Shown here: piece after piece, positions 1 through 64,000 of the stretch
How the letters are laid out: every line of letters begins with the position of its first letter
Position numbering within the stretch: position 1 is the first letter of the stretch
Source of the DNA: Mustelus asterias
Lineage: Eukaryota
Reading direction: 5' to 3'
DNA: 64,000 nt
NCBI RefSeq assembly: GCF_964213995.1
Contig: NW_027590701.1
Span: forward strand, 62,001 to 126,000
The notes under the pieces: model-generated
Database searches by the model: none
Seen by the model: only the letters and a program-made list of their open reading frames with translations
What the model was told of the DNA's origin: nothing
Made by a program: the position numbers and the translations under genes

Positions 1-38
1 TGGCAGCCTGCAGGTACATTTTCAGCTCTCTGTGTCCA

Positions 39-278
39 GGGTAGGACAGGAAGCAGTGAGCATGGATCTGTCAATCAGCTTCAATCAGCACCTTCAGGAG
101 AATTGGGAGGGTGAATATTAGATACAGCAGAGTGAGAATGGAGGGAGAGTGTGTGGGATGGAGATTTACAGCTTTTGGGGAATGAGAGAGGAAAGAATGT
201 TCCATAGAAACTAGAATTGTCTGTTCTGAATTTCTATCCTGTGCTGACACTGATGACTTTTGTAAATTCCTTTTGCAG
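39..278 (+). other. Family-conserved short upstream exon (~39-110) and intron (111-278) preceding the coding exon
   Basis: Donor ggagg/gtgaat and acceptor ttttgcag/gatatc. The block recurs, wholly or in part, at ~3190-3290, 8320-8420, 36460-36680, 47350-47590 (+) and 43345-43580, 57400-57635 (-). Splicing is inferred. Confidence 0.6.
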
Positions 279-619
279 GATATCAGAAGGTGAAGATTTA
301 AAGACGAATATCAAACCAAACTTCACATCAAAATCTAACATAGTCACTCAGTTCATTGGGACCTGAATATCATCGACATTTGAATCTGGAATGGAAATAT
401 TTCTCTGCTCTGTCTGCTTCAGGAGATTTTAAACATCAGTGTGACTGGAAAAGCACCGAGACACACACACACTGAAACATGCACACACCTGAGTGACTGT
501 GGAAAGAACTTTAACCAGTTAAACAGCCTGAAAATACATTGCAGCAGAGAGACTGCACCCATGTTATGTTGTAACTGAACTGATTGTCAAGCCTGGAGAG
601 TCACAAGGACACCCGCACC

Positions 620-1461
620 ATGGAGAAATTGTGTAAATGTGGGGACTGTGGGAAAGGATTCAGGTTCCCATCTGCACTGGAAACTCATCGGCGCAGTCAC
701 ACTGGAGAGAGACATTCACCTGCTGTGTGTGTGGGAAGGGATTCACTCAGTTATCCCATTTACAAACACACCAGGGAGTTCACAGTGGGGACAGACCATT
801 CACCTGCTCTGTGTGTGGGAAGGGATTCAGTCAGTTATCCAACCTGCTGAAACACAAAGTCACTCACACTGATGAGAGACCCTTTAAATGCTCTGACTGT
901 GGGAGTGGTTTCAAATGCTCTGGAGATCTGGTGTCCCACCAGCGCATTCACAGTGAGGAGAGACCGTTCAGCTGCTCTCACTGCACAAAGTGGTTTAGAA
1001 CATCATCCAACCTGCGGGAACACCAGCGCATTCACACCGGGGAGAGGCCGTTCACCTGCTCTGTGTGTGGGAAAGAGTTCACTCGGTTGAACAATCTGTT
1101 GACACACCAACGGGTTCACACCAGAGAGAGACCCTACACCTGCTCTGTGTGTGGGACGGGATTCACTCAGTTGCCCAACTTGTTGAGCCACAAGGTCACT
1201 CACACCCAGGAGAGACCCTTTAAATGCTCTGACTGTGGGAGTGGCTTCAAAAGCTCTCGGGAACTGATGGTCCACCAACCCATTCACACTGACGAGAGAC
1301 CGTTTAGCTGCTCTCACTGCTCAAAGAGGTTTAGGAGGTCATCCACACGGCGGAGACACCAGCGGGTTCACACCGGGGAGAGACCGTTCACCTGCTCTGT
1401 GTGTGGGAAGAGATTCAATCGATCATGCAACCTGCAGAGACACCAGCAAGTTCACAAGTGA
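620..1461 (+). pseudogene. C2H2 zinc-finger gene ZNF-1 (10 fingers) with 1-bp frameshift after finger 1
   Basis: accATGgagaaa at 620. Finger 1 is in ORF 584..850 and fingers 2-10 in ORF 637..1461. The linker reads gagagacattc instead of gagagaccattc at ~713. Could be a sequencing error. Confidence 0.85.
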
Positions 1462-2042
1462 TTCCAGGGGTTGGATTCTGCTGTTGGTGAAGTGGGAGGG
1501 TCGGACAGATTCTTTCTGCTGGACTGGCCGGTCTCACGACTTTGCCTCCAGTGGGCTGATGCTCTTTGAGCCTGGGAGAGCACATTTCCACTGAAATGAT
1601 CCACAAAAGCTGATCAAGGACATTTATTTTATCCTGGATAGTAAATAGTGCTTTTCCTGCCACTACAGGTAGATCTGAAATAAACACAGAAAGAACTGGA
1701 AAAACGCAGCAGGTCTGGCAGCATCTGTGGAGAGGTAAACAGAGTTAATGTTTCACATCCAATGTAACTCTACTTCAGAACCAAAGAGAGGGAGAAATAT
1801 AATGAGTTTGGTGTTGGTGGGAAAGGGGGAGAGTCGTGTGGATGGTCAAAGAACCACTACAAAATTAATTTTTGAATTCCATAATGGCAATATTAGCTTT
1901 TAAAAGCAATGGTGACTAAGAATTAGGCATGCTGGGATTTTTGGTCAACTTATAATTAAAAACAGATGCAGGCTGCAGAGTTACTGTGAGCGATGACCTG
2001 GTCTGGGAACTGTGACCTGAAGCTTCCTGTGTTGACCAAATG

Positions 2043-2725
2043 AACAAAGAACAAAGAAATTTACAGCACAGGAACAGGCCTTTTGACCCTCCAAGCCTGC
2101 ACCAACCAGACTGCCCGACTGAACTGAAACCCCCTACCCTTCCGGGGACCATATCCCTCCATTCCCATCCTAGTCATGTACTTGTCAAGACCTCTCTTAA
2201 AACTCACTACCATATCCGCTTCACTACCTCCCCCGGCAACGAGTTCCGGGCACCCACCACTCTCTGTGTGATAAAAAACTTGCTTCGTACATCTCCTTTA
2301 AACCTTGCCCCTCGCACCTTAAACCTATGCCCCTAATAATTGACTCTTCCACCCTGGGAAAAAGCTTCTGACTATCCACTCTGTCCATGCTTCTCATAAT
2401 ATTGTAGAATTCTATCAGGTCTCCCCTCAACCTCCATCGTTCCAGTGAGAACAAACCAAGTTTCTCCAACCTCCTCTCATAGCTAATGCCCTCCACACCA
2501 GGCAACATCCTGGTAAATCTTTTCGATACCCTCTCCAAAGCCTCCATATCCTTCTGATAGTGTGGCGACCAGAATTGAACACTATATTCCAAGTGCAGCC
2601 TAACTAAGGTTCTATAAAGCTGCAACATGACTTGCCAATTTTTAAACTCAATACTCTGTCCGATGAAGCAAGCATGCCGTATGCCTTCTTGACTACCCTC
2701 TCCACCTGCATTGCCACTTTCAGTT
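2043..2725 (-). mobile_element. CR1-like LINE 3' fragment
   Basis: ORF2 C-terminus LYRTLVRLHLEYSVQFWSP...LRGDLIE; (ttctttg)n tail at 2043-2058. Confidence 0.9.
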
Positions 2726-2734
2726 TCCCCAGGA

Positions 2735-3040
2735 AATAGAAACTAGAAGCAGGAGTTGGCCATTCGGCCCTTTGCGTTTACTCCACCATTCATTATGATC
2801 ATGGATGATCATCAAATTCAATATTGTGATTTCCCCCCCATATCCCTTGATGCCTTGAACCTCAAGAGCTCTATCTAATTTATTCTAGAAATCACACAGC
2901 GTTTTGGCCTCAACTACTTTCTGTGGTAGTGAATTCCGCACATTCACCACTCTCTGGGTGAAGACATTTCTTCTCACTTCATCTCTTATCTTCAAACTAT
3001 GACCCCCTAGTTCTGGATTCACCACCATCGGGAACATCGG
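2735..3040 (-). mobile_element. CR1-like LINE 3' end fragment
   Basis: FTQRVVN-like coding remnant and CR1-type 3' UTR. Confidence 0.75.
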
Positions 3041-3606
3041 GAGATGGCTGACATTGAAGGAGACAGTAAATATAGGACAGAGATACATCTAATGTTGTTA
3101 CATGGTACAGATTAGATATATTATTTATGGTTCTGTAATAAAATACATTTATTATTTCTAGCCTTGTAATATGCCACTGTAGCTACATTATAGAATGAGA
3201 GAGGAAAGAATGCTCTGTAGAAACTCGAATTGTCTGTTTTGAATTTCTATCCTGTTCTGGCAGTGATGACTTTTGTAAAATCTTTTCCAGGATATCAGAA
3301 GGTGAGGATTTACAGACAGAAATCTCGAACCAAACGTCACATCAACATCTGACAGAGTCGCTCAATTTATTGGGAGCTGAGTATCATCGGCATTTGAATC
3401 TCGAAGGAGAAATGTTTGTTTATTTTGTCTGCGACAGAAGATTTTAAACATCAGTGTGACTGGAAAAGCACCGAGACACACACACATCTGAGTGAGAGTG
3501 TTTCAGCTTTAACTAGTTACACAGTTTTTCAAAACATTACCCTTTGGAACCTGGAAAGACGCTACACGTGTTGTGTGTGTGTGGACACCTCAGTTGATTC
3601 TTGAAT

Positions 3607-4227
3607 ATGGAGAGACACAAGGACACCTGTACCATGGAGAAACCATGGAAATGTGCGGAATGTGGGAAGGGCTTCATTACTCCATCAAGTCTGGAAAGTC
3701 ATCGACGCATTCACACCGGGGAGAGGCCGTTTACTTGCTCTGACTGTGGGAAGGGATTCACTCAGTTATCCCACCTGCGGACACACCAGCGAGTTCACAC
3801 AGGGGAGAGGCCTTTTATCTGCATTGACTGTGGGAAGGGATTCACTCAGTCATCCAACCTGGTCGGACACCAGCGAGTTCACACTGGAGAGAGGCCATTC
3901 ATCTGCACTGAGTGTGGAAAGGGATTCAGAGATTCATCCACTTTGCAGAAACACCAGAGAGTTCACACTGGGGAAAGACCATTCACCTGCTCTGATTGTG
4001 GGAAGCGATTCCGAGATTCCTCCACCCTGGTGAGACACCATCAGTTTCATACCGGGGAGAAACCGTTCATCTGCTCTGACTGTGGGAAGGGATTCACTCA
4101 GTTATCCACCCTGCAGACACACCAGCGAGTTCACACCGGGGAGAGACCATTCACCTGCTCTCAGTGTGGGAAGGGATTCACTCGGTCAACATCCCTGCTG
4201 AGACACCAGCGGGTTCACAATTGCTGA
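3607..4227 (+). CDS. C2H2 zinc-finger protein ZNF-2, 7 fingers
   Basis: Intact ORF with tandem CxxC-x12-HxxxH and TGERP/TGEKP linkers. ATG at 3607, or the family ATG (MEKPW) at 3634. Confidence 0.9.
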
Positions 4228-4834
4228 CACGGGTTGGATTCTGCTGTTAATCACATCCAGGACTGAACCATGTTCATTCTGACAGTTGGTGAAGTGGGAG
4301 GGTCGGAGGGTTTCTTTCTGCTGGACTGGCCAGTCTCCCAACTTTGTTTCCAGTGGGCTGATGCTCTTTGAGCCTGGGAGAGCACATTTCCACTGAAATG
4401 CTCCACATACGCCGATGAAGGACGTTTATGTTATCCGGTTGTAAATAATGTGTTTCCCCCCCTACTACATGCAGGCCTAAAATAAATGCAGAAAGAACTG
4501 AAAAAATGCAGCTCGTGGAAAAAAATATCCTGGAGCAAAAGAGAAAGGGAGAGGTAATGGTTGTTGTAAATAAATAAAGCATTGGTCCAGAGTAAGTTTA
4601 ATGGCTGAATAAAGGACAGCCCTCCCTATATCTCTCCAGATAAGGCAATTGAAGCCTGATCCACACACACGTGTGTGGTCTCTCCCCGCTGTGAATGGTG
4701 CGATATTTTTTCAGGATGGGTAACCAGTTAAAGCTCTTTCCATAGTCAGTGCACTGGAACACTCTCACTCAGGTGTGTTTGTATGTGTGTGTTGGTGTCT
4801 TTCCAGTCACACTGATGTTTAAAATCATTTGAAA

Positions 4835-5357
4835 CCCCATTTGGAATATTGTGAGCATATCTGAGGAACGATGTGCTGGCCTTGGAAAGGGTTCAGAGGA
4901 GGTTCACAAGAATGATTCCTGGAATGAAGAGCTTGTCATTTGAGGAATGGTTGAGGACTCTGCATCTGTACTCGGAGTTTCGAAGGATGAGAGGGGATCT
5001 TATTGAAACTTACAGGATAGTGCGAGGCCTGGATAGAGTGAACATGGAGAGGATGTTTCCGTGAGTAGGAAAAACTAGAACTAGAGGGCACAAGCTCAGA
5101 CTAAAGGGACAATCCTTTAAAACAGAGATGAGGAGGAATTTCTTCAGCCAGAGAGTGGTGAATCTGTGGAACTCTTTGCCACAGAAGGCTGTTGAGGCCA
5201 GGTCATTGAGTGTCTTTCAGACAGAGATAGATAGGTTCTTGATTAATAAGGGGATCAGTGGTTATGGGAAAAAGGTTGAGAAAAATATCAGCCATGATTG
5301 AATGGCAGACAGACGCGATGGGCCGAGTGGCCTAATTCTGCTCCTATGCTTTATGAT
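4835..5357 (+). mobile_element. CR1-like LINE 3' fragment
   Basis: LERVQRRFTRMIPG...RMRGDLIETY and 3' UTR. Confidence 0.85.
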
Positions 5358-5614
5358 CTAAACCGACAGAACAGAGAAACATTTCTCCTCCTAGATTCAA
5401 AGCCGATGATGTTCTGGTCGCAAGGAATCAAGTGACTGTCAGATCTGTACGTGAAGTTGGAGATTTCTGTCTGTAAATCCTCACCTAATATCCTGTAAAA
5501 GGTGTTTGCAACAGACATCACAGTCAGTACAAGATAGAAATTCAGAACAAACAATTCTAGTTTCTATGGAACATTATTTCCTCTCTTATTCCCCAAATCT
5601 GTAAATCTGAATCC

Positions 5615-5910
5615 TTTTTATTTATTAGTGGGAGAAGTTGGTTTACATTAACATTTTGCAATGAAGTTACTGTGAAAATCCCCGAGTTGTCACACTCCGG
5701 CACCTGTTTGGCCATGCCAAATTCTCCTTCAGTGTAACCAATGTGCCGAACCAGCACGTCTTTCGGACTGTGGGAGGAAACCGGAGTAACCGGAGGAAAC
5801 CCACGCAAGCACAGGGAAAACATGCAGAGTCCGCATACTCAGTGATCCAAGCTGGGAATTGAACCCTGGTCCCTGGCGCTGTGAGGCAGCAGTGCTTTCC
5901 GCTGTGCTGC
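5615..5910 (-). mobile_element. tRNA-derived V-SINE (HE1-like head/core, alternative tail)
   Basis: agcactgctgcctcacagcgccagggacc head and gtgggtttcctccgg..ctccggtttcctcccacagtcc core. Confidence 0.8.
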
Positions 5911-6029
5911 CCTTTACTCAACACTCCCTCCATTCTCACTCTGCTGTATCTAATATTCACCCTCCCCATTCTCCTGAAGGTGCTGATTGAGGCTGATTGA
6001 CAGATCCATGCTCACTGCTTCCTGCCCTG

Positions 6030-6262
6030 TTGTGAGACTTCTTACTGTGTCCTGCCTCATTATTTTGTAAATTGTGTTTGTGAACTGAAATCTCACTCAC
6101 CTGATCAAGGAGCAGCACTTCGAAAGCTAGTGGCTTTTGCTGCCAGATAAACCTGTTGGACTTCAACCTAATGTTGTGAGACTTCTGACTGTGTTTACCC
6201 CAGTCCAATACTCGATTTGGATGAATTGGAAAAGTATTAAAAAAAACTCCAGTATCTCCACA
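6030..6262 (+). mobile_element. Penelope-like terminus (family 1), partial tandem, degenerate hammerhead
   Basis: ttgtgagacttct(t/g)actgtg repeated at ~6030 and ~6174; cacctgatcaaggagcagcacttcgaaagctagtg; flanked by tcctg(c/t)cctg duplication. Confidence 0.7.
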
Positions 6263-6361
6263 TCCTGTCCTGGACACAGAGAGCTGGAAATCTCCATGCA
6301 GGCGGCCAGACAGATATATGTCTATCTGACTGGACTAACAATGTGTGGAATGTACAGACTG

Positions 6362-6745
6362 GGAGAACAATGGGTGGGGGCGGGGCTCCCGGGTCTGTGC
6401 GCCTGAACCCGGAGACGTCACCATGGAGCACAGTGATTGCTATTGGCTGAATCAGGAGGGGTCCATTGTGCCGTCACAATGACTCAGAGGGGCGTTCCCA
6501 GCACACAGTGTCCCATTGGCAGCAATATCACTGGTTACAGAAGCAGCACACTGCGGATTGGACACCAGCTCAGCGCGGCTGGCGGTCAAAGCCCCGCCCA
6601 CCCCCACGTGGGCTCGGGTTCCGCCCCCTCATTGTCTCCATGCGGCAGATTGACCAATGGCAACGCGTGGAGGACCGGATGGGCGCTGGTCCTCCAGCCA
6701 ATCAGAGTCCGGCCCCTGTGTCAATGCCGCGCGGAGCTTCCTGTG
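6362..6745. promoter_or_regulatory. CpG-rich promoter between the ZNF relic (-) and ZNF-3 (+)
   Basis: GC boxes (ggggcgggg), several CCAAT boxes, a CRE-like site and the spaced palindrome at 6668-6696. Confidence 0.65.
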
Positions 6746-7095
6746 GACATGAATGTGGGGGTTCGATCAGTAAGTTTGCTGATGGTCCAAAAATTGGTGA
6801 TGTGGTAAATAGCGAGGGGGAAAGCCTTAGATTACAGGATGATGTGGACGAGCTGCTTAGATAGGCAAAATAGTGGCAATTGTAATTTAACCCTGAAATG
6901 TCTGAGGTGATGCATTTTGGAAGGACTAACAAGGCAAGGGAACAGATAATGAACAATAGGACGCCAGGAAGTACAGAGGACCAGAGGGACCTTGGGGTGC
7001 ATGTCCATAGGACCCTGAACACAGTAGGACAGATTGATAAACTTGTTAAGAAGGGATATGGGATACTTGTCTTTTTTAGCCAAGGCATCAAATAT

Positions 7096-7390
7096 GCGTG
7101 GACCTGCAGAGTTTCACTGGCTGTCTTGTCTGGAGACAATACACATCTTTTTAGCCTGTCTTGATGCTCTCTCCACTCCCATTGTTTTGTTTCTTAAAGA
7201 CTGGATTAGTTGTAAGTATTCGCATTCCAACCATTATTCATGTAAATTGAGTCTGTGTCTTTATAAGTTCTGTTTGTGAACAGAATTCCCACTCACCTGA
7301 AGAAGGGGCTCAGAGCCTCGAAAGCTTGTGTGGCTTTTGCTACCAAATAAACCTGTTGGACTTTAACCTGGTGTTGTTAAACTTCTTACT
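7096..7390 (+). mobile_element. Penelope-like element terminus (family 1) with 9-bp TSD
   Basis: TSD atcaaatat at 7087-7095 and 7391-7399. Carries a hammerhead motif and the aataaacctgttggactttaacctggtgttg tail. Confidence 0.8.
7294..7330 (+). ncRNA. Minimal type I hammerhead ribozyme motif (Penelope-type)
   Basis: CAC-CTGAAGA-A-GGGGCT-cag-AGCCTC-GAA-AGCT-T-GTG: conserved core, stem II, palindromic stem III and short stem I. Confidence 0.7.
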
Positions 7391-8772
7391 ATCAAATATT
7401 ACAGCAGGCAGGTTATGATTGAGTGTATAAAATGCTGGAGTACTGTCTGCAGTTCGGGTCACCACACTTTAGGAAGGATGTGATTGCACTGGAGAAGGTG
7501 CAGAGGAGATTCACCAGGATGCTGCCTGGGCTGGAACGTGTCAGTCATGAAGAGAGGCTGGTTAGGCTCGAATTGGTCTCCCTAAAGCAGAGAAGGCTGA
7601 GGGGGGGCCTGATTGAGATGTACAAAAATATGAACGCTCAGTTCACTGACCTTTAGTAGCTGGGTCAATATCCAGGGACATAGATTTAAGTGAGGGGCAG
7701 GAGAGTTAGAGGGGATTTGAGGGAAACAATTTTCACCCAGAGGGTGGTGGGAATCGGGAACTCACTGCCTGATTGGGGGGGGGGGGGGGGCAGGGGGAGG
7801 TGGGAACGCTCAACAGTAAGAAGCATTTAGATAAGTACTTGAAATGTCATAACATATAAGGCTGCTCCTGACCAAGTGGTGAAAGGTGGGATTAGAACAG
7901 ATTGGTGCTTGAGAGCTGGCACAAATACGATGGGTCAAAGGGCCTCTTGCTGTGTTTTAAAACTCTGAGGACAGAATTATGACAGTGTGGTTATGTGTTA
8001 AATATTGGATGGTTCTATAATAAAGTACATTTATTATTATTTCTTGTCTTGTAATATAGTACTGTAGCTATGTTATATATTTCCAGTCAGAGCCATTATA
8101 GCACAGGGGGAGTCCATTGGACAATTCAAGGCCCTGCTGACTCTCTGTCGAGCAATTCTGTCAGTCTGGAGAGGGTCCCATTCTGTACTCCTGCAGCACC
8201 CATCCAATCACATTTAGAAATTACTGACCATCTCTGCTTGACTACCCTCACAGGCAGCAAGTTCAGGAGCATGACTAATCACAACCCCCATATCTTAACC
8301 AACTTACAGATTTAGGGGAATGAGTGGGGAAAGAATGTTCTATAGAAACTAGAATTATCTGTTCTGAATTTTGATCCTGTAGTGACTGTGATGTCTGCTG
8401 CAAATTCCTTTTATAGGATATCAGAAGGTTAGGATCCATTGACAGAATCCCAAACCATGCGCCACGTCAAGATTTGACAGTCGCTCAATTCATCTGGACC
8501 TGAATACCATCGGCCTTTGCATCTAGAAGGAGAAATGTTTCTCTATTCTGTCTGCTTCAGAAGGCGTTAAATGTCAGTGTGACTGGAAAAGCACCAACGC
8601 ACACACACACCCGAGTGAGAGTGTTCCAGTGCACTGACTGTGGAAAGAGCTTTAACCAGTTATATAGCCTGAAAATACATCACAGCTTTCACAGTGGGCA
8701 GAGACTGTACCCGTGTTCTGTGTGAGATTTAACTGATTGTTTAACCTGGAGAGTCACAAGGACACCTGAACC

Positions 8773-9615
8773 ATGGAGAAACCATGGAAATGTGGGGACT
8801 GTGGGAAGGGATTCAGATTCCCATCTCGGCTGGAAATTCATCGACGTATTCACACTGAGGAGTGGCCATTCACCTGCTCTGAGTGTGGCATGGGATTCAC
8901 TTATTTCTCCAAGCTGTTGAACCACAAAGTCACTCACACTAATGAGAGACCCTTTAAATGCTCCGACTGTGGGAGCAGCTTCAAAAGGGCGCAGGAACTG
9001 CTGAGACACGAGCGAATTCACACTGAGGAGAAACCGTTCAGCTGCTCTCAATGCTCAAAGAGATTTAGATCAACATCCAACCTGCAGGAACACCAGCGAG
9101 TTCACACCAGTGAGAGACCCTTTAAATGCTCCGACTGTGGGAGTGAATTCAAAAGGTCTCAGGATCTGAGGGACCACCAGCACATTCACACCGAGGAGAG
9201 ACCATTCAGCTGCTCTCACTGCACAAAGAGGTTTCGAACATCATCCCACCTGCAGAGACACCAGCGAATTCACACTGGGGAGAAACCATTCACCTGCTGT
9301 GTGTGTGGGAAGGGATTCATCGATTCATTCAACCTGCGGGAACACCAGCGAACTCTCATTGGGGAGAGGCCATTTATCTGCTGTGTGTGTGGAAAGGGAT
9401 TCACCCGGGCATCCAGCCTGCTGACACACCAGCGGGTTCACACCGGGGAGGGGCTGTTTACCTGCTCTCACTGTGGGAAGGGATTCACTCAGTTATCCAG
9501 ACTGCAGGTACACGTTCGAGTTCACACTGGGGAGAGACCATTCACCTGCTCTGTGTGTGGAAAGGGATTCACTCAGTCAACATCCCTGCAGAGACACCAG
9601 CGAGTTCACAAGTGA
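8773..9615 (+). CDS. C2H2 zinc-finger protein ZNF-3, 10 fingers (finger 7 lacks the last His)
   Basis: 280 aa intact ORF MEKPWKC...HQRVHK with accATGG Kozak context. Confidence 0.92.
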   Translation: MEKPWKCGDCGKGFRFPSRLEIHRRIHTEEWPFTCSECGMGFTYFSKLLNHKVTHTNERPFKCSDCGSSFKRAQELLRHERIHTEEKPFSCSQCSKRFRSTSNLQEHQRVHTSERPFKCSDCGSEFKRSQDLRDHQHIHTEERPFSCSHCTKRFRTSSHLQRHQRIHTGEKPFTCCVCGKGFIDSFNLREHQRTLIGERPFICCVCGKGFTRASSLLTHQRVHTGEGLFTCSHCGKGFTQLSRLQVHVRVHTGERPFTCSVCGKGFTQSTSLQRHQRVHK

Positions 9616-9874
9616 TGACAGGGGTTGGATTCTGCTGTTATTGCTGCTGTTAATCACATCCAGGACTGAACCATGTTCATTCTGACAGTTGATGAAGCGG
9701 GAGGGTCGGAGGGTTTCTTTCTGCTGGACTGGCCGGTCGCACAACTTTGCTTCCAATGGGCTGATGCTCTTTGAGCCTGGGAGAGCACATTTCCACTGAA
9801 ATGATCCACAAAAGCTGATGAAGGACATTTATTTTTCTGGGATAGTAAATAGTGTTTTTCCGACCACTACAGGT

Positions 9875-10505
9875 AGATCAAAAATAAATACAGAAAGAAC
9901 TGGAAAAACGCAGCAGGTCTGGCAGCATCTGTGGAGAGAGAAACAGAGTTAATGTTTCACGTCCAATGAAACTCTACTTCAGAACTAAAGAGAGGGAGAA
10001 ATGTGATGGGTTTGATGCTGGTGAGAAAGGGGGGAGGGTCAGGTAGAACAAAAGGGAAAGTCAGGGATTGGTTAGAGGGTGGGTGAGATTAAATGACAAA
10101 AATATCCCGGAACCCAAGGCAAAGGGAGAGGTAATGGTTGTGGTAAAGAAACAAAGCATTGGCCCAGAGTAAGTGTTATTGGCAGAATAAAGGACAGCTC
10201 TGTCTGGAAGCAAAAAACATGAAAACAAGGTGTAGACTGGCACTCGGCAAAAAACAACAAATCAAAATGGAGGAGAGAGTTCAGGGTGTGAAGTTGTTGA
10301 ACTCAATGTTGAGTCCAGAAGGCTGTAAAGTGCCTCATCGGAAGATGAGGGGCTGTTTGTCCAGCTTGTGTTGGGCTTCTCCGGAACATTGCAGCAGGCC
10401 GAGGACAGAAATGTGAGCGTGAGAGCAAGGTGGTGAATTCTAATGGCAAGCAAGCGGAAGGTCAGGGTCATGCTTGTGGACTGAGCGGAGGTGTTCCACA
10501 AAGAG
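9875..10505 (-). mobile_element. Penelope-like element (family 2): GIY-YIG endonuclease C-terminal remnant plus terminal repeat
   Basis: Minus strand translates VEHLRSVHKHDPDLPLACH*NSPPCSHAHISVLGLLQC...LIFR*GTLQPSGLNIEFNNF, typical of a PLE endonuclease C-terminus. Shorter copies at 1672-1800, 4478-4620 and 38170-38255. Confidence 0.75.
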
Positions 10506-11859
10506 GGCAGGGAACAGGCTACAGATGAATTCAAGAGAAACCATTTGTGTCCAGAACATTGTGAAGATCCTTTTACTCTGGTTGTCTTTGATCCTCAAGT
10601 CATTTTCTGTTTGTTTTAACCATGTTCTGTTTCATTAATAGACTTTTATCAGTAAAAATATTTGATTTTTCTGGACTTTTCCTGATGAGATTGATGCACT
10701 TTAGGGAAAGTGGGTGAGAGGTGTGGGCAGGTTCTTTAACAGAAAGTGAGTCCCTCTAAGGTAATTGGCAAAGGAGCCAGAGGGGGAGATGAGATTTTAT
10801 TTTTTGACACAGTGAGTTGTTCTGATCTGCCTGAAAGCAGATTCAATAGTTTACCTCCAAAGGGTAAAGACTTGAGTGGGAAGAATTTGGGGAAAAAACA
10901 GTGCAGTTGGATGAATCAGAGAGTTCTTTCAAAGAGATAACAGGAGGACGATGGGCTGAATGGAGTCCTCCTGTAGCCTGTCAATCTCATCCTCCAGCTT
11001 TTGTGCGTGTTAAAAGGGGCAGATTTCATTGCAGCCTCTTCCCTGTATATGTATTTAAAGAGACGAGTTTCTCTTTAGCTCTGAGTGACCGATATAACAA
11101 TTGGTTGGAGGCCCATTTCTCACTCAGTCCTCCAGCACCTTCCTGTCTCTCGATTACTGCAACATACATTGCAGTTTTCCAACTGGGGCGCAGGCCTCAT
11201 TATTCTCAGCTAAATTCAGCCCTCAGCTCCGTCGCCTGGCTGTCATTGACACAAGCAATAGAGAGACAGAAAGGTGCCCCAGGCTCAAATGGGAAGTCAA
11301 AACACAGGGCTTTGAATGAATTATTAGGATCTCTGTAATGATCAATAATTTAAAGAAATGAATTCTAAACTCAATGAGTAAATCAAAGAATCACATGACA
11401 AAACTTCAAGTTTTATGACTTCTCCTCCAACAAACTGGAAGCAACAATGACTAAACACTTTTTTGTCGGGAACATAACCCTTAAACTGTAAAATTGAACT
11501 TTGCCCTTTTACTCTTAACACCATCAAATGTCCCACTCAATGGGGATATTTTATTCCATCTTGGAATGTTGACACTCAATTCTCCAAGAATGAGTCCAAG
11601 GTGATTTTTCACTCCCCAAGAGTTTATTTCCATTGTTTTCCTTTTCCAATCTGGCAACCTTTAATCCCAGAGCTGTCCTTCACAGTGATGGTTCTCCTGG
11701 ACATTTTCCCACTAACACAAGCAAGGTGAATCTTCCAGCCTTGTTTCACAATTCTCAGAAATTTGTGACCAACATTCGACATTGGAGCAGAAGTTGGCCA
11801 TTTGGCCCTTTGAGTCTGCTCCACCATTTATTTAGATCATGGCTGATCTGTTTGTGTTG

Positions 11860-12497
11860 TGTTGTGGGAAATTTACCACTTCGGAGTCAGACTTGGAGGT
11901 TCAACAAAACAGTTTTATTTCGGACAAAGCTTTGGGAGAAAGCACTGGTACTCCGCAGTACTTGGCAGCGACCTTCTCAACTACACAATGGTAGTTGACC
12001 ATCTTTATATCTTTTAGACAATAGATAGTACGGACATTAGCCGTTAATACATCGTTACAAGTTGAGTAGGCAGATACGGACATCAACAGTTAACACATCG
12101 TTACAAGCAGACAGGTACGGACATGGACAGTTAACACATCATTATACATAGAATGGATACATTTATGCAGTTATGTCCTCTATCAATGACTGGTTTCGAC
12201 ATATACATTTATGTATTTATGTCTCCATCGGTGGCTGATCTCGTTATATTTATGCATTTATGTCCCCATCAGTGGCGGATCTTATTATCAAACTCATTGT
12301 TCTGGGTCTGCTCTTATCTCAAGTCTTAAAGTGCTCCAGGTCTGACCAGCTTCCTGCAGCAATTCAGATACTGCAGGTTTTAACTCTTTGTGTAACTGTC
12401 TGTGCCCAAAGCCAGTGCCTTTTAATGTCCCTTCCCAGAGTCCATTTTGTGTGCCAGGTAACCATTTTGTGTCCATCATTTTAATTTCACCATAACA
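11860..12497 (-). mobile_element. Solo LTR (638 bp)
   Basis: Imperfect inverted termini TGTTGTGGGAAATT...AATTTCACCATAACA and 4-bp TSD gttg (11856-11859, 12498-12501). Minus-strand TATA (~12005) and AATAAA (~11915); internal degenerate tandem repeats. Confidence 0.75.
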
Positions 12498-13418
12498 GTT
12501 GCGTTCCACATTCTTGTTCCACACCCGATATTTTAGATTCCCTTATCCAACAACAGTTGGTATAAAGGCAAAATTCTGCTGTTGTTGGAATGTGAAACAA
12601 AAACAGAAAATGCTGGACAATCTCAACAAGTCTGACATCATCTGTAAAGAGAGAATAGAGACAGCATTTTGAGTCAGGATGACTCTTTGTCAGAGGTGAA
12701 GACAAGGAAAATCGGACAAACTTTATCCTGTGAGGGTCAAGAATTGGGAAGCAATCTATTAAACCTCCTCTGAACCACCCTCAATGCATTTGTATCATTT
12801 CATAAATAGGAGACAAAGCTGCACCGAGTGTTCAAGATGCAGTCTCAGAAACGCCCTGTATAACTGAAGCAGAACATCTTTACTCCGATGTTCAATTTCT
12901 CTCGTAATAAAGGATAACATTCCATTTGTCAGAACTTTGATTTATTTGAACTAAGATTTATGGGGGTTCTCTTGTTTACAATAACCTCCCTAATCGTAAA
13001 TCACACCAGGTTCCAGTGTCTCAACCATATGGCAAGAAAGAATGGTGAATTCAGAAAGTTTATTAATCATTAAAAATGTAACAAGTCAGAACGATAAAAG
13101 GCAAAGTATCGATTAACAGTTAATCGAGAAAGTTTAACTTTAACAATTGAACAGACTTCTCTCCATCCCTCTCAGACCAGGACATGAAGTGACGGCTCCA
13201 AAAACGTGGATAACTTGTGAAACCAACAGCTCTCCACACCTCTCTGTAAACATCTCTCCCTCCACCTCTCTCTACCAAATTGCCTTCTCAAGATCACTTT
13301 TTTATACTTTAAAAATGCCGAAAGTCCATCTTAGCCAATTCCCATAAATCTTCAATTATAAACTAAAATAGACACGAGTTTTCAGATGATTTGAAAAGAA
13401 ATGAACTGTCTGCTGAAA

Positions 13419-14330
13419 AGAACATAAGAAATAGGAGCAGGAGTAGGCCATCTAGCCCCTCGAGCCTGCCCCGCCACTCAACAAGATCATGGCTGATCTG
13501 ACGTGGATCAGTACCACTTACCCGCCTGATCCCCATAACCCTTAATTCCCTTACCGATCAGGAATCCATCCATCCGCGCTTTAAACATATTCAGCGAGGT
13601 AGCCTCCACCACCTCAGTGGGCAGAGAATTCCAGAGATTCACCACCCTCTGGGAGAAGAAGTTCCTCCTCAACTCTGTCTTAAACCGACCCCCCTTTATT
13701 TTGAAGCTGTGTCCTCTAGTTTTAACTTCCTTACTAAGTGGAAAGAATCTCTCCGCCTCCACCCTATCCAGCCCCCGCATTATCTTATAAGTCTCCATAA
13801 GATCCCCCCTCATCCTTCTAAACTCCAACGAGTACAAACCCAATCTCCTCAGCCTCTCCTCATAATCCAAACCCCTCATCTCCGGTATCAACCTGGTGAA
13901 CCTTCTCTGCACTCCCTCCAATGCCAATATATCCTTCCTCATATAAGGGGACCAATACTGCACACAGTATTCCAGCTGCGGCCTCACCAATGCCCTGTAC
14001 AGGTGCATCAAGACATCCCTGCTTTTATATTCTATCCCCCTCGCAATATAGGCCAACATCCCATTTGCCTTCTTGATCACCTGTTGTACCTGCAGACTGG
14101 GCTTTTGCGTCTCATGCACAAGGACCCCCAGGTCCCTTTGCACGGTAGCATGTTTTAATTTGTTTCCATTGAGATAGTAATCCCATTTGTTATTATTTCC
14201 TCCAAAGTGTATAACCTCGCATTTCTCAACGTTATACTCCATTTGCCATATCCTCGCCCACTCACTCAGCCTGTCCAAATCTCTCTGCAGATCTTCTCCG
14301 TCCTCCACACGATTCACTTTTCCACTTATC
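13419..14330 (-). mobile_element. Young 5'-truncated CR1-like LINE
   Basis: Uninterrupted ORF2 C-terminus (within ORF 13508..14413). The empty site is visible in the paralogous segment at ~40855. Confidence 0.93.
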
Positions 14331-14687
14331 TTTGTGTTAACTTTTCTACAGAACCTAAAGGGATGGGGAGTGAGCAGAAAGAAATTGGCCCACAATAATA
14401 CCACTTTATACAAGTATAAAAATCAAAACAAACTCCATTGTAAACTTCAGCTCTTAATTTTTTTGTTATATTCCACAACCTAATTATTTTTATTTGATCA
14501 GTTTTGTTAGGGATGGGTAACTTCTGTTCTTTATAAACTGGTTCACTCATTTTGTTTATTCTACATGGGCTCAGAGAATCAGAACCCAGACTTTATCATC
14601 CTTATCCTTTTTCTCCCTTTGCCACCACTCCCTCTGTTTTGCGGGAGGGTCGTGGGGATTCCAATCAGAACTAATCATTTTATCATA

Positions 14688-14865
14688 AAAGTAAAATACT
14701 GCGGATGCTGGAATCTGAAACAAAAACAGAAAATGCTGGAAAATGTCAGCAGGTCTGACAGCTTCTGTGGGGACAGAATAGAGCCAATGTTTCAGGTATG
14801 GATGACCCTTCATAAGAGCTGTTATGAAATGTCTTCCAGACTCGAAATGTTGGCTCTATTCTCTA
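14688..14865. mobile_element. Penelope-like family 2 terminus with inverted arm (paralog 41213-41390; related 12583-12700, 30765-30950)
   Basis: atgctggaatctgaaacaaaaacagaaaatgctgg...agaatagagccaatgttt / aaatgttggctctattct hairpin. Confidence 0.7.
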
Positions 14866-16372
14866 ATAATTTTATCGATAAGTTTCTTGTTCTTAGTTTC
14901 CAAATAGCAGGTAAGAGACCTGTCCGGTCCCCACTCAAGTTCTGATTTTTTCACTGGCCATGCTTGGGTCAGTTTATAACCATTAGAATCTACTCAGAGG
15001 TCTGCTTTTCAGTCCAGTGCTATTTGGAGTATACCGTTACTTCACCGACTAACGGGTCACATGTCCCTCACAGTTCTTATCACAAATTTGGGATAAAATA
15101 ATTTAAACAATGCCTGAGAACGATTTTTAACTTCTTAACCAACTATCTGCCACTGTTTGTTGATTCGTCAGACCTCCTCTTCACAGATTCGGGTATCTCA
15201 GCCACTGAACACCAGCCGGTCCTGGAATAAGATTCATTCTAACTCATTCTGAGTAAATATTCTCACCAGGTCCTCTGTTGGGGCCCTGCTAAGCAGCTTT
15301 AATGGTCCGTGATTGCAGAAACTGAGCAGTCACAGGAATGTGGTCAAGATAGTCCAGTCCCATAATGCCTCACATTCAATCTGCAGTCCTTCAATTATAA
15401 CAGAATATGTGGCTGTATGTAGCTGCCTCGGCCATGGTCAACCCCAACACTGCCTTCTTGAACTGCTACAATGCCTGAGGTGTACGTACACCCACAGTGC
15501 TGTTAGGGAGGGATTTCCAGCTACACATTCCAGACTTTCACTGGACTGTAGGTGGATACCAGGTTGACATATTCCATTCAACCACTCCCAAGGTGAGTTA
15601 TTCCAATTCCTTTATTGTCCAGGACCAGATATTCACAATATCTTTAAAACAGGAATTAAACATTCCCATTTGGTTTCAGGTCTTAACATATTCTGTTAGT
15701 TTGTTCTTTATTGTTAATGTCAGGCTGGGGTTGTTCCTCTTGGAGCAAAGGAGGTTGAGGGGAGATTTGATAGAGGTGGACAAGATTCTGGCAGGTGCAG
15801 ATAAGGTGGACAAAGAAAAGCTGTTCCCATTAGCTGATGGGACATGGACGAGGGGGACACAGATTTAAAGTTTCAGGTCAGAGATGTAGGGAGGGATGTG
15901 AGGAAGAATATTTTGATGCAGCGAATGGTAATGACCTGGAACTCGCTGCCTACAAGGGTGGAGGAAATGGAGACAATAAACAATTACAAAGGAAATTGGA
16001 TGGGCATCTGGGGGAGTTTCAAACAGAAATGCTGACTAAATATCTCTGAATTTCCTAACACCGTGTCACTCTGTGATCCTTGTGAAATTTAAAACAAGGT
16101 ATTCGCAACAAGACTCAAAGAACATCAGCTCACTGGAGGCAAAGTTGTGAGACCGGCCAGTCCAGCAGAAAGAAACCCTCCGACCCTCCCCATTGACTAA
16201 CTGTGAGAATGAACAAAATGCAGTCCTGGATGTAATTGAGAGCAGAAACAATAACAGCAGAATCCAACCCCTGTGAACTTGTTGGTGCCTCAGCAGCTGT
16301 GATGAAATTCTGAACACTTTTTATACACTGAGCAGGTGGACAGTTTCTCCCCAGTGTAACTTCACTGATGTC

Positions 16373-17275
16373 TCAACAGGTGGGATAACTGAGTGAATTC
16401 CTTCCCACACTGAGAGCAGGTGAATGGTCTCTCCCCATGTGAATTTGCTGGTGTCTCTGCAGGTTGGACAACTGACTGAAACCCTTCCCACACTGAGAGC
16501 AAGTAAATGGCCTCTCCCCAGTATGAACTCGCTGGTGTCTCCGCAGGTGGGATGACTGAGTGAATCTCTTCCCACACTGAGAGCAGGTGAACGGCCTCTC
16601 TCCAGTGTGAACTCGCTGGTGTTTCTGCTGGGTGGATAACTGACTGAAACCCTTCCCACACTGAGAGCAGGTAAATGGCCTCTCCCCAGTGTGAACTCGC
16701 TGGTGTGTCCGCAGCTCGGATGACCGAGTGAATCTCTTCCCACACTGAGAGCAGGTGAATGGCCTCTCCCCAGTGTGAACTCGCTGGTGTGTCCGCAGGT
16801 CGGATGACCGAGTGAATCCCTTCCCACACTGAGAGCAGGTGAATGGCCTCTCCCCGGTGTGAACGTGCTGATGTGTCCGCAGGTCGGATGACCGAGTGAA
16901 TCTCTTCCCACAACGAGAGCAGATGAATGGCCTCTCCCCAGTGTGAATTCGCATGTGTGTCCATAGATTGGATAACTGGTTGAATCCCTTCCTACACCGA
17001 GAGCAGATAAACAGCCTCTCCCCAGTGTGAATTCGCTGGTGTCTCTGCAAAGTGGATAACACAGTGAATCCCTTTCCACACTGAGAGCAGGTGAACGGTC
17101 TCTCTCCGGTGTGAACTCGCTTGTGTGACTGCAGGCTGGGCAACAGAGCGAATCCCTCCCCACACTGAGAGCAGATGAATGGCCTCTCCCCAGTGTGGCT
17201 GCGCCGATGAGCATCCAGCAGAGAGGGGGCTCTGTATCTCTTTCCACAGTCTGCACATTTCCATGGTTTCTCCAT
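16373..17275 (-). CDS. C2H2 zinc-finger protein ZNF-4, 10 intact fingers then a frameshift and decayed C-terminal fingers
   Basis: ATG at 17275. A 1-bp deletion at ~16437 (cacatgggg) shifts the frame; remains of further fingers run to ~16275. May be a pseudogene. Confidence 0.8.
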
Positions 17276-17809
17276 GGTGCAGGTGTCCTTGCCTCTCCCT
17301 TGGGTGGACAATCAGTTGAAGCCTCACACAGAACACGGGTACAGTCTCTCCCTGCTGTGAATGGTGATATTTATTCAGGCTGTGTAACTGGTTAAAGCTC
17401 TTTAGTCAGTGCTCTGGAACACTCTCACTCGGGTGTGGCAGTGTGTTGCTGCTTTTCCATTCACTGATGGCCGAAGTATTTTCAAATCGAAGTGGAAGGT
17501 TTAATCTGAAGCTCAGTGGCCAACTTCCGCATTGAGACGTCACAATAGAGCGCTGCCTGAATCAGCCAATAGGAATTACTCGGCTCCGCAGTGACGTGTC
17601 GGGGTTCCATGGCGCAGGCCCGGCTCGCGGACCCGGGAGCCCCGCCCCCGCCCATTGTTCCCCTCCCCCTGCACCTCCTCCAGCCACGGTTTCCAGGCAA
17701 CCGGCTGGCGGCTCCGGCCAGAGCGAGAAGCCGCTCGGTGAGCTCCCCCTCCCCCCTCTCTCTCCTGCGGCTCCAAAAAGAGATCGAGAGCGACCGCTGG
17801 CGGCAGCCG

Positions 17810-17942
17810 CACTGCGCCTGCTCCGGACAGCTCAGCTCAGCAGCGCTCTCTGCGCCTGCTCCGGACAGCTGGGCTCAGCAGCGCTCTCTGCACCTGCTCC
17901 GGACAGCTGGGCTCAGCGCTCTCTGCGCCTGCGCGCTGGGCT
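17810..17942. repeat. GC-rich minisatellite, ~38-bp unit x3-4
   Basis: tgcgcctgctccggacagctgggctcagcagcgctctc repeated. Confidence 0.9.
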
Positions 17943-18046
17943 GCCAGCTGAGGGAGTGGGGGAGCGGACTTTGCAAAATCACTTCCCATCATTTTCTTCC
18001 AAGTCCCGCAGTTTGATTTGAAACAGAACAGCTTCTGTTTGGAGCC

Positions 18047-18270
18047 TCACCACAGACTCAAACTTCACACACAGACTCAAACTTCACCACAGACTCAAAC
18101 TTCACACACAGACTCAAACTTCACCACAGACTCAAACTTCACACACAGACTCAAACTTCACCACAGACTCAAACTTCACCACAGACTCAAACTTCACCAC
18201 AGACTCAAACTTCACACACAGACTCAAACTTCACCACAGACTCAAACTTCACACACAGACTCCAACTTCA
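18047..18270. repeat. Minisatellite of 18/20-bp units cacagactcaaacttcac(ac), ~12 copies
   Basis: Directly visible tandem array. Confidence 0.95.
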
Positions 18271-18636
18271 TCCTCTGGACAACATCTGTGAGGAAAACAC
18301 TTTCTTTCTCCCCCTGGGAAATACAGAGACAGAGAAATTCTCTGGAACTGGAATTAGAGCCAAATATACTGAGGGGGAAATGTTTGTGATTTTGTGGAAC
18401 CTGTTTTTATTGTCTGAGCTTTTTAAAGTGTAATTTATCCTGTCTATTCAAATAGTGTTTCTTAATGCATGATCAGTGATGTTAATTTTAGATTAATTTT
18501 TAAAGTAAATTTTAAAAAAAATGAAACATTGTCTTTCAGTTTATTCCATTGGGATTTGTGGGAATGTGTTTATTATAAGGTGATCATGAGGATCGTAACA
18601 ACATTGATATGTCTGGTGTTGGTGCATATGATGTAG

Positions 18637-18832
18637 AGATGCCGGTGTTGGACTGGGGTAAACACAGTAAGAAGTCTCACAACACCTGGTTAAAGTCCAA
18701 CAGGTTTATTTGGAATCACGAGCTTTCAGCGTGCTGCTCCTTCTCACCTGATGAAGGGGCAGTTCTCTGAAAGCTTGTGATTCCTAATAAACCTGTTGGA
18801 CTTTAACCTGGTGTTGTGATACTTCTTACTAT
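18637..18832. mobile_element. Penelope-like inverted terminus pair (family 1)
   Basis: 18665-18743 is the reverse complement of 18752-18830; hammerhead core at 18745-18779. Confidence 0.8.
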
Positions 18833-19859
18833 ATGGTGCATATTAGGTATATTATTTATGGATTTGTATTACAGTTGTTGTTTAATTCCAGAATAGTATT
18901 GTAACTACACTGTATATTTTCCAGTCAAAGAGTCAGCAGAGCACAAGATAAATCAATTCAGCAGCTTGAGTCCGTGCCAAGTCTCTGTCGGGGAATCCAC
19001 TCAGTGTCATTTTTCCTCGATATCCCTGTTCCCCAGTACGTTTAATTCCTTCAAGTGCCCGACCAATTTTATTTTGAAATCACTGGTCGTCTCCACTTCC
19101 ACCACTCTCATCATCAGTGAGTTCCAGAACATGATTGCTTGCTCCCCAAGTCAAGTTCTTCCGCACCCATCTGTATCTCTAATCATGTAATAGAGTTCTG
19201 AATATTGCATACATTTTTAGTTCACTAAATATGCAATTTTTTTATATGCTTAGACACAAGCCCGTGTGAAGATTTCAGGAATATGTGTCCTGTACATGAA
19301 ACAGTCAGCACGGATCTGTCGATTAGGATGAATCAGCACCCTCAGGACAATGTCTATTTCAGGTCCAGCAAAGTGAGAATGGAGGGAGAGTGTTTGGGAT
19401 GGAGATTTACACATTTTCAAGAATGAGAGGAAAGAATGATCCACAGAAACTAGAATTGTCTGTTCTGAGTTTTTATCCTGTACTGACAGCATTGATTTTT
19501 GTGAATTTCTTTCACAGGCTATTAGAAGGGGAGAATTTACAGACACAAATCTCAACAAACATGACGTTAGGATCTAACAGAGTCACCCAATTATTCAGGA
19601 TCTGAATACCATCGGCATTTGAAACTAGAATGGGAAATGTTTGTCTGTCCCTTCAAACTGTTTAAACATCAGTGTGACTGGAAAATCACTGAGACACATT
19701 CACTCGAGTGAGAGTATTCCAGTGAACTGACTGTGGAAAGAGCTTCAACCAGTTACACAGCCTGGAAAAGATCGAAGGATTCACAGTGAGGAGAGACCAT
19801 GTATGTGTTAACTGTGGGGTCAAACCTTCATCTGAACCTGGAGATGTACAAAGACACTC

Positions 19860-20795
19860 AGACCATAGAAATGTAGGCACTGTGGGAAGGGATTCAATTG
19901 CCCCTCGAAGCTGGAAACCCTTCGATGCAGCCACACTGTGGAGACACCGTTCACCTGCTCTGAGTTTGGAAGGGGATTTCGTGATTCATCCACCCGGAGG
20001 AATCACCAGCGACTTCACATCAGGGAGAGGCCATTCACCTGCTCTGAGTGTGGGAAGAAATTCAGCGATTCGTCTGCCCTGCTGACACACCAGCGGGTTC
20101 ACAATGGGGAGAGACCATTCACCTGTTGTGTGTGTGGAAAGGGATTCACTCAGTCATCTGCCCTGCAGAACCACCAGCGATTTCACACGGGTGAGGGACT
20201 GTTCCCCTGCTCAGAGCGTGGGAAGGGATTCACTCACTCATCCCTCCCGCTGTCAAACCAACGCATTCACACTGGGCCGAGGCCATTTATCTGCTCCGAG
20301 TGTGGGAAGGGATTCACTCAATTATCTAGTCTGCTGAGACACAAAGGATTACACACTGGGGAAAGGCCATTCATCTGATGTGTGTGTGGGAAGTGACTCA
20401 GTGAATCATCCAGTCTGCTGGAATACTGAGGCACCTCCCCCAATAAGAAACCTGTTAAATGCTCTGACTGTGGGAGCTGCTTTAAAACCTGAGCCTGCCT
20501 CAGGGTCGACCAGCGCATTCACACTGAGGAGACCCCGTTCAGGCACTCTCACTGCAAAGAGGTTCAAAACATCATCTGACCTACTGAAACATCAGGGAAT
20601 TCACACTGGGGAGAGACCCTGATCATTCCCACTCACTTTCAGCGATTTATCATAAAACCTACCAGATTGGAAGCTTCTGCCTGAAATTTTATTTTCCCTT
20701 CGTTTCCAAACTGAGACCATTCACCTGCTCAGTGTGTGGGAAAGGATTCACTTGTTCACCCAAACTGCTGACACACCGTGGCAGTCACACCGATT
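19860..20795 (+). pseudogene. Degenerate C2H2 zinc-finger pseudogene ZNF-5
   Basis: Finger repeats in ORF 19938..20378. No intact start, TGA at a Cys codon (~20376), frameshifts and a 100-bp insertion at 20619-20718. Confidence 0.88.
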
Positions 20796-21984
20796 AGTGA
20801 TCTTTTGGATGCTCTGACTGTGGCTGTTAATTATATCAATAAGTTAAGGTTAAGTTTATTCAGATGGAGGGCACTGATTAGATAGTTATAATGAGCAGGT
20901 AAAAAGTGGGACTCACTAATATAGCTTGGAGTCAGAGTTGAACCTGTAATGTTTGATTCTGTGAACAAATCTGTCCCAAATAAAGATTGACTCCACCCCA
21001 AGGCTGTCAGGATTATAACAAGGTAACAGAAAATGCTTGTCTAATGGTGAAGGTTGGAAACTAAAAGAAAGTATATTTCAGACGGAAGCTTCCAATCCCA
21101 GCAGCTTTTGTGAGAAATGACTGAAAGGCAGTGGGAATTGTCAGGGTCTGATTACCTGCTGATGCTCTCGGAGTCTGAACCATACAACCAGTGGAAGAAT
21201 GAAGTGGCGATGTGGACACGGGTTACATCCCGATCAAGGAGGAAACAAGATCTGGCCTTGGCACTGTCACTTCCTAACACAAGGAAAATCAGCAACAAAG
21301 CATTTTCTGATCAGCCAAACTGCAAGTTGATAACTGCACTGGCACGGATGATTCATGTAAAGAATTCACTTCAGGTGGTTGGAGGGTAGAATCCCTGTCA
21401 ATTGGTCTATGGGAGAAATCCCCAATTCCCCTCTGTGCCGGGCGATCGCCCTCCTGCTTTAAAGGGATACAATTAGTTCCATTTTCAGTCATCAATTATC
21501 TGATTGTTCCATGAAAAGAATTGCTCAAAGCAACAAATTATTGGAGATACCAGAAGAGGGTTTCTTCATGTGTAACATTTGGGTTGAAGAAGAAAAACCA
21601 TCTTTTTCTTCAATTTGTTTTGAAACACTGTTTGTGTGAATTTTTGCGATCCCGGTCAGGACTGTTAACGTTTGCAGAGAAATTCGAACACCCAGTGATT
21701 AACTGAAAGAATTACATCACAAGATTCCACATTTTTAAACAAAAACAAACTTTACTGTATGTTTAAATAAAATTTAAAAAGACAACACTACAAATTGAAT
21801 ACTACACTCAATAAAGATTTATGATATAAACCGAGTTCTATTTTTTTACTTCACCCCAAGAGTTTCTTTATACTTAATGATAGCTTGAAGTTTCATTCAC
21901 TTCTGGTCCTAGGACCATCCCAAAGGTATGTCAAAGCTCTCCACAATTCACTTTAATTCTCCCCAGTACACCAGATATTCTCCC

Positions 21985-22302
21985 CAGGCAGCGGGCGATC
22001 GAGGAGGCCGTCCATCCTGACTGTCTGCCCCTCTACTGCGGGTACATTCACAGCCAGGTGTCCCTGGAGAGGGAGCATGCGGTGTCCACGGGCGCGGTTG
22101 ATGCCTTCCGTGCCCGCTGGGCACCGCAGGGGTTGGGGTGCGTTATCGACCCTGATAATCACATTTTAATTTGATGTTTTTAAGTTTCCTTTGTACTTTG
22201 ATTTTTGTTCGGGCTGTTCCCCCTCCTTTTGGGGAGCTGCCCCTTTTACTTTGTCCTGACTTAATTTGAGTTTGTTTATTCGGTTTGACCTAAAAAGAGG
22301 CC
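21985..22302 (+). mobile_element. Tx1/L1-clade LINE 3' end
   Basis: Closely similar to 35945-36260; T-rich 3' UTR ending tttgacctaaaaagagg. Confidence 0.6.
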
Positions 22303-24162
22303 AAGAGTTTATGGGAGTCCATCCATTATCTTTTCACTAAACAAGCCTCCAATTTTCCTTTAAGCTCTCAAACTGTGGACTCCTCAGTCTAAACATGGGC
22401 TTCACTGCATTCTTGCTGAGGCATTTAAATGTTGGAAACACCCCTGGTTTCCAACGGTCCTCTAGGCTTCTAGTCCCACAGCTGGTTCACAGCTCCTGGT
22501 CCCAGAACTGGTGGCTTCCAAGCTGACTGCAGACTGTCCGCTGGAACCAGGTCATTGATTGGAAAGGACTCAAAGGTTCCGGGGAAAAGGCAGGAGAATG
22601 GGATTGAGATTTATCAGTCATGATCGAATGACACAGCAGATTCGATGAGCCAAATAGCCTAATTCTGCTCCTATATCTTATGGTCTAATTCTAACCAAGG
22701 CTCCACCCTGAATCACATATCTCCATGGTAACAGAGACCAGGTGGAATATCTGACAGATATTTAGCTTCAAAACTAAACCTTTTTTCCTGAGGTTTGCAT
22801 GAAGAATTAACCTAACAAAAACAGTACAATAATTGTCAGACCCAATGTCTCCAGCTAAAAGATCCAGCTGACTTTTTACAGTTCTTACTTCTCGAGTTTT
22901 GACTTCTTAAACCAACATGGGCCATGCTTTGTGACTGCGAATTCCCTGAGGGTGTTTTCATCAGATTCTCAACCCAGGTTTTCCATTTTTTAAAAGCAAT
23001 TCTTGCAACTAATTCTTATTTCTAAAACATAGGAATTATGAAATTAGATTTTTGTAACAAAAACAGGAAGAAATGAAAATGTATCACCTTCATAATATCC
23101 CATTTAGAATATTACAATATACAACATGCTGTATATCTTAACAACAGCCATGATCTTATTGAATGGTGGAGCAGGCTCGAAGGGCCACATGGCCTCCTCC
23201 TGTTCCTAAATCCACTGTTTTCCTGTGTTGATCTATCTTATAACCTGCAATAGACACAATAATCCCTCCATTGTCTACTTCACATTCACAAGTCCAGCTT
23301 GGTAACAGCACACTGCTGGGTTCCATGTCCAGGAATCTCAGTCCACTGAAGATGGAAATTACTGCTTGCAGTCTTTTCTGACGGTTTTCTTCTTACAATA
23401 ATTATAGTCCAAAGTTCCTCCTGCAAAAGGAGAGTCTTCATTGCTGTTCATTTGTGAATTTTCAAGTTCTATTTTGAAAACAGTCTGTACAGAGTTCACA
23501 TTTTGAAATTTATTTTCTTCCATGTTTGTAGTTCCTCCATTGTTTAAATCCAGAGAGAATATTCCACTCAATTCCACATTGAAACTGTTTTCTTCTTGCT
23601 CAGTTATAGCTGATTCCTTTATTGTCCAGGACAATATATTCACAATATCTTTAAAACAGAAATTAAACATTCCCATTTGATTTTAGACAGGAACATATTC
23701 TGTTCATTTGTTCTTTATTGTCAATGTCAGGCTGGTGTTGTTCTCCTTGGAGCAAAGGAGGTTGAGGGGAGATTTGATAGAGGTGGACAAGATTCTGACA
23801 GGTTTAGATAAGGTGGACAAAGAAAAGCTGTTCCCATTAGCTGAAGGGACAAGGACGAGGGGGACACAGATTTCTTGTTTCGGGTCAGAGATGCAAGCGG
23901 GGAGGGGAGATGTGAGGAAGAATATTCTGATGCAGCGAATGGTAATGACCTGAAACTCGCTGCCTACGAGGGTGGAGGAAGTGGAGACAATAAACAATTA
24001 CAAAGGAAATTGGATGGGCATTTGGGATGTTCCAAACAGAACGAAGAACAAAGAAAATTTTGTTTTCTCAAAGAAAACAAAAAAAAAACAAAAAAAAGAA
24101 CAAAGAAAATCCATCAAGACATCATTTGACTGAGTTTGGCAGAAAGGGACCGACGCAGGGTT

Positions 24163-25985
24163 ACATAGAACATAGAACATAGAAAGCCACAGCACAAACA
24201 GGCCCTTCGGCCCACAAGTTGCGCCGATCACATCCCCACCTCTAGGCCTATCTATAGCCCTCAATCCCATTAAATCCCATGTACTCATCCAGAAGTCTCT
24301 TAAAAGACCCCAACGAGTTTGCCTCCACCACCACCGACGTCAGCCGATTCCACTCACCCACCACCCTCTGAGTGAAAAACTTACCCCTGACATCTCCTCT
24401 GTACCTACCCCCCAGCACCTTAAACCTGTGTCCTCTCGTAGCAACCATTTCAGCCCTTGGAAATAGCCTCTGAGAGTCTACCCTATCCAGACCTCTCAAC
24501 ATCTTGTAAACCTCTATCAGGTCACCTCTCATCCTTCGTCTCTCCAGGGAGAAGAGACCAAGCTCCCTCAACCTATCCTCATAAGGCATGCCCCCCAATC
24601 CAGGCAACATCCTTGTAAATCTCCTCTGCACCCTTTCAATGGCTTCAACATCTTTCCTGTAATGAGGTGACCAGAACTGCGCGCAGTACTCCAAGTGGGG
24701 TCTAACCAGGGTCCTATAAAGCTGCAGCATTATCTCCCGACTCCTAAACTCAATCCCTCGATTAATGAAGGCCAGTACGCCGTACGCCTTCTTGACCGCA
24801 TCCTCCACCTGTGAGGCCGATTTAAGAGTCCTATGGACCCGGACCCCAAGGTCCTTCTGATCCTCTACACTGCTAAGAATGGTACCCTTCATTTTATACT
24901 GCTGCTTCATCCCATTGGTTCTGCCAAAATGGATCACCACACACTTATCCGGGTTGAAGTCCATCTGCCACTTCTCCGCCCAGTCTTGCATTCTATCTAT
25001 GTCTCGCTGCAACTTCTGACATCCCTCCAAACTATCCACAACACCACCTACCTTGGTGTCGTCAGCAAACTTACCAACCCATCCCTCCACTTCCTCATCC
25101 AGGTCATTTATGAAAATGACAAACAGCAAGGGTCCCAGAACAGATCCCTGGGGCACTCCACTGGTCACTGACCTCCACAGTAAGAAGTTTAACAACACCA
25201 GGTTAAAGTCCAACAGGTTTATTTGGTAGCAAATGACCTCCATGCAGAGAAAGACCCCTCCACAGCCACTCTCTGCCTTCTGCAGGCAAGCCAGTTCTGG
25301 ATCCACAAGGCAACAGCCCCTTGGATCCCATGCCCTCTCACTTTCTCAAGAAGTCTTGCATGGGGGACCTTATCGAACGCCTTGCTGAAGTCCATATAGA
25401 CCACATCCACCGCTCTTCCTTCGTCAATGTGTTTGGTCACATTTTCAAAGAACTCAACCAGGCTCGTAAGGCACGACCTGCCCTTGACAAAGCCGTGCTG
25501 ACTACTTTTGATCATACTAAACTTCTCTAGATGATCATAAATCCTGTCTCTCAGGATCCTCTCCATCAACTTACCAACCACTGAGGTTAGACTCACCGGT
25601 CGGTAATTTCCCGGGCTGTCCCTGTTCCCTTTCTTGAATATAGGGACCACATCTGCAATCCTCCAATCCTCCAGAACCTCTCCTGTCTCCATCGACGATG
25701 CAAAGATCATCGCCAAAGGCTCCGCAATCTCCTCCCTCGCCTCCCACAGTAACCTGGGGTACATCCCATCCGGTCCCGGCGACTTACCAACCTTGATGCC
25801 ATTCAATAGTTCCAACACATCCTCTTTCTTTATGTCCACATGCTCGATCCTTTCTGTCCACCGCAAACCAGCAGTACAACCACCCAGATCCCTTTCCACC
25901 GTGAATACCGAGGTAAAGTATTCATTAAGCAGCTCCGCCATTTCTAACGGTTCCGCACAAACTTTTCCCCCTTCACCTTTTAAGG
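24163..25985 (-). mobile_element. Young CR1-like LINE with near-complete RT domain, split by a 56-bp insertion
   Basis: [34 protein letters not shown] and KFADD motifs; (ttctatg)n tail. Confidence 0.95.
25178..25233 (-). mobile_element. 56-bp Penelope-like 3' end with 9-bp TSD inside a LINE RT
   Basis: TSD tgacctcca at 25169-25177 and 25234-25242; matches the reverse complement of 7336-7390. Confidence 0.88.
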
Positions 25986-26574
25986 GTTGGAGTCGGTGGG
26001 ATTCGGGGGGGAACTCTCCACCGGTTGGGGATATACCAGGTACAGACGAGGATGGCTGTGGTTGTTGGAGGTCAGTCATCACTGCAAGGGTCACTGCAGG
26101 GTTCATCTAAAACTCTGCTGGCCATGTTTAAACTCACATTAAGTGTTGTTCCACTATCACCCTTGTGCACGATGATCCACCCAGTAAAGCAACAACTTAA
26201 TATTAAAATTCTCATCCTTGGTTTCAAATCACTCCATGACCTTGCCTGTCCCAATATCTATAATCTCCTATAAGCCCCACAACCCTCAATATATTACACT
26301 GCTCTAATTCTGGTCTTTAGTTTGTCCCTGACCTTGCTTCACCAGTGCAAGCTCTACCTTCAGTTGCTTAGGCTCCAACCTCTGGAATACCATCCCTACA
26401 CGTCTCCAACTCTCCACCTCGCTTAACTCATTTAACACACCCCTTAAAATCTACCACTTTGACCAAACTTTTGGTCATCTAACCTAATATCTTCTTTGTG
26501 GCTCAATATCATACTTTATTTTACAAGCTCCTTGGATGTTTTATTATTTCAAGGCGCGATATAAATATATTTTG

Positions 26575-28250
26575 TTGTTCCTCATGTCTCCTGGGCCTCA
26601 TCATTTTCAGCTGCTTCATTAATTACCGTCTCCCCACCGTAGGGTCGGAAACGGGGATGTTCACTGATGATTGCAGTGTATATTACCATTCACAACTCTG
26701 AATACTGAAGCTGCCCGCATGCAGCGCAGGACCAGGACAACATTCAGGTTAGAGCTGATTGTCAATTCATACTGACACCACATAATTATCAGGAAATATC
26801 TATTTCCAGCAAGAAAATCTAACCATCTTCCCTTGATATTCAATGGCATTACCATCAGTGAATGTCCCACCAGCAATAACTTTGGGGTTACCATTGACCA
26901 GTCATTTAAATACTGTGGTTACAAGAGCAGATCAGAGGTTGGGAGTTTTGTGGCAGGTTACTCACTTAATGACTCCCCAAAGGCTTGCCATGATTCACAA
27001 GGTATAAATCAGGAGTAAGGTGGAATATTCCCTACCTGGATGAGTGTATCTGCAACAATTTTGTAGATCCTATCCAGGACAAAGTAGCCCGCCTGATCAG
27101 CATCTCAAATACCACCTTAAACATTCACTCTCCACCATTAGCCCACAATGGTGGCAGTGCATCCCACATATTAGATGCACTGCAAGAAATCACCAAGGCT
27201 GTTTTCACAGCATGTTTGAAGTCGGAAAATATACCTCTATAGGCTGGTATGAGTCAAAATACAGTCATGCTTTATTCTCATAAGCTTATGGGAGAACTTG
27301 ACCCCTTGAAAGCGGAAGCCAAAGTTCTCTCTGAACACAAGAAGCATGGATATTTATACATCAGGGTTCCCAATACAAGTCATGAAGCAAAGTCCAGTTA
27401 ACAGTCCTTGATCATAAATTATAGTTCCTTTAACAGCTTCTGATAGTCTCTGGATCATGGTTAGAGACCATCTGGTATCCTTGGGTCATAAAGCACAATT
27501 CTCCTGGTAGTCGAAGCCAAGGTGTCACCTCTGGTCCCCTGCTCTTCCCGCAGCGTTTCCTTTGAAGTGACTGAGTGACTGAGTGCAACTGTCCCAGTGG
27601 GAGTCCTCCTTCAAATGGCCATTCTCACACTCTACCATTTGCTTCCTTTGTTTAAATCATACACAAGCCTACGAGAAAGAAAGACTTATCCCCTAACATC
27701 TATATTTAACTGTCTGTTTTATCAGAATGATATAAACAAGCAAGGGAACCATGAACAAATAGCTTATACTAAAAGTAAAAGCTGAAAGACATGAACAAAT
27801 GGCTTATATTACTACCAGGAGCAATATAAACAAAAAGGAGGCTCGCCACAAGGAAGGGCTATGTTTGTGATACATTCCAGGTACAAAGTTCAACCTTTTA
27901 GGCACAAAATACATTGAGTACAAAAAACATTAACCCTTTCCCTTCTTCAATGTTCCAAACCCTAACTTCTACCACTTGAAAAACAAGTGCAGCCAGCGTA
28001 TGGGAATGCCACCATCTGTAAATTGTACTCCACATCACACACCATTCTGACTTGAAAATCAATCACCATTCCTTCTCTGTCACTGCATCAAATTCCTGGA
28101 ACTCCCTAACAGCGTTGTGGGTATACCTACACCAGATGGATTGCAGCAATTCAAGAAAGTGGCTCATTTTCTTTACAAGAGCAATCAGTGATGCGCAATG
28201 AATGTTGGCCTTGCCAGTCACATTCACATCCCCTGAAAGAATAAAACAAA
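26575..28250 (+). mobile_element. Old L2/CR1-clade LINE fossil interrupted by a solo LTR
   Basis: GMFTDDC (FADD-like) remnant; sequence resumes after the LTR TSD at 27955 and ends near gaataaaac. Confidence 0.65.
27217..27949 (-). mobile_element. Solo LTR (733 bp)
   Basis: TGAAG...CTTCA termini and 5-bp TSD atgtt (27212-27216, 27950-27954). Minus-strand TATAAA (~27355) and AATAAA (~27273). Confidence 0.85.
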
Positions 28251-28351
28251 ATCCTCATCCCTGGTATCATTCTCAGCCATGAGTACTGCAGTTATCAATG
28301 AACAGCTCCGCTTTCGACTTTATGATGGGGGGAGGGTCATTGGTGGAGCAA

Positions 28352-29285
28352 TGTCAAGACGCATCTTAAAGTCACTATCGTATCTGCTTCCACTACCTTC
28401 CCCGGCAACGAGTTCCAGGCACCCACCACCCTCAGTGTAAAAAACCTGCCTCGTACATCTCCTTTAAACCTTGCCCCTCACACCTTAAACCTATGCCCCT
28501 GGTAATTGACTCTTCCACCCTGGGAAAAAGCTTCAGATTATCCACTCTGTCCATGCCCCTCATAATCTTGTAGACTTCTATCAGGTTGCCCTCCTCAACC
28601 TCCGTTGTTCCAGTGAGAACAAACCACGTTTCTCCAACTTCTCCTCATAGCTAATGCCCTCCACACCAGGCAACATCCTGGTAAATATTTTCCGTACCCT
28701 CTCCAAAGCCTCCACATCCTTCTGGTAGTGTGGTGACCAGAATTGAACACTAGATTCCAAGTGCGGTTTAACTCAGGTTCTATAAAGCTGCAACATGACT
28801 TGCCAATTTTTAAACTCAATGCCCCGGCCGATGAAGGCAAGCATGCCGTATGCCTTCTTGACTATCTTCCCCACCTGCATTGCCACTTTCAATGACCTGT
28901 GTACCTGTACACCCAGATCCCTCTGCCTATCAATACTCTGAAGGGTTCTGCCATTTACTGTATATTTCCCATCTGTATTAGACCTTCCAAAATGCATTAC
29001 CTCACATTTATCCAGATTAAACTTCATCTGCCATCTCTTCGCCCAAGTCTCCAACTGATCTATATCCTGCTGTATCCTCTGCCGGTCCCCATCGCTATCC
29101 GCAATTCCACCAACCTTTGTGCCGTCCACAAACTTACCAATCAAACCAGTTACATTTTCCTCCAAATCATTTATATATATTACAAACATCAAAAGTCCCA
29201 GCACTGATCGCTGAGGAATGTCACTTGTCACAGCCCTCCATTCAGAAATGTACCTTTGCACTGCCAACCTCTGTTTTCTTCTGAC
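28352..29285 (-). mobile_element. CR1-like LINE fragment (same subfamily as 2043 and 33755)
   Basis: RT C-terminal ORF 28773..29318. Confidence 0.9.
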
Positions 29286-29518
29286 TAAATATCTCGAAAC
29301 TTCCTCACACCCTGTCACTCTGTGATCCTTGTGACATTTGAAACCAGGTATTCACAAAAAGACTCAAAGAGCATCAGCCCACTGGAGGCTGAGACCAGCC
29401 AGTCCAGCACAAAGAAACCCTCTGACCCTTCCCATTGACCAACTGTGAGAATGAACAAAATACAGTCCTGGATGCAACTGAGAGCAGAAACAATAACAGC
29501 AGAATCCTACCCCGGGAA

Positions 29519-30277
29519 TCACTCGTGAACTTGTTGATGTCTCAGCAGCTGGGATGAAACTCTGAATCCCTTCCCACACTGAGAGCAGGTGAACGGCCTC
29601 TCCCCAGTGTGAACTCGCTGGTGTATCCTCAGGTGGGATGACCGAATGAATCCCTTCCCACACTGAGAGCAGGTGAACGGTCTCTCCCCAGTGTGAACTC
29701 GCTGGTGTCTCTGCAGGTGGGATGATCGAGTGAATCCCTCCCCACATTGAGAGCAGGTAAATGGTCTCTCCCCAGTGTGAACTCGCTGGTGTGACTGCAG
29801 GTTGGATGACCAAGTGAATCCCTCCCCACACTGAGAGCAGGTGAATGGCCTCTCCCCAGTGTGAACTCGCTGGTGTGTCTGCAGGCTGGATAACTGAGTG
29901 AATCCCTTCCCACACTGAGAGCAGATGAACGGCCTCTCCCCAGTGTGAACTCGCTGGTGTCTCTGCAGACTGGATAACTGAGTGAATCCCTTCCCACACT
30001 GAGAGCAGGTGAATGGCCTCTCCCCAGTGTGAACTCGCTGGTGTGTCCGCAGGTGGGATAACCGAGTAAATCCCTTCCCACACTGAGAGCAGGTGAATGG
30101 CCTCTCCCCAGTGTGAACTCGCTGGTGTGTCCGTAAGCTGGATAACTGATTAAATCCCTTCTCACACTGAGAGCAGGTGAATGGCCTCTCCCCAGTGTGG
30201 CTGCGCCGATGAACTTCCAGCTCTGATGGGGCTCTGTATCCCTTCCCACAGTCCACACATTTCCATGGTTTCTCCAT
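29519..30277 (-). CDS. C2H2 zinc-finger protein ZNF-6, 9 fingers
   Basis: Intact ORF from ATG 30277. Highly homogeneous CSQC fingers, ending [14 protein letters not shown]. Confidence 0.92.
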
Positions 30278-30949
30278 GATGCAGGTGTCCTTGCCTCTCT
30301 CTTGGGTGGACAATTAGTTGAAACTTCGTCCACACACAGAACAAGATTACAGTCTCGACCCGCTGTGAATGGTGTGATATTTATTCAGACTGTGTAACTG
30401 GTTAAAGCTCTTTAGTCAGTGCATTGGAACACTCTCACTCAAGTGTGGCAGAGTGTTGATGCTTTTTCACTCACACTGACATGTCAAATCTTTTCAAATC
30501 GACAGACTGGACAATCATTTCTCCTCCTGGATTCAAAGTTCGATGATATTGAGGTCCCAAGGGATATGACTCTGTCACGTCTAGACGTGATGTTTGAGAT
30601 TTCAGCCTGTGATTCCTCTTTCAAGATCCTGTAAAATGAGTTTCCAAAAGTCATCAGTGTCAGTGCAGGATAGAAATTCAGAACAGACAATTTCTATGGA
30701 ACATTCTTTCCTCTCTCATTCCCCAAAAGCTGTAAATCTCCATCCCACACACTCTCTCCCCATTCTCAACAGGTCTGGCAGCATCTGTATGGAGAGAAAA
30801 GAACTGATGTTTCAGAGCTTTGACAAAGGGTCATCTAGACAAGAAACATCAGCTCTTTTCTCTCCTTACAGATGCTGCCAGACCTGCTGAGATTTTCCAG
30901 CATTTTCCCTCCTGGTTTCAGATTCCAGCATCCGCAGTAATTTGCTTTT

Positions 30950-31640
30950 ATAAGGCTGCAGATACCTCCTCCCAAGTAACATGCGTGTGCCCAAGACATC
31001 ACCACTTGTTTCCCTTATTTCTTTAGCACCCATGGTGCTCTCCACAGTAAACACAGAGAAGTATTCATTAAAAATCTCACCCATCTCCTGTGGCTCCACA
31101 CACAGATGGCCATACTGATTTTTAAGGGGATCTATTCTCTCTCTAGCCACCCTTTTACTCTTAATATAGCTCTCAAACCTCTTGGAATTTTCTTTAATCT
31201 TACCTGCCAGATCCATATCAGACCCTCTTTTTGTCCTCCTGATCTCCCTCTTCAGTATTTTCTTACACTTTTTATAGTCAGAGTGATTCATTTGTCCCCG
31301 ATTGTCTAAACCCAATGTATGCTTCCTTCTTTTACCTGACCAGAGCCTCAATGTCCCTTGTCTGCCAGAGATCCCTAAATTTACCATTCTTTCCCTGCAT
31401 CGTAACAGGAATATACTGCCCCTGGACTATTGATGTCACACTTTTAAAACCTCCCATTTGCCAGTCATTCCTTTCCCTTCAAACAAACTCACCTAATCGA
31501 CATCTGCTCGATCCTGCCTAATGCCCACAAAAGTGACCCTGCTCCAGTTTAGGGCCTTGACCTGTGGACCTGTCCTATCTTTTTCCAGAACGATTTTGAA
31601 ACTATTGGTGCTCCCAATAGTGCTCCCTGACTGACACTTC
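30950..31640 (-). mobile_element. CR1-like LINE ORF2 internal fragment
   Basis: LAGKIKENSKRFESYIKSKR...EIFNEYFSVFT. Confidence 0.75.
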
Positions 31641-31887
31641 AGTCACTTGCTCCACCTCATTTCTTAACTGTCTAATAGAAAGTGAGTCCAGGAATTGATA
31701 ATGAAAAATAAGGAGCTGGGAGATGAATTGAACAAGTATTTTGCCTCGGTGTTCACAATAGAGGATACAGTTAAAACTCAGAAACAGCTGGAAATCAGAA
31801 AACAGAAGTGTGGGATGAACTCTGAAAAAGCACAATGACCAGGGAAGTGGTCCTCAGCAAACTGTTGGAGCTGTGGGCTGATGAGTC

Positions 31888-31987
31888 CTCGGGTCCTGCT
31901 GGGCTTCATTCTCGGGTCCTGCTGGGCTTCATTCTCGGGTCCTGCTGGGCTTCATTCTCGGGTCCTGCTGGGCTTCATTCCCGGGTC
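31888..31987. repeat. 23-bp tandem repeat x4
   Basis: gggtcctgctgggcttcattctc, within a decayed LINE segment. Confidence 0.92.
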
Positions 31988-32039
31988 TTAACAGAGGGAG
32001 ATAGTTGATGATGTTCAATTTTCTAAACCGTCTGTCGCC

Positions 32040-32145
32040 ATTACCCGCACTGCGCATGCTTCAGGTCCCGCCCCTCATTCACTCCGATTGGTTGGAGGAC
32101 CAGCCGCTCCCGCTCGGTCCTCCAGCCCCGCCCCATCTTCCTACT
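32040..32145. promoter_or_regulatory. Promoter remnant between ZNF-6 (-) and ZNF-7 (+)
   Basis: tgcgcatgc, GC boxes, gattgg and the spaced palindrome at 32093-32124; cut by a SINE. Confidence 0.55.
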
Positions 32146-32148
32146 CAT

Positions 32149-32351
32149 CCCAGGACACTAAGGGGCAATTTAGCATAGCCAATGCACCTAACTGGCATAT
32201 CTTTGGACGATGGGAGGAAACCGGAGCATCTGGAGAAAACCCACGCAGACATGGGGAGAACGGGCAGACTCCACATGGACAGTGACCCAAGTTGGGAATC
32301 GAACCCAGGTCCCTGGAGCTGTGAGGCAGCAGTGCTAACCACTGTGCTGCC
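32149..32351 (-). mobile_element. V-SINE
   Basis: Same head and core. Confidence 0.8.
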
Positions 32352-33313
32352 TACATTGCTGATGAGAATTTTAATTTACTGACTTAGGAATTAATTCTCG
32401 GGAATAGTCATTCTGAAAATGACCATTAAAATGTGTTTAATTTACCCACTTTGCCAGATTTCAGTTTGCATTTCAAAATTGAATTGAGAATGTCTGAGAG
32501 CAAATGGTAAAATGAGGTTTGAGACACCAGCTGCAATTATTTTCTGTGACTGATGATACCTTTGTGCCTGTGCAGGAGGTCATTCCCCTGCTGTTGTGGC
32601 ACAATGAAATGGAGCTTTTCCTCGGAACAGGCCCATGTAAATGGTCATCGTGGTGTTTCATTGGTGAGCAGAGCACGTGTGCCCATTGTGGTAACAACAG
32701 AGTCAGTGGGGCTGCACGTCCCCTGACTTGGAAGGAAAATAATTGACTCCTTGATTGTACTCTCAATCTGCACATGGCCTGCAGGACTGAATCCAGCTGG
32801 AGGGAGAGGGAGCTGGGCTCAGAGTGGAGTTGGGGCAATGAGTTTGATTTCAGCTCAGGGACAAGAGAGAGTGTGTGGGATGGGGATTACAGCTCAAGAT
32901 AAATGAGACAGAGAAATGTTTCGTGGAAACTGAAATTGTCTGTTCTGAAGCAGTTTTTAAAAACTCTGTGCAGGGAACTAGAAGAGGAAGATTCACAGAC
33001 AGGAAACTCAAACTAAACTTCACATCAAAGTCTGACAGAGCCATTCGATTCAGCATGACCTAAATATGATTGCTTTTGACAGTGGAGGGATAAATCGTTC
33101 CCTGTTTTGTCAGTGGAAGAAAATTTCAAAATTCAATGTGACAGAAAAAGAACTGAGACACACACATACACCCAAGTGAGAGTGCTCCAGTGAACTGACT
33201 GTGGATAGAGCTTTAACCAGTTACATAGCCTGAAAAACATCACACCATGGTCTGTAGGTGGATGAGGCTTCAACTAATCAACCAACCTGGAGAGACAGAA
33301 GGACACCAGCACC

Positions 33314-33757
33314 ATGGACAAAACGTGGAAATGTGAGGATTGTGGTAAAGGATTCAATTATCCATCCCGGTTGGAAACCCATCGACACGGTCACATTGGG
33401 GCTGGGAAAATGGAGAAACCATGGAAATGTGATGATTGTGATAAAGGATTCAATTATCTGTACTTGCTGGAAAACCATAGATACAGTCACACTGGAGAGA
33501 GGCCATTCATCTGTTCTGTGTTTGGGAAAGGATTCACTATCTCATCCCACCTGCTGTTACACCAGCAAATTCACACTGAGGAGAGGCCGTTCAGCTGCTC
33601 CACCTGTGGAAAGGGGTTCTCATGTTCATCCAACCTCAGTGCACATCAGCGAGTTCACACTGGGGAGAGATTGTTCACCTGCTCCTTGTGTGGGAAGGAT
33701 TTTGCTGGGCCATCCAGTCTTTGGACACAACAGCGAATTCACACAGGATATATCTAA
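33314..33757 (+). pseudogene. Divergent zinc-finger gene ZNF-7 truncated by a LINE
   Basis: 5 fingers, two with lost Zn ligands (CSVF, QQRIH). The array ends abruptly at HTG where CR1-like RT sequence begins. Confidence 0.8.
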
Positions 33758-34716
33758 TATATATAAATGATTTGGAGGAAAATGTAACTGGATTGATAGG
33801 TAAGTTTGCGGACGACACAAAGGTTGGTGGATTTGCGGATAGCGATGAGGACCATCAGAGGATACAGCAGGATATAGACCAGTTGGAGACTTGGGTGGAG
33901 AGATGGCAGATGGAGTTTAATCCGGACAAATGTGAGGTAATGCAGTTTGGAAGGTCTAATACAGATAGGAAATATACAGTAAATGGCAGAACCTTTAACA
34001 ATATTAATAGGCAAAGGGACCTGGGTGTACAGGTACACAGATTACTGAAAGTGGCAATGCAGATGGAGAAGGTCATCAAGAAGGTATACGGCATGCTTAC
34101 CTTCATCGGCTGGGGCATTGAGTTTAAAAATTGGCAAGTCATGTTGCAGCTTTATAGAACCTTAGTTAGGCCGCACTTGGAATATAGTGTTCAATTCTGG
34201 TCGCCACACTACCAGAAGGAAGGCTTTGGAGAGGGTCCAGAAAAGACTTACCAGGATGTTGCCTGGTATGGAGGGCATTAGCTATGAGGAGAGGTTGGAG
34301 AAACTTGGTTTGTTCTCACTTGAGCGATGGAGGTTGAGGGGAGACCTGATAGAAGTCTACAAGATTATGAGAGGCATGGAAAGAGTGGATAGTCAGAAGC
34401 TTTTTCCCAGGGTGGAAGAGTCAATTACTGTGGGGAATAGGTTTAAGGTGCGAGGGGTAAAATTTAAAAGAGATGTACGAGGCAGATGTTTTACAGAGAG
34501 AGTGGTGGGTGCCTGGTATTCATTGCCGGGGGAGGTAGTGGAAGCAGATACGGTCTTGACATTTAAGCGGCGTCTTGACAAGTACATGAATGAGATGGGA
34601 ATAGAGGGATATGGTCCCTGGAAGGGTAGTGGGTTTTAGTTAAGTTGGGCAGTATGGTCGGTGCAGGCTTGGAGGGCCGAAGGGCCTGTATCTGTGCTGC
34701 AATTTTCTTTGTTCTT
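33755..34716 (+). mobile_element. CR1-like LINE 3' part truncating ZNF-7
   Basis: IYINDLEE...KFADDTKVGG through to a ttctttgttctt tail. Confidence 0.92.
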
Positions 34717-35219
34717 AGTACACAGGCCAATTTATCTTTCTAGGGGTGAGTGTGTCTGAGAGGTATGCAACTGGAAAACATTTTCCATTCACCTCCTGCA
34801 TTGCTGCAGTATAAATAGATGTTGTTCTCACTCTGCCAGCAGGGCTGTGGGATTAATTGGACAGATCTTAAAGACAGCCCGACTGGGCAGGATGTGCCAA
34901 GTGGTTTCCATCTGTGATGTATCATTCCATAAAACAGAATAGTCAGCATCAGGAGAAAGAAAGTAAAAGAAATCAGTCTCTGTGGGATTTACCCAACCAG
35001 TATGAGCACCTTCAGGAGAGCAGAGAGAGAGGAAACCAGTGGGAAAAGTTTTAAAAATTCGGGGTATTCCCACAGGAGAGCACTGGCTTAAATTAATTTT
35101 AGAAATAGAGAATGGCAGCGCACAAATTCCGAGGAATGCATTTTTAAATATTAATTGATCTTAATTGCACAAGATAATTTTCTATTATTGTCTTTGATTG
35201 ACAATGACGCCATTAATTC

Positions 35220-35620
35220 CCAGGTGCCCCTGCGGGTGTGAAAGTGTCCTATTCATTCCAAAGGAGCCTATTGCGCAGGCGCGGTGCTATATCTGGAGCG
35301 TGCGCAGTGTCACTTAGCCCGGAGCCCTATGAGTGCGGGAGATGCTTTTTTCAACGGGTGAGTCGGTGGGGCTGCGGGAGAAATGGAGCCGGGAGTCGGG
35401 GTAGGGAGGGAGCTATGGCTTCACAAACACCCGCTGTCGGCCGCACGGCCCGAATAAGACCCTGCAGGTCCCGGGTTTACAGCTCCCAGGCTTTTATCCC
35501 GGGAACAGGCCCCGGTTATCGGCCGCCATCTTGTTTCAGCGGGGAAGGAGAGCGCATGCGCTGCTGTCGGTGGCGGGTCACAATGGGCGTGGTTTCAGGG
35601 GCTGGTTCAGAACCTCTGTC
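35220..35620. promoter_or_regulatory. CpG island upstream of ZNF-8
   Basis: NRF1-like gcgcatgcgc (~35552), YY1-like gccgccatcttg (~35522) and a possible donor cgg/gtgagt (~35357). Confidence 0.65.
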
Positions 35621-35631
35621 TTCAGAGGGAC

Positions 35632-35869
35632 AATAGAATCATAGAAACCCTACAGCACAGAAAGAGGCCATTCGGCCCATCGAGTCTGCACCGACCACAA
35701 TCCCACCCAGGCCCTACCCCCATATCCCTACATATTTTACCCGCTAATCCCTCTAATCTACGCATCCCAGGACACTAAGGGGCAATTTCTTTAGCATAGC
35801 CAATCAACCTAACCCGCACATCTTTGGACTGTGGGAGGAAACTGGAGCACCCAGAGGAAACCCTCGCAG
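35632..35869 (-). mobile_element. HE1-like V-SINE, 5'-truncated at the Tx1 junction
   Basis: Core plus CR1-like tail (ttctatgattctat). Confidence 0.8.
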
Positions 35870-36260
35870 AGAGGGGCGTGTCGGGATGGTGACCTCCTTG
35901 TGAACTTGCTCCTGGGCCTGGCAAAGCGCGCCATTTATCGGTCCAGGCAGCAGGCGATCGAGGGGGCCATCCACCCTGACTGTCTGCCCCTCTACCGTGG
36001 CTACGTTCGCGGCCAGGTGTCCCTGGAGAGGGAACATGCGATGTTCATGGGTGCGCTTGACGCCTTCCGCCCCCATTGGGCACCGCAGGGGTTGGGGTGT
36101 GTTATCGACCCTAATAATCACATTGTGATTTGATGTTTTTAAGTTTCCTTTCTACTTTGATTTTTGTTCGGGCTGCTCCCCCTCCTTTTGGGGAGCTGCC
36201 CCTTTTACTTTGTCCTGATTTAACTTGAGTTTGTTTATTTGGTTTGACCTTAAAAAAGGC
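35870..36260 (+). mobile_element. Tx1/L1-clade LINE 3' end abutting the ZNF-8 exon-1 donor
   Basis: ORF GDLLVNLLLGLAKRAIYRSR...VRGQVSLE...AFRPHW resembles a Tx1 ORF2 C-terminus. Confidence 0.6.
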
Positions 36261-36860
36261 CAACATCTGTGAGTGAAACACTTTTTTTCTTTTCTCCCCC
36301 TTTCCATTTCTTTTCTCATTCCGGGGGAAATTGGGGACTTGCAGCAACTGAAGGGAAAGGAAGTGAATCCAGTCTGTATATTCCATACATTGTTAGTCCA
36401 GTCAGATAGACATATATCTGTCTGGCAGCCTGCATGGAGATTTCCAGCTCTCTCTGTCCAGGACAGGAAGCAGTGAGCATGGATCTACCAATCAGCCTCA
36501 ATCAGAGGGTGAATATTAGATACAGCAGAGTGAGAATGGAGGGAGAGTGTGTGGGATGGAGATTTACAGCTCTTGGGGAATGAGAGAGGAAAGAATGTTC
36601 CATAGAAACTAGAATTGTCTGTTCTGAATTTCTATCCTGTACTGACAGTGATAACCTTTGTAAACTCCTTTTACAGGATATCAGAAGTTGAGGATTTTAC
36701 AGACAGAAATCTCAAACCAAACATCACATCAACATCTGACAGAGTCACTCAATTCATCGGGACCTGAATATCTTCGGTCTTTGAATCCAGAAGGAGAAAT
36801 GTTTCTCTGTTCTATCGGCTTCAGCAGTCTTTAAACATCATTGTGACTGGAACAGGACTG

Positions 36861-36892
<32 letters not shown>

Positions 36893-36929
36893 AGACACAG
36901 ACACAGACACACACACACACACACACACA
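36861..36929. repeat. (CA)n/(CACAGA)n microsatellite in the ZNF-8 leader
   Basis: Directly visible. Confidence 0.95.
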
Positions 36930-37088
36930 AAATCAACTGAGATTTTCCCGTGCAGTGACTGTGGAAAGAGTCTCCCAGTTACAGAGCCTGGAAAAATATT
37001 GCACCATCACAGCAGGGCACTATAATCTTGTTCTGTGTGAGACGTCAACTGCTGGTCAAACCTGGAGCAACACAAGGACACCTGCAAC

Positions 37089-37931
37089 ATGGAGAAACCG
37101 TGGAAATGTGGGGACTGTGGGAAGGGTTGCAAAACCCCCTCTGAGCTGCAAATTCATCGACGTATTCACACCGGAGAGAAGCCATACACCTGTTCTGTGT
37201 GTGGGAAGAGGTTCACTCGGTTATATCATCTGCAGCGACATCGGTTGGTTCACACTGGAGAAAGAGCATTCATGTGCTTTGAGTGTGGGAACGGATTCGC
37301 TCATTTACCCGATCTGCAGAGACACCAGCGCGTTCACACTGGAGAGAGACCATTCACCTGCTTGGTGTGTGGGAAAGGATTTATGCAGTTATCCAATCTG
37401 TCAAAACACAAAGTCACTCACAGCAATGAGAAACCCTTTAAATGCTCTGACTGTGGAAATGGTTTCAAAAGCTCTCGGGAACTGACGATCCACCAGCGCA
37501 TTCACACTGGGGAGAGACCGTTCAGCTGCTCTCACTGCACAAAGACATTTAGAACATCATCCCACCTGCGGGAGCACCAGCGAATTCACACCAGGGAGAG
37601 ACCGTTCACCTGCTCTGTGTGTGGGAAGGGATTCACTCATTCATCCAGCCTGCTGAGTCACAATCTCACTCACACCCAGGAGAGACCCTTTAAATGCTCT
37701 GACTGTGGCAGTGGTTTCAAAAGTTCTCGGGATCTGGTTATCCACCAGCGCACTCACACTGAGGAGAGACCGTTCAGCTGCTCTCACTGCACAAAGAGAT
37801 TTAGAACATCATCCAGCCTGCGGGAGCACCAGCGAGTTCACACTGGGGAGAGACCGTTCACCTGCTGTTTGTGTGGGAAGGGATTCACTCAGTCATCCAG
37901 CCTGCGGAGACACCAACGAGTTCACGAATGA
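37089..37931 (+). CDS. C2H2 zinc-finger protein ZNF-8, 10 fingers
   Basis: 280 aa intact ORF with all ligands present. Confidence 0.93.
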   Translation: MEKPWKCGDCGKGCKTPSELQIHRRIHTGEKPYTCSVCGKRFTRLYHLQRHRLVHTGERAFMCFECGNGFAHLPDLQRHQRVHTGERPFTCLVCGKGFMQLSNLSKHKVTHSNEKPFKCSDCGNGFKSSRELTIHQRIHTGERPFSCSHCTKTFRTSSHLREHQRIHTRERPFTCSVCGKGFTHSSSLLSHNLTHTQERPFKCSDCGSGFKSSRDLVIHQRTHTEERPFSCSHCTKRFRTSSSLREHQRVHTGERPFTCCLCGKGFTQSSSLRRHQRVHE

Positions 37932-38322
37932 TGACAGGGGTTGGATTCTGCTGTTATTGCTGCTATTAATCACATCCAGGACTGAACCATGTTCATTCTG
38001 ACAGTTGAAGTGGGAGGGTCGAAGGGTTTCTTTCTGCTGGACTGGCCGGTCTCACAACTTTGCTTCTCTGAGCCTGGGAGAGCACATTTCCACTGAAATG
38101 ATCCACAAAAGCTGATGAAGGACATTTATTTATCCTGGATAATAAATATTTTTCCTACCGCTACAGGTAGATCTGAAATAAATACAGAAAGAACTGCAAA
38201 AATGCATTAGGTCTGGCAACATTTATGGAGAGAGAAACAGTGTTAATATTTCACACTACTGGATTGGGAATCAATCTGGTAAACCTCCTCTGAACTGCTT
38301 CCATGGTATTTATAAAATGGGA

Positions 38323-38635
38323 CAGCATGGCAGCACAGTGATTAGCACTGCTGCATCATAACACCAGGGACCCAGGTTCAATTCCAGCCCGGGTCACTGT
38401 CTGTGTGGAGTTTGCACATTCTCTGCGTGGGTTTCCTCCGGGTGCTCCGGTTTCCTCCCACAGTCCAAAGATGTGTGGGTTAGGTTGATTGGCCATGATA
38501 AATTGACCTTTAGTGTCAGGCGGACTGGCTGGAGTAAATGCATGTGGTTATGGGAATAGGGCCTGGATGGGATGGTGTTTGGTACAGACTCGATGGACAG
38601 AACGGCCTCTGTCTGTACTGTAGGGATTCTACAAT
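38323..38635 (+). mobile_element. HE1-like V-SINE
   Basis: Pol III A/B-box-like head, core and LINE-derived tail. Confidence 0.85.
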
Positions 38636-39084
38636 TCTTTGTTTAATAGGAGACAAAAACTGCAGCCACTCGTCAAGATGCAGTTTCAGCAACACCCTGT
38701 ATAACTGAAGCAGAACATCTTTACTTCAATGTTCAATTTCTCTCAGAATAAAGGATTGCATTCCATATGTAAGAATTTTGAATTGTTTGAACTCAGATTT
38801 ATGGGGTTCACTTGTTTACAACAACCTCCCTAATCATAACTCACCCAGGTTCCAGTGACTTAACCATATGGCAGGAAAGAACACTTTAAATGGTGAATTC
38901 AGAAAGTTTATTCACCATTAAAAATGTAACAAGTCAGAAAGATAAAAAATCAAAGTATCGATTAACAGTAAAGGAGAAAGCTTAACTTTAACTTCCCTCC
39001 ATCCCTCTCTGACCAGGACATGAAGTGGTGGCTCTGAAAACACGGATAACTTGTAAAATCAACAGCTCCCAACACATTTCTGTA

Positions 39085-39345
39085 GGACACAGTGGTTCCC
39101 ACTGCTGCCTCACAGCGCCAGAGACCCGGGTTTGAGTTCCACCTTGGGTCACTGTCTGTACAGAGTCTGCACATTCCCCCTCTGTGGGTTTTCTCCCACA
39201 GACCGAAGGACTTGCTGGTTAGGTACATTGAGCATGCTAAATTCTCCCTCAGTTTACCCGAACAGGTGCCAGAGTGGCAACTGGGGGATTTTCAGAGTAA
39301 CTTCATTGCAGTGTGAATGTGTGACACTAATAAATAAACTTTAAA
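39085..39345 (+). mobile_element. V-SINE (alternative tail)
   Basis: Head/core and taacttcattgcagtgt...taataaataaac tail. Confidence 0.75.
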
Positions 39346-39667
39346 AAACCTTGAACTTTTAAAACCTTTTGCCAAATTGGTTTCTTGAATCCCCTTTTTT
39401 ATACTTTCAAAATGTAGAAAGCCCAGCTCAGCCAATTGTTGGGAATTAGCCAATTGGTCTATAACTTGTCAATAATGAAACTGGTTTGGTTTTTAGCTAG
39501 TTGCACACATTGTCTGAAATTTAAGACTATTCTTTCTCTCAACTGATATCTCTTTGCTTGGGGTAGCCTGAGTGTTGACCAATAATTGGTTAACATCAGC
39601 CATTCAATGTTGAGACATCTTGATCAGGAGCCGATTCATTCCCTCCAGTCAATGTTAACAATGTTTT

Positions 39668-39965
39668 AAAGTTTATTTATTAATGTCACAAGTAGGCTGA
39701 CATTAACACTGCAATGAAGTTACTGGGAAAATCCCCCTAGTCGCAACACTCCGGCATCTGTTCAGGTTCACAGAGAATTTAGCATAGTCAATCCACCTAA
39801 CTCGCACGTCTTTTGGACTGTGGGAACAAACAGGAGCACCCGGAGGAAACCCACGCAGACACGGGGAGAATGTGCAGACTCCACAGTGTCACCCAAGCCG
39901 GGAATCGAACCCAGGTTCCTGGCGCTGTGAGGCAGCAGTGCTAACCACTGTGGCACCGTGCCACG
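39668..39965 (-). mobile_element. V-SINE (alternative tail)
   Basis: Head, core and tail on the minus strand. Confidence 0.85.
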
Positions 39966-42713
39966 CTAACAAGTCTTATCTGTTTTTTTCTATTCTGTTG
40001 GCCTCAGAAGGGAACATTTTTTATAATTCCCACAGCATTTTAAACATTCTTTATAATTCTAAACGTTATAAACTTTTGTGTTCAAATTTACGTTTCCATC
40101 CTAACATCTGTATTGATGAATCATTTATTCTTTAATTGTCTCTCAATTCAGGCTGTCTATTTAACTAATCTCCTGCTTTACAATTGTGGGAACTTCAGTC
40201 CACAGATAAGGTCGTCAAATGCATTGTTAAAAGCAGGATGTTCTTTATATAAATAAATAACAACGTTTAAAAATCATTGGCAAACTAAAGGAAACAGGAG
40301 CATTGGAACCAGCCTGGACTTGCAGACTGAAACCCCACCCAAAGCCCGCACGTGCTCAGAAGGGAGAGAGGCTGAGAAGAACACTCTGTAACACTTCTCC
40401 TCCCCTTAAATTTCAATCCCCCATCAGGACACAAATACAACAAAGTAATGTCTTTAACAATACGGAAGTCTGTCAGGAGCTTTGTGGTTGCATTGCGACC
40501 TGTACAATACCACTGGTAAATCTTGTAATTGTGTTTCTGGAATGGGTGATGAAGAGGTAGTTTGAGAATCTGTAAATGAACATTCCTCTTCCACTCCCAC
40601 AGCAGAATCACTGGCAAAGCTGGAACCATTTCCTGGTGAACATCCACAGCAGCATGACCCTCTGCCATGTTCTCAGTAATGGTTGTTGACTCTGAAACTG
40701 TTCCTGACTCGGGTTCACACCACAAGTGAATATGGTCTTGGTGGCTATGCTTAAAATTTCCACATTTAACTGGTTCCCATAAATCCTCAATTATAAAGCA
40801 AAATAGACATAAGTTTCCGGGCGATTTAAAAACAAATGAATTGTCTGCTGAAAGGGTGAACTTTTCTACAGAACCTAAAGGGGTGGGGAGTGAGCAGAAA
40901 ACACTTGGCACACAATTACGTCACTTTACATAATTTAAAAAATCTTCTCTAACAACAAAACAATCTTAATTTTAAACTTCATCTATTATTCTTTTTGTTT
41001 TCTTCCTCAACCGAATAATTTTAATTTGATCAGTTTTTGTTAGGGACGGGTAACTTCTGTTCTTTATAAACTGATTCACTTGTTTTGTTAGTTCTACATG
41101 AGAATCAGAACCCAGACTTTATCATCCTTATCCTTTTTCTCCTTTTACCACCACTCCCTCTGTTTTGTGGGAGGGTCGTGGGGATTCCAATCAGAACTAA
41201 TCATTTTATCATAAAAGTAAAATTCTGCGGACGCTGGAATCTGAAACAAAAACAGAAAATGCTGGAAAGTCTCAGCAGGTCTGACAGTATCTGTGGAGAG
41301 AGAATAGAGCCAATGTTTCCAGTCTGGATGTCCTTTCATCAGAGCTCTTCTGAAGTGGAATCCAGACTCAAAACATTGGCTCTATTCTCTTATCATTGTA
41401 TTGATAAGATTCTCACTTTTAGTTTCCAAATGGCAGGTAAGAGACCTGTCCGGTCCCCACTCGAGCTCTGATTTTTCACTGGCCATGCTTGGGTAGGATT
41501 ATAACCATTAGAATCTACTCTCAGATGTCTGCTTTTTCGTCCAGTGCTACTTGGAGTATACCGTCACTTCACCGACTATCAGGTCACAAATATATGATAA
41601 AATAATTTAAATAATGCCTGAGAACGCATTGAACTAACTACCTATCATAGTTTGTTGATTGGTCAGACCCCCTTTTTACAGATTCAAGTATCTCAGCCGC
41701 TGAACACCAGCCGGTCCTGGAATAAGTTTAATTCTAACTCATTCTGAGTAAATATTCTCACCAGGTCCTCTGTTGGGGCCCTGCTGAGCAGCTTTAATGG
41801 TCCGTGATTGCAGAAACTGAGCAGTCACAGGAATGTGGTCAAGATAGTCCAGTCCCATAATGCCTCACATTCAATCTGCAGTCCTTCAATTATAACAGAA
41901 TATGTGGCTGTATGTAGCTGCCTCGGCCATGGTCAACCCCAACACTGCCTTCTTGAACTGCTACAATGCCTGAGGTGTAAGTACACCCACAGTGCTGTTA
42001 GGGAGTGATTTCCAGCGACACATTCCAGACTTTCACTAACTGTTGGTGGATACCAGATTGATATATTCCATTCAACCACACCCAAGGTGAGTTATTCCAA
42101 TTCCTTTATTGTCCAGGACAATATATTCACAATATCTTTAAAACAGAAATTAAACATTCCCATTTAATTTCAGGTATTAACATATTCTGTTAGTTTGTTC
42201 TTTATTGTCAATGTCAGGCTGGGGTTGTTCCTCTTGGAGCAAAGGAGGTTGAGGGGAGATTTGATGGAGGTGGACAAGATTCTGACAGGTTTAGATAAGG
42301 TGGACAAAGAAAAGCTGTTCCCATTCGCTGATGGGACAAGGACGAGGGGGGTGCAGATTTTGGTTCAGAGATGTGGGATGGGGGGAGTGGGGGGGGCGAT
42401 GTGAGGAAGAATATTTTGATGCAGTGAATGGTAATGACCTGGAACTCGCTGCCTACGAGGGTGGAGGAAGTGGAGACAATAAACAATTACAAAGGAAATT
42501 GGATGAGCATTTGGGGGGTTTCAAACAGAAATGCTGACTAAATATCTCTTAACCTCCGAGCACCAGCCACTGGAGGCAAAATCATGAGACCGGCCAGTCC
42601 AGCAGAAAGAAACCCTCCGACCCTCCCCATTGACCAACTGTGAGAATGAGCAAAATGCAGTCCTGGATGTAATTGAGAGCAGAAACAATAACAGCAGAAT
42701 CCAACCCCTGGAA

Positions 42714-43136
42714 TCACTCGTGAACTTGTTGGTGTCTCAGCAGCTGGGATGAAACTCTGAATCCCTTCCCACACTGAGAGCAGGTGTACGGCCTCTCCCC
42801 AGTGTGAACTCGCTGGTGTGTCTGCAGGCTGGATGAGTTAGTGAATCCCTTCTCACACTTCGGGCAGGTGAACGGCCTCTCTCCGGTGTGAACTCGCTGG
42901 TGTGTCTGCAGGCTGGATAACTGAGTGAATCCCTTCCCACACACAGAGCAGGTGAATGGCCTCTCCCCAGTGTGAATTAGTTGGTGTGTCCGCAGTTCAG
43001 ATGACTGAGTGAATCCCTTTCCACACACACAGCAGCTGAACGGCCTCTCCCCAGTGTGACTGCGTCGATGAATTTCCAGCCGAGATGGGCACATGTATCC
43101 CTTCCCACAGTCCACACATTTCCATGCTTTCTCCAT
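42714..43136 (-). CDS. C2H2 zinc-finger protein ZNF-9, 5 fingers
   Basis: 140 aa intact ORF MEKAWKC...HQQVHE. Confidence 0.88.
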
Positions 43137-43692
43137 GGTTCGGGTCCTTGTGACTCTCCAGTTTAAATAATCAGTTAAATCTCACACAGACCACTTCAGA
43201 AGCTGACAGAACAGAGAAACATTTCCCCTTCTAGATTCAAAGGTCAGTGATATTCGGGTCCTGATGAATTGAGTAATTCTGTCAGATGTTGATGTGACAT
43301 TTGGTTTGAGATTTCTGTCTGTAAATTCTCACCTTCTGATATTCTGTAAAAGGAATTTACAAAAGTCATCAGTGTCAGTACAGGATAGGAATTCAGAACA
43401 GACAATTCTAGTTTCGATGGAACATTCTTTTCTCTCTCATTCCCCAAAAGCTGTAAATCTCCATCCCACACACTCTCCCTCCATTCTCACTCTGCTGTAT
43501 CTAATATTCACCCTCCCAATTCTCCTGAAGGTGCTGATTGAGGCTGATTGACAGATCCATGCTCACTGCTTCCTGTCCTGGACACAGAGAGCTGGAAATC
43601 TCCATGCAGGCTGCCAGACAGGTACATGTCTATATGACGGGACCAAAAATGTATGGATTATATAGACTGGACTCACTTCCTTTCCCTTCAGT

Positions 43693-45215
43693 GGCTAAGG
43701 GCTGACAAGTCACCAGGACCCAATGAACTGCACGCTAGCTTTTTAATGGAGGTTGCTAAAGAGATAGTGGAGAATTTTGTTGAAATTTTTCGTAACTTGC
43801 TAGATTCCTGGAGAGTATCAGAAGATTGGCAATCAGCCAATGTGACTCCCTTGGTCAAAAAGGGAGAAGGCAGAAGGCAGGGAACTATAGGCCAGTTAAT
43901 TTAACATCTATTATTGGCAAGACGCTGGAGTCAATAATCAAAGAGCAAATAGCTAATCATTTAGGAAAGCTGAATATAATCAAACCTTGTCAACATGGTT
44001 CTATGAAAGATAAATTATGTTTGACAAATTTGTTTGAATTGTTTGAGGATATAAGAAGGAAGATAGATCGAGATAAATCTGTAGTTTCTTTAGATATGGC
44101 GCCATGGCAGCACAGTGGTTAGCACTGCTGCCTCACAGTGCCAGGGACCTGCGTTCAATCCCGGCCTTGGGTGACAGTCTGTGTGGAGTATGCGCATTCT
44201 CTCCATGTTGGTGTTGATTTCTGAGTTCTCCAGGTTCTTCCCACAGTCCAAAGATGTGCAGGTTAGATTGAATGACCATGCTAAATTGACCCTTCGTGTC
44301 CCAATAGATGTGGATTAGTGGGGTAAAAATGTAGGGCTACAGGGATAGGGCCTGGGAAAGATGAGTCGAGCGTTGGGGGAAGATGCAATAAAGTCACCCC
44401 TCTGTCTTCAAAACCTGACAAATGGAGTTTAAAGTGGGGAAGTGTGAGGTCATGTATTTCAGTAGAAGGAATCAACAGGAAGATTATCTAAATGGGGAGA
44501 GGCTGCCGGTGAGTGAAGTACAGCGGGATCTTGGTGTTCTTGTGCATGAATCACAAAAAGCTAGCAGACAGGTCCCACACAAGGTGAGGAGGAAAATGGC
44601 ATTTTGGCTTTTATTGCAAAGGGGTTGGAGTTTAAAAACAGGGAGGTTTTGTTGCAACTGTACAGTGTGTTGGTGATGCCTCACCTGGGATAATGCATAC
44701 AGTTTTGATCCCCTGACCTAAACAAGGATATAGTAATATTGGACATAGTCCAAAGGAAATTCACCAGGCTAATTCCTGGGATAGGAGGGTTGTCCTATCA
44801 AGAGGGAGTAAATTGTCAAGGTCTGTGTTCCTTGAGGTTTTGAAGACAAAGGAGTTATTGAAAAATATAAGATCCTGAGGGGGCTTGACAGGGTAGATGG
44901 TGAGATATTTTCATGAGTGGGAGAGTTTCAAACAAAATAAAGGGTCAGTCATTTAAAACTGAGGTGTGCAGAAATTTCTTCTCACAGAGGATGATGAAGC
45001 TCTGGAATTCCCCGCCCCAAAGGGTGGTGGAGACTGGATCGTTAGAAGTATTTAAAGTGGAGGTGGATAAATATTTGATAGATCGGGGAATACAGGGCCA
45101 TGGGGAAATGGCACAGTAAAGGAGTTGAAACCAGCATCAGTCAGCCATGATCAGATTGAATGGCGGGACAGGCTTCAAGGGCCTGGTGGCCACTCCTGCT
45201 TCTATTTCTCGTGAT
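43693..45215 (+). mobile_element. Decayed CR1-like LINE in intron 1 of ZNF-9, with nested SINE
   Basis: DKSPGPNE, NYRPVNLTS and DLGVLVHES remnants. It splits the intron-1 motif cccttcagt...tgctgcaagt. Confidence 0.8.
44098..44380 (+). mobile_element. V-SINE nested in a LINE
   Basis: ggcagcacagtggttagcactgctgcctcacag head. Confidence 0.8.
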
Positions 45216-45279
45216 CAGTTGCTGCAAGTCAACAATTTCTCCCAGAATGAGAAAATAAATGGAAAGGGTGAGAAAAGAA

Positions 45280-45860
45280 AGTGTTTTACTCACAGATGTT
45301 GATGATTGGAGAAGTTTGAGCCTGTCTGAAGCTCAATCTTCATTCAGAGAGAGATCAGCAGCTTTGCTGGGCAGGAATGAGCAGCTGAACAAGCTCATTG
45401 TCCACTTCCGCATTCAGACAATGGGGAAGCTCTGATTGGATGGAGGACCCGAGTACTTCCGGTCCTCCAGAGTTCCCATTGGTCAATCCCCCGCAGACAG
45501 ACAATGAAGGGCGGAGCCTCACGTGGGGGTGGGCTGGACTTTGTCCTCCAGCCGCGCTGAGCTGTTGTCCAATGGGAAAGGCTGGAAGACCCGGACAGAC
45601 AAAGGTCAGTGGGCCGGCTTTGGCCCGGGCCCCGCCCCACACCCGCACATGCGCATTCCCCCAAAACCCGCACATGCGCACCTCTGATTCACTGCCGCTC
45701 ACCAGCTCCGGCCAATGGGAAGACTTGGAGGACCGGAAGGATCCTGGTCCTCCAGCCAATCAGAGCGCGGGCTTTGTGTGAATGAAGATTGAGCTTCAGA
45801 CAGACTCCAACTTCCTCCTGTTTCAACCTAAAAGAGGCCAACATCTGTGAGTAAAACACC
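45280..45860. promoter_or_regulatory. Bidirectional promoter of ZNF-9 (-) and ZNF-10 (+)
   Basis: Mirror-image exon-1 donors (aacatct/gtgagtaaaacac) at both ends, two CCAAT-palindrome modules, central GC box and NRF1-like acatgcgca x2. Confidence 0.8.
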
Positions 45861-45979
45861 TTTTCTCATTCTGGGGGAAATTGGAGACTTGCAACAACTG
45901 AAGGGAAAGGAAGTGAATCCAGGGAGAGTGCAGACTCAGGAAAGGTTGGCCCAGGACTCTCTCTCTGAAAGAAATTTAA

Positions 45980-46465
45980 GAGAAACATAGAAGATAGGAG
46001 CAGGAGGAAGCCATTTGGCCCTTCGAGCCTGCTCTGCCATTCATTAAGATCATGGATGATCAAGCAACTCAATAGTCTAATCCTGCTTTCTCCCCATAAC
46101 CTTTGATCCCATTCACCCCAAGTGCTATATCGAGCTGCTTTTGAATACATTCAATGTTTTGGCATCAATTACTTCCTGCGGTCATGAATTCCAGAGGCTC
46201 ACCACTCTTTGGGTGAAGAAATGTCTCCTCACCTCCGTCCTAAATGGTCTACCCTGAATCCTCAGACTGTGACCCTTGGCTCTGGACTCCCCCACCATCG
46301 GGAACATCCTCCCTGCAGCTATCCTGTCTCGACCTGTTAGAATTTTATAAGTCTCTGTGAGATCCCCCCTCATTCATCTGAACTCCAATGAAAACAATCT
46401 TAACCTCGTCAATCTCTCCTCATACATCAGTCCCACGATCCCCTGAATCAGCCTGGTGAACATCC
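45980..46465 (-). mobile_element. CR1-like LINE 3' fragment
   Basis: MRGDLTETYKIL...FFTQRVVSLWNS. Confidence 0.85.
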
Positions 46466-47869
46466 TTTGATCCCTCAGTTTGACACATTTATTTGTCTGG
46501 CTAAAAGATGGTCTCTTTCCTAATGTTCACAATTAAAGGGCAGCTTTCCCCAGGAGATGGCTGACATTTAAGGGGCAGTAAATTAATATAGGACAGAGAT
46601 ATGTCTAGTGTTGTTATATGGTACAGATTAGATATATTATTTATGTTTCTGTAAAAAAATGCATTTATTATTATTTCTTGTCTTGTAATATAATGCTGTA
46701 GCGATCTTATACATTTCCAGTCATAAAGTCATTACAGCACAGAAGGAGTCCGTTCGGAAACTCAAGTCCATGCCGACATTCTGTATAACTTTCCATTCCC
46801 ATTCCCACTCTATATCCCCGTTCTCCTGAAAGTTTGTTTCCTTCAAGTGCCCATCCAGTTTCATTTTTAAATAGAATCCATAGACTTGTAATATGGAACT
46901 GTAGTTACGTTATATATTTCCAGACATCTCTTCCCTCAGAGGGTTGTTAGTCTTTTGGATTTCTCTTCCACAGGGACCAGTGGAGGCTGAGGGTCATTGA
47001 ACATATTCCAGGATGAGTTGGACTGATTTTTGACTGACAAGGGTGTTAATGGTTATGGCGAACAGACAAGAAGATGGAGCAAAAGCTGAGATGTGGGGGG
47101 ATTTCTTCACTCAAGGATGTGGTGAAGCTTTGGAATTCTCAACTGTTGAGGACAGTGGAGCCTCAGTCATCAAGTATTTTCAGGGGAGAGATTGATTGGT
47201 TTCTCGATATTGAGAATATCAAGGGATATGGGTTTAGTGTGGGGAGAATGATGCTGAGGTAGATGAGCCAATGATCTCATTGAATGGTTTAAAAGGCTCA
47301 ATGGGCCAAATGGCCGACTGCAGCTCCTATTTGTTATGGTCTCTGTGTCCAGGACAGGAAGCAGTGAGCATGGATCTGTCAATCAGCCTCAATCAGCACC
47401 TTCAGGAGAATTGGGAGGGTGAATATTAGATACAGCAGAGTGAGAATGGAGGGAGAGTGTGTGGGAGGGAGATTTACAGCTTTTGGAGAATGAGAGAGGA
47501 AAGAATATTCCATAGAAACTAGAATTGTCTGTTCTGAATTTCTATCCTGTACTGACACTGATGACTTTTGCAAACTCATTTTGCAGGATATTGAAAGAGG
47601 CCTCATTGGCCTTTGAATCTCGAAGGAGAAATAATTGTCTGATCTGTCGATTTGAATAGATTTCAAATGTATGTGTGACTGGAAAAGCAGCAACACACTG
47701 CCACACTCGAGTGAGAGTGTTCCAGTGCACTGACTAAAGGGCTTTAACCAGTTACACCGCCTGAATAAATATCACACCATTCACAGTGGGGAGAGACTAT
47801 ACTCGTGTTGTGTGTGAACGAGGCTTTAACTGATTGTCCAAACAAGACAGAGGCAAGGACACCTGCACC

Positions 47870-48544
47870 ATGGAGAAACCATGGAAATGTGTGGACTGTG
47901 GGAAGAGTTACAGATCCCCATCTCTGCTGGATGCTCATCGGCGCAGCCACACTGGGGAGAGGCCATTCATCTGCTCTCAGTGTGGGAAGGGATTCACTCT
48001 GTCATCCAGCCTGCAGAGACACCGGCGAGTTCACACTGGGGAGAGGCCGTTCACCTGCTCTCAGTGTGGGAAGGGATTCACTCGGTTATCTACTCTGCAG
48101 ACACACCAGCGCATTCATACTGGGGAGAGGCCATTCATCTGCTCTCAGTGTGGGGAGGGATTCACTCAGTCATCCAACCTGCAGAGACACCAACGAGGTC
48201 ACACTGGGGAGAAGCCATTCATCTGCTCTGTGTGTGGGGAGGGATTTACTGAGTCTTCCAACTTGCAGAGGCACCAGCGAGTTCACACTGGGGAGAGGCC
48301 ATTCACCTGCTCTGTGTGTGGGAAGGGATTCACTCAGTTATCCGATCTGCTGACACATCAGCGAATTCACACTGGGGAGAGGCCGTTCACCTGCTCTCAG
48401 TGTGGGAAGAGATTTGCTCGGTCATCCAGCTGGTGGAGACACCAGCGAGTTCACACTGGGGAGAGGCCGTTTACCTGCTCTCAGTGTGGGAAGGGATTCA
48501 GAGTTTCATTCTTGCTGCTGAGACACCAGCAAGTTCACGAGTGA
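47870..48544 (+). CDS. C2H2 zinc-finger protein ZNF-10, 8 fingers
   Basis: Intact ORF from accATGG at 47870. Confidence 0.92.
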
Positions 48545-49984
48545 TTCCAGGGGATTAGATTCTGCTGTTATTGTTTCTGCTCTCAATTACATCCAGGACA
48601 GCATTTTGTTCATTCTCACAGTTAGTCAATGGGGAGGGTCGGAGGGTTTCTTTCTGCTGGACTGGCCGGTCTCATGACTTTGCCTCCAGTGGGCTGATGC
48701 TCTTTGAGTCTTGTTGCGAATAGCTGGTTTCAACTTTCACAAGGATCACAGAGTGACAGGGTGTGAGGAAGTTCAGAGATATTTAGTCAGCATTTCTGTT
48801 TGAAACCCCCCCAAATACCCATCCAATTTCCTTTGTAATTGTTTATTGTCTCCACTTCCTCCATCCTCGTAGGCAGCGAGTTCCAGGTCATTACCATTCG
48901 CTGCATCAAAATATTCTTCCTCACATCTCCTCCTGCATCTCTGACCCAAAACCTTAAATCTGTGTCTCCCTCGTCCTTGTCCCGTCAGCTAATAGGAACA
49001 GCTTTTCTTTGTCCACCTTATCTAAACCTGTCAGAATCTTGTCCACCTCTATCAAAATCTCCCCTCAACCTCCTTTGCTCCAAGGGGAACAACCCCAGTC
49101 TGACATTGACAATAAAGAACAAACTAACAGAATATGTTACTGCCTGAAATCAAATGGGAATGTTTAATTTCTGTTTTAAAGATATTGTGAATATATTGTC
49201 CTGGACAATAAAGGAATTGGAATAACTCACCTTGGGTGTGGTTGAATGGAATATATCAATCTGGTATCCACCTCCAGTTGAGTGAAAGTCTGGAATGTGT
49301 AGCTGGAAATCCCTCCCTAACAGCACTGTGGGTGTACTTACACCTCAGGCATTGCAGCAGTTCAGGAAGGCAGTGTTGGGGTTGACCATGGACGAGGCAG
49401 CTACATACAGCCACATATTCTGTTATAATTGAAGGACTGCAGATTGAATGTGAAGCATTATGGGACTGGACTATCTTGACCACATTCCTGTGACTGCTCA
49501 GTTTCTGCAATCACGGACCATTAAAGCTGCTCAGCAGGGCCCCTCTTATCAGCACACAGGCAGCTGCACTGAGTAACCGACTGCTAACGGAATAGGCTGG
49601 GATGTGGTGGAGATCAGAAAGTCCTGAGTATAGTGAGTCATTGTGATGTCACAAGGTCAGTTGTTATAAGGTGTCTGGTCCACATGATGAGACGGTTCAG
49701 AGCTGTCCATGAGCTGATCACACAGCCACATGATGCCTAATTGTTAGCTTGATTGGATATGTCTGGAATCGATTCATATTGTGATTAGTTTGGAACCAGC
49801 CGGAATGGGCTGCAGTAAATGGATAAGAATGTGTGATTTTCTATGTTCAGGGTAGAGGTTGCAAGGTGAGATCAGCGACTTCCTCCCCGCCGCTGTAAAA
49901 TAAAGACCATTTGATGATTGGAACAGACCTGGGTGTCGAGCAATTTGTCTTCAATCATTCTTCACTAACGCGGCCAAGTTTTAT

Positions 49985-50345
49985 ACCATAAGATATATGA
50001 GCAGAATTAGGCCATTTGGCCCATCAGGTCTGCTCCACCATTCAATCATGGCTGATAAGTATCTGAACCCCATTCTCCCATCTTTTCCCTGTAACCTTTG
50101 ATCCCCTTACCAATCAAGAACCTATCTATCTCTGTCTTAAATCCACTCGATGACCTGGCCTCCACAGCCATCAATGGCAATGAATTCCATCGATTCACCA
50201 CCCTCTGGCTGAAGAAATTCCTCCTCATTTTGGTCCTAAAGGGTTGTCTCTTTATTCTGAGGCTGTGCCCTCAGATCCCAGTCTTTCTTACTAATGGAAA
50301 CATCTTCCCCATGTCCGCTCTGTCCAGGTCTTGCAGTATTCTGTG
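49985..50345 (-). mobile_element. CR1-like LINE 3' fragment
   Basis: RNFFSQRVVNRWNSLP and 3' UTR. Confidence 0.85.
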
Positions 50346-50789
50346 AGTATCCATATTGTTGGTTCATTGTTTTTCAGGGGCGGGTAATGAATGTGTTCAA
50401 TATATACTGACATATATTTTCTTTTAATCTATTCTGGGAGAATGTTTAAAAACTTCTGGTTTATTCTACAAGCAGTGCTATTTCGCGGAAGAATGCTTCT
50501 CAGGGGACCACCAGCAGGATAATTACCCATTTCAGCCATGCAGTTGTTCATCTAAATGGACGTTTGTCTGTTGAAAGGAGGTGCCCTGGGGTTTTGCTAA
50601 AAGGATTGGAATGTGGGTTTAGGAATGCTGGGTCTTGTGATGATGGGGTTAATGGGAGGAGTGAGGCGAGGTTTGGAGTTTAGCTGGAGTTCTGGTTGAA
50701 GACCCGAGCTTCTGGAAGCTGTTCTGAAACTCCCTTTCTCTCTGAAAGCTCCTAGATTTTCGGCATGTATTATAGCCAGTATATTGGTA

Positions 50790-51870
50790 GCAGAGTGGAT
50801 AGTGAAGAAGGTTATCTAGGATTGCAATGGGATCTTGATCAAATGGGCCAGTGGGCTGATGAATGGCAGATGGAGTTTAATTTAGATAAATGTGAGGTGA
50901 TCAAACCAGGGCAGGGTTTACTCAGTTAACGGTAGGGCAATGAGGAGAGTTATAGAACAAAGAGATCTAGAAGTACAGGTTCATAGCTCCTTGAAAGTGG
51001 AGTCACAGGTGGACAGGGTGGTGAAGAAGGTATTTGGCATGCTTGGTTTCATTGGTCAGAACATTGAATACAGGAGCTGGGACGTCTTGTTGAAGTTGTA
51101 CAAGACATTGGTAAGGTCACACTTTGAATACTGTGTACAGTTCTGGTCACCCTATTATAGAAAGGATATTATTAAACTAGAAAGAATGCAGAAAAGATTT
51201 ACTAGGATGCTACCGGGACTTGATGATTTGAGTTATAAGGAGAGGTTGGATAGACTGGGTCTTTTTTCTCTGGAACGTAGGAGGCTTAGGGGTGAACTTA
51301 TAGAAGTCTATAAAATAATGAGGGGCATAGATCAGCTAGATAATCGATATCTTTTTCCAAAGGTAAGGGAGTCTAAATCTAGAGGGCATAGGTTTAAGGT
51401 GGGAGGGAAGAGATACAAAAGGGTCCAGAGAGGCAATTTTTTCACACAGAACATAAGAACATAAGAAATAGGAGCAGGAGTAAGCCATCTGGCCCTTCGA
51501 GCCTGCCCCGCCATTCAACAAGATCATGGCTGATCTGAAGCGAATCAGTTCCACTTACCCGCCTGCTCCCCATATCCCCTAATTCCCTTATCGATCAGAA
51601 AACTATCTACCCGTGATTTAAACATATTCTGTTACAGAGCACCTGAATAAGGTGATGAGTGTCTGGAACAAGCTGCCAGAGGTAGTAGTGGAGGCAGGCA
51701 TAATTTTGTCTTTTACAAAACCTTTAGACAGTTACATGTGTAAGGTGGGTATAGAGGGATATGGGCCAAACATGGGCAATTAGGACTAGCTTAGTGGTTA
51801 AAAAAATAAGGGCGCCATGGACAGGTTGAGCCGAAGACACTGTTTCCATGCTGTAAACCTCGATGACTCT
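50790..51870 (+). mobile_element. CR1-like LINE 3' part with a nested antisense LINE tail (51449-51630)
   Basis: ORF 50940..51464. The nested piece closely matches the 3' end of the 13419 element. Confidence 0.88.
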
Positions 51871-53104
51871 CTGATCTGTGCTTGTTAACTGTATTTAAAG
51901 TGGGATTTGAACCTCTGAACGGATGTTGCTAAGTTAGAAATTAAATTGTTTCCTTTCATTTTAAGTATTCTTCAGCTGTTAATTGTTTACGTTGTTAGTG
52001 TTGTATTTAAACAGTTGTGAATAAAGTTTATTTTGATATTAAAAAATCCCTATTTTCTCATCACTCCTGGAGCAAAGTCTCCTCTCCTCACATTTTTCTC
52101 AAAAAGAAAAAATGTTGGGGTCTCGTCTGGCTTCCTAATATAACTTGGAGTTCCGGCCTGGTATCCGAACAATGGTTACAGAGTGACCAAGGCTGGGAAC
52201 TAAATATTGCAGAATATTTGACACTTTGAAAAGATAGGAAGCTTGGAAAAGGAGGTGGGGTAGCTCTGTTAATGAAGGATGACATTAGTACAGTAGTGAG
52301 AGATGTCCTTAGCCTGAAAGAGCAACACAAAGAATCAGACTGGGTTGAGATGAGAAATAGCACAGGAAAGAGGTGGGAGTGGTCCCTCAGCCTCCTCACA
52401 GTAGTTACCAGTCAGACAGGGTGTACAGGACACTGATGCAGACTCCCTCAGAATACACGGCGTGCAATGGTTAACATGGCCTGAAGAGTAAGAAAACATT
52501 TTGAAATGATCAAGGCACTGACACAAACTCCATAGACAAATGGACTTTAAGACAATGAAGATGGACTGAAGCTTAAAGGAATTTTGGACTGGGACAATTG
52601 AAGGCTCGGGAGAAATAATACTTCATAACATTTATCCACAAGGTGGATCCAGATGAATGGAGAGCTGGAGAATCTTTTATGTCCACACAATCTACTGCAT
52701 TGATTAAATGTACTGACTATAACTCAGAGTGGATCCCTCTCTCCGGGAATCTTGTTTGTGGGGTGTAGGGAGAAAGGGAGGAATGTTGTCCGCCCACACC
52801 CTGTAGGGAGGGGGATGTAACACCACACTAAACTGTACGCTGGAAATTTCCAGTGCCCCCATGAACCCACACAGGTGGCATCCCATGGAGAAGGGGAACA
52901 CAGTGTGACCACCCAGGAGCCTCAATACCAGTACGGTAACACCCACTGCCCAACTCCAGGTTCTGCTTCCACCCACCAGACCCCCCACCGACAATCAGAC
53001 TTTTGGTAATAATCCACATCCGGCCTCCTCACAGGGAGCGGGTAGAGGGGGATTCCTAACCAGCTAATAAGATTTTCAGACAGAATAGTAATAAAGAGTT
53101 AAAT

Positions 53105-53455
53105 AAGACCATAAGATATAGGAGCAGAAATAGGCCGTTTGCCCCATCGAGTCTGCTCCACCATTCAATCATGGCTGATATGATTCTCATCCCCATTCTC
53201 CTACCTTCTCCCTGTAACCCTTGATCCCCTTATTGATCAAGAACCTATCTATCTCTGTCTTAAAGACACTCAATGACCCGGCCTCCACAGCCCTATGTGG
53301 CAATGAATTCCACAGATTCACCACTCTCTGACTGAAGAAATTCCTTCTCATCTTAGTTTGAAAGGAGTGTCCCTTCACTCTGAGATTGTGCCCTCGAGTT
53401 CTAGTCTCTCCCACTCTTGGAAACATCCTCTCCACGTCCACTCTATCCAAGCCCC
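53105..53455 (-). mobile_element. CR1-like LINE 3' fragment
   Basis: ORF 53187..53450. Confidence 0.85.
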
Positions 53456-54590
53456 TCAGAATGATTCTTGAAACTAGTTGATAGCTAACAGGGGAATAGA
53501 CTACACCTACGTGTATGCAGTAAGAAGATTAAACAATTACAATTTGAAAACATATGCTGATATTTTTAAATGTATTTTGAAAATGTTCTAAGTATTGCTC
53601 ACATCACCCAAAAGCAAAGATGCTGCAAAGTATGATGGTATCAGCTAAAAGTTCAGAGCCAAAGGCCTGGGATCCCTTTAGTTCGCAGAATTTATATCAG
53701 AAAGTTTCTTATGAGGGAACACACATTGAAACTTTATGAAAGAGATATTCATTGTCTGGACATAGAATAGATATGTACCTGGACGCAGGAACACGTGTCT
53801 ATTCAGTTTGGCAATGAGCCGGTGGGCACATTCACTTTGACCTCTATGATGAGCGGTTATAGTTACTTAGCAATAGGGATGGGTTCAGCCAAGATGGGGG
53901 TTAGGACCTGGCATTGAATGGATAAATGAGATATCATTATGCTGACTGGCAGAATGTGGTTGGCTGGGGTACTTGATAGAGATTTATATTGATGTGTGTA
54001 TACTAAATGTAATTGATTTTAAGCTAATATAAGGCAGGAATTATTGATAAGAAAATCTATAATTGATCTGTTTTTGATTGTACGTCAGAACCATCGGAGT
54101 GGTTTTTGCCGCTCTGGAGCTACTTAACCCTTTGATGGTCTCCGGGCAGCTGCTTGTTTGTTTGTTTGTCTTTTTAAAATAAATGTTACATCTTTATACA
54201 GAGATACCTGCCTTGTGAGTTTTACATTGTTAAGTTAAAACATAATTGGCCATCTCAAATTACCCCGCGACAGAGCGGGTGAGGATAACCGATGATCCAA
54301 AGGGAAACTTACTGAGGTGCTGCTTCCCAACAAGAAGTGGATCCTGAAACTGTTGGAACATCGACTGGAGTTGAGGAAAGAAACCTGCGCTGCAATGAAT
54401 GTGATAATCCTGACAGCCTTAGGGTGGAGTCAATCTTTATTTGGTGCAGATTTATTCACGGAGTGAAACATTACAGGTGTATACCTCCTAACTCCAGGCA
54501 CCGTCACTAACTGTCCCTTTATAGATCCAATCAATAACCTCCACATGTAGTTCACCTTAATCGATACAATTAACACCCACAGTCAGAGCA

Positions 54591-55280
54591 TCAAGAAAGG
54601 CTCCAATCAGTGTGACTGCTCTGGTGTCCCAGCAGCTCCGATGACCAAGTGAATCCCTTCCCACACACAGGGTGGGTGAAAGGCCTCTCCCCAGTGTGAA
54701 CTCGCCAATGGCTCAGTTGCTTGGATGATGTTCGAAACCTCCTTGCGCAGTGAGAGCAGCAGAACGGTCTCTCCCCAGTGTGAATGCACTGGTGGATCTT
54801 CAGGTCGGCAGAGTTTCTGAACCAACTCCCACAATCAGAGCATTTAAAGGTTTTCCCATTGGTGGGAGTGCGCTGGTGTCTCAGCAGATTGGATAACTGA
54901 GTGAATCCCTTCCTACACTCAGAGTAGGGGAATGGCCTCTCTCCCGTGTGAATGCGCTGGTGTATCAGCAGGGTTGATGAGTCATTGTGTCCCTTCCCAC
55001 ACTCAGAACAAGTGAACGGCCTCTCCCCAGTGTGAACTTGCTGGTACATCAGCAGAATGGAGGCATTACTGAATCTCTTCCCCCACACAGAGCAGGTGAA
55101 TGGCCTCTCCCCAGTGTGAACTCGCTGGTGTTGCTGCAGGGTGGATGAATCAATGAATCCCTTCCCACACACAGAGCAGATGAACAGCTTCTTTCTCCTG
55201 TGCCTGGGTCGATGGGTTTCCAGTTCACAGGGGGCATGGAATCCTTTCCTACAATCCCCACATTTCCACCATATCTTCAA
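54591..55280 (-). pseudogene. Degenerate zinc-finger gene ZNF-11
   Basis: Open frame but many lost ligands (CSVW, YSEC, HPVC, HQRTP). No family ATG, and the leader is replaced by a LINE fragment from ~55320. Confidence 0.8.
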
Positions 55281-55319
55281 GGTATGGACGGCCTTGTAAC
55301 TCTCCAGGTTTGACGATTT

Positions 55320-55785
55320 GGTTCCCTGGATTTAGTTCTCCAACCTTCCCCTTTAAGGGAATAAACCCTGACATTGCCCGCAATAGATTTTCCTTAAAGG
55401 TGGCCCATTGTTCAGCCAGCGGCTTTTCTGCCAACATTTGATTCCAACTCACTCGACTCAGATCCATTCTCATCCTATCGAAGTTGAGGCTTTCCCTCCA
55501 TTAATGATCCCCGTTCTGGATCGTTCCTTGTCCTTTTCCATGGCCAACCTGAACCTTATAATACAATGGTCACTCTCCCCTCAATGCTCTCCCACTGATA
55601 TTTGATCCACTTGGGCCAACTCATTCCCCAGAACCAGGTCCAGCAGTGCCTGCCCTCTCATTGGAGCAGAAACACACTGCTGCAGAAAATTATCTTCAAC
55701 ACCTTCCAGGGACTCATGTCCCTCTTGTCCCTTTGCCCCATTTGGTTTTGTAATTGGTCCGTTCAAATGTTGGCTCGGCAATGAT
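55320..55785 (-). mobile_element. CR1-like LINE endonuclease-proximal fragment
   Basis: FLQQCVSAPMRGQALLDLVLGNE motif. Confidence 0.8.
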
Positions 55786-56279
55786 TGGGTTAAATCAGTC
55801 TCCATAGACTTTGTGATGTAAAAAAGTATAAGAAGGGATTCCCCGAGCACAGAGATTAGTCGAGGTTTTACATATTGCATTGACTGGTGCCATGGCATCT
55901 GGGGCAGAGCAGGGAGCATTTCCGTGGAGATGCTGCTTCTACCCAGAGTGTAATGGTAATGCTGCTGCACTTTGATACGACTGCTCAGACATTAGCCTGT
56001 GTCAGCTCTTATTGATACTGAATAAAATCTAACCACTGTCACCAATAAGGGTTATCACTGGCAATCATTTCAGAGTTTGGGAAAAGGGGAGAAAGGGTTA
56101 ATTGACTCCCTGAACCCCATTTTCTAACATCGCTGTGTCAAAAATAAAATCTCATCTCCCCCTCTGGCTTTTTTGCCAATTACCTTAGAGGGACTCACTT
56201 TCTGTTAAAGAGCCTGCCAATGAGCACAGTCCCGGATGTGATTAACAGCAGCAATAACAGCAGAATTCAACCCCTGTGA

Positions 56280-57038
56280 TCACTTGTGAACTCGTTGGTG
56301 TGTCTGCAGGTGGGATGACTGAGTGAACCCGTTCCCACACACGGTGCAGGTGAATGGCCTCTCCCCAGTATGAACTCGCTGGTGTCTCTGCAGATTGGTT
56401 AACTGAGTGAATCCCTTTCCACAGGCAGAGCAAGTGAATTGTTTCTCCCCAGTGTGAACTCGCTGGTGTACCCGCAGATAGGATGACATTCTAAATCTCT
56501 TTGAGCAGTGAGAGCAACTGAACGGTCTCTCCTCAGTGTGAATGCGCTGGTGGGACATCAGAACCTGAGAGCTTTTGAAGTCGCTCCCACATTCAGAGCA
56601 TTTATAGGGTCTCTCATTGCTGTGAGTGACTCTGTGTCTGCGCATGCTGGATAACCAAGTGAATCCTTCCCCACACACAGGACAGTTGAACGGCCTCTCC
56701 CCGGAATGTACTCGCTGGTGTATCCGCAGGCTGGATAAGTCAGTGAATCCCTTCCCACACACAGGACAGGTAAATGGTCTCTCCGCAGTGTGAATTTGCT
56801 GGTGTGTCTGCAGATGACATAACTGAGTAAATCCAGTACCACAATCAGAACAGGTGAATGGTCTCTTCCCCGTGTGAATTCGTTGGTGTGTTTGCAGGTT
56901 GGATGAATCATAGAATCCCTTCCCACACACAGAGCAGGTGAATGGTCTCTCCCCAGTGTGACTGCGTCGATGAATTTCCAGCTCAGATGGGAACCTGAAT
57001 CCCTTCCCACAGTCCCCACATTTCCACGGTTTCTCTAT
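56280..57038 (-). CDS. C2H2 zinc-finger ORF ZNF-12, 9 intact fingers but start codon ATG>ATA
   Basis: accATAgagaaa at 57036-57038 where paralogs have accATGgagaaa; the rest of the ORF is intact. Confidence 0.7.
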   Translation of the reverse strand: MEKPWKCGDCGKGFRFPSELEIHRRSHTGERPFTCSVCGKGFYDSSNLQTHQRIHTGKRPFTCSDCGTGFTQLCHLQTHQQIHTAERPFTCPVCGKGFTDLSSLRIHQRVHSGERPFNCPVCGEGFTWLSSMRRHRVTHSNERPYKCSECGSDFKSSQVLMSHQRIHTEERPFSCSHCSKRFRMSSYLRVHQRVHTGEKQFTCSACGKGFTQLTNLQRHQRVHTGERPFTCTVCGNGFTQSSHLQTHQRVHK

Positions 57039-57809
57039 GGTTCGGGTGTCCTTGTGACGCTCCAGGTTAAACAATCAGTCAAATCTCACACAGAACACGG
57101 GTACAGTCTCTCCCGCTGTGAATGCTGCGATGTATTTTCAGACTGTGTCACTGGGTAAAGCTCTTTCCACAGTCAGTGCACTGGAACACTCTCACTCGGG
57201 TGTGTGCGTGAGACTTGGTAAATTCTCAGTCACGCTGATGTTTAAAGTCTCCAGAAGCAAAAAGAACAGAGAAATATTTCTCCTTCTAGGTACAAAGGCT
57301 GATGATGTTCAGGACATGATGAATTGAATAAATCTGTCAGATATTGATGTGACATTTGCTTTGAGATTTCTGTCTGTAAATCCTCACCTTCTGATATTCT
57401 GTAAAAGGAATTTATTAAAGTCATCACTGTCAGTACAGGTTAGAAATTCAGAACAGACAATTCTAGTTTCTATGGAACATTCTTTCCTCTCTCATTCTCC
57501 AAAAGCTGTAAATCTCCGTCCCACACACTCTCCCTCCATTCTCACTCTGCTGTACCTAATATTCACCCTCCCAATTCTCCTGAAGGTGCTGATTGAGGCT
57601 GATTGATAGATCCATGCTCACTGCTTCCTGTCTTGGACACAGAGAGCTGAAAATCTCCATGCAGGCGGCCAGATAGATAAATGTCTACATTACTGGAGTA
57701 AAAATGTGTGGAATATACAGACTGGATTCACTTCCTTTCCCTTCAGTTGCTGCAAGTCCCCAATTTTCCCCAGAATGAGAAAATAAATGGAAAGGGGGAG
57801 AAAAAAAAG

Positions 57810-58190
57810 TGTTTTACTCACAGATATTAGAGAGAGCAGGAAAATTTTGTCTGACTGCATCTCCATGTTCATTCACAAAACGCCCGCGCTCTGATTGACT
57901 GGAGGACCAGAGTCCTTCCGGTCCTCCAACTCTTTCCATTGGTCAACGCTTCAGCATGAAGGTTAGGGGGCGGGGTGAGCTCTCATTGCACATGCGCAGC
58001 TTCCCCTCTCCTCTGGACATGCGCAGTCCAATGTGGCCCGCCCGCGTGGTGGATAGAGCGGTTTCTCCATCGTGGGCGATTGTGGGAGCTGCGGCCGCCA
58101 TTACTCATCCGGATCCCAGTCGCTAAACTCCCGGGACTGTGATGGAAAATGGGAGTGGGGGGCGCAGTGACCCCACCCTGACACAAACTA
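57810..58190 (-). promoter_or_regulatory. CpG-rich promoter and first exon of ZNF-12
   Basis: Minus-strand donor at ~57822, spaced palindrome 57900-57928, CCAAT, GC box, acatgcgca x2 and gccgccatt. Confidence 0.7.
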
Positions 58191-58409
58191 CATGTGGGGA
58201 GTCACTGGATATGATTGGGATGTCCCCTTTACAAAACAGTTTGTTAACTTCAGGTGGAAAGATTTAGACATCTGGGTGATATTGGGGAAGGCAGCAGGTG
58301 AGTGTGAAATTGATCCCAAGAGTCAGCACCTTCAGGGGAGGAGAACTGGGGAAAAAGAAGGAGGAGGATAGTAGGATAAATTAGTGTTACAATCAATCAT
58401 ATCAATAGG

Positions 58410-59142
58410 CCTGCATGAGTTTCCTCCACGTGCTCCAGTTTCCTCCCACAGTCTGAAAGACATGCTGATTAGGTGCATTGACCCGAACAGGCGCCGGAAT
58501 GTGGCGATTAGGGGAATTTCACAGGAACTTCATTGCAGTGTTAATGTAAGCCTTACTTGTGACTAATAAATAAACTTTACTTTAGGAAGGAGGGAGTCTG
58601 TGGGGACAGAGATTTATAGTTTGAGATGAAGAAGGATTTTCTGTGACATGTATTTACCTCATTAATTCCCCCAACCCATACACTAAGAGGCAATTTGCCA
58701 TGGCCAATCCACCTAACCTGCACATCTTTGGAATGCGGGATGAAATTGGAGCACTCTGAGCAAACCCATGCAGACACAGGGAGAACATGCAAACTCCACA
58801 CAGAGAGCTGTGGCACAGTGGTTAGCACTGCTACCTCAGAGTGCCAGGGATCCGGTTCAATTCCAGTCTTGGGTGACTGTGTGGAGTTTGCTTGTTCTCT
58901 CCGTACCTGCATGGGTTTCCTCCGGGTGCTCAGGTTTCCTCCCACAGTCCGAAAGACATGCTGGTTCGGTGCATTGGCCATGCTAAATTCTCTTTCAGCG
59001 CACCTAAACAGGTGCCAAGCGTGACGACTAGGGGATTTTCACAGTAACTTCATTGCAGTGTTAATGTAAGCTTACGTGTAACACCTAAGGCCAGAATTGA
59101 ACTCAGGTCCCTGGCGCTGCTGATCACTGTGCCACTGTGCTA
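58410..59142. mobile_element. SINE cluster: partial + copy (58410-58578) and a - copy (58680-59142) split by a nested + copy (58808-59075)
   Basis: V-SINE head and core pieces in alternating orientation. Confidence 0.75.
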
Positions 59143-59618
59143 CCTGTGTTTTAAGAAATCATATTAAAATCTGGAACTCAGATGGGGATATGGATTGGTG
59201 TTAAGTGGGAAGGTCTGGATCAATGCATTACTCCAGAGAGCCAGGAATCAGATTTACAGAATGGATTCCTGTAATAGCAGCAATCCCATTGCTATATGTT
59301 GGTCAGACTGAGGGAAGTATTTAAACTGGACGCCATAGGTGTGTTAAAGGAAAACAAAATCATGAAACTTATGAACTATCTGAAATAATATTGAGAGCAA
59401 AGAAATCAACCTGGAAAATTGTAGTCACTTCACGTTGTTCCAGGAGAAGTGGGATTAGGTTGTGTAGATGTCAGGTTTTACACAGCACACAGTCAGCCTG
59501 TGGTTTCACCCTGGATGAAGAATCTCTGAATTGTACCATTCAATCACTCAATGGGTTTATCAGGGGCCAGAATGTCTGCTCAGAAAGAGGAAGGTTGATG
59601 TGAAACCAATGAGAAGTA

Positions 59619-59698
59619 ACACACACACTCACAGACACCCTTACACACACACTCACAGACACCCTCACACACACACTCACAGACACCCTCACACACAG
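59619..59698. repeat. CA-rich tandem repeat (acacacactcacagacaccct) x3
   Basis: Directly visible. Confidence 0.85.
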
Positions 59699-60389
59699 AG
59701 AGACTCTCAGATGCCTCAAAATATCTCCTGTTACTTTATTGTTCTTAGATTTTGGAAATAAATCCTGAATGAGTTATAAAATCACACACAAATACTTGTT
59801 GATCTTCCCCTGAAAGACATCTATACTGTTCATTTCACTCCCTGTGGTCATGATTTCCATATTCTCACCACTCTTTGGGTGGAGAAATTTATCTTGGATT
59901 TCCTATTGGGTTTCTTGGCGACTGTCTTGTATTGATGGTCTCCAGTTTTGCCTTTCTCCAAAAGAGGAGACATTATTTCAAAATCTTTCATAATTTTGAA
60001 GCCCTCTACTAGGTTCCCCCTCAGCCTTAATTTTTCAAGAAAGCGTGAGCGTGTCAATCCTTTCCTGATAGATAACCAAACACACAGTTTAAAAATCATT
60101 TATGGGATGTAGACATCGCGAGCTTGGCCAGCATTTATTGCTAACCCCTGATTGACCTTGAGAAGGTGATGGTGAGCTGCTTTCTACATTTCTGGTATCA
60201 TCATTAAAAAGCATCTCTGTACCTTTCTCCAGTGCCGAGATATCTTTTTTATAATACGTTGAACAGAATGGCATGCAGTGGTCGGTAAGATTCTTGATCA
60301 GGGAGTCACAGGTTATCCAAAAGTGGTTTGAGCTTATCCATGGTTTTAAATTAGAATATTAAGAAGCGTACGGCAGGGCAAGGTTTACA

Positions 60390-62562
60390 ATTGGGGGAGA
60401 GGTAATTATGATGCGATTAGGCAAGAATTAGGAGGCATAAGTTGGGAACAGAAACTGTCAGAGAAAGGAACTAATGAAAAGTGGAACTTTTTCAAGGAAC
60501 AAATACTGGATGTCCTTGATAGGTATGTCCCTGTCAGGCAGGGAGGAAATGGCCGAGTGAGGGAACCATGGTTCACGAAAGAGGTGGAATGTCTTGTGAA
60601 AAGGAAGAGGGAAGCTTATGTAGGGATGAGGAAACAAGGTTCAGATGGCTCGATTGAGGGTTACAAGTTAGCAAGGAATGAGCTGAAAAAGGGGCTTAGG
60701 AGAGCGAGGAGGGGACACGAGAAGTCCTTGGCGGGTCGGATCAAGGAAAACCCCAAGGCTTTTTACTCTTATGTGAGGAATAAAAGAATGACCAGGGTGA
60801 GGTTAGGGCCGGTCAAAGACAGTAGTGGGAACTTGTGTATGGAGTCAGTAGAGATAGGCGAGGTGATGAATGAATACTTTTCTTCAGTGTTCACCAAGGA
60901 GAGGGGCCATGTTTTTGAGGAAGAGAAGGTGTTACAGGCTAATAGGCTGGAGGAAATAGATGTTCGGAGGGAGGATGTCCTGGCAGTTTTGAATAAACTG
61001 AAGGTCGATAAGTCTCCTGGGCCTGATGAAATGTATCCTAGGATTCTTTGGGAGGCAAGGGATGAGATTGCAGAGCCTTTGGCTTTGATCTTTGGGTCCT
61101 CACTGTCCACGGGGATGGTGCCAGAAGACTGGAGAATGGCGAATGTTGTTCCTCTGTTTAAGAAAGGGAATAGAAATTACCCTGGTAATTATAAACCGGT
61201 TAGTCTTACTTTGGTGGTTGGTAAATTGATGGAACAGGTCCTTAGGGATGGGATTTACGACCATTTAGAAAGATGCGGATTAATCCGGGATAGTCAGCAC
61301 GGATTCGTGAAGGGAAAGTCGTGCCTCACAAATTTGATAGAATTTTTTGAGGAGGTAACTAAGTGTGTTGATGAAGGTAGGGCAGTTGATGTCATATACA
61401 TGGATTTTAGTAAGGATTTTGATAAGGTCCCCCATGGTCTGCTTATGATGAAAGTGAGGAGGTGTGGGATAGAGGGAAAGTTGGCCGATTGGATAGGTAA
61501 CTGGCTGTCTGATCGAAGACAGAGGGTGGTGGTCGATGGAAAATTTTCAGGTTTGGAGGCAGGTTGCTAGCGGAGTGCCGCAGGGATCAGTGCTTGGTCC
61601 TCTCCTCTTTGTGATTTTTATTTATGACTTAGAGGAGGGGGCTGAAGGGTGGATCAGTAAATTTGCTGATGACACCAAGATTGGTGGAGTAGTGGATGAG
61701 GTGGAGGGCTGTTGTAGGCTGCAAAGAGACATAGATAGGATGCAAAGCTGGGCTGAAAAAATGGCAAATGGAGTTTAACCCTGATAAATGTGAGGTGATT
61801 CATTTTGGTAGGACTAATTTAAATGTGGATTACAGGGTCAAAGGTAGGGTTCTGAAGACTGTGGAGGAACAGAGAGATCTTGGGGTTCATATCCACAGAT
61901 CTCTAAAGGTTGCCACTCAAGTGGATAGAGCTGTGAAGAAGGCCTATATTGTGTTAGCTTTTATTAACAGGGGGTTGGAGTTTAAGAGCCGTGGGGTTAT
62001 GCTGCAACTGTACAGGACCTTGGTGAGACCACATTTGGAATATTGTGTGCAGTTCTGGTCACCTCACTATAAGAAGGATGTGGAAGCGCTGGAAAGAGTG
62101 CAGAGGAGATTTACCAGGATGCTGCCTGGTTTGGAGGGTAGGTCTTATGAGGAAACGTTGAGGGAGCTAGGGCTGTTCTCTCTGGAGCAGAGGAGGCTGA
62201 GGGGAGACTTAATAGAGGTTTATAAAATGATGAAGGGGATAGATAGAGTGAACGTTCAAAGACTATTTCCTCGGGTGGATGGAGCTATTACAAGGGGGCA
62301 TAACTATAGGGTTCGTGGTGGGAGATATAGGAAGGATATCAGAGGTAGGTTCTTTACGCAGAGAGTGGTTGGGGTGTGGAATGGACTGCCTGCAGTGATA
62401 GTGGAGTCAGACACTTTAGGAACATTTAAGCGGTCATTGGATAGGCACATGGGGCACACCAGGATGATAGGGAGTGGGATAGCTTGATCTTGATTTCAGA
62501 TAAAGCTCAGCACAACATCGTGGGCCGAAGGGCCTGTTCTGTGCTGTACTGTTCTATGTTCT
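60390..62562 (+). mobile_element. CR1-like LINE, ~2.2 kb ORF2 with RT and two frameshifts
   Basis: ORFs 60557..61570, 61536..61778 and 61768..62487 with the RT motifs; gttctatgttcta tail. Confidence 0.95.
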
Positions 62563-62594
62563 AATTTAGAAACAGGGGAAAAAACACAGAAGAC

Positions 62595-62763
62595 CCATTC
62601 CAACCATTATTCTGTAAATTGAGTCTGTGTCTTTCTATGCCCTGTTTGTGAACAGAATTCCCACTCACCTGAAGAAGGGGCTTAAGGCCCCAAAAGCTTG
62701 TGGCTTTTGCTACCAAATAAACCAGATGGACTTTAACCTGGTGTTGTCAAACTTCTTACTGTG
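62595..62763 (+). mobile_element. Penelope-like terminus (family 1), hammerhead with GAAA>AAAA
   Basis: Closely similar to 7224-7390. Confidence 0.8.
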
Positions 62764-63000
62764 GTCACATGTAGGCCAGACCAGTTAAGGACGGCAGATT
62801 TCCATCCTTAAAGGACATCAGTGAACCAGATGGGTTTTTACAACAATCAACAATGGTTTCATGGTCATCATCAGACTTTTAATTGAACTTAAATTTCACC
62901 ATCTGCTGTGGAGGGATTCGAACCTAGGTCCCCGGAACATTATCCTCGGTCTCTGGGTTGCTAGTCCACTGATAGTTGCACTGTGCCACTGCCTCCGCCA
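62763..63000 (-). mobile_element. Deu-domain-like SINE (SacSINE-like)
   Basis: ggccagacc..taaggacggcagatttcc..aaaggacatcagtgaaccagatgggtttt and a B-box-like gattcgaacc. Confidence 0.55.
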
Positions 63001-63748
63001 CCACCTCCCCACCCCTGCCCTGATCTGTACTGGAATTTCTAATCCACACAAATCTCCTCTCATTCTGCTCACCTCAACTCAGCTTTTCAGCTCAGCTTTT
63101 TAATCCTTTTTCTCTCATGTTCTCGTCTGGTTTCCTTTTTAAAGCATCTAAAGTATTTGTCTCAACCACTTCCAGTCGCAGTGAGTTCCATATTCTAACA
63201 ACTGTCTGAAGAAATAAATATCTCCTCCTGTTGATTTATTTGTCTCTGTTGTCTGTTCATGGTTCCCAGTATTGGAAACACCAACAAGTGGAAACATTTG
63301 TGTTGCTGATTCTGATTATCTGAGTATCTTTAATATGTTATCTAGAATCGTCATGAAGAAATGAGGAAAACAAGTTTAGAAAACGTTTTGTGAAGTTCGT
63401 CCGAAATCAGTTGAGAAGCCAATAAAGATATTCCCTCTCTGGGTGGAAAGATCTGTAAGAAATCATCTTTTAATAATCTTATATAAATCTTGAAAAATGT
63501 ATTGACTCTTATAGAAATTTCTCTTTCTCATTTTCTTATTGGGTAAGCTTCCTGGGTTGATAAACACAGGACAGTGTGGACCTGTTGTCTCTGCCAAGGA
63601 CACATCTCTAGCACAGAACCTGAAACAAGACAAAGTTGATAGGGTGGGGGGTGATTCTCAAAACCCACATGTAAACCAATTGTCTGAGTAAAGATTAAAC
63701 AGGGTGTCCGAGCAAGTGATGAGCCACAAAATGACTTCAAGGACATAA

Positions 63749-64000
63749 AAATCATAGAAATCCTACAGTACAGAAAGAGGCCATTTGGCCCATTGAGTCT
63801 GCACCGACCACAATCCCACCCAGGCCCTACCCCCATATCCCTACATATTTACCCACTAATCCCTCCAACCTACACATCTCAGGACACTAAGGGGCAATTT
63901 TTTTTTTAGCATTGCCAATCAAACTAACCCGCACATCTTTGGACTGTGGGAGGAAACCGGAGCACTCAGAGGAAACCCACGCAGACACGAGGAGAATGCG
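63749..64000 (-). mobile_element. HE1-like V-SINE (runs off the window)
   Basis: Nearly identical to 35632-35869. Confidence 0.85.

Follow-up and report, generated by a model that had tools for sequence, protein, structure and literature searches.

A minimal hammerhead motif beside a zinc-finger gene of Mustelus asterias lies in the end of a young Penelope-like element, whose genomic copies suggest paired insertion at a symmetric target and occasional RNA cleavage

The window (the whole 64,000-nucleotide stretch of contig NW_027590701.1 that was analysed, positions 1-64000) contains a cluster of C2H2 zinc-finger (ZNF) genes, each with one coding exon and with divergent promoter blocks (one, at 45430-45850, has a donor on either side); several of the genes look decayed. 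One of them, in which the frame 8773-9615 encodes 10 C2H2 fingers, has a promoter-like block upstream, and between the two lies a decayed LINE fragment, which we take to be CR1-like. The LINE is interrupted by a short Penelope-like (PLE) sequence carrying a hammerhead motif on the same strand as the ZNF frame, and the reverse transcriptase (RT) frame of the LINE resumes across the target duplication of the inserted copy. The features of the locus and of related copies in the window are given in Table 1.

Table 1. Features of the hammerhead-bearing insertion, its surroundings and related copies in the window
Feature	Position	Strand	Remarks
Older copy	6064..6270	+	hammerhead 6098-6132, core mutated (G8>C)
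Promoter-like block	6557..6726		common to paralogous ZNF loci
Decayed LINE fragment hosting the insertion	6755..7960	+	65-82% identical to other local copies
Left target duplication	7087..7095		ATCAAATAT; last T common to element
5'-truncated end (3' UTR / pseudo-LTR) of young Penelope-like element	7095..7390	+	296 bp
Minimal type I hammerhead	7294..7330	+	predicted cut after U7327
Hammerhead helix I	7294-7296 with 7328-7330	+
CUGAAGA	7297-7303	+	followed by unpaired A 7304
Hammerhead helix II	7305-7310 with 7314-7319	+	6 pairs, one G-U
GAAA	7320-7323	+	palindrome AGCU at 7323-7326
AATAAA in pseudo-LTR	7346..7351	+	18 nt past cut site
Right target duplication	7391-7399		inferred 12-bp target 7391-7402, then agCAg
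ZNF coding exon	8417..9615	+	inferred from paralogue: acceptor 8415-8416, ATG 8773
Fold-back insertion	18630..18830		minus arm 18630-18742 with tail; plus arm short, hammerhead 18745-18779
58-bp stub	25176..25233	-	starts 8 nt downstream of cut site
Copy	62596..62763	+	hammerhead 62666-62702 with G12>A

On re-reading of the sequence, this motif and the three further copies reported by a first-pass annotation were all found where that annotation had placed them. The minimal type I hammerhead it proposed is confirmed: the order CAC / CUGAAGA / A / GGGGCU-CAG-AGCCUC / GAA / AGCU / U7327 / GUG is the type I order with CUGANGA, GAAA and UH, and the core, stem II, AGCU palindrome and CAC/GUG pairing are as it described. 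Its stem III holds as a palindrome, but not as a helix of the monomer, where only A15.1-U16.1 could pair around GC; stem III is a 4-bp intermolecular helix only. In isolation, the 57-nt region is predicted to form stem II and a competing hairpin instead of the hammerhead, which fits the dimer requirement and the low activity reported for such motifs in the available text of PMC4209133. The predicted cut falls 99 nt 5' of the ATG in full elements. An Rfam search returned 10 matches at E<=5, with no hammerhead among them. Downstream of the cut, AATAAA is a possible poly(A) signal. On the minus strand, a consensus splice donor (CAG/GTGAGT, 7285-7299) overlies helix I in every aligned subfamily.

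A descriptor scan for minimal type I hammerheads detected two complete motifs, whose cores lie at 7297 and 18748 of the window, compared with a chance expectation of 0.067 from 30 order-3 Markov simulations; the core of the second, at 18745-18779, is intact. Across the 3.68 Gb genome, the hammerhead pattern has 40,060 + 40,064 = 80,124 matches (0 for the reversed control), and a 29-mer just downstream of it has 171,007. Of 245 arms spanning the hammerhead, 225 have an intact core; the sample was partly selected by that core, and the flanks are likewise conserved. The unpaired A between A9 and helix II occurs in all 245, the first pair of helix II is G-C in 225 and G-U in 17, and the palindromic positions 15.2-16.2 (AGCU) carry G in 244 and C in 242. 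Variation is found mainly at N7 (A 185, T 34, C 26), at H17 (T 194, A 29, C 22, G 0), in loop II and as wobble swaps in helix II. Genome-wide patterns give 583 copies with G at cut position 17 against the 80,124 matches, an apparent avoidance that is suggestive only, as few lineages underlie the counts. Helix II pairs 1-4 are 99-100% paired, with G-C/G-U/A-U swaps. In a formal test the signal of covariation is weak: over 21 helix II variants 97% of cells pair and two pairs vary on both sides, values reached by 21-32 of 500 shuffles.

The insertion is, with near certainty, the 5'-truncated end of an autonomous Penelope-like retrotransposon. Its 296 bp are identical at 296/296 positions to one genomic locus (L061) and at 295/296 to another (L013), where the same sequence directly follows RT/GIY-YIG frames. 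A search with the RT part gave 23,904 candidates, of which 150 were scored. Five of 16 long loci fetched (L081-L085) have the structure repeat (with hammerhead), 893-aa open reading frame (ORF), repeat (with hammerhead), where the repeats are 3,097 bp apart and the hammerhead is identical to that of the window. Six full ORFs differ by 0-17 of 2,730 nt, and are therefore members of a young branch. The single 893-aa ORF matches RVT_1 (E=4.9e-10) and carries DKG at 297 and VVY..YIG at 791-808; the Pfam GIY-YIG model matches the C-terminal part with E=1.7e-4 and 22.3 bits, just under the cut-off of 22.6, and is absent from the full-protein search output, and relatives of the protein carry PF01541. 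These loci bear out the Penelope-like origin and the recent mobility proposed from the window alone, and link the motif to RT/GIY-YIG frames. The element also has the anatomy of pseudo-LTR elements (partial tandem, inverted truncated copy, optional tail and target duplication). What does not survive is the description as a short retroelement family, since the motif belongs to the 3' end of a 3,097-bp autonomous unit. A short, self-spreading, non-autonomous ribozyme family of retrozyme or SINE type, to which the many short copies and 171,007 repeat ends might point, is scarcely credible: 5' ends vary in position and join the coding frame without a break, the full-length copies have the very same hammerhead, and tandem monomer arrays were not seen in the loci examined.

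Two further observations concern the structure of the element. A sense GT..AG intron candidate lies at about 7213-7283, upstream of the hammerhead; no matching joint was found in contigs of related organisms, contigs that are fragmented by the repeat. One full locus (L084:4141-4213 and 7238-7310) has an insert of about 73 bp with a 16-bp duplication at the ORF end, changing the last residues; this insert marks the youngest branch, having been acquired by an active master and then spread.

Among named proteins, those closest to the element protein are from sharks (82-95% identity), followed by one from a turtle at 42%. Between RT and GIY-YIG, at 754-762, is a C-X4-C-X2-C linker corresponding to the CX2-5CxxC motif of Neptune/Nematis type. 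We prefer a placement in Neptune because it is among the two clades that the accessible part of bioRxiv 10.64898/2026.07.22.740005 reports for vertebrates. As far as the available text of PMC8557442 and PMC3846280 describes them, C-terminal EN+ PLEs of the Neptune/Nematis type share with the shark element the RT plus GIY-YIG frame, the linker, partial tandems, inverted 5'-truncated copies, a 30-40 bp tail often at one end, and target duplications. They differ in that duplications are 8-10 bp in the rotifer examples (12-13 bp here), that targets are microsatellites, unlike the symmetric target described below, and that the one-tail rule is near-obligate in the shark (97/101). Minimal hammerheads in PLE repeats, their cleavage as dimers, and their solo and opposite-strand copies are known (PMC4209133, PMC6765202, PMC6155905, in the parts available). 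The shark motif resembles the metazoan pLTR min-HHR of PMC4209133 in the type I core, the unpaired base before helix II, G10.1-C11.1, the palindromic 15.2-16.2, the short helix I and long helix II, in its location in flanking repeats, in being mostly solo and in its opposite-strand pairs. With at least 80,124 copies it is more numerous than the roughly 4,000 of coelacanth and 9,000 of Xenopus given there by another search method, and the accessible text of that paper names no sharks and describes no genomic junction excess at the cut site. Non-LTR retrozymes (bioRxiv 10.64898/2026.07.22.740005, available part) also have a type I hammerhead derived from PLE repeats and are present in a chondrichthyan, but are tandem non-coding monomers, whereas the shark copy is a dispersed fragment of a coding element. 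Being a solo fragment continuous with that element, the window copy is not a non-LTR retrozyme.

The 3' ends of the family fall into two groups, at about -38 and about -1 counted from the ATG. The two ends lie 36-38 nt apart, and the window copy has the short, tail-less end (-37). Inverted tail-out pairs combine one tailed and one short arm in 67/73 cases of a first set, in 97/101 after new loci were added (27/28 among the new loci), and in 52/58 of a third set; the pairing code missed some true pairs, so that the list of single arms is impure. Duplication lengths were taken from 56 of the 73 pairs, the other 17 being dropped because no duplication was found or both ends were of one class. In 40 of these 56 mixed pairs the duplication is 12 bp (23 pairs) or 13 bp (17); the remainder are 11 bp (5), 14 bp (5), 15 bp (2) or shorter (4). 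Centring the sites on the duplication, without motif fitting, gives T in 23/28 and G in 26/28 at -10/-9, and C in 26/28 and A in 24/28 at +8/+9. TG and CA occur together at -10/+8 of the duplication centre in 38/52 (random control 0.8%), and both are present in 8/15 and 23/44 of later sets. In 350 arms CA peaks 12-14 nt past the element end (68, 82 and 89, against 19-41 elsewhere). At the level of genomic sequence, the preferred target of the family is established as a symmetric TG-N16-CA.

The 58-bp stub in the window has a 9-bp duplication within a perfect TG-N16-CA target. Solo copies, that of the window included, often keep 9 of the 12 bp of the duplication (8 cases). The left flank of the window copy, aGgc, makes its site a half match to TG-N16-CA, and the copy appears to have lost 3 bp at its 5' join. 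As a separate observation, independent insertions at L001, L014, L016/L017, L022, L104 and L126 share one position of the host LINE RT region, a near-perfect TG-N16-CA, which is a hotspot inside another retroelement.

The arms of 54 of 57 young pairs are of one subfamily, while random pairs differ in 74%. At two loci (L036 and L123) the arms differ at 6 diagnostic sites each within one duplication, and at a third (L039) at 2; two different RNAs may at least sometimes template one event. The proposal that both arms always derive from one RNA is weakened by these 2-3 of 57 pairs joining different subfamilies, although gene conversion or assembly mixing could also yield them. A two-copy fold of residues 1-480 of the element protein scored 0.38 (best control 0.02), with contacts in residues 42-80, contact agreement of at least 31% and pLDDT of at least 59. 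This score passes the mark used, which was reached by 21/30 solved microbial homodimers and 0/23 monomers, and among eukaryotes by 17/29 homodimers and 0/30 monomers (animals 7/16, but only 1/7 for those without an older solved relative). The model supports, but does not show, dimerisation of the element protein.

Junctions at the 5' ends of arms also bear on the hammerhead. We counted arms in which neither of the two bases before the start matches the element. At the five positions counted, in 49,324 arms of this branch, there are 159 at -103, 200 at -102, 421 at -100, 1,567 at -99 and 845 at -96. Position -99 is the first base past the predicted hammerhead cut, and about 3% of young arms begin there. 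The -100 count is, by our estimate, close to that expected from background and a chance T ahead of -99, and the count at -96 is raised by point mutants of older branches (5/20 loci by script, about 12/20 by eye), compared with 0/30 loci in the -99 class. Of the 24 loci of the -99 class with an inverted partner (one insertion counted twice), 23 have a partner that also starts at or past -99, against 4/10 in the -102 class (p=0.0009). An older subfamily, with GTGATT past the cut and a size only estimated (4/117 arms), shows no such -99 class: it gives 136 matches, of which about 1/30 loci look doubly cut, and 5/30 loci are microhomology joins through helix I. Its predicted helix I energy is -2.9 against -6.0 kcal/mol; weaker helix I as a reason why the -99 class is not replicated in this subfamily is post hoc only. 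One genome copy (L234) and one contig joint (4655 to 4467 on L084) join the cut-site region directly to about +77 to +92 of the ORF; such joints would reflect either template jumping at the 5' end of the RNA or a small circle.

On these junctions we lean towards the view that the hammerhead cuts RNA in vivo. The main rival is transcription starting at the same base, or another RNA-processing end, with the hammerhead serving mainly in protein binding or dimerisation. PLEs have internal promoters in their repeat (PMC2377424, available part), and a G stands before several -99 junctions, which is what copying of a cap would leave, though many of these Gs stem from the partner arm. The peak is not seen in the older subfamily, and for the Poseidon element PAc of Anolis carolinensis the accessible text of PMC11167929 reports that ribozyme cleavage is not needed in vitro and that no RNA ends at the cut site. 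Against a start, the peak sits on the exact base that hammerhead chemistry predicts, which counts for cleavage, and G is avoided at the cut position. Six young arms begin at -141 to -135, just 5' of the hammerhead (in a biased sample), and this cluster is a better candidate for a transcription start. We consider the start reading rather unlikely overall, and an RT stall or microhomology artefact of local structure less likely still. A hairpin is indeed predicted over -107 to -88, and helix I complementarity did make the microhomology joins of the older subfamily; however, -99 lies in the loop of that hairpin and not at its 3' base, and in 0/30 loci of the -99 class does the partner arm run through the hammerhead.

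Cleavage as the preferred source of the -99 junctions can be combined with the insertion anatomy. We regard it as quite probable that the family inserts by way of a symmetric protein dimer, that the ribozyme cuts a few percent of the copied RNAs, and that the window copy is inert. For the insertion itself a double-nick, double-priming route is likely, as a duplication with two outward-facing 3' ends would, from its geometry, imply nicks on both strands and 12-nt 3' overhangs as primers. The element protein would dimerise, and each nuclease would nick one of the strands, some 2 nt 5' of CA(G), so that the 12-nt 3' overhangs remain. Each overhang would then prime reverse transcription, one at about -1 and the other at about -38, and the two cDNAs would be joined head to head, or one would be lost to give a solo copy with a shortened duplication, like that of the window. 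The hammerhead, active only as an AGCU dimer and perhaps aided by protein, would have cleaved the template of some 3-5% of young arms, where copying would run off at -99. A more elaborate machine of two proteins and two RNAs, in which a dimer makes the 12-nt staggered cut at the palindromic TG-N16-CA site and primes from both ends, at the two fixed start sites, on two RNAs that the dimeric hammerhead keeps together, is a tentative and doubtful extension. When the ribozyme dimer fires, both templates would be cut, giving mirror stubs that both start at -99, and the mixed-subfamily insertions L036 and L123 would be a trace of two templates. If true, it would explain the inverted repeat, the one-sided tail and the dimer-only ribozyme together.

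The nearest described mechanism is that of PAc, which, according to the accessible part of PMC11167929, likewise has two RT start sites bounding the tail, cutting and extension of both strands, a predicted dimer via an N-terminal helix, and a hammerhead near the ORF start. Unlike the shark element, it prefers AT-rich ATT sites and starts inside the ORF; in the shark the tail ends at the ATG and the cut site is 99 nt upstream of it. The same text gives no sign of cleaved PAc RNA in vivo, as against the roughly 3% of young shark arms that begin at the cut. The motif is a published kind of biology, whereas we have not found the family-level junction excess, the symmetric target or the pair anatomy in print. 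Our literature search, which covered few subscription papers, turned up neither a symmetric target for a PLE nor a peak of junctions at a hammerhead cut, and the part of PMC3681739 available has nothing on PLE targets. Whether PLE hammerheads cut in cells, and how the inverted ends and the one-sided tail arise, are stated as open in the accessible parts of PMC4209133, PMC8557442 and PMC11167929. With its tens of thousands of nearly identical copies, this young family keeps a record of how it works, and the genome yields predictions at single-base level for the nick position, the 12-nt stagger, the two start sites and the cut site. A retroelement with a sequence preference and double priming would depart from the R2/L1 model.

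For the ZNF gene, the placement proposed by the first-pass annotation, in sense between a promoter-like block and the coding exon, is correct, but cutting of the pre-mRNA is unsupported. In a paralogue, a short exon with its donor comes after the promoter block. This exon-1 donor motif is present at four paralogues and was not found between 6650 and 8420, where the LINE begins directly past the promoter block. Within the 84 kb examined, same-strand hammerheads occur at -1039 (G12>A), 6098 (G8>C), 18745 and 62666 (G12>A); those nearby either have a mutated core and precede the promoter block or lie 11.4 kb downstream, and the likely ZNF intron has no intact cis partner. It is very improbable that cleavage of the ZNF pre-mRNA by the window copy regulates or disables the gene. 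The sense orientation, intact core and position of the copy would allow this, and the 80,000 copies could supply partner RNAs in trans; yet single minimal hammerheads showed no detectable cleavage and dimers only low activity (PMC4209133, available text), the monomer fold is not the active one, a cis partner is lacking, and with the exon-1 donor missing the transcript itself is putative. Contigs over 6200-9800 contain neither the empty site nor ZNF splicing, the repeat fragmenting contigs here as well. That the window copy is inert towards the ZNF transcript is highly probable, and the AATAAA at 7346, as a candidate signal, may be a more ordinary route to an effect on the gene. Elsewhere in the window, an array of 18-19 bp repeats (18033-18270) lies just 5' of a ZNF exon-1 donor, and a 120-bp hairpin with long inverted arms (30768-30888), whose weak matches to miRNA models are below cut-off, is probably a small DNA-transposon-like element.

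Follow-up and report, generated by a model that had tools for sequence, protein, structure and literature searches.

A spaced palindrome recurs upstream of zinc-finger (ZNF) genes in the 64-kb window, i.e., the whole stretch of DNA analyzed here. We propose that it is part of a cis-regulatory module that the promoter of this shark/ray C2H2 subfamily carried ancestrally and that was duplicated with the genes while its two arms were maintained by selection; the arms would be paired half-sites for one factor acting with NF-Y and ETS proteins. We assign this reading a probability of roughly 0.58. Judged from the DNA alone, it is a real, probably functional and apparently undescribed promoter motif.

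The window is a tandem C2H2 zinc-finger gene cluster interspersed with LINE and SINE-like fragments. Its 13 finger clusters, two of which were merged as one, correspond to 12 ZNF genes. A protein search gave top identities that include one ray and two sharks (61, 58, and 56%), and exon 2 of the family is similar to the named Scyliorhinus torazame protein P0034 (E = 4e-5); on these grounds the DNA comes from a shark or ray. The pattern TGGAGGACC-N-GGTCCTCCA has five exact matches in the window versus none in 100 dinucleotide shuffles, and all 10 exact 9-mer arms found in the window lie within these five pairs. The positions and spacers given in an earlier note on this DNA were reproduced exactly: 6668-6696, 45441-45469, 45726-45754, and 57900-57928 with 11 nt between the arms (N11) and 32093-32124 with 14 nt (N14). 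The exact palindrome is present upstream of 5 of the 12 ZNF genes, one of the 12 having its 5' end outside the window. All five exact copies are located inside CpG-rich segments (in 4 of 12 such segments, which together make up 7% of the window); the other eight segments comprise two that are promoter-like and six over repeats or coding sequence. The motif profile found nothing in the promoter-like islands 17451-18050 and 35191-35720, so the description of the palindrome as a motif of ZNF promoters applies to five genes and not to these two islands.

Read in gene orientation, the modules that we call A, D, E and F share the layout CCAAT-N8/9-TGGAGGACC-GGAWG..-GGTCCTCCA-N-YCAATCAGAG, in which CCAATGG is followed by a linker of 6-7 nt, the first arm with GGA(A/T)G, the second arm, a single base and YCAATCAGAG. 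Module A (6654-6702, plus strand) has CCAAT boxes at 6654 and 6698 on either side of its palindrome and is followed by a LINE-like fragment after at most about 60 nt. Modules D (45435-45482, minus strand) and E (45712-45760, plus strand) are oriented head-to-head: the boxes of D (45482-45478 and 45439-45435) are 43 bp apart and enclose the minus-strand N11 palindrome at 45441-45469, the first arm of which is overlapped by the ETS-like ACCGGAAGT, while those of E, at 45712 and 45756, are 44 bp apart. Module F (57894-57942, minus strand) has a CCAAT at 57942 and a variant box, TCAAT, at 57898. In module C (32087-32133, minus strand), which carries the N14 palindrome and a CCAAT at 32091, a GC box replaces the upstream CCAAT and the ETS core is missing, with the end of a SINE-like repeat about 17 nt upstream. 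The number of CCAAT boxes is thus two each in A, D, and E, one next to a TCAAT in F, and one each in C and in a decayed sixth copy, B, described below. The right arm is 1 nt from a CCAAT box in all six copies (TCAAT in F) and the left arm 8-9 nt from a box in four of the six. The reported CCAAT abutting one arm is therefore present in four of the five exact copies but not at 57900, and the second box beyond the other arm also occurs in four, though at 8-9 nt instead of about 7-8 bp. CCGGAAG occurs in three of the five exact copies, as had been noted, and CCGGATG in a fourth. This CCGGA(A/T)G core fits the ETS consensus and we take it to be an ETS site; in the form ACCGGA(A/T)G it overlaps the inner end of the first, left arm in 4/5 exact copies.

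Three modules precede finger arrays with a predicted exon-1 splice donor: the 5-finger array at 42714-43181 (minus strand, module D), the 8-finger array at 47834-48544 (plus strand, module E) and the array at 56280-57074 (minus strand, module F). The putative donors, predicted from the donor consensus and conservation in five paralogs, lie 146 nt past the downstream CCAAT in gene D (45288-45298, minus strand), 91 nt past it in gene E (45842-45852, plus strand; CATCT|GTGAGT) and 77 nt past the downstream box in gene F (57816-57826, minus strand). Module A probably belongs to the array at 8770-9615 (plus strand), based on orientation and a distance of 2 kb, and module C, based on orientation, to that at 29519-30313 (minus strand); no exon-1 donor was found for these two. 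Two further genes retain the CATCT|GTGAGT donor but no part of the upstream module, which one of them has lost to a tandem repeat and the other to an insertion.

The flanks of A, D, E, and F align at 73-85% identity over 60-235 nt, and these four exact copies are one inherited promoter module and not independent occurrences. Tandem and inverted duplications of the genes carried the module along, and the palindrome recurs across the window because the promoter was duplicated with them. This also corrects the earlier view that the spacers differ, for which the strands had been mixed: once all four N11 spacers are read toward their genes they prove homologous, with 70% pairwise identity and 5 of 11 columns invariant. 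The motif-bearing genes occupy three or more branches of a tree that is poorly resolved, with one of eight inner branches starred. By promoter similarity E pairs with F, yet in the intron tree E groups with C, and D with F, a mismatch that suggests recombination or conversion between paralogs.

With descent shared, the question is whether the arms are more constant than their surroundings. In A, D, E, and F all 18 arm columns are invariant compared to 7 of 20 in the adjacent linkers (Fisher p = 1.6e-5). When modules were picked by their boxes alone (CCAAT..YCAATCAGAG, 43-44 bp), the arms were intact in 4/4, and the two other box pairs listed, without the CAATCAGAG tail, are without arms. As a more cautious background we used the paralogous intron/exon-2 block, in which 127 of 186 columns are invariant, including runs of 12 and 13 columns. 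The chance of 18 invariant sites on this background is 0.68^18 = 1e-3, or 1.4e-4 from the tree of the block (length 0.49, five copies), and it rises to 0.01-0.03 if both arms evolve in concert (0.012 from the tree). Three bases of the left arm belong to the ETS site as well, and some two bases of the right arm agree with the extended NF-Y consensus. Removal of the three ETS-shared bases leaves 15 invariant sites (P about 6e-4 to 2e-3). The comparison of arms and flanks that the earlier note had called for, run on the four paralogous copies in the window, hence shows arms that exceed both linkers and paralogous intron, and the interleaving of conserved blocks with diverged linkers argues against recent gene conversion. 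Statistically, the arms are kept by selection on their sequence, as judged from four to five related copies in one window; the evidence for this constraint is good and rests on few related copies. Conserved blocks split by drifting linkers have the pattern of a protein footprint, and we consider the arms to represent a real one.

The arms had been described as unchanged in all copies. This holds for the five exact ones, but decayed copies exist in the window at 11106-11134 and 45583-45612, so invariance applies only among copies chosen for exactness and is partly a matter of ascertainment. The former, found by a relaxed scan as a sixth copy with one substitution per arm, is copy B (11100-11134, minus strand), a decayed homolog of C that has kept its N11 spacer and CCAAT and does not lie upstream of a ZNF 5' end. 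Its local alignment with C scores 45 against a shuffled maximum of 31, its arm changes are of the CpG type, it lies outside every CpG-rich segment, and we read it as a dead promoter. An nhmmer profile of four copies again picked out 32093 (E = 7.5e-6) and 11106 (E = 0.021), together with a seventh, half-decayed copy, G, at 45565-45596 (E = 0.0019). The module of G (45569-45612, plus strand; palindrome 45583-45612) comprises CCAATGGG, a left arm TGGAAGACC (one mismatch) and, of the right arm, no more than GGTC. Nearby, a lone half-site, GCTGGAGGACA, occupies 45542-45552 on the minus strand (9-mer 45542-45550, one mismatch), and its equivalent in promoter A (6578) has drifted further. The spacer is N11 in five of six copies, B included, whereas the N14 copy has intact arms.

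CCAAT boxes usually sit upstream of the start site, and the NF-Y and ETS sites are named here after their consensus sequences. According to our model, the ancestral promoter of this shark/ray C2H2 subfamily carried the module, which gene duplication then spread. The arms would most likely be two inverted half-sites, with the consensus (G)CTGGAGGACC(R)G, for one putative sequence-specific DNA-binding factor. The centers of the half-sites are 20 bp apart, about two helical turns and on the same face of the helix, and they are flanked by the two CCAAT (NF-Y) sites at a distance of 43-44 bp, about four turns. Together with NF-Y and ETS proteins the factor would set the basal transcription, of the CpG-island type, of some family members, from a predicted start just downstream of the module. 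Our guess is that it cooperates with NF-Y; competition is possible as well, because the right arm is only 1 nt from CCAAT. Rather than a fast-evolving local ZNF, it is probably a conserved factor that acts in trans and tolerates variable spacing. In human data ETS factors co-occupy NF-Y promoters, and no fixed distance between ETS site and CCAAT is reported there (PMC4889920).

Several other explanations account for some of these observations. The idea of an operator-like dimeric site is sustained in one half: a protein-binding site is best supported, given arms that exceed linkers and paralogous intron and exact copies in CpG-rich DNA. The N14 copy, in which the helical phase is shifted by about 100 degrees, and the lone half-sites speak against a rigid dimer and suggest flexible or independent binding. 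It is unlikely that the palindrome is the site of an undescribed dimeric regulator and serves as a family-wide operator, controlling much of the KRAB-less ZNF family of sharks and rays as one unit, possibly with feedback by family members and conserved across elasmobranchs. Also unlikely is an ordinary composite of NF-Y, ETS and GGAGG/CCTCC-type monomer zinc-finger sites, the symmetry of which would be the unread relic of an old small inversion. The ACCGGA(A/T)G over the left arm, the right arm running into the CCAAT box, the lone half-sites and the N14 spacer all agree with such a composite, but copy C keeps both arms intact without an ETS core and the 15 sites that stay invariant after removal of the ETS-shared bases (P as above) are left over. 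Autoregulation, with one of the family's own ZNFs binding the arms and thereby acting back on the cluster, appears the least probable, even though mammalian KRAB-ZNFs do target promoters and other KZNFs (PMC10547256) and the family is large with only 12 genes in view. The best of 63 local finger triplets matched 6/9 positions, below the null median of 7, a weak test based on a rough code table that lends this earlier suggestion no support, and no KRAB, SCAN or BTB was found among the Pfam families listed for six finger exons (the best 25 for three of them).

A structural element, either an RNA hairpin in the 5' UTR or a DNA cruciform, was also suggested before and seems improbable to us. The stem folds in all six copies (z-scores of -0.8 to -2.5), the loop varies in length (N11, N14) and the next pair is a G-U in 4/5 aligned copies on the sense strand. 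The 5' UTR form is possible if transcription starts upstream of the palindrome, which is conceivable because exon 1 would otherwise be so short, at 77-146 nt from box to donor. Yet none of the 12 pairs shows changes on both sides (seven never vary and so are uninformative), covariation does not exceed that of shuffles, structure alone would leave the letters free to change, and cruciform extrusion would cost +17 to +28 kcal/mol before junction terms in the five exact copies; the hairpin/cruciform reading thus gains no positive support. Rfam gave no match in the window at gathering thresholds, and a tRNA scan of the window gave none either. Still less probable is that the arms were inherited neutrally or are the relic of a retroelement 3' tail made symmetric through template switching. 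A single promoter is indeed the ancestor of every copy, LINE/SINE-like 3' tails resemble E with a score of 28 (p = 0.005 versus six hand-picked local tails), and a LINE-like tail at 10940 has 10-bp arms of its own that share GGAGGAC. However, shuffled queries routinely score 26-28 against the whole window, so the match of E is not significant, and D and C show no resemblance (p about 0.5); with p values of 0.005-0.5 versus the six local tails and no similarity above the whole-window background, we found no support for an origin from a LINE/SINE tail. No target-site duplication was seen, and 0/5 copies have the symmetric between-copy variants that template switching predicts. As to dispersal by a transposon, raised earlier as an objection, the flanks of the copies match only other ZNF promoters within the window and not dispersed repeats, and the sole stray copy, B, is a decayed promoter homolog.

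Among the known factors considered, which included ZBTB24 as described in its papers, none matched the motif. The ZBTB24 site CT(G/T)CCAGGACCT was rejected as a candidate: it matches all 10 arms at 7-9 of 12 positions, and its C5 and T12 are never matched. It shares with the arms an AGGACC core and is likewise the promoter-proximal site of a BTB zinc-finger factor; unlike the palindrome, it comes without an inverted pair as far as described in PMC6895263 and PMC6212772. Outside the window, searches with peptides translated from the promoters in two frame alignments gave no named match (the first, 1 of 888 candidates; the second, one in the representative library and 0 of 2092 candidates), the two hits being unnamed records that were set aside. 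The motif frames had no match in six named shark and ray proteins, of which P0034 alone matched exon 2. A GTDB scan for motif plus CCAAT returned no match, as expected for prokaryotes. In P0060 (Amblyraja radiata), residues 1-75 read as translated promoter DNA (SDW, DVT, LIG), probably a mis-annotation; this N-terminus is promoter-like but does not fit the module, and we dismissed it as a module-derived sequence.

The closest relatives of the module in the literature are composite NF-Y elements, such as E-box-CCAAT, TALE/DECA-CCAAT and spaced CCAAT arrays (PMC4889920, PMC12065363). As presented in these sources, they have consensus CCAAT boxes at fixed spacing, each element with a partner motif whose distance to CCAAT is constant, and they are found in GC-rich, TATA-less promoters with GC boxes and NRF1-like and ETS-like sites, as is the case here. 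In the module, by contrast, the partner is a spaced inverted repeat that corresponds to no recognized motif, with CCAAT at 1 nt instead of 10-12 bp. Another promoter-proximal element, common to many ZNF paralogs, is MER57E3, which lies near the start sites of human ZNF genes and has been proposed to multiply along with the genes and not through separate transposition events (PMC12947407). It is described there as a retroviral LTR relic of several hundred bases, mostly in intron 1, whereas the module has a 29-bp footprint upstream of exon 1 and no supported transposon origin. The zebrafish FiNZ-ZNF genes (PMC10547256) likewise form an expanded KRAB-less family with promoter classes, but these are TATA versus TATA-less, and the account includes neither a palindrome nor sharks. 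From what these sources cover, the kind of element is already known, both as NF-Y composites and as promoter-proximal elements spread with ZNF genes; this particular motif is apparently undescribed, and no description of it was found in the literature searched, as far as its coverage goes.

Little is known about how large, fast-evolving ZNF families are jointly switched on outside tetrapods. A fixed 29-bp footprint could serve as a ready bait with which to fish out the regulator and, in the genomes of sharks and rays, as a marker that distinguishes live ZNF promoters from dead ones. If only NF-Y, ETS and generic sites were inherited by duplication, the module would be ordinary promoter anatomy.

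Some further features of the cluster were recorded. The segments 17530-17663 and 6362-6481 share, at 75% identity, another type of promoter with a GC box, a CRE-like GACGTCA and a CCAAT; promoters here are mosaics, since the copy at 6.4 kb lies directly upstream of module A. A truncated ZNF paralog lies head-to-head with gene A at 4646-6362 (minus strand), where homology to intron 1 and exon 2 is not followed by a finger array. At 57891-57900, the change from CCAAT to TCAAT in F yields TGATTGACTG, close to the consensus of the PBX/PREP decamer. Tandem repeats occur in 5' regions at 18033-18307 (18/19-nt units made of exon-1 sequence), at 31888-31987 downstream of module C (23-nt unit) and at 17792-17932 (a GC-rich unit in the 17.8-kb island). 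The LINE-like 3' tail at 10940-10974, 130 bp from copy B, has perfect 10-bp arms, ACAGGAGGAC and GTCCTCCTGT, around a spacer of 15. Two 3' fragments at 21990-22310 and 35860-36262 belong to the same non-LTR element, which we label Tx1/L1-like, and end in GACCT(A/T)AAAA(A)G-AGGCCAA; in the 37041 gene, exon 1 is fused to one of them. Gene E has a similar 20-nt stretch in the same place of its exon 1 (45825-45841), which may point to targeted insertion or to a relic that both have in common. Finally, several genes, at 8597-8725, 47729-47817, 33158-33236, and elsewhere, have degenerate finger-like sequence 5' of their MEKPWKC start, where named shark proteins carry an intact extra finger and a MEGK start.
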